Source of the DNA: a virus | Taxonomy: Duplodnaviria; Heunggongvirae; Uroviricota; Caudoviricetes | Direction: 5' to 3' (one strand) | Virus record (IMG/VR): IMGVR_UViG_2740892117_000010 | Location: 1 to 21,412 of that record | Length of the DNA stretch: 21,412 bases | In this document: piece by piece, positions 1 to 21,412 of the stretch | Numbering within the stretch: the stretch's first letter is position 1 | Layout of the letters: every line of letters starts with the position of its first letter | Program-made: the position numbers and the translations under genes | Notes under the pieces: model-generated | Told to the model about the DNA's origin: nothing | The model's input: the letters and a program-made list of their open reading frames with translations, nothing else | Database searches by the model: none

Positions 1-372
1 TTCACCTGCGATCCGCGACAGCACGAAAGTACAGAATGCGGTTTCCACCACTTCAGCGGAGTCTCTGGCATTCTTCAGTTCCTGTGCGTCGGCCTGCGCA
101 CGCGTAAGTCGATGGCGTTCGTACTCAATAGTCCCTGGCTGGAGATCTGCCTCGCTGGCCTGCCGCAGTTCTTCAACCTCCCGGCGCAGCTTTTCGTTCT
201 CAATTTCAGCATCCCTTTTGGCATACCATTTTATGACGGCGGCAGAGTCATAAAGCACCTCATTACCCTTGCCACCGCCTCGCAGAACGGGCATTCCCTG
301 TTCCTGCCAGTTCTGAATGGTACGGATACTCGCACCGAAAATGTCAGCCAGCTGCTTTTTGTTGACTTCCAT
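1..372 (-). CDS. nu1: Terminase small subunit Nu1, N-terminal ~124 codons (gene runs off the window start)
   Basis: Minus-strand ATG at 372; translation MEVNKKQLADIFGASIRTIQNWQEQGMPVLRGGGKGNEVLYDSAAVIKWYA... matches lambda Nu1 from memory almost residue for residue. Absent from the ORF track because it has no in-window stop. Confidence 0.92.
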   Translation of the reverse strand, partial: MEVNKKQLADIFGASIRTIQNWQEQGMPVLRGGGKGNEVLYDSAAVIKWYAKRDAEIENEKLRREVEELRQASEADLQPGTIEYERHRLTRAQADAQELKNARDSAEVVETAFCTFVLSRIAGE

Positions 373-600
373 TGTTCATTCCACGGACAAAAACAGAGAA
401 AGGAAACGACAGAGGCCCAAAAGCTCGCTTTCAGCACCTGTCGTTTCCTTTCTTTTCAGGGGGTATTTTAAATAAAAACATTAAGTTACGACGAAGAAGA
501 ACGGAAACACCTTAAACCGGAAAATTTTCATAAATAGCGAAAACCCGCGAGGTCGCCGCCCCGTAACCTGTCGGATCGCCGGAAAGGACCCGCAAAATGA
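373..600 (-). other. Lambda-type cos site: cosB between Nu1 and cosN, cosN cohesive-end sequence at 550-561, cosQ side 562-600
   Basis: Reverse complement of 550-561 is GGGCGGCGACCT, the lambda 12-nt cohesive end; flanking sequence matches remembered lambda left and right ends; spacing to the Nu1 ATG (~178 bp) is as in lambda. Confidence 0.88.
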
Positions 601-771
601 TAATGATTGTCAAATACGTTTATCACACTGATATTCAGAATCACTACTGAAAGACTCCCTTTGTGGTGCGCGAGGGATGCGCATAAAAAAACCACCAGCA
701 AATGCCAGTGGCTAGAGATATTCATTGCGAATAACCATCACAAAACAACTTAACTCGTGAGGGTAGAAATT

Positions 772-1176
772 TTACTCGAGGCCAAGTTTCTTCTTTAAAT
801 AGGCCTTCGTTAACTCCAGCCCAACATCTTTGATTGTACTCAAAGGGGCATCGCTCATTGACTTTAATTTCTCAAAAACCGTAGGTTCATTTAATGCCTG
901 GGCGAATTCTTGTCCCTGCGCAGATAGTCGCACGTCGGTACCCATATCTAGCATATGGCCACAATGGCGCATGTAGCCCAGTTTAGTTATGTCATCCGTT
1001 ATTAGATCTTTATTACTGATATAACCTTGCTCAATAAGAAGTAGATAATGAAACATCCCTTCATTCGAGCAGATATCGTACCCCGCATTAGCTAAGTCTT
1101 TTGTAGATATAAAGGGAGTTTTCGCTTTCAAAAATACCTCAAGCATCCCCTTCATGTATTCTAAATTTTTAACCAC
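772..1176 (-). CDS. Hypothetical moron protein (134 aa), no family recognised
   Basis: ORF with GTG start at 1176 preceded by AAGGAGG 5 nt upstream; AT-rich relative to neighbours; lies between lysis cassette and cos. Confidence 0.6.
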   Translation of the reverse strand: MVKNLEYMKGMLEVFLKAKTPFISTKDLANAGYDICSNEGMFHYLLLIEQGYISNKDLITDDITKLGYMRHCGHMLDMGTDVRLSAQGQEFAQALNEPTVFEKLKSMSDAPLSTIKDVGLELTKAYLKKKLGLE

Positions 1177-1311
1177 AAAAACCTCCTTAGGATAATTGGA
1201 GGTCTAGAATACCGTTTGCAAGCACGTTGATAAATCATTATCACAGGCACTCAATGAATGCCTGCTGTAATTGCGTACGGTAATGAACGTAAAAAACCGC
1301 CCGAGGTATAT

Positions 1312-1671
1312 TTAGACATTAGATGGCGCTTTGTCAGTATAGACCCGGTACGCCCTGACAAACATCCCGTTACATTCAGAGTCCGCCTTGATATACGCCA
1401 ATTCGTAACCCCGATGCTTTAGCTCTTCACGAGCTCTTTTCTCTTCCTTAGCCATGAAGTTAAGATCTTTAATTTCTGAGTAGGTATATGTTCCCACTAT
1501 AAAATCTCTGCCTGGCCGTCCATTTATCAGTTCCATGTGTCCTCCCAAAAAGTTGGTAGTCAGAACATACCATGCTAAGCGAGGTGAAAGCACCTTTATC
1601 AAGCCCCCCGCAGATAGACTTTGTAATGGAGAGTCATTGAGTAGTTCTCGTAATTCTTTGATTTTCCGCAC
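1312..1671 (-). CDS. Hypothetical moron protein (119 aa from GTG at 1671; alternative 74-aa product from ATG at 1536)
   Basis: ORF downstream of the lysis-operon terminators; internal ATG at 1536 has a strong GGGAGGA Shine-Dalgarno, the GTG at 1671 has none, so the start is uncertain. Confidence 0.5.
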   Translation of the reverse strand: MRKIKELRELLNDSPLQSLSAGGLIKVLSPRLAWYVLTTNFLGGHMELINGRPGRDFIVGTYTYSEIKDLNFMAKEEKRAREELKHRGYELAYIKADSECNGMFVRAYRVYTDKAPSNV

Positions 1672-1824
1672 ACTCGTGCAGAAGGTGTTCCCCGTCGGGC
1701 TACGGTCATGGTTAATGCGGGAATACAGCGACGATACAGCGCATGATGTGTCAGGCTTGAATACCTTTATCCGTTAAAAGGGATATCAGTTAAGTTATCC
1801 CGTGTAGGGTATAAGCCATTATCA

Positions 1825-1887
1825 AAGCCACTCTGTAGGGAGTGGCTTTTGTAATGGCAATAAAAAAGCCCCGCGAATGCGAGGCTA
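1825..1887 (-). terminator. Tandem intrinsic terminator hairpins ending the lysis operon
   Basis: Minus strand reads GCCTCGCATTCGCGGGGC then TTTTTTATT (1856-1887), and a second hairpin AAAGCCACTC...GAGTGGCTTT (1825-1850). Confidence 0.6.
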
Positions 1888-2059
1888 AATCCAGGTATTT
1901 TTAATGACTGGCTCTTATCTCAACGCAGCCCCTTACCGCGCGCCAGATGCTCAATATCAAGCATCAGCAATGAGATGTTTAACCATGATTCACTCCAGAA
2001 GTGAGCACCACCCTGTCTACAGAGCCAGATGTGAAGGATGATGAGTAAAATTATCGCTA

Positions 2060-2542
2060 TCATCGAAGGCATTGCGTCCTGATGTATTCCTGAAGCGTTC
2101 TCAGTGCTGTTTGGTCGCGGATAATTCCGTCCCGGATACCGAGAACGTTTCGTCCAGCAACTGGAGAGAGTTCGACGGTGGCATCATTGCCCATGCCGGA
2201 GGCGCTGGAGGTTTCGGCTGAGGATGGCACAGGGCATTTTCCTTTGACGAACACCCGACCACCATTATCAAGCTTGCGCCGAAGAGCATCATTTTTAGCT
2301 TTCGCATCAGCTAACTCCTTCGTGTATTTAGCATCGAGTGCATCAGCAGCACGCTGGCGCTGCTGCATGTCAGTAATGGTGGCGGTCGCCTGCTTCAGCT
2401 CACTGACTTTTTTATCACGCTGTTCTTTGTAGGCGATGGCGTTATCACGGTAATGATTGACCGCCCACGACAGGCAGACGATGATGCAGATAACCAGAGC
2501 ATAAATAATCGCGGCGACTCTGCTCACTGATCTATCCCCCAA
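2060..2542 (-). CDS. Rz: Rz i-spanin (inner-membrane spanin subunit)
   Basis: Translation [39 protein letters not shown]...[15 protein letters not shown] closely matches lambda Rz from memory; overlaps the endolysin 3' end as in lambda. Confidence 0.92.
2101..2307 (-). CDS. Rz1: Rz1 o-spanin lipoprotein, embedded in the +1 frame of Rz
   Basis: Translation [21 protein letters not shown]...PPAPPAW has a lipobox (VVGC) and proline-rich core like lambda Rz1; entirely inside Rz. Confidence 0.85.
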
Positions 2543-3057
2543 CAGGCTAATGCGCTTTCCTGGTCACGACGAATAACCTGTCCATAGCAGTTATTTGAAC
2601 GTATGCGGCAATCGCGCCCACCATCTTTTATCCACCAGCGAATCGCCTCGCATGCACCTTTACGATCACCAGCATTCAGCCGCTTATAAAACGTCGACGG
2701 AAAACACTTACCGGGGCCAATGTTATAGGGACAAAATGACGCGATACCCGCTTTTTGTGGCTCGGTCAGTGGTACTTTAATATTGCGCTCCACCCATGCC
2801 AGCGCCTTATCACGCTCAATGGCGTTGACCTGGTCGCATTTTTCCTTCGACAGTTTCATACCGGGAAAAACGGGTTTTCCATCCACCATCGTGGCACCCC
2901 GACAGATGGTCCAGATGCCGGAACCATCGCGGTATGCCGTTGTGTGGTTACCTTCTTTTTCATCCAGAAACTGGTCGAGAATATCAGGCGCGGGCGCACC
3001 GACGGCAATCAGTGCCAGAACGGCAGCCGACAGGCCGTATCTGATTTTTGCGTTCAT
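2524..3057 (-). CDS. R: SAR endolysin (phage-21 R / P1 Lyz type lysozyme with N-terminal signal-anchor-release domain)
   Basis: N-terminal weakly hydrophobic Gly/Ala-rich segment ([16 protein letters not shown]) followed by a T4-lysozyme-like catalytic region; positioned between holin and Rz. Confidence 0.88.
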
Positions 3058-3120
3058 GGATATTTATCAGGATTTATCGGTTTCTGCCCACGGACAGGTT
3101 TATCTGTTCCGGTCAGTGAC

Positions 3121-3471
3121 TTAAGGTTGTGATTCCGGAGGAGTCTTCAGAGAACCAGTAATTCTTCCTGGTAGCTTTCCTTTGTAGGTTATCCAAACAT
3201 TCTGCGCATCTAAAATTACGGAGCGCTTTTCCGGCGACTGCTCGTCCCCTTCACATAACCCGGCAGCAACATCTAGGAAGACCTGTCTGATGCTCATTCT
3301 GGCTGCTGCCTCATAAAACTCCAGCGCGGCACCTTCAACACGGTCCAGCGAGATGTCCAGGTCAAAAATTTCACCGTCAAAGCGTTTTTTGTCCCGTAAC
3401 GCTAAAGTTACCGTAACTTTATTCTCAAAATTGCGGATCCCTTTCACAATCAGTTCATAGTTTTGAGTCAT
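3121..3471 (-). CDS. Hypothetical protein (116 aa) inserted between pinholin and endolysin
   Basis: ATG at 3471 with GGGGAGAG Shine-Dalgarno, starting 4 nt after the holin stop; no recognisable family. Confidence 0.6.
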   Translation of the reverse strand: MTQNYELIVKGIRNFENKVTVTLALRDKKRFDGEIFDLDISLDRVEGAALEFYEAAARMSIRQVFLDVAAGLCEGDEQSPEKRSVILDAQNVWITYKGKLPGRITGSLKTPPESQP

Positions 3472-3475
3472 TGAA

Positions 3476-3691
3476 TTACTCTCCCCGTGCAGCCTTACGC
3501 TTGTCTTCTTTAATCTTGAAATAAAGGTTTGTCAGATACGTCAGCAAGCCAAATACCAGACTACCCAGCACACCTATTGCCGCCCACTGTGAGGGCGTGA
3601 CTTTATCGAGCAACTGTAAAAACCAGTACCCGGCACTACCTGCTGAGGTGCCATAGGCGACACCCGTTGTTAACTTATCCATGGATTTCAT
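3476..3691 (-). CDS. S: Pinholin, phage-21 S type (71-aa antiholin / 68-aa holin dual start)
   Basis: Translation [71 protein letters not shown] is near-identical to S21 as remembered, including the MKSM...MDK dual-start motif. The ORF-track start at 3778 is an upstream extension. Confidence 0.9.
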
Positions 3692-3758
3692 AACCCCACC
3701 TCGCAGATGCGGGTGCTGTGTAATGGAAATAAAAAGGCCACCTGACGTGGCCACCAGA

Positions 3759-4811
3759 TTATTTCCCCACCAGCTCATTTATCTCTTTCACTGTCTGATT
3801 AAACCGCTCTGACTCAAGCTCAACACCTAAGGCCCGACGCCCCAGCGCCATTGCTGCTTTTATTGTGGAACCGGATCCCATAAAAAAATCAGCAACCAGA
3901 TCACCTGGTCGACTACTGGCATTGATTATTTGCCTGAGCATATCCGCCGGTTTCTCACACGGATGTTTCCCCGGGTAGAACTGAACGGGTTTATGCATCC
4001 AGACATCGGTATAAGGCACGGAGACTGATACGGAGAAATAGCGCCGGAGAGATTTAAACTCATCCAGCAATTCAGAATATTTACGATTCAGTGAATCATA
4101 AGATGCCACCAGCTGGTGGTGTGGTTGTTCCAGTTGTTGTTCCTGAAACTTCTCTGCCGCTATACGGGAAAACAGTGCCTGTAACTTCCGATAGTCAGCC
4201 TCATTCGGCAACTGCCACTGACTGGCACCAAACCAGTGGGAAACCATATTTTTCTTACCTGTGGCTTCGGCAATTTGTTTTGCCGTTATACCCAGTTCGG
4301 CACGAGCATCCCTGAAATACGATATCAGCGGTGCCATTATGTGCTGTTTGAGTTCCCTTTCTTTTGCTGCATAGCCGTCACTTTTGCCGCGATATGGCCC
4401 CTGGTAATGTTCAGCAAACAGAACGCGCTCTGTGGCAGGAAAATATGCGCGCAGACTTTCTTTATTACACCCATTCCAACGTCCGGACGGCTTCGCCCAG
4501 ATGATATGGTTAAGCACGTTGAAACGTTCACGCATCATGATCTCAATATCAGATGCCAGGCGATGCCCACAGAACAGGTAAAGGCTTCCGGCAGGTTTTA
4601 ACACCCGCCAGAACTGGGCCAGACAGTGGTCCAGCCACTTAAGGTAATCTTCGTCCCCTTTCCACTGATTGTCCCAGCCGTTGGGTTTCACCTTGAAGTA
4701 CGGCGGATCGGTAACAATCAGGTCAATGGAATCATCAGGCAGGGACTGAATAAAATGCAGGCAATCAGCGTTGATTAAATCAACACTGTTTATTTTTACA
4801 GTATTTTTCAT
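3759..4811 (-). CDS. DNA methyltransferase (N6-adenine/N4-cytosine class, DPPY motif), orphan
   Basis: Contains IVTDPPYF (motif IV) and a C-terminal FxGSGST-like AdoMet motif; no adjacent restriction endonuclease. Confidence 0.85.
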
Positions 4812-4961
4812 GGATCAGTAAGCGTAACTCTGGTAGGCTCACTCTGCTTTTGCGCTAAAGCAGTGGGCCGTGGTTCGCTTGTGACCAGTAAGCATGAGCG
4901 AATGGCTGGCAGGTGCTACCAACACCCACCAGCCGCCCATTTTCACAGCAGGAAACCGCCA

Positions 4962-5189
4962 TTACTGGCAGCGTCTGAATTTATTCCCGTACCCGCCGTT
5001 ATCCTTCGCCAGACCCGCCAGAACTAACTGAGTCAGTATTAACTGGCACCGGGCTTCGCTTACTCCGGTAGTTCTCGTCATCATGCGTGGCGTTACCCAC
5101 TTGTCAGCAGGTAAGAAATGAAGGACTGCGGCGGCGGTTTCTGTCATATCTTGCTGTTTTAGCATGTCTTTTTCCCTTCTGGTTAACAT
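4962..5189 (-). CDS. Small hypothetical protein (75 aa; possible start at 5165), first ORF after the late terminator
   Basis: ORF with GAAGGG upstream of the second ATG; C-terminal half looks like a winged-helix segment; function unknown. Confidence 0.4.
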   Translation of the reverse strand: MLTRREKDMLKQQDMTETAAAVLHFLPADKWVTPRMMTRTTGVSEARCQLILTQLVLAGLAKDNGGYGNKFRRCQ

Positions 5190-5283
5190 GACATACCAAT
5201 AACTCTTGTCTAAAAATCCAGCAAGATAAAAAGTCAGTATTCACGACCACCAGCGTGTTTACTGTACTGCACCAAGTTTACAG

Positions 5284-5311
5284 GTACAAAAAACCCGCTC
5301 AGTGGCGGGTT
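5284..5311 (-). terminator. tR-prime-like intrinsic terminator downstream of the late promoter
   Basis: Minus strand reads AACCCGCCACTGAGCGGGTT followed by TTTTTTGT. Confidence 0.7.
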
Positions 5312-5357
5312 CTTAAATCTTATCAACGGTAGACATACAAAGCCCATCGTTGGGGAA

Positions 5358-5386
5358 ATCTTATCCATATTTTTTGAAAAATGCAA
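5358..5386 (-). promoter_or_regulatory. Late promoter (pR-prime-like), presumed Q-engagement region
   Basis: Minus strand TTGCAT - 17 nt - TAAGAT immediately downstream of the Q-like gene stop and about 45 nt upstream of the tR-prime-like hairpin. Confidence 0.6.
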
Positions 5387-5417
5387 GTATCATGTCGTCA
5401 TCTTCGGCGAAAATCAT

Positions 5418-6212
5418 TTATCTTGTCACTTTTCTCAATTGTGTCTCTGCATATGCTTCTTCCTGCCAGCACTTTGTAACCAGTTTATCAATGACATCTG
5501 CATATCCTTTGTACCACTGATAATCCGTCAGATCCGGTACCAGCTTCTGGACATGATGCCGCGCCAGTGTGGTTGGTAAACGGCTAAACCGGTTTCCATT
5601 GCAACGCCCACAAATCTTATAAACAGGCGTGCCATGAAGCCGGGTCCTTTTTTCATCCAGGACAATACCTTTACCCTTACACCCTCTGCACGCTGTGCTG
5701 ACTTCTCCCTTACCATGACAATGCTGACATAGTTCCTTCACCCACTCCTCCTTGATAACAGATTCACCGCTTCTGGAGTGTTTCACCACTTCGCGCAATA
5801 CATTATGAAATCCAGTACCTGCACAATGCTCACAGCGAGCCTTACTTGCCGCAGACCTGGAATAATCAGCAAAGGCAAAATTCACAAGGTAAGGGATGAT
5901 CTGTAACCGGGTTTCTTCACTCAATTTATTCAATGTCGGGTTATCCAGTGCCATCGCGTAATTGAGCAGACCTTCAATCGCAAACTGAGGATCCTGAACA
6001 CCAACTTTTGCCAGGAATAAGGCAAAACCCAGTGGTGCTTTCGACTGCACCATCCCCTGCGCAGCCATTACATCCGTAATTGTTAAACCACCAGAGCCTG
6101 TCGCCGGTGCGTCATCGCTCAATTTTGGAGATTTCGGGGAGTAATATTTCGGTAAGGCTTCAAGGTTCATGCTCGTTCTCCACTTACGCCAGCACGCCAA
6201 TTGCCAGCGCAC
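5418..6212 (-). CDS. Q: Late-gene antiterminator Q (phage-82 / QuuQ-like family)
   Basis: Position directly upstream of the late promoter and terminator; several CxxC zinc-binding pairs (CEHCAGTG, CQHCHGKG, CRGCKGKG, CGRCNG). Start may be the internal ATG at 6170. Confidence 0.7.
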   Translation of the reverse strand: MRWQLACWRKWRTSMNLEALPKYYSPKSPKLSDDAPATGSGGLTITDVMAAQGMVQSKAPLGFALFLAKVGVQDPQFAIEGLLNYAMALDNPTLNKLSEETRLQIIPYLVNFAFADYSRSAASKARCEHCAGTGFHNVLREVVKHSRSGESVIKEEWVKELCQHCHGKGEVSTACRGCKGKGIVLDEKRTRLHGTPVYKICGRCNGNRFSRLPTTLARHHVQKLVPDLTDYQWYKGYADVIDKLVTKCWQEEAYAETQLRKVTR

Positions 6213-7179
6213 GATCGATAAAACGAAATATCAGCTCCAGCTGGGAGCCATACTTCTCTTCAAATGCCACGGTATCCGCATGCAGCTCGTCGTGATGCTT
6301 TCTGCACAAAGGCAACACAAAAAGGTCATGCGCTTTTGTTCCCATTCCACCCTGACCGTGACCTATCAGGTGGTGGGGATCATCAGCGGGCTTTCCACAA
6401 CATGCACACGGCTGTGTCTTAACCCAGCGCGTGTACTTTTCATTAACCCAGCGGCGACGTTTTGGGCGTAACATAAAAGACTCCGGCGACTCCGGATCCA
6501 CTTTCAGCGCCAGCACCTTTTTCGCCTTATCCTGGATGATGCTGGTGGCAGGAACCGAAGGCACAAGGTCACTTTCCCGGGTAACAGACGGCACAACAGG
6601 CTTCGGTAATCTCAGTGCCTTACGGGCTGCACTTTCCGGTAAGGCATCCGCCAGATCATTACGAATCAGCCACCAGCACAGTTCCGGCATTGTCACAACG
6701 TGACTGTCATCAAAACCGAGATCCCGACGCACAACAGACAACACCCAGCGGGCACAGTTATCCGTTGCCATTGATTCCAGCCGTTCCGTGAACTGATCGC
6801 GCAGCTGGTTATCGCAGTGCCAGCACAGACGGATTGCACCCGGAGCGTGTCGCATTGTGGTCATGTTCTCGCTGTGCCAGTCGGAATGAGGCCACTGGCA
6901 GCCTTTTTCACGAAGTAACCAGCTTTCAAGACATTCCACGCCACCAGCACGACGGATCACTGCCTCATTGCGGAACACGGCCCGAACGGCAGGATCATCC
7001 GCCAGCGGTTGTGATGCCGCCGGAACGGCACCACTGGCGAAAGATGAATAACGCTCCGGCTCAGGCTCCAGCAGGACACGCCCCTGCATAAACAGGGGCA
7101 TCAGCTCTGAACCTGGCCTGAACAATACGATCCCCATACGCGGGGCAATTTCAGGGGTCAGTAGTGCTCTCACGGTCAC
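6184..7179 (-). CDS. DUF968 / YdfU-like protein with C-terminal HNH-like motif
   Basis: C-terminal CACCGKPADDPHHLIGHGQGG...CRKHHDELH resembles an HNH/zinc-finger nuclease motif; lies upstream of Q as ydfU does in the Qin prophage (from memory). Confidence 0.65.
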   Translation of the reverse strand: MTVRALLTPEIAPRMGIVLFRPGSELMPLFMQGRVLLEPEPERYSSFASGAVPAASQPLADDPAVRAVFRNEAVIRRAGGVECLESWLLREKGCQWPHSDWHSENMTTMRHAPGAIRLCWHCDNQLRDQFTERLESMATDNCARWVLSVVRRDLGFDDSHVVTMPELCWWLIRNDLADALPESAARKALRLPKPVVPSVTRESDLVPSVPATSIIQDKAKKVLALKVDPESPESFMLRPKRRRWVNEKYTRWVKTQPCACCGKPADDPHHLIGHGQGGMGTKAHDLFVLPLCRKHHDELHADTVAFEEKYGSQLELIFRFIDRALAIGVLA

Positions 7180-7180
7180 C

Positions 7181-7978
7181 TCAATGAACGGTATCGAGCA
7201 GCTTTAACAGCTCAGGGAATCGGGATTCGAAGAAATGCGGCTGCGTCTCGCGCGGATTTGCGGGACTGGTGATGTTCTTGCCGAACATGCAGCCTTTCGC
7301 TGTCAGCGACCAGAATTTTTTGATGTTGTTAATCGCGGTACGGCTGTATCGTTCGCGCTGCTCGACGATCCCCAGCTTCACCATCTGGTGATATGCCTGA
7401 TTAGCTGTCAGGCGGATACCATACTGCTTCAGCAGTGCACTCAGTGACAGCGTGGGGCGGCTTGAGCCATCAGGCGCGTCAGCAGGAGCATCAATGGCAT
7501 AGCGCGGTGCCAGATTCGGTAAGCCAACAGCCTCCTGGAGTTTCTGACAGGCACCAAGCACTGAAGAGTTAGACAGGTTTAATTCCCGGCGCATAAAGTC
7601 CAGCAGAATCACACCAGCCTGCATCTTGTCAGCAGCCTGTCCGGATAATTTTTCCGGTGCGCTGGTTACCATGTCGAAAGTACGGATCACCTTCAGATGG
7701 AATGACGGGCTGATCCACATTGCATAGGCATACACCAGTTCTTTGCAGACATACGTCCCCTGGTTATTTCCGCCACGAATAACGTTAACTGGCTCTATAT
7801 TGACCGAGTTGCAAATCTGCAACTCGCTTATTAAACGTTCAGTTTGCTCATTGCGGAGCCAGAATGCAGGCTTATGCTTATCCAGAGAACCGGCAGCCCT
7901 GTGCAGATCGTTCAGGCTGTAACGACCATAAGCATCACGACGAACTTCAATACCATCAATGACCATCAGATTATTCAT
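7181..7978 (-). CDS. KilA-N domain protein
   Basis: N-terminal IDGIEVRRDAYGRYSLNDLHRAAG...KPAFWLRNEQTERLISEL is characteristic of the KilA-N DNA-binding domain. Confidence 0.7.
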   Translation of the reverse strand: MNNLMVIDGIEVRRDAYGRYSLNDLHRAAGSLDKHKPAFWLRNEQTERLISELQICNSVNIEPVNVIRGGNNQGTYVCKELVYAYAMWISPSFHLKVIRTFDMVTSAPEKLSGQAADKMQAGVILLDFMRRELNLSNSSVLGACQKLQEAVGLPNLAPRYAIDAPADAPDGSSRPTLSLSALLKQYGIRLTANQAYHQMVKLGIVEQRERYSRTAINNIKKFWSLTAKGCMFGKNITSPANPRETQPHFFESRFPELLKLLDTVH

Positions 7979-7997
7979 ACTTCGTTTCTCCTCTTAA

Positions 7998-8387
7998 TCA
8001 GGCGGCTGCACCCGCCGGTTTCTCATACTTACTGATAGTGATCTCGACCTTCCCTTTCGGGATAACCGGTCCCCACTCCACCAGCATTCTTTTCACCTGA
8101 CTGTCGTCTTCCCACACCCCCGCGTGGGTCAGGGCGTCAAACAGCGCCTTGTTATAGTTGTCCAGATCGCGGATCCGGTTATCCGGAGGAAACAACACGA
8201 TCTCCACTGAAGCAGGTGCCGACGTTGGTTTCGGCAGGCGACGTAACTGCTCAACTATTGCTGCGCACGCCGCGCTCTGGAATTTGCGCCCCGCTGCGCT
8301 TATCAGACTCTTACCAGCAAACGCCCCTTTGTTGGGGTGTCGCCAGTACGTGTTCACGCTGGGCGGAAAAGGCAGGATCAGCTTCAT
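7998..8387 (-). CDS. rusA: Holliday junction resolvase RusA
   Basis: Conserved RusA signature (PPSVNTYWRH..., DLDNYNKALFDALTHAGVWEDDSQV). Confidence 0.9.
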   Translation of the reverse strand: MKLILPFPPSVNTYWRHPNKGAFAGKSLISAAGRKFQSAACAAIVEQLRRLPKPTSAPASVEIVLFPPDNRIRDLDNYNKALFDALTHAGVWEDDSQVKRMLVEWGPVIPKGKVEITISKYEKPAGAAA

Positions 8388-8710
8388 ACTTTCAGGCCCC
8401 TCTCATGTAACCAGTGGGCTGCACGCAGCCTGGCGTTTTCCTCACCGGCAAGCAGTGCGCGGATAATCCCGACCGCCTCGCTGTCGTCGTCCTTCACAGC
8501 GGTATGAAGCGTTATCCCCCGTGCCACGCCACGCTTTATCGTGATGACGCCTTTTTTCTCCAGTGCGCGAAGATGCTCCACCGCTGCATTCACCGAACGG
8601 TATCCCAGCATGGTTGCCACCTCCTGATTGGTTGGCGGAAAGCCACGCTCTTTCTGGTAAGAAATCAGCATATCCAGCACCTGCTGCTGGCATTGAGTTA
8701 ACGTCGTCAT
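8384..8710 (-). CDS. LexA N-terminal DNA-binding-domain protein (no peptidase domain)
   Basis: LTQCQQQVLDMLISYQKERGFPPTNQEVATMLGYRSVNAAVEHLRALEKKGVI parallels the LexA N-terminal wHTH as remembered; 108 aa, lacking an S24 domain. Confidence 0.75.
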   Translation of the reverse strand: MTTLTQCQQQVLDMLISYQKERGFPPTNQEVATMLGYRSVNAAVEHLRALEKKGVITIKRGVARGITLHTAVKDDDSEAVGIIRALLAGEENARLRAAHWLHERGLKV

Positions 8711-9360
8711 GCCGCCATCTCCCTGACCAGTTTTTCCGCCTGCTGGCGAACCTGCACCAGAAAGGCTTCACCACATGCCTCAAGTTCATCGCGCCCGATG
8801 TAGCTGATTGCCGGTCCCTTCCAGGTCTTGTCGAAAACAGCAATAGCACCAGCGAAGAAAGCGCCTGTCGGCACCTGCTTCTCATCCTTCGGGATAAACC
8901 AGGCAGGCAGTTCAAAACCAATACGCCCGCGAATAAAAGCAATATGGTCCGCATCTTCCGGCCACCACACTTCGCTGGTGGCAGCTTTGATCAGGAAAAC
9001 ATAGCGCCCGCCCTTATCACGCATGGCACTGGCATGTTTCATGATGTAACGCATGCCGGTGATGTATTGTCCCTCATGCTGACTGGCGCGGCTGTATGGG
9101 GGATTACCAAAGGCAGCACCTTTAAGCTCCGCAAGACGTTCTGACCAGTCATGCGCCAGCGCGTTATCTTCCGCCGTGTAATACGCGGCACATTTGGCGT
9201 TATCACCGTCAGTAAACAGATCCAGAACAAACGGGCCAAACAGGGTGTTAATTCCCCAGAAAATGTTGTCCGGCGTGCGCCACTGATCGCCCACTTCCTT
9301 CAGTTCATGGGCTGGTTTGTTCCGCAGTTCCACCAGCGCCTGGCAATATTTATTACTCAT
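8707..9360 (-). CDS. Phage Dam-like N6-adenine DNA methyltransferase, orphan
   Basis: Contains GNPPYS motif; ATG at 9360 overlaps the upstream stop (TAATG). The ORF-track start at 9393 is a likely extension. Confidence 0.8.
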   Translation of the reverse strand: MSNKYCQALVELRNKPAHELKEVGDQWRTPDNIFWGINTLFGPFVLDLFTDGDNAKCAAYYTAEDNALAHDWSERLAELKGAAFGNPPYSRASQHEGQYITGMRYIMKHASAMRDKGGRYVFLIKAATSEVWWPEDADHIAFIRGRIGFELPAWFIPKDEKQVPTGAFFAGAIAVFDKTWKGPAISYIGRDELEACGEAFLVQVRQQAEKLVREMAA

Positions 9361-9854
9361 TAAGCCCCCACGTAATTCCCTGACAGATACCACTCTTCAC
9401 CCGATGCAGCGCGCTTGCTGCTTTTCCGTAAACACCGCTCACGACGCGCAAGAAAATTGTTTCGCTCTTGCTGGGAGTGGCTTTCACGGAATGCCGCCAT
9501 CCACACCGTTGCAGCACGACGGTATAAGCCCCTGGACTCCAGTTCTTCCGCCTGGCGGGTCAGGCATAAAATCACCCGGGGATCGTTAGTGCCGACATAG
9601 AAATTGCGCACAGATCTGGTTTCTCGAACTGGTTGTGGTTCCGGTTCCTGCGCTCTCTCAGTCAGGCGCGGAAAATGTCTGCGTGTATCTCCTTCACAAC
9701 GGTGAGCCACACGCCCACTCTGACGTAACTTGCTTGCAGACTGCAGAACGCGCTGCCGTGAGTAACCTGCAAAAGCATCCGCAATGTCTCCGGAAGTACA
9801 CCCCGGATGGGCTTCAATGAATTTCTGAACGTCATTCAAAAGACTCATGATCAC
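9360..9854 (-). CDS. PerC-like transcriptional regulator (putative)
   Basis: C-terminal GLYRRAATVWMAAF resembles the PerC-family motif; N-terminal half looks wHTH-like; start overlaps the O stop (ATGA). Confidence 0.5.
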   Translation of the reverse strand: MIMSLLNDVQKFIEAHPGCTSGDIADAFAGYSRQRVLQSASKLRQSGRVAHRCEGDTRRHFPRLTERAQEPEPQPVRETRSVRNFYVGTNDPRVILCLTRQAEELESRGLYRRAATVWMAAFRESHSQQERNNFLARRERCLRKSSKRAASGEEWYLSGNYVGA

Positions 9855-10792
9855 CCCCTGAATCCTGCCGGGATCTGGCTGTAGTCCACGTTGTCGTAAC
9901 TGGATTTGAAGTACGGGTCTTCGCGTTTTTCGGTGTACGTGCTGACGGACGGCGATAAGCGCAGGGAAAGCTCATCCCATTTTTCCCGCAACTTCGACGG
10001 GCTGAGCACGTTACGGCACCAGAACGGATCGCGGCTGACGCGGCTGTACATCTCGCAGATTTGTTTGTGAGTACGACCATCCTGCACACACATCAGGCGA
10101 ATTTCGTTTGCCCAGGCTGTCCAGTTCGGTTCTTTGGGACGAACCACCTCGCCGTCACATTCGGCGGCTTGCTCGTACAGGGCGATGATTTTTTTCCAGA
10201 GCCACTGTGCGCAGGTCAAATCATCCTGCGTTCCCCACTGGCGCTTTTTAGGGCTGAATACAACCGCATCAGGATGGCGAGTTAAAAAATCCTGTTCATC
10301 CGTCTGCGTGTCCGGTTGCGAAGCGTCCGGACGAGAAGGTTTTTTATCTGACGGATCATGTTTTGATTTTACTGACGGATCCCCGCCAGATTCTGACGGG
10401 TGAAAACCCGCTTTTTTGCCAGATTTCGACGCATCAAATTTTGACGGGTCAGATTTTGATGCGTCAGATTTTGACTGGTCAGAATCTGACAGTTGAGAAA
10501 ATGCCGCTGCCTGAAGCTTCGCAACGTTAAGCTGATAAACATTCGACGCATTGCGGTTACCCTGGCGACGCGCCTTACGCGTTAACCAGCCTTCTGCTTC
10601 CAGCCGTGCGATAGCCGTTCTGACGGTACTCATCCCCGCGCCAATCTGACGGGCAATGGTTTCAATTGATGGCCAGCACACACCTTCGTCATTACTGAAA
10701 TCAGCCAGGCGGGCCATAATTGCCACGCTGGATAATTTCATGCCTGATGCAGCGCAACCATCCCATACATAGCCGGTTAATTTAGTGCTCAT
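9851..10792 (-). CDS. Replication initiator, O-like (N-terminal HTH, Ser/Lys/Asp-rich linker encoded by ori iterons)
   Basis: N-terminal wHTH typical of phage replication initiators; ATG at 10792 with GAGG Shine-Dalgarno; iterons within the coding sequence as in lambda O. Confidence 0.8.
   Translation of the reverse strand: MSTKLTGYVWDGCAASGMKLSSVAIMARLADFSNDEGVCWPSIETIARQIGAGMSTVRTAIARLEAEGWLTRKARRQGNRNASNVYQLNVAKLQAAAFSQLSDSDQSKSDASKSDPSKFDASKSGKKAGFHPSESGGDPSVKSKHDPSDKKPSRPDASQPDTQTDEQDFLTRHPDAVVFSPKKRQWGTQDDLTCAQWLWKKIIALYEQAAECDGEVVRPKEPNWTAWANEIRLMCVQDGRTHKQICEMYSRVSRDPFWCRNVLSPSKLREKWDELSLRLSPSVSTYTEKREDPYFKSSYDNVDYSQIPAGFRG
10350..10495. repeat. Origin iterons (about 7 copies of a 12-bp unit, tCAGATTTTGAC-like) inside the O-like gene
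   Basis: Direct repeats ccagattctgac, ccagatttcgac, tcaaattttgac, tcagattttgat, tcagattttgac, tcagaatctgac at roughly 15-bp spacing. Confidence 0.8.
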
Positions 10793-10801
10793 GACCGACC
10801 T

Positions 10802-11140
10802 CTACTTCCCTGAATTTACGACGAAACTGTTCGAGCGGGCTGAAGCACTCATGCTCATAGCCTTCGCGGAGGTAGATAACCCGTTGTGTTTCCGGCTCCC
10901 AACGAATGACTCTGACGGGCACTCCGTAGTGATCTTTGAACCAGCGGTTAACTTGTCGCAAAGGACTGTCTCCTTCTGCCGGTTGAAATCACCCACAGCC
11001 CACTCTGCAAAGCTGTGGGTTACAATTTCCCTGTCACCTGGTACATTTACTGCATAGCAATACTCCACCTTCGCTTTTCCACCCGGTACAGGAAGTGCAA
11101 TCAGTTGCGAGCGACGGTAGTGTGTTGTTAAACTGTTCAT
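10802..11140 (-). CDS. Small hypothetical protein between the cII-position gene and O; frame uncertain in its 3' half
   Basis: ATG at 11140 overlaps the upstream stop (ATGA). The C-terminal half is Ser-rich and low-complexity, while an alternative frame over 10795-10990 reads protein-like ([52 protein letters not shown]). Confidence 0.35.
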
Positions 11141-11706
11141 GCGTTAGTTTCTCCACAACCAGAAGCAATCGACGCCACGACGCCCGGAGCTGCACACTCG
11201 CGGGCGTCATTACTTTCTGAAATGCAAAAAATTTTGTAGACAAGTGCTGCATGCTCCTGCAGCTTCGAAATTGAGAGATACAGCTCGTCGTTAATTGCTG
11301 TCTTCTCATGCGGTTCCACTACACCGTCTTCGATTGCTGAACGAATCTGTTTTGAATAACTGCCGATCTGTTCAATGACTTCCAGCAGACGCTGGTTAAT
11401 ATCGGCGTTGTCCACATCCTCGACGTCAGGAAGAGACACAAAGACGCCATTTGCAGACTGCGCCACAGCATCAGCAATGAAGTGAGTTCCACCAGCACGT
11501 TGCAAAATCATTGCCCATCCCAGCGGGAAAATCTGATCGCCATCAGCACGAAGGCGGTTAAATAATGCGTTCTCTGTTACATCCAGCCAGTCAGCTGCTT
11601 CAGCGTAACCACCCGGCAACTTTGCGATAGTTTTTCTGACAGCTTTCACGTACCACTCAGGCTGTTTTTCTACTTTCCAGTGATGCTTACCCACGGTTAG
11701 CCTCAT
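11137..11706 (-). CDS. Hypothetical early-operon protein at the cII position (start uncertain: 11706, 11748, 11760 or 11808)
   Basis: ORF immediately downstream of cro on the pR-side operon; no motif I can assign; a GTG with GAGG Shine-Dalgarno lies just after the first in-frame candidate. Confidence 0.5.
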
Positions 11707-11731
11707 CGTTCTGTGGTTTCTGTTAATCGAT

Positions 11732-11932
11732 TTATCCATTAGATTTTTCATAAAGCTCAGGTTTAAATGGCAACCGTCCGCAAGTTCTATATGCAGCTTC
11801 TGCTGCACGTCCTTTTGGAATTAACTGGCCCGGACGGTTTCGCCACTGATAAACGGCTTCAGTTGTTATGCCGAAAAAAGCAGCAACTTTCTCAATACTG
11901 CCGAAGTAGCTTTCGATATCGTCAGTTGTCAT
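11732..11932 (-). CDS. cro: Cro-like HTH repressor
   Basis: 66-aa HTH protein divergently transcribed from cI; FFGITTEAVYQWRNRPGQLIP is HTH-like. Confidence 0.75.
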   Translation of the reverse strand: MTTDDIESYFGSIEKVAAFFGITTEAVYQWRNRPGQLIPKGRAAEAAYRTCGRLPFKPELYEKSNG

Positions 11933-12029
11933 ACGCCCTCCAAACTAAGTTTTATTAGATGCTAATTACAAATCTATCTTTGGTCAATAAAAACTAAGAT
12001 TACTTAGCAATTCAAGAAATGGTGCTCCT
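11933..12029. promoter_or_regulatory. Right operator region (pR / pRM with operator half-sites)
   Basis: Divergent cI-cro intergenic region with AACTAAG motifs at 11944 and 11992 and the inverted pair ACTAAGATTACTTAG. Confidence 0.55.
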
Positions 12030-12656
12030 ATGGAAACGGTTGGTCAGCGTATAAAAGCTCTGAGAAGAGTTACCAGAACGTCCCAGAAAGAATTGGGTAA
12101 ATTTTGTGGAGTAAGCGACGTTGCTGTGGGGTACTGGGAGAAAGACATCAATACCCCTGGTGGGGAGGCACTTTCGAAATTAGCGAAGTTCTTCAATACG
12201 TCAATAGATTACATTCTTTATGGTGCTGAGTTTGAAGGCAAACTCGTCACAAACATGCGCAGAGTTCCTGTAATATCGTGGGTTCAGGCTGGGCAGTTTA
12301 CTGAGTGCAGGGCAGCAGAAGTGTTTAGTGAAGTGGACAAGTGGGTAGATACATCATTAAAGATTGGTGATAACTCATTTGCATTAGAGGTTAAAGGTGA
12401 CTCCATGACTAACCCTAATGGCCTCCCAACAATACCAGAAGGCGCAACAGTGATTGTAGATCCAGATGCAGAACCTCGTCATGGAAAAATAGTCATCGCT
12501 CGACTTGATGGAACAAACGAAGCTACAGTAAAAAAATTAGTCATCGATGGCCCTCAAAAGTTTTTAGTGCCATTAAATCCTCGGTATCCCAACATCCCTA
12601 TCAATGGTAATTGCCTTATCATTGGTGTAGTCAAAGGAGTTCAATACGAACTCTAA
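12030..12656 (+). CDS. cI: CI-type prophage repressor (HTH-XRE N-terminal domain + LexA-like S24 peptidase domain)
   Basis: N-terminal HTH (QKELGKFCGVSDVAVGYWEKD); C-terminal S24 signatures (KGDSM serine motif, catalytic Lys region VKKLV). Confidence 0.9.
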   Translation: METVGQRIKALRRVTRTSQKELGKFCGVSDVAVGYWEKDINTPGGEALSKLAKFFNTSIDYILYGAEFEGKLVTNMRRVPVISWVQAGQFTECRAAEVFSEVDKWVDTSLKIGDNSFALEVKGDSMTNPNGLPTIPEGATVIVDPDAEPRHGKIVIARLDGTNEATVKKLVIDGPQKFLVPLNPRYPNIPINGNCLIIGVVKGVQYEL

Positions 12657-12840
12657 GACCTCTCTTCTCTAACTAAGGCACCGAACTAAGAAAAGTTTGG
12701 TGTTTTCTCTTGCCATAATAACTAAGTTAAGTTAGATTTTATGTCAAAGATAACGAACAGGCAGGACGCCCACGAAGTAGCCGCCGGTGGCGTATGAATG
12801 ACCGGATGATTCGTTAAATACTATGTGTAAGAGAGCGCAA
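12657..12840 (+). promoter_or_regulatory. Left operator / pL-like promoter region
   Basis: TTGCCA (12709-12714) - 17 nt - TAGATT (12732-12737); AACTAAG motifs at 12670, 12683 and 12719, matching those in the cI-cro intergenic region. Confidence 0.5.
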
Positions 12841-13043
12841 ATGAACCGTTATTTCACATGCTCGTTTTGTGGCGCAAACGAGCTGCAGGCAAAAAAATCA
12901 TCGCCAAAGGCGGAAAAGATGAAGTTGCTATCTGCTCTGAGTGCGTAGTCTTGTGTGTCGGAGCATTAATCAATATCAGCACAACTATTCAGTTCACACC
13001 AAATGAGAATGCGCCTTTAGATGCGCGGAAATCTGGAGGTTAA
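12841..13043 (+). CDS. ClpX-type C4 zinc-finger small protein, reading frame broken at an A7 run (12891-12897)
   Basis: Frame 1 from ATG 12841 gives MNRYFTCSFCGANELQAKK; frame 3 continues IIAKGGKDEVAICSECVVLCVGAL. Together they recreate the ClpX N-terminal zinc-binding motif (CSFCG ... ICxECVxLC). One extra A would give a single ~67-aa ORF. Confidence 0.6.
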
Positions 13044-13051
13044 AGAACAAA

Positions 13052-13327
13052 ATGAAAGTCCAGATTTTAAACAATAGTGGTGAAGTCGTTTGGTCATACG
13101 ACATAGCCGCTCCTGTAGATCAGAGCGGCGATAGCTGGACCAATGGGAAACATCAGATTATGGCTGGAGTTGTATTCTCTTTACACCGTGCTTTGGAACA
13201 GGCTGAAGTATTTCCATCAGACCCTGAATGGAAATGGCCTTTTTCTATTTGTCCAAATTCGGAGAGCACATTTCAGAAAATTGGTCAGAAAGTCGCACTC
13301 GAAGAGCATCAGCCAACTGTTTTCTGA
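13052..13327 (+). CDS. Hypothetical protein (91 aa)
   Basis: ATG at 13052 with GGAGG 13 nt upstream; 3' end overlaps a convergent ORF, so the C-terminus is uncertain. Confidence 0.45.
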   Translation: MKVQILNNSGEVVWSYDIAAPVDQSGDSWTNGKHQIMAGVVFSLHRALEQAEVFPSDPEWKWPFSICPNSESTFQKIGQKVALEEHQPTVF

Positions 13328-13490
13328 TTTTTTCAGGTAACTCGTCGGCATCGCAGAAACAACAACGCTCGATCATGTTGAAAGCCGATTCGTAGAACTG
13401 TTTCTGCTGAGTGTCGCTGAGACAGGAAAAGAGCGACGTTACGATGATTTTATTAATTGCATTATCAAGTTCTTTTTCATCAAAAGTCAT
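13245..13490 (-). CDS. Hypothetical protein (81 aa)
   Basis: ATG at 13490 with AAGGA Shine-Dalgarno; helical, charged composition; convergent with the 13052 ORF. Confidence 0.45.
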   Translation of the reverse strand: MTFDEKELDNAINKIIVTSLFSCLSDTQQKQFYESAFNMIERCCFCDADELPEKIRKQLADALRVRLSDQFSEMCSPNLDK

Positions 13491-13743
13491 TTGATTTTCC
13501 TTTTATGTATACGGGCTTAAAAGGATACCACCGAGCCTGAAGTGGTGAAAAGACAGGCACATAACAGCTAAGTATTTTCAACCAGAGAGAATCCTTAGCG
13601 TTGTGGTGAATGCGGCTCAGCGCACGCGGGTTAAGGTTGAGGCTGACAGTCGACCTTCTGTGGATACCCACCCGTCTGGTGTGCAACCTTCGCCAGGCAC
13701 CGGGAGGCACCCGGCACCACAACTTTATGCTGTGTGTAGTCCT

Positions 13744-13790
13744 GGCGGTACCAGTTTGTACCCTTGCTTCCGGCTGGTACCGCTCTTTTT
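13744..13790 (+). terminator. Strong intrinsic terminator (10-bp GC-rich stem + TCTTTTT) in the pL-side operon
   Basis: GGCGGTACCAG ... CTGGTACCGC followed by TCTTTTT. Confidence 0.65.
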
Positions 13791-13927
13791 ACAAAACAGA
13801 GAAGAGCATCACCGGACGACGGGCTCATAACCCAATCCATCCGGGCGGCTGCCACCGCAGGTGTTCTTCTCTGTTTTGTGGAGAAACCAACCGACCTTGC
13901 AGGGTCGATATGATGAGGAGCAGCAAA

Positions 13928-14290
13928 ATGGCTAGCGAACGCAGTACTGATGTGCAGGCATTTATCGGGGAGCTGGACGGCGGCGTATTTGAAACCAAAA
14001 TCGGCGCAGTTCTCAGTGAAGTCGCTTCCGGTGTGATGAACACGAAAACCAAAGGTAAGGTCTCGCTCAACCTGGAAATCGAACCGTTTGATGAGAACCG
14101 TGTGAAAATAAAACATAAACTCTCATATGTTCGCCCGACTAACCGCGGGAAAATTTCCGAAGAAGACACCACCGAAACACCGATGTATGTCAATCGCGGT
14201 GGTCGCCTGACTATTCTGCAGGAAGACCAGGGACAATTACTGACTCTTGCCGGTGAACCTGACGGAAAACTCCGCGCAGCAGGTCATTAA
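13928..14290 (+). CDS. yfdP: YfdP-like protein (120 aa)
   Basis: ATG at 13928 with GAGGAG Shine-Dalgarno; length and position upstream of a YfdQ-like gene match the CPS-53 yfdPQRST module as remembered. The ORF-track N-terminal extension reads as junk. Confidence 0.65.
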   Translation: MASERSTDVQAFIGELDGGVFETKIGAVLSEVASGVMNTKTKGKVSLNLEIEPFDENRVKIKHKLSYVRPTNRGKISEEDTTETPMYVNRGGRLTILQEDQGQLLTLAGEPDGKLRAAGH

Positions 14291-14354
14291 TATCGTTTTT
14301 AATTAACTGATTATTTATCTCATCACTGAATATTTTATATAGTGAGGACTGATT

Positions 14355-15179
14355 ATGTCTCAGAACTTAGACGCAACCGCAATTAATCAAATCCATGCCC
14401 TTATTTCTGCTCAGGGTGTTAATGAAATTATCAGTAAGATTGGTGCCGATGCTGTGGCATTGCCTGAGAATTTCCGCATTCATGATCTGGAAAAATTTAA
14501 TTTAAATCGCTTCCGTTTCCGTGGTGCGCTTTCCACTGCCAGCATCGATGACTTTACCCGTTATTCTAAAGATCTTGCAGATGAAGGCACCCGCTGCTTT
14601 ATCGATGCTGATAATATGCGTGCCGTCAGTGTGCTTAACCTGGGTACTATTGATGAACCAGGTCACGCAGATAACACCGCCACTCTCAAACTGAAAAAGA
14701 CAGCACCGTTCTCTGCCCTGTTGTCTGTTAACGGCGAGCGTAACTCCCAGAAGTCACTGGCAGAATGGATTGAAGACTGGGCCGACTACCTTGTGGGCTT
14801 TGATGCTAATGGTGACGCCATTCAGGCAACCAAAGCTGCTGCGGCGATCCGTAAAATCACAATTGAAGCGAACCAGACCGCTGATTTTGAAGATAATGAC
14901 TTCAGCGGCAAACGCTCCCTGATGGAGTCTGTCGAAGCGAAGACCAAAGACATTATGCCTGTGGCATTTGAATTTAAATGCGTTCCGTTTGAAGGTCTGA
15001 AAGAACGTCCGTTTAAATTACGCCTCAGCATTATCACTGGCGATCGTCCTGTACTGGTTCTGCGCATTATTCAGCTGGAAGCGGTGCAGGAAGAAATGGC
15101 TAACGAATTTCGTGATCTGCTTGTTGAGAAATTCAAAGACAGCAAAGTAGAAACCTTTATTGGTACTTTCACCGCCTGA
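14355..15179 (+). CDS. yfdQ: YfdQ-like DUF2303 protein (274 aa)
   Basis: Length and synteny with the CPS-53 module; clean ORF with Shine-Dalgarno. Confidence 0.7.
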
Positions 15180-15306
15180 TTTCATTACTGCAAATGCCCC
15201 TGCGGGGGCATTTATGGAAACGTAATTAACTCAATAATCACCGGATGGTGAGGGCTTCCTTTTACCAGAATTCAGCGCGGTGCAGTGCATATACGTGGAG
15301 AATAAA

Positions 15307-15843
15307 ATGTCATTTATTAAAACTTTTTCCGGGAAGCATTTTTATTATGACAAGATAAATAAAGACGACATCGATATTAACGATATCGCGGTTTCCCTTT
15401 CAAATATCTGTCGCTTTGCCGGTCATCTTTCGCACTTCTACAGCGTCGCCCAACATGCGGTTCTTTGCAGCATGCTGGTGCCGCAGGAATTTGCTTTTGA
15501 AGCGTTAATGCATGATGCAACAGAAGCGTATTGCCAGGACATCCCGGCTCCACTGAAACGCCTTCTTCCTGACTATAAACGGATGGAAGAAAAAATAGAC
15601 GCCGTAATCCGTGAGAAATACGGGTTACCCCCGGTTATGAGCACGCCCGTGAAATATGCCGATCTCATCATGCTGGCAACCGAACGCCGCGATCTCGGGC
15701 TTGATGATGGCTCTTTCTGGCCTGTACTGGAAGGTATCCCGGCAACAGAGATGTTCAAAGTGATTCCACTGTCGCCAGGCCATGCCTATGGGATGTTTAT
15801 GGAACGTTTTAACGAGTTATCGGAGTTACGCAAATGCGCATGA
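15307..15843 (+). CDS. yfdR: YfdR-like HD-domain protein (178 aa; putative 5'-deoxynucleotidase)
   Basis: ATG at 15307 with GGAG Shine-Dalgarno; H..HD-like metal motif (ALMHDATEAY); length matches YfdR. Confidence 0.7.
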   Translation: MSFIKTFSGKHFYYDKINKDDIDINDIAVSLSNICRFAGHLSHFYSVAQHAVLCSMLVPQEFAFEALMHDATEAYCQDIPAPLKRLLPDYKRMEEKIDAVIREKYGLPPVMSTPVKYADLIMLATERRDLGLDDGSFWPVLEGIPATEMFKVIPLSPGHAYGMFMERFNELSELRKCA

Positions 15844-16196
15844 ATGTTTTCGAAATGGAAGGGTTTCTTCGCGGGAAATGTGTACCGCGAGATCTGAAAG
15901 TGAACGAAACAAATGCTGAGTACCTAGTACGTAAATTCGACGCGCTTGAAGCTAAATGTGCGGCACTGGAAAACAAAATAATACCAGTGTCAGCTGAACT
16001 GCCACCTGCAAATGAAAGTGTTCTGTTATTTGATGCTAACGGAGAAGGCTGGCTAATTGGCTGGCGTTCTCTCTGGTACACCTGGGGACAAAAAGAAACC
16101 GGAGAATGGCAGTGGACATTTCAGGTCGGGGACCTTGAAAACGTCAATATCACTCACTGGGCAGTAATGCCGAAAGCACCGGAGAATAAGAAATGA
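15834..16196 (+). CDS. yfdS: YfdS-like protein (120 aa)
   Basis: Overlaps the yfdR-like stop; length and synteny match YfdS. Confidence 0.65.
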   Translation: MRMNVFEMEGFLRGKCVPRDLKVNETNAEYLVRKFDALEAKCAALENKIIPVSAELPPANESVLLFDANGEGWLIGWRSLWYTWGQKETGEWQWTFQVGDLENVNITHWAVMPKAPENKK

Positions 16197-16408
16197 GCGT
16201 GATAAAAACTCATACAGGAATTGTTATTACCCGAAACGGTCCGCAGGTAAAAAAACTGCACCAGACAAAGCGGATGTGGGTCGTCGGAGAAAACGAGTTT
16301 TACCACAAAGAAACCGGACGCCGCCACTTTGCAGAAAATACGCGCCGCCGACTGCTCCTGGACAGCATCAGGCCAATTAAACAGGTAGCAACCAGAGAAC
16401 AAAATTAA
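16193..16408 (+). CDS. Small hypothetical protein (71 aa)
   Basis: ATGA overlap with the upstream gene; basic small protein. Confidence 0.5.
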   Translation: MSVIKTHTGIVITRNGPQVKKLHQTKRMWVVGENEFYHKETGRRHFAENTRRRLLLDSIRPIKQVATREQN

Positions 16409-16469
16409 TTATCAGGACTGAAATTTGATATTACTGCCCGTGTGCAGCGGGTTAAGTGGAGAAACAGCC

Positions 16470-16679
16470 ATGGCAAAACTAATGAAAGCGAGCCAATGGG
16501 GACGCCGTGAATTCTCTAATGGCTCAATTCCTGACAACCGAACGATAAAACGCTGGGTCGAGAACGGTCTGCTCATGGGGCGTATAGTGGACGGTTCTGT
16601 TTTTGTCTGCGAAACAGAAAAATGGGGAGTCGACTCAATGGTTAGTCAAGCTGTTCGCAAGTTAATAAATGAGGGATGA
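16470..16679 (+). CDS. xis: Excisionase (lambda Xis-like)
   Basis: About 69-aa basic protein with a TIKRWVENG...DGSVFVCE pattern like lambda Xis (RRWVRE...DGREYLF); stop overlaps the int start (ATGA). Confidence 0.7.
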   Translation: MAKLMKASQWGRREFSNGSIPDNRTIKRWVENGLLMGRIVDGSVFVCETEKWGVDSMVSQAVRKLINEG

Positions 16680-17860
16680 CCATGGCGGCAAGGCCACGTA
16701 AAAAAGAATACAGACATCTTCCTGATTATCTGGTTTTTGATAAAGATCGAGGTGTTTATAAATTCACACTTATTACCGGAAAAAAGAAAAATATAGGTAA
16801 GGATCGGGCAATAGCCGTTGCAATCGCCAGAGAGTACAACCTGAGGATGCGATCAGAATTATACCCATCAGTGGATAATCTTATTAGAGAATCTGGCGGG
16901 GTCACCGGAGAAGCAAAACCATTTGCTGAACATGTCGATCACATAATGGCCAGAATTATCGAAGACGAACGACCTTCCCAGAGTACCTTAGATGACTGGA
17001 AAAATGACGCTCTACGCGTAAAAGCATTTTTCGTAAATGTTCCGGCATGCGATATCGAACTTGAACACGTTAATGCCTACATCAACAAATATCATGCCAG
17101 CGCATCCGCAAATGTGCAGAACAGAAAGGTCAGCTTTCTTAAAAAGTTGTTCTCTTATGCGGTCGATGAATCACTAATGCAGGATAACCCGGCCATCAGA
17201 AAAAAAATGCGTAGGACTGATGAGAAGAAAAGACGGCGCCTGTCACTCGAGCATTTTATAGCTATCAGGCAGGCCGCTGCACCATGGTTAAGAACAGCAA
17301 TGGACCTAGCATTGCAGACTACACATGCACGACTCGAAGTATCGCGAATCCGTTACTCAATTCGCGAACCTAAAGACGGTTTATGTGGATGTGTTTGGTT
17401 CGAACAACCACAAAATGGCATATATGGTACACTATACATCCATAGGCAAAAAGTACAAAAAAAGGAGGCATCACATGTTGCAATACCAATTGGTGAAGAA
17501 TTGAAACGGATAATTGACAATAGCCGTGACAATGTGGCCAGTCCCTTTGTCGTTCATAGAATCCCAGAACGGCATGTTAAACGCAGTAAAGAGGTTTCGC
17601 ACCCAACTCAAGTTGCACCAGATTATTTGAGTCGGTCATTCTCTTCCGTGCGAGACAAACTCGGACTATGCAATCATCTAGCAATGGAACAAAGACCTAC
17701 ATTCCATGAAATAAGAGCTTTGGCAGCTCACCTATTTGATAAACAAGGGATTGATCCGCAGGGACGAATGGCACATAGCGATGCGAAATCTACTAAAATT
17801 TATACTAAAAATCATATAGATTGGATTGTTGTCCCTCATGGAGAAATTAAAACCGGTTAG
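16676..17860 (+). CDS. int: Tyrosine integrase, lambda Int family
   Basis: N-terminal arm-binding-like region; C-terminal catalytic region parallels lambda Int (PTFHEIRALAAHLF vs PTFHELRSLSARLY, then H...Y). Confidence 0.9.
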   Translation: MTMAARPRKKEYRHLPDYLVFDKDRGVYKFTLITGKKKNIGKDRAIAVAIAREYNLRMRSELYPSVDNLIRESGGVTGEAKPFAEHVDHIMARIIEDERPSQSTLDDWKNDALRVKAFFVNVPACDIELEHVNAYINKYHASASANVQNRKVSFLKKLFSYAVDESLMQDNPAIRKKMRRTDEKKRRRLSLEHFIAIRQAAAPWLRTAMDLALQTTHARLEVSRIRYSIREPKDGLCGCVWFEQPQNGIYGTLYIHRQKVQKKEASHVAIPIGEELKRIIDNSRDNVASPFVVHRIPERHVKRSKEVSHPTQVAPDYLSRSFSSVRDKLGLCNHLAMEQRPTFHEIRALAAHLFDKQGIDPQGRMAHSDAKSTKIYTKNHIDWIVVPHGEIKTG

Positions 17861-17997
17861 TTATTAAATTCTCCACTTTATTTTGACTGACAATAACGGT
17901 TGCTAAGGCATAGAGTAAAGCTTAATTTAAAAGGCAGTTCTATGCCCATTTACCATAACTCCTCCCTTGTCCAGAAAGCAATATTTATTAATAAAAT

Positions 17998-18954
17998 TTA
18001 TTTACCCTTATTATACTCTTCAGTAATCTTATTCATGGATGATATATATTTATCCAGCCCACCATAGTTGGCTATCATTCGAAATGAATTACGGTACTCT
18101 GCCATTTTCACATCATGATTAGTAATTCCACACCAGCCACAAACTTTATTTTCCATGTTTAAAGGCTCATAACATTTTTTACATTGCCTTGATGCAGGTA
18201 TTATATTGCCATTAATAAATTGGTGTGATTTGAGATTTTGAGATAAAAGAAATGGTGTAGTTGTTGTTTTTCCTATTACCATTTCGAAATATCTACATTT
18301 AGCCTTTTTAGCTAAAGATTGAATTTTCTGCTTTAATAAATCATTTGATTTGTGCCCAACTATAACTCCAGTTATACAATTAATCGGTACCGGAAGGAGC
18401 ATAAGATTGTCATTCAGTTTAGTAAGTGCTTTCTCATTAATTATTACGCGACGTTCCTGCTCATAACTCCAGCAAGTTTGTTTTGTCAAATATGCGGCTG
18501 TCATTATACAGGATTGTAGCCAGTAGATATAACGAGGTTTACAGATATGAAATGCTCTCGCCAGAATGTCTTCAATACCTGTATCTGGAGAATCTTTATA
18601 TTCAACATCTGCTATTGAACTATGATCCTGGAAGCCGATTTCATCCAAATACTTTTTAAACTTCTCCTCATTAATCTCTATTACAAAACCAGAAGAATTA
18701 CCTGCATAATGTGCCCACATAGGTGGTATCACAGGGCTTTTCGTAAAACAAGTTGCTGGTTGTTTTGTAACCATGCCAATCATTTCATTGTAAAATGCTA
18801 ACTCATCAGAACCGCGATTAAAATCAATAGTAAGGAAAAACTCATAGGGATCATTATATTCATGTAAATGAGAGAATTTTATTCCTATATGTGTTTCATC
18901 CATCATCAATTTATCAATTATATCCGCTCCCATAAACTTATACAAATTGGTCAT
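17998..18954 (-). CDS. DUF2971-like protein with C-terminal CxxC...CxxC zinc ribbon; AT-rich cargo gene
   Basis: ATG at 18954 with AAGGAG Shine-Dalgarno; N-terminal NLYKF...FSHLHEYNDPYEF resembles the DUF2971 signature as remembered; C-terminal CKKCYEPLNMENKVCGWCG; markedly AT-rich versus flanks. Confidence 0.6.
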   Translation of the reverse strand: MTNLYKFMGADIIDKLMMDETHIGIKFSHLHEYNDPYEFFLTIDFNRGSDELAFYNEMIGMVTKQPATCFTKSPVIPPMWAHYAGNSSGFVIEINEEKFKKYLDEIGFQDHSSIADVEYKDSPDTGIEDILARAFHICKPRYIYWLQSCIMTAAYLTKQTCWSYEQERRVIINEKALTKLNDNLMLLPVPINCITGVIVGHKSNDLLKQKIQSLAKKAKCRYFEMVIGKTTTTPFLLSQNLKSHQFINGNIIPASRQCKKCYEPLNMENKVCGWCGITNHDVKMAEYRNSFRMIANYGGLDKYISSMNKITEEYNKGK

Positions 18955-19050
18955 ATACAACTCCTTTTTTATAAAATAACATTTTAAATCATATGATTAT
19001 GGAGGCACAAAATCCAGTAATTAGTTTTCAAGCCGGTTGTGATGTAGTTC

Positions 19051-19403
19051 GAGGACAAACTGAAACGTATTATTGATAACAGTCGCGATAACGTTGCCTG
19101 CCCGTATATCGTTCACCGTATACCGAGCGTAATAACAAACGCAGTAAAGAGGTATCCGCACCTGCCTATCTTAGCCATACTTTTCATTGCCCCGTGATTC
19201 GTTAGGCTTGTGTAATAATTTGACGATGGAGCTGCGCCCCCACATTCCACAAAATACGCGCACTAGCTGCATTTTGTTTGATAAACAGGGAGTAGACCAC
19301 AAGGGCTCATAGCCCACAGCGACGCGAAATCAACGAAAATTTATACGCGGAACCATATGATTGGGTAATGCTTCCGCACGGTGAAATTAAATACAATGCA
19401 TAA
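19051..19403 (+). pseudogene. Decayed 3' remnant of a second lambda-family integrase
   Basis: Roughly 70 percent nucleotide similarity by eye to int 17497-17860 (KLKRIIDNSRDNVA..., ...PHGEIK), with frameshifts and premature stops. Confidence 0.75.
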
Positions 19404-19436
19404 TAAAATTGGCCTCAAATGAGGCCAATTTTGGGG
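19404..19436. terminator. Bidirectional intrinsic terminator (perfect 12-bp inverted repeat AAATTGGCCTCA / TGAGGCCAATTT)
   Basis: Hairpin flanked by T-runs on both strands, between the integrase remnant and the convergent two-gene operon. Confidence 0.75.
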
Positions 19437-19437
19437 A

Positions 19438-19821
19438 TTAGGACGCTTTAGACTTGGTCATATTAGCGCAACGCTGGATTAATTTCTCTGCAGTCTTAAT
19501 CGCGGTGCTTGATTGGGTTGGCGTAATAGTGTCGTTAAGTCTGTAATCACAAACTATTCTCTGATCCTTAAGCGATTGAAGAGCATACCCCAAACCAATT
19601 AAGTCTCTTTTTTCAAAAGGTTCGTTACCCTTCCAAGCATCGTTAACAAGATAGTCAATGAGGCCTTGGTGACTTTCTTTCGGCCCCATGGTCAAACACG
19701 GAAGTACGTGGTGATAAGCACCATAATACGCACGTGCGACAGCGTTTCTGTAACCAATTTCGTCGTTACGCTTTTCACAATCTTTTGCGAAAGCGATAAA
19801 ATCGGAACTATTAACTGGCAC
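19438..19821 (-). CDS. Hypothetical protein (127 aa from GTG 19821; 144 aa if TTG 19872), possible HEPN-like helical fold
   Basis: GTG at 19821 with GGAGGA 8 nt upstream, overlapping the upstream stop; RAYYGAYHH has R-x6-H spacing but family assignment is speculative. Confidence 0.55.
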   Translation of the reverse strand: MPVNSSDFIAFAKDCEKRNDEIGYRNAVARAYYGAYHHVLPCLTMGPKESHQGLIDYLVNDAWKGNEPFEKRDLIGLGYALQSLKDQRIVCDYRLNDTITPTQSSTAIKTAEKLIQRCANMTKSKAS

Positions 19822-20578
19822 GCGCAGGTTCCTCCAAACGCCCTTCAAACCATACGCTGAAGGGTTTTCCAATCAAACTTTCATTTTCTGCAAGAGAAAA
19901 TGCTATATCCAAGTTCATATCAGAGAGAACATCAGAATCTTCAGTATTAACTGCCATGACATATGATGACGTACGCTCTTCAGGGATAGAGCAGAAAGAC
20001 ATAGCAACAGGACTAACTTTATGGTCAGCCATGATATCCACTATGCGGTTTGCAATATCCTGTAGTTCTTCATCAGTAATTCCAGTTGCACTTTTGAAGG
20101 TCGTGGATTGGGCCAGTGCTGTGGCTGCGAGGTGCTTAACCAATTCAGCCTCCTTTTCATCTACCATACTTATCAATCTCTCAGCATAGTAGAGCGCTTT
20201 GTCAATACGCCCCAAGAACAAGTTAGCTTCCCATGCATGGGACAGCATCGTAGGGGAGTTATAACGTTCAACTAATCGATTTACCACTTGTTCAACTTCA
20301 CGGAAGCTGCCGTAATCGTTGAGATAAACTACATAATTTTGAGCAATGATCAGGTTGTTATGCTTCAATGCTTCTTCAAAGAATGCAACTGCAGTATCTT
20401 TACGCCCAAAAGCACCATTAGCCAACGCTTTGAGATAGTCCTCAGATGCGCTGTCGCGCAACTTTTCTATATCTCTGATATAACGAAAATATTGCATTTC
20501 GGATATCGTATTCCGAGCCGCAAGAATATCGATTAATTCACTGCTGATTTCGTTCGCTTTTAGCGCCGGCTGTGGCAT
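19811..20578 (-). CDS. Hypothetical alpha-helical protein (255 aa), first gene of a two-gene operon
   Basis: ATG at 20578 with AAAGGTGA Shine-Dalgarno; TPR-like helical composition by eye; no catalytic motif recognised. Confidence 0.6.
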   Translation of the reverse strand: MPQPALKANEISSELIDILAARNTISEMQYFRYIRDIEKLRDSASEDYLKALANGAFGRKDTAVAFFEEALKHNNLIIAQNYVVYLNDYGSFREVEQVVNRLVERYNSPTMLSHAWEANLFLGRIDKALYYAERLISMVDEKEAELVKHLAATALAQSTTFKSATGITDEELQDIANRIVDIMADHKVSPVAMSFCSIPEERTSSYVMAVNTEDSDVLSDMNLDIAFSLAENESLIGKPFSVWFEGRLEEPARAS

Positions 20579-20773
20579 TAAATCACCTTTAAGAAACTAC
20601 GAGCTATGTTGCTTTAACTTCTGCAATCTTAGTAAGTTTTAGAAGGTTACATGAAGATGATCGTAATTTCCAATGGGCTAAAATGGTCAAAAAGCGAAGT
20701 AATTGTTGACTTTACGCCAAACATAAAACAATCAACAAAAAACATGTAGCCGCTCGGAAACTTAGGAGATAAG

Positions 20774-20802
20774 TCTGTGGATAACTAAATCTTATCCACA
20801 GA
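20774..20802. promoter_or_regulatory. Head-to-head pair of consensus DnaA boxes (TTATCCACA) forming an 11-bp inverted repeat
   Basis: TCTGTGGATAA - 7 bp - TTATCCACAGA in the AT-rich upstream region of the 19438-20578 operon. Confidence 0.5.
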
Positions 20803-21012
20803 AAAGCATATTAGAAGCAAATCAAAAAGTGCTATAGACGGAACCTATTAATATAGTAATGCTCCAAAAACTGACCATTTAGGAGTGGGGAAAAATCTCT
20901 CTTAACTCATTGATGTATATAGCGTGAATTTTGCGAATTATGCACTGTTTGCGCACACAGTGAAACACCCTGCCAGCCCAGCAATGGCGCGGTCTCCAGC
21001 GTTTCAGGCGCG

Positions 21013-21062
21013 GTGACATGGGGTGTCGGGGGTCGGAGGTTCAAATCCTCTCGTGCCGACCA
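21013..21062 (+). other. att core: 3' fragment of tRNA-Pro (proL-like; anticodon arm to CCA), not a complete tRNA
   Basis: ...ATGGGGTGTCGGGGGTCGGAGGTTCAAATCCTCTCGTGCCGACCA matches the remembered proL 3' half (T-arm, acceptor 3' strand, CCA); no complementary 5' acceptor strand (CGGCACG) upstream. Confidence 0.75.
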
Positions 21063-21074
21063 AAAATCCCAAGA

Positions 21075-21102
21075 AAACCAACCTATTGCGGTTGGTTTTT
21101 TT
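21075..21102 (+). terminator. Intrinsic terminator (native host terminator following tRNA-Pro)
   Basis: AAAACCAACC - TATTGC - GGTTGGTTTT followed by a T-run. Confidence 0.8.
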
Positions 21103-21163
21103 ATATCTGCATTTAATTCGATAAACAGACCGCGACACATCACGGCCTGTTTATTTTCTGTTA

Positions 21164-21412
21164 TCAGAACGTCCAGACCACACCCGCCTGAGTTGTGCTG
21201 CTTTCTTCACGGGAGAAACGGCTGTCGATACCAAGCGTTAGCCCCGTCAATGTTTGCTCAAAGCCAGCGCCTGCATCAGTGGTCACGTTGTTGCGGCTGT
21301 TAATTGCCGAACTCCACATCGCCGTATCGTAATTAACGCCTTTTACGCTACCAAGACGCCCACGCACGGTGTCCAGTTCTGCATCAAATACCAGCGGTTG
21401 TGCTGCCGCCAT
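21164..21412 (-). CDS. Host outer-membrane/autotransporter-like protein, C-terminal fragment (yejO-like; continues beyond window end)
   Basis: Beta-strand-like alternating pattern ending in a terminal aromatic (...AGVVWTF); convergent with tRNA-Pro as yejO is beside proL in E. coli K-12 (from memory). Confidence 0.45.
   Translation of the reverse strand: MAAAQPLVFDAELDTVRGRLGSVKGVNYDTAMWSSAINSRNNVTTDAGAGFEQTLTGLTLGIDSRFSREESSTTQAGVVWTF

Follow-up and report, generated by a model that had tools for sequence, protein, structure and literature searches.

What is a perfect inverted pair of DnaA boxes doing upstream of a two-gene operon in an E. coli prophage? The stretch of DNA that we analysed (the window; 21,412 nucleotides) corresponds to the right-hand end of a CPS-53-like lambdoid prophage of E. 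coli, inserted in proL (tRNA-Pro) near yejO and narP. Approximately 200 bp upstream of a minus-strand two-gene operon (19438-20578) it contains a palindrome, which the first-pass annotation had described as two perfect DnaA boxes in inverted orientation with a 7-bp spacer at 20774-20802 and had linked to DnaA-responsive regulation of the operon or, alternatively, to a different regulator with a palindromic operator. The sequence is exactly as it had stated. We estimate the chance at about one in two (0.5) that this palindrome is a DnaA-bound cis-regulatory module of a mobile TPR-HEPN moron cassette; the operon is probably wired to host DnaA, which would be a known kind of regulation.

Read directly from the window, the palindrome consists of TCTGTGGATAA (20774-20784), the spacer CTAAATC (20785-20791) and TTATCCACAGA (20792-20802). 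The arms of the inverted repeat are 11 bp each and fully complementary, and the repeat stops before the spacer because C is present at both 20785 and 20791. Both arms contain TTATCCACA, the best version of the high-affinity DnaA box (9-mer TTATNCACA). The exact TTATCCACA occurs twice in the 21.4-kb window, each time as an arm of the palindrome, compared with an expectation (by our own arithmetic) of about 0.16 exact 9-mers by chance on both strands. The proximal arm has flanks of the R1/R4 type, with G on either side (tagTTATCCACAgac versus gagTTATCCACAgta for R4 and ttgTTATCCACAggg for R1 of K-12), and shares the context agTTATCCACAg with oriC R4; the 5' flank of the distal arm is C, not G. 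No further weak boxes with two or fewer mismatches are present besides the two arms in the window's own regulatory region. In the sole diverged E. coli copy of the locus (T309.Ta3, 93% identical) both arms are intact, with two substitutions in the spacer and many in the left flank. A chance origin of the palindrome is ruled out by the TTATCCACA count in the window, the unchanged arms of T309.Ta3 and the recurrence of the palindrome upstream of operon homologues that is described below. As for the spacing, the exact back-to-back 7-bp pattern is present in 34 viral contigs. Perfect inverted box pairs in general give at least 120 matches per orientation in viral contigs, at many spacings and in both orientations, and among the matches listed 7 bp is unremarkable, so it does not constitute a special DnaA architecture.

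Table 1. Coordinates of the palindrome, the operon and its candidate promoters, and the surrounding prophage features in the window
Feature	Position	Strand	Description
Integrase	16676-17860	+	
DUF2971 gene	17998-18960	-	PADLOC match to candidate defence family PDC-S31
Integrase remnant	~19055-19404		C-terminal part
13-bp perfect palindrome (AAAATTGGCCTCA..TGAGGCCAATTTT)	19405-19432	.	Likely bidirectional terminator at the boundary between operon and integrase remnant
Gene 2	19438-19821	-	127-aa HEPN-fold protein; 11-nt overlap with gene 1
Gene 1	19811-20578	-	TPR-fold protein of 255 aa; its C-terminal domain is small (beta-beta-alpha-beta)
Candidate promoter P1 (TTGGAA-18-TAACCT)	20644-20673	-	Deduced; TTGGAAA and TGTA..CT invariant or nearly so
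Candidate promoter P2 (TGTTGA-17-TAAAGT)	20709-20737	-	Deduced from conserved blocks TGTTGAT and AAAGTCAA (alignment A4); weak, below scan threshold
Weak third box TTATCTCCT	20764-20772	-	6/9 matches; 3 bp downstream of proximal arm, same orientation
Proximal arm	20776-20784	-	Perfect DnaA box TTATCCACA facing the operon (tagTTATCCACAgac); context agTTATCCACAg
Spacer	20785-20791	.	7 bp; length kept (8 bp in one clade), sequence free to vary
Distal arm	20792-20800	+	Perfect DnaA box TTATCCACA (atcTTATCCACAgaa), oriented away from the operon
Block ATAGCACTTTTTG	20823-20835	-	Conserved; 5' edge of the mobile cassette (alignments A2, A4)
Candidate promoter P0 (TGGTCA-16-TATATT)	20850-20877	-	Consensus scan, 9/12 matches; upstream of the cassette edge
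attP arm of the phage family	20886-20990	.	Conserved, 105 bp, outside the cassette; adjoins tRNA-Pro in other genomes
IHF-consensus-like ATCAATGAGTTA	20903-20914	-	Within the attP arm
att core	21017-21062	+	46 bp identical to the 3' part of proL (alignment with K-12 proL)

The features of the region are collected in Table 1. The att core is fused to phage sequence to form a pseudo-tRNA. ARAGORN and Rfam reported neither a tRNA nor any known RNA family at the palindrome and the att core or in their vicinity; the att block is thus the 3' portion of proL, displaced and joined to phage DNA. The intergenic region is found in 54 of 5426 complete E. coli genomes, nearly always at ≥99% identity, and the locus is missing from K-12, where yejO directly succeeds proL.

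The operon encodes a pair of small proteins, for which structure prediction is more informative than sequence profiles. Pfam TPR matches to the product of gene 1 are weak and sub-threshold; its AlphaFold2 model (pLDDT 92) contains a TPR-like helical array and the small beta-beta-alpha-beta domain, and matches exclusively TPR proteins in the PDB. The gene 1 family is small (27 clusters), and its named sources are all Enterobacterales. The GTG at 19821 is the most probable start of gene 2 and gives the 127-residue protein of the RefSeq annotation. The AlphaFold2 model of this protein (pLDDT 91) has the four-helix HEPN fold, and its top matches in the PDB are HEPN proteins (best 2hsb, TM 0.70), with weak E-values. 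Its Pfam HEPN match is below threshold, and some database sources name its homologues UPF0332 or HEPN. The invariant residues R30 and H37 fit the Rx6H motif (RAYYGAYH) but sit in helix 2, the usual C-terminal position being occupied by R88xxxD92Y93. No DNA-binding fold was recognised in either protein on comparison of the AlphaFold2 models with the PDB, and neither protein matches a PADLOC defence model. A 32-residue ORF between the palindrome and gene 1 (20647-20745) is not conserved.

The palindrome is part of this operon's regulatory region, as the first-pass annotation had proposed from its location, and the two co-occur across lineages. It is found again in front of operon homologues whose proteins are as little as 37% identical, and is positioned at -222/-206 (±3) from the ATG in gene 1 homologues of 93, 80, 64, 63 and 48-49% identity (from viral contigs, genomes and metagenomes), in which the sequence around it is strongly diverged. 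In Yersinia and Hafnia prophages the operon is located between antiterminator Q and the lysis genes with the palindrome retained, and the upstream order is the same as in the window (ATAGCACTTTTTG block, palindrome, GTCAA block). Farther upstream of the ATAGCACTTTTTG block, the sequence of these copies is unrelated to the window. Homology between the contexts begins at ATAGCAC (window 20835) and stops at the HEPN stop codon; this defines the unit as a moron cassette of approximately 1.4 kb (20835-19438) that brings its own control region. The Lelliottia copy adjoins an integrase unrelated to that of the window. Operon copies in Serratia, Pectobacterium and Xenorhabdus are preceded by a different sequence that lacks these boxes, and species-representative genomes and metagenomes contributed few additional lineages. 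Isolated phages yielded no copy of the cassette, their matches being limited to the att arm. The TPR-HEPN pair occupies two classical prophage hot spots for morons and defence genes, int-att and Q-lysis. We rejected a hairpin-ended mobile element, of the IS200/IS605 type or other, as the 3' hairpins differ by lineage and are unrelated to the palindrome. The mobility of the cassette also bears on a suggestion of the first-pass annotation, which had pointed to a link between the prophage protein YfdR and DnaA and proposed replication-state sensing as a theme of the prophage. The paper in question exists (PMC4776307), and yfdR is annotated in near-identical RefSeq genomes, where it is the leftmost of the region's listed features, but a prophage-wide theme finds no support because the cassette occurs with an unrelated integrase and at another prophage site.

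Across the aligned loci the proximal arm is the better conserved of the two, with TTATCCACA in 11 of 15. The distal arm is perfect in the window, T309.Ta3 and four further loci (L047, L049, L051 and L303), and is replaced by TTACCCACA in four lineages and by TTATCAACA, TTATCGACA or TTATTAACA in others. The variants of the two arms are paired: box positions 5-6 are CC/GG in most lineages, CA/TG in Hafnia (arms TGTTGATAA/TTATCAACA) and TA/TA in Pseudocitrobacter (TGTTAATAA/TTATTAACA). Overall, 94.7% of cells in the arms are paired and four pairs have changed on both sides, a score matched by one of 500 shuffles. Box position 6 is A in four lineages, although C is invariant at this position in the published DnaA consensus. 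Judged from the alignment, such symmetric change fits a dimeric regulator or a hairpin and would not be required by DnaA monomers. Symmetric change can also come from template switching in quasi-palindromes, without selection. The variants of the TTATCAACA/TTATTAACA type may be ordinary weak DnaA sites, because they are paired with consensus boxes in T5-like phages and because the upstream halves of the DnaA-bound datA and nrdD pairs end in AACA (PMC11317965).

What DnaA occupies in vivo has been mapped in K-12, where ChIP-seq found just 16 bound regions, nearly all tied to replication or nucleotide metabolism, and where 13 of 32 perfect TTATCCACA sites were bound (PMC11317965). Binding in vivo needs tandem boxes 2-3 bp apart and is abolished by a 1-bp insertion, and double boxes of the 'consensus first, weak second' type give the weakest ChIP signals, at 4-14 fold (PMC11317965). 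Given this tandem-box requirement, an inverted perfect pair alone is not predictive of DnaA occupancy. The first-pass annotation was correct about the two perfect arms but overlooked the weak box at 20764-20772, which belongs to the relevant double box. On the minus strand, positions 20784-20764 read TTATCCACA-gac-TTATCTCCT, with 15 of 18 matches, and form the best double box of the window. The proximal arm and the weak box have the spacing and orientation that define a 'double DnaA box', the second box being weak in the window. Within the window alone, a 6/9 partner beside a perfect box is not significant (about 0.1 by chance, as an estimate), and 15/18 is reached by 6% of shuffles.

The comparison between lineages is more telling. 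In 15 loci the 9-mer that follows the proximal arm after exactly 3 bp agrees with the box at 5.7 of 8 informative positions, compared with about two at other offsets, and there is no comparable signal for a tandem partner beyond the distal arm. The lineages are few, at about 6-7 independent clades, and are related to one another. In four loci (L050, L054, L299 and L305) the third box conforms strictly to TTAT[G/A]CACA, and lineages with TTATnAACA arms have an adjacent strict TTATGCACA or TTATACACA which is variable solely at the free N position. Boxes also come and go nearby: Brenneria has an additional perfect box at -175, Lonsdalea has TTATACACA at -170, and in Yersinia the pair AGTTATCCACT-5 bp-TGTGGATAA lies over the -35 element of a probable promoter. 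Every lineage having this upstream region shows a box-like 9-mer exactly 3 bp past the proximal arm, and each retains one or more boxes that differ from TTATCCACA at no more than one position. On the sequence evidence, tandem geometry and site turnover of this sort are predicted by a DnaA site, and not by a hairpin or a generic palindromic operator. The proposal of DnaA binding made in the first-pass annotation is accordingly kept on comparative grounds (the third box at 3 bp, the turnover of boxes and the R4 flanks), while the inverted pair on which it was built is not the unit that predicts occupancy.

The position of the boxes relative to transcription was considered for each of the candidate promoters in Table 1. 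P0 lacks conservation beyond the E. coli lineage, and if it were active, with a start near 20843, the boxes would be at roughly +43 to +80. With P2, if real, they would be at about -60 to -100, with a predicted start near 20702, and with P1, if real, at about -125 to -165, with a predicted start near 20637 and a 5' UTR of about 59 nt. The equivalents of P1 in Yersinia (TGGATA-17-TAATAT) and Hafnia (ATGGAA..TAGTAT) are much nearer to consensus. The box cluster is thus found some 60-150 bp upstream of two conserved candidate promoters (P2 and P1). We lean towards repression as the direction of putative DnaA control, because the consensus box pair of Yersinia overlaps the -35 element of its probable promoter.

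The palindrome's sequence and conservation, its association with the operon and the geometry of the double box are shown here, whereas DnaA occupancy, an effect on transcription and the direction of that effect are inferred. The palindrome would be the core of a small DnaA-box cluster in the 5' control region of the cassette, ordered towards the operon as inverted box, 7 bp, perfect box with R4-like flanks, 3 bp and weak box. The perfect and weak boxes would together provide the tandem double box which is the unit taken by a DnaA dimer in vivo, and the inverted perfect box could hold one more protomer, back to back. Because the cassette is without a recognisable DNA-binding protein and moves between Enterobacterales prophages, it most likely borrows the universally conserved host DnaA as a transcription factor. 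Expression of the probable toxin/defence pair would then track the amount of free DnaA. A more specific version of this model, in which TPR-HEPN is a toxin or abortive-infection module with host DnaA as its sole regulator, checked at normal levels of free DnaA and released on titration or destruction of DnaA, is doubtful. The release triggers proposed for it are, for example, infection by a T5-like phage whose DNA is rich in boxes, host-DNA degradation and replication arrest.

The symmetry of the arms also invites explanations without DnaA. The palindrome could be a dyad-symmetric operator for a different dimeric regulator (of host, phage or cassette) which reads TGTnnATAA-N7-TTATnnACA, the DnaA match in the E. 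coli lineage being partial convergence. The joint variation of the arms in Pseudocitrobacter and Hafnia, with complementarity kept, would be in line with this, as would the ATAA-N7-TTAT cores, which are 11 bp or one helical turn apart from centre to centre, and the variability here of a box position that is invariant in the published consensus. Such an operator, however, would predict neither a one-sided conserved third box at exactly 3 bp nor strict TTATNCACA boxes varying solely at N, and it leaves unexplained the convergent Yersinia pair in the layout of DARS1 boxes I-II. Moreover, the operon proteins show no DNA-binding fold, the cassette is found in different phages and genera with no co-travelling regulator, and template switching could yield the symmetry without selection; we regard a non-DnaA operator as unlikely. 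To our knowledge, and from informal comparison, the spacing and conserved positions do not fit LexA, CRP, Fur, TyrR, DeoR, NagC, IHF, Fis, sigma-54 or the lambda nut boxA/boxB. The same symmetry could reflect a hairpin that is transcribed as part of a long 5' leader, acting as a stabiliser, processing site, pause or insulator signal. A 66-nt RNA around the hairpin is predicted to fold with -15.7 kcal/mol (z = -3.6; none of 200 shuffles as stable), the arm changes are compensatory, the TGTGGGTAA variant of four lineages yields a G-U pair on the coding strand only, and the promoter-like site upstream (20877-20850) would set the hairpin at about +41 to +69. This promoter-like site, however, is outside the cassette and not conserved, and the conserved promoter-like blocks are downstream of the hairpin. 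The hairpin has no U-tract in the window, and so is not an intrinsic terminator, and no Rfam match; it would leave the 3-bp tandem box and the extra consensus boxes unexplained, and in Lonsdalea the stem is broken yet TTATACACA is kept nearby. A hairpin function appears quite improbable on this evidence. The scan called no intrinsic terminator at the palindrome, whose stem has only 4 G-C pairs out of 11; the tail is ACUUAUCUCC for the coding strand and AAAGCAU for the opposite one.

Other explanations retain the boxes or their location but not a promoter. DnaA might bind as a roadblock or insulator against read-through at the cassette edge, or the boxes might form a DnaA sink or a DARS/datA-like site which is amplified by phage replication and perturbs host initiation. 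The cluster is within the cassette, 25-30 bp from its 5' edge, and at a long distance from the candidate promoters, an inverted pair would stop transcription from both directions, and DnaA roadblocks are described in literature cited by PMC11317965. The abundance of perfect inverted pairs in viral contigs points the same way, as do the conserved box pairs of T5-like phages, including TTATCAACA and TTATTAACA (preprint 10.1101/866236). Set against this, the divergent 7-bp geometry is not that of DARS (convergent, 5 bp), two to three boxes at single copy would be a negligible sink, the element tracks the operon and not the phage backbone, and a roadblock at the Q-lysis site would impede the phage's own late transcription. 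We therefore consider a non-promoter role quite unlikely. The location of the palindrome between int and the att core, 229 bp from the core start (21017) and with an IHF-like site nearby (20903-20914), raised the further idea of an arm-type or accessory attP site for the integrase, Xis or IHF complex of the tRNA-Pro phage. An APEC O78 phage, whose integrase is 93% identical and which shares the att arm, carries other cargo and is without the palindrome, whereas the palindrome is present beside an unrelated integrase and at the Q-lysis site far from att. Homology of the att arm among phages ends at 20886, short of the palindrome, and the distance to the core is variable, a 13-bp deletion having altered it in L049. 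The palindrome does not co-occur with integrase and att core at a fixed distance, and a role as an attP arm is effectively refuted.

If the TPR-HEPN pair is a DnaA-gated module, the replication initiator would serve as the sensor for a prophage-borne defence system. A mobile prophage cassette with a DnaA-box cluster of its own would show that mobile elements connect cargo genes to the host cell-cycle regulator and need no regulator of their own. It would also give a handle on an uncharacterised TPR-HEPN gene pair. For the rules of DnaA binding it offers a set of natural variants, comprising perfect boxes, TTATnAACA variants, 3-bp tandems and a pair like DARS1 boxes I-II.

Several known systems resemble this arrangement in part. 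A perfect palindrome upstream of two overlapping genes, one with a toxin-type fold (HEPN), recalls the operators of type II toxin-antitoxin and defence modules. In those modules the operator and the promoter overlap and an antitoxin with an HTH, RHH or AbrB domain is the binding protein, whereas here no DNA-binding fold is found and the palindrome is at a considerable distance upstream of the candidate promoters. Our literature search on DnaA boxes in connection with prophage defence produced nothing of relevance. T5-like phages have conserved pairs of DnaA and 'DnaA*' boxes 3 bp apart within inverted repeats of the injection-stop region (preprint 10.1101/866236), and these pairs share variants with the present loci (TTATCCACA, TTATGCACA and the non-consensus TTATCAACA and TTATTAACA). 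The T5-like boxes differ in that there are eight of them, in the non-coding terminal repeat of a virulent phage, with a proposed role in DNA entry in which the part of DnaA is itself hypothetical (preprint 10.1101/866236).

The DARS1 and DARS2 sites are similar in having three boxes, two in tandem 3 bp apart and one opposite. In DARS, boxes I and II are convergent (head-to-head) with a 5-bp spacer, and box III is in tandem with box II (PMC6868365); the K-12 DARS1 sequence is TTATCCACT-5-TGTGGATAA-3-TGTGTATTA. The Yersinia pair AGTTATCCACT-5 bp-TGTGGATAA has the layout and sequences of K-12 DARS1 boxes I-II, with a different 5-bp spacer sequence. The cluster of the window is not itself a DARS: its inverted box is at the TTAT end across 7 bp (divergent), compared with the ACA end across 5 bp in DARS, and it gives no ground to infer ADP release.

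The closest known systems are the double DnaA boxes at dnaA, nrdA, rpoH, polA, purH, nrdD and datA (PMC11317965), which resemble the window in combining a consensus TTATCCACA with a weaker tandem box 3 bp away. The double box of the window, gTTATCCACAgacTTATCTCCTa, has 15 of 18 matches, as does that of the dnaA promoter, tTTATCCACAggaCTTTCCAGAa (PMC11317965), and by our count from Table 1 of PMC11317965 this is the score of the ChIP-bound dnaA-promoter and datA pairs. The TTATnAACA-3 bp-TTATnCACA arrangement of its relatives resembles datA (TTGTAAACAgagTTATCCACA) and nrdD. Compared with the K-12 double boxes, the candidate site in the window is on a mobile prophage cassette instead of at a core gene of replication or nucleotide metabolism, and it adds a perfect inverted box 7 bp away.

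One-mismatch DnaA boxes are enriched along the entire prophage segment, well beyond the inverted pair upstream of the TPR-HEPN operon. The window contains 13 matches to the box with at most one mismatch, as against 5.1 ± 2.0 in shuffled sequences, none of which reached 13. The window also has a second tandem pair of boxes. Perfect DnaA boxes are also densely clustered in many environmental viral contigs (L005, L010, L035, L038, L015-L019 and others), reaching six or more per 100 bp in both orientations; such clusters may serve as phage origins or as elements that handle DnaA.

Coordinates of the additional features (in the window unless a locus is named)
Feature	Position	Sequence or content	Remarks
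One-mismatch DnaA boxes, examples	1169, 2628, 3189, 5361, 7711, 7878, 11149, 11408, 13659, 13877, 16870		
Second tandem DnaA-box pair	3189-3208	TTATCCAAA-ca-TTCTGCGCA	14/18 matches
Second cargo module	17998-19404	DUF2971 gene, then integrase remnant	Between integrase and operon
Invariant block	near 20615-20608	AAAGCAAC	Presumed 5' UTR
Invariant block	20630-20623	AAGATTGC	Presumed 5' UTR
Second palindrome	20705-20710		GTCAA half only in the window; homologous site in L047, L049, L055 and others
Pseudo-tRNA-Pro	20985-21062	3' 46 nt, proL; 5' part, phage DNA	
Att-arm motif copy	L055 ~4225-4250; L047 ~4200-4230	CTATACATCAATGAATTAGG	Downstream of HEPN gene
Yersinia enterocolitica prophage (L284) box pair	~2617-2639	AGTTATCCACT-GGGTG-TGTGGATAA	-124 to -102 from operon ATG

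The DUF2971 gene of the second cargo module matches the candidate defence family PDC-S31, and it is followed by the frameshifted C-terminal remnant of another integrase gene (~72% identical). Together, the cargo gene and the integrase remnant suggest that two ends, each consisting of an integrase gene plus cargo, were united through recombination, and that the gap between int and att is a hot spot for cargo. Klebsiella and one viral contig have a further copy of the att-arm motif, which resembles the IHF consensus, in the stretch that separates the operon from the integrase gene, and from this copy the cassette looks to have been inserted into, or to be flanked by, duplicated arm sequence. At the att core itself, the pseudo-tRNA-Pro is identical to proL across its 3' 46 nt; the phage-derived 5' part lacks a D-arm and could still form an acceptor stem (TGGCGCG with CGTGCCG, including two G-U pairs). 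Whether RefSeq labels this copy tRNA-Pro varies between genomes (it does in L001 and L003), and neither ARAGORN nor Rfam gave a call for it.

In most lineages the interval that separates the DnaA boxes from the gene has a second palindrome, GTCAA-N3-TTGAC (columns 184-196 of the alignment of operon upstream regions, A4), of which the window keeps the GTCAA half only. In the Yersinia prophage, the box pair and the -35 of the operon's probable promoter overlap, and Hafnia has retained the first box of this pair only. In its boxes, their orientation and their 5-bp spacing, the Yersinia pair matches boxes I-II of DARS1, the DnaA-reactivating sequence of K-12.

Follow-up and report, generated by a model that had tools for sequence, protein, structure and literature searches.

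The attB site of bacteriophage lambda is an intergenic 15-bp core between gal and bio. Integrases that target tRNA genes leave a different and by now textbook signature, in which a regenerated tRNA gene lies at one end of the integrated element and a displaced 3' fragment of that gene lies at the other. The use of regenerated tDNAs and displaced 3' fragments to mark the ends of genomic islands is an established principle (PMC4383910). In the Islander survey, a 3' fragment was found in 3760 of 3919 islands and an anticodon-centred site in 2083 (Hudson, Lau and Williams 2015, PMC4383910). The tRNA-Pro gene proL has been named as a prophage site in Escherichia coli STEC O121:H19 (PMC8767318). Our literature searches found nothing specific on the phage described below, on its relatives Flotzy and Eeyore, or on proL prophages in ST131, and proL does not occur as a whole word in PMC2928814.

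Here, we analyze a 21,412-nt stretch of viral DNA (IMG/VR record IMGVR_UViG_2740892117_000010, positions 1 to 21,412), hereafter called the window. An original prediction, made by reading the sequence alone, placed a prophage-host junction near the right end of this stretch. We conclude, with a probability of about 95%, that positions 20886-21102 correspond to attR, the ordinary right junction of a 46.9-kb lambda-like prophage integrated in E. coli proL.

Results

A displaced tRNA-Pro fragment at the right end of the window

Positions 21017-21062 read CATGGGGTGTCGGGGGTCGGAGGTTCAAATCCTCTCGTGCCGACCA and are identical at 46 of 46 bases to positions 32-77 of the 77-nt E. coli tRNA-Pro(GGG) gene proL (Table 1). 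The reference for this alignment was the intact tRNA-Pro(GGG) gene called by ARAGORN at the far end of the matching genome described below. The fragment is the sole match in the 21,412-nt window when up to 3 mismatches are allowed, and shuffled sequences yielded none. Direct comparison of attL with attR showed that the identity continues for 8 bases beyond the tRNA, to give a 54-bp core (CATGGGG...GACCAAAAATCCC) that is common to both sites.

These alignments refine the limits of the junction. The original prediction described the 3' ~50 nt of a proL-like tRNA, and such a fragment is indeed present, though it consists of exactly 46 nt of tRNA plus the 8 further identical bases. The junction had been started at 21013, which is 4 nt too far to the left, because 21013-21016 (GTGA) is phage-arm sequence outside the tRNA fragment and the core begins at 21017. 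The element had also been drawn as reaching about 21062. However, the tRNA fragment is host DNA, and therefore the phage DNA ends at the left edge of the core, at about 21017-21024. ARAGORN detected no complete tRNA in the window, nor did Rfam at the gathering score, and a permissive Rfam scan of 20850-21200 returned only a 14-bit match to tRNA-Sec. No complete tRNA-Pro gene is thus detected at the junction, which is the outcome that a displaced-fragment reading required.

Table 1. Coordinates of the junction and neighboring features in the window.
Feature	Position	Strand	Basis
Prophage tyrosine integrase, lambda Int type, with N-terminal arm-binding domain	16682..17860	+	Pfam, PHROG, lambda Int alignment, RefSeq WP_000741304.1
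Low-GC cargo block	17861..20885		3,025 bp, between integrase stop and P arm
DUF2971 gene	17998-18954	-	Pfam; PADLOC PDC-S31 E = 4.9e-22; PHROG 1762
Frameshifted second-integrase relic, ~130 aa of the C-terminus	~19003-19403	+	tblastn of window integrase; annotated recombinase pseudogene
Hypothetical gene	19438-19821	-	PHROG family
TPR-like hypothetical gene	19811-20578	-	Pfam TPR, PHROG family
Phage-derived P arm (phage side of attR)	20886..21016	+	~80% identity to post-integrase stretch of Flotzy and Eeyore
Candidate arm-type Int site GGGGAAAAAT	20887-20896	+	GGGGAAWAAY motif
Conserved motif TGGCGCGG	20985-20992	+	kept in P arms from six genera
att core, 54-bp identity block	21017..21070	+	attL/attR comparison; one copy per end
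Displaced host 3' fragment of proL tRNA-Pro(GGG), positions 32-77, ends CCA	21017..21062	+	46/46 match
Anticodon loop ATGGGGT, inferred strand-exchange (overlap) region	21018..21024	+	left boundary of tRNA identity
Host-native intrinsic terminator hairpin of proL (AAGAAAACCAACC / GGTTGGTTTTTTT)	21071..21102	+	inverted repeat, fold, naive-strain identity
yejO 3' end, host autotransporter gene, runs off the window	21164..21412	-	Pfam Autotransporter beta-domain, RefSeq annotation

The intact tRNA gene and a second core copy at the far end of the prophage

The far end of the prophage lies outside the window and was read from a near-identical public genome, that of E. coli CCUG 73778 (NZ_CP041337.1), rather than from the sample's own contig. 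The window differs from this genome by 1 mismatch in 21,412 bases. In CCUG 73778, an intact tRNA-Pro(GGG) gene adjoins yejM on the same strand and lies 46,896 bp to the left of the window core (core-to-core distance), in keeping with the prediction that an intact tRNA-Pro would be found at the other prophage end. Leftward of the window there are terminase, portal, capsid, tail and tail-fibre genes and a DinI-like pseudogene, followed by tRNA-Pro(GGG) and yejM; to the right of the tRNA fragment there are yejO, narP and the ccm and nap operons. The window itself contains lambdoid lysis, antitermination, replication and regulatory genes, a cI/cro-like pair and an integrase gene. Across the whole interval between the two ends, the gene content includes terminase, portal, capsid, tail, lysis, regulatory and integrase functions.

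The shared core had also been expected at the distal end, and the 54-bp block is found there: it occurs exactly once at each end, in two loci that jointly span the whole prophage, with no third copy across the interval. We reconstructed the empty site by joining the host left flank, the tRNA gene and the right flank of the window. The resulting 236-nt attB is 100% identical to the corresponding sequence of naive strains SK1144, E7 and FXCREC048, and its coverage reaches ≥80% in 4825 of 5426 complete E. coli genomes; an uninterrupted proL site is absent from ~11% of complete genomes.

Set beside the features by which Islander recognizes tDNA islands, the locus has a tRNA fragment with an exact counterpart within an intact gene of the same replicon, and this 3' fragment lies downstream of the intact gene in the same orientation. 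The interval encloses a tyrosine integrase gene (16682-17860), and excising the interval together with one repeat restores the naive locus. A contiguous attP in a free phage is available through the homologues Flotzy and Eeyore only. The intact gene at the far end, the shared core and the flanks that rejoin to the naive locus together bear out the proposal that the fragment is a displaced host 3' end.

The native proL terminator and convergent yejO

A strong terminator had been proposed to follow the fragment. An inverted-repeat search identified a hairpin whose two 13-nt arms span 21071-21083 and 21090-21102, with a T run after the second arm. The predicted fold has a free energy of -15.8 kcal/mol (z = -5.7), a stability that none of 200 shuffles attained. 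This plus-strand hairpin was not flagged by a simple terminator consensus scan, a miss that we attribute to the putative consumption of the T tract by an A/T extension of the stem; we therefore relied on folding and the inverted-repeat search. The far-end left flank and the window right flank together are 100% identical to the naive locus, and therefore 21071-21102 is the native proL terminator, as had been suggested.

The convergent host gene of the original prediction is also present. The minus-strand open reading frame at 21164-21412 encodes an autotransporter beta-domain and corresponds to yejO, or to a yejO pseudogene, in the matching genomes. RefSeq annotates yejO in CCUG 73778 as a truncated, frameshifted pseudogene, and the gene is full length (2592 bp) in strain 98218, which bears the same prophage end. 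Because the hairpin is preceded by an A run and followed by a T run, the proL terminator may also serve convergent yejO.

Sequence resembling this part of the host site is found in the Gifsy-2 record NC_010393.1, where 44257-44334 match window positions 21028-21104 (the 3' part of tRNA-Pro plus the terminator) at 83%. This match may be a relic att-like sequence.

Attachment-site arms and the proposed position of strand exchange

The left arm of the junction resembles phage DNA (Table 1), and the far-end sequence to the right of the core matches the continuation of the same stretch in Flotzy and Eeyore. In these two phages, the P arm, core and P' arm are contiguous and directly follow the integrase gene, which is the configuration of an attP site. 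Because the left arm of the window and the right arm of attL match a contiguous phage attP, 20886-21102 corresponds to attR. The exact phage of the window is absent from the phage collection that we searched, in which relatives with ~80% identical arms are present, and its free attP was therefore reconstructed rather than observed. The remainder of the 4.5-kb query had no near-identical DNA in that collection.

The motif GGGGAAWAAY occurs at -130 and at +103, +114 and +125 relative to the core in all three attP sites, namely those of the window phage, Flotzy and Eeyore. The P' arm copies lie on the minus strand at ~26300-26330 of the far-end locus and are spaced 11 bp apart. These repeats are plausible candidates for arm-type Int binding sites. 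A further motif, TGGCGCGG(C), sits 32 nt to the left of the crossover in the P arms of proL phages from six genera, and it may be a candidate protein-binding site.

The sequence becomes identical to the tRNA 1 nt before the loop ATGGGGT, and the same base marks the onset of identity in the attR sites associated with nine related integrases (that of the window and those of eight other taxa). From this common left boundary, we infer that strand exchange takes place within the anticodon loop at 21018-21024. As in the anticodon-centred class of tDNA sites (PMC4383910), identity extends from the anticodon loop to the 3' end of the tRNA. The phage also carries a terminator-like stem of its own, AACCAGCC/GGCTGGTT, which differs from the host stem, AACCAACC/GGTTGGTT, by a compensatory pair. 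Similar terminator stems flank the proL fragments in Enterobacter and in one metagenome-assembled genome (MAG).

The attR of strain 2020N21-246 departs from this pattern. At locus positions ~968-978, which are equivalent to window 21006-21016, it has host-type GCGCACCGT to the left of the core and not phage-type GCGCGGTGA, and the host-type sequence extends identity with the tRNA to 55 nt. This difference could reflect a variant phage attP or gene conversion between attL and attR.

A lambda-type integrase linked to tRNA-Pro fragments across genera

The integrase gene of the window is transcribed toward the att site. Its product has an arm-DNA-binding domain (Pfam Arm-DNA-bind_1, PF09003; 25.5 bits against a cutoff of 22) and matches PHROG 1, 'integrase', at E = 1.7e-29. 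Taken alone, PF00589 scores under its cutoff (17.2 against 27.1 bits). However, residues 4-359 of the protein align with residues 3-325 of lambda Int (1Z1G/5J0N) at E = 1.7e-12, and the protein is 77% identical to the integrases of phages Flotzy and Eeyore. An HxxR motif (HEIR) is visible in the alignments with both Flotzy and lambda Int, and a C-terminal tyrosine (KIYTKNH), the candidate catalytic residue, is visible in the Flotzy comparison and lies outside the lambda Int alignment. The protein thus combines an arm-DNA-binding domain with a tyrosine recombinase catalytic domain, as expected of the lambda type.

Integrase relatives with 71-89% identity are found in seven named Enterobacterales taxa (Enterobacter, Pseudocitrobacter, Citrobacter, Erwinia and three Serratia) and in one unclassified MAG. 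In all eight, the integrase gene is followed on its own strand by a 3' fragment of tRNA-Pro, whose identity begins at the same CATGGGG.

This linkage bears on the possibility that the fragment has nothing to do with the prophage and is a chance or unrelated tRNA-like remnant, for instance from a local duplication of proL long ago. The sole point in favor of such a remnant is that tRNA fragments can arise by other routes. Against it, no 46/46 match is expected by chance, the naive locus is recovered exactly when the interval between the cores is removed, the left flank shows homology to the attP arms of phages, and the association of integrase and fragment is conserved across genera. We regard an unrelated remnant as refuted by the last three of these observations and its probability as negligible.

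Two loci with related integrases stand apart. MAG OH_SBB_50 contains, within ~3 kb (locus 2732-5800), an intact tRNA-Pro(GGG) gene, an integrase gene truncated to residues 181-392 and a tRNA-Pro fragment that lacks 7 nt internally; this locus looks like the decayed remnant of a proL element. The integrase relative from Parashewanella hymeniacidonis is 52% identical and has no tRNA-Pro fragment, and a complete tRNA-Val(GAC) gene lies just downstream on the opposite strand (locus 7179-7547). This arrangement may represent a shift of target in a distant branch of the integrase family.

The junction as a possible second tRNA-Pro gene

Automated annotation raises a different reading of the junction, in which 20985-21062 would be a complete, divergent tRNA-Pro gene with a working 5' half contributed by the phage arm. 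PGAP annotates a 78-nt tRNA-Pro at the equivalent junction in 2020N21-246 (947-1024), APEC O78 (5083-5160) and VE-V11-M (4625-4702; all in locus coordinates). Moreover, the start of the arm, TGGCGCG, pairs at 7 of 7 positions (two of them G-T) with the acceptor 3' strand CGTGCCG. At a 90% threshold, ARAGORN reported tRNA-Pro for two hand-typed versions of the junction, one from 2020N21-246 and one an APEC O78-like version that reused flanking bases of the window.

The window itself gives a different result. ARAGORN found nothing there at its default setting or at 95%, and it returned only an implausible tRNA-SeC at 90%; the sister loci were likewise negative at normal thresholds. Rfam at the gathering score detected nothing in the window or in three sister loci, and permissive scores did not exceed 14 bits. 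The conserved nucleotides of a tRNA are missing as well: position 8 is G rather than U, the D loop AGCGTTTCA has no GG and hence no G18-G19, and mismatches break up the D stem. The acceptor 3' strand reads CATGCCG in Serratia, yet the arm motif there shows no change that would restore pairing, and CCUG 73778, the genome that matches the window, has no tRNA annotated at the junction. Thus, neither a detectable cloverleaf nor the conserved nucleotides and acceptor covariation of a functional tRNA-Pro are found at 20985-21062, and we consider a second working gene highly improbable. The calling of att fragments as tRNAs is a documented error of tRNAscan-SE (PMC9897764), and the PGAP 'tRNA-Pro' features at the sister junctions are probably over-calls of this known type.

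A related idea about the origin of the arm was tried and set aside. When the 32 nt of arm beside the core were treated as a degenerate tRNA 5' half, their global alignment to proL 1-31 was matched in score by 14% of shuffles, and TGGCGCGG shows no covariation in Serratia. We therefore rejected the arm as evidence for an ancestral attP that carried a whole tRNA, which leaves only the 7/7 pairing potential.

Integration could also create a transcribed tRNA-like hybrid RNA, composed of phage 5' sequence, host 3' sequence and the host terminator, with a role in the prophage that could be, for example, that of a decoy or a processing substrate. The conserved TGGCGCGG(C) can pair with the acceptor 3' strand, and tRNA-Pro is called by PGAP in several genomes, both of which would suit such an RNA. 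However, there is no cloverleaf, no U8 or G18-G19 and no covariation, and a scan revealed no plus-strand promoter-like site. We hold a hybrid RNA with a prophage role to be very doubtful and retain the reading of the junction as an ordinary attR.

Variable cargo between the integrase and the attachment site

The window integrase gene and the P arm are separated by a cargo block with a GC content of 38%, compared with 48% for the rest of the prophage (Table 1). All three intact proteins encoded by the block belong to PHROG families. The block also contains an integrase relic of the same family as the intact integrase, which ends in ...DWVMLPHGEIK and lies 1.1 kb downstream of the intact gene. 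The relic suggests past recombination between two proL phages, and the 3-kb cargo that contains it points to a rearranged history.

The slot between the integrase stop codon and the P arm is empty in Flotzy and Eeyore (loci ~5996-6001) and in four other relatives. It measures ~1 kb in APEC O78 (locus 3816-4872), with contents unlike those of the window, 1.3-2 kb in Serratia MAG486, Pseudocitrobacter and Enterobacter, and 3 kb in the window. We take the interval from integrase to attP to be a slot for variable cargo within a single mobile element, rather than a separate remnant to which the fragment belongs.

The alternative is a composite or tandem history, in which the fragment and P arm would come from an older, mostly deleted proL element with the relic at ~19003-19403 as its integrase. 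The present prophage would then have been joined to them by deletion or recombination, and this attR would originally have been paired with an integrase other than the live one. Several features are compatible with such a history. The frameshifted relic lies on the same strand between the intact integrase gene and the P arm, the P arm of Flotzy and Eeyore comes directly after the integrase stop codon, and the cargo block differs in GC content from the remaining prophage. However, only two core copies exist across the whole element, and no P-arm-like or core-like sequence was found after the intact integrase gene. In addition, cargo of 1-2 kb separates the integrase gene from the fragment in other relatives as well, and the whole arrangement recurs at ≥99% identity in 52 to 54 genomes from human, dog, pig, cattle, poultry and feed isolates, which fits a single mobile unit better than a local scar. 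A composite origin of the junction is accordingly unlikely by a wide measure. Because both integrases belong to the proL-targeting family, the identity of the fragment as part of attR would be unchanged even under this history. A tandem att array was considered separately and rejected, given that there is no third att copy and no P-arm-like sequence after the intact integrase gene.

Three further observations concern the contents of the slot. The DUF2971 gene may be a prophage-borne candidate defence gene of the PDC-S31 family. Within the TPR-like gene, 20103-20134 (minus strand) match a CRISPR spacer of E. coli NY1601 (NZ_CM135959.1) at 32 of 32 positions; the spacer is leader-proximal in a type I-E array between ygcE and queE, and the protospacer is flanked by a consensus AAG PAM at 20135-20137. 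Finally, the non-coding DNA between the cargo genes and the P arm contains, at 20774-20802, an inverted repeat with perfectly matching 11-bp arms, TCTGTGGATAA / TTATCCACAGA, separated by 7 nt.

Discussion

The sequence comparisons presented here place the right end of a 46.9-kb lambdoid prophage with a precision of a few bases and identify its target as proL. Its integration is best explained as follows. The phage attP carries the tRNA sequence from the anticodon loop through the terminal CCA, then 8 more bases and a terminator-like hairpin of its own, with a predicted sequence of window 20886-21070 joined to TTAAGAACCAGCC.... The lambda-type integrase (16682-17860) recombined this attP with chromosomal proL. 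The functional tRNA at the yejM end is consequently a hybrid of the host 5' part and the phage 3' part, and the phage hairpin serves the regenerated gene as a terminator-like element. The original host 3' part (21017-21062) is the displaced fragment in the window, moved 46.9 kb away and still joined to its native terminator (21071-21102) and to yejO. On this reading, the sole role of the fragment is to provide half of the substrate for a predicted excision. The prophage may still be competent to excise.

The junction is an already known kind of feature, with nothing new in kind. Its precise position is useful for annotation and for the design of attB and attP PCR assays. It also carries a warning, because the junction hybrid has been annotated as a second tRNA-Pro gene in some RefSeq genomes. 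The cargo slot, with its candidate defence gene and CRISPR spacer match, may merit more follow-up than the junction itself.

The STEC O121:H19 prophages share the proL target gene with the prophage described here (PMC8767318), and it is by target gene alone that they are likened. The correspondence with the tDNA islands of the Islander survey is more extensive. Those islands have a regenerated tRNA gene at one end, a 3' fragment in the same orientation at the other and a tyrosine integrase gene inside, and the identity block that runs from the anticodon loop to past the CCA end resembles that of the anticodon-centred 'A' subsite. No difference is substantial; the integrase gene of this prophage adjoins the displaced fragment rather than the regenerated tRNA gene, with 3 kb of cargo before the att arm.

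In its recombination module, the prophage resembles lambda. Its integrase shows full-length homology to lambda Int with an arm-binding domain, its integrase gene is oriented toward attP and its gene content is lambdoid. Candidate arm-type repeats are found ~100-130 bp from the core on both sides, including a tandem P' set spaced 11 bp apart. In contrast to the lambda site, the core of the window is 54 bp long and sits within a tRNA gene; the phage has to replace the 3' part of this gene as well as its terminator. Flotzy (PP925827) and Eeyore (PP925821) resemble this prophage in having 77% identical integrases, homologous P and P' arms, the same 46-nt 3' part of tRNA-Pro and a similar hairpin. 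They differ in that their attP sites come directly after the integrase stop codon, whereas in the window prophage this position is taken up by 3 kb of cargo that includes an integrase relic.
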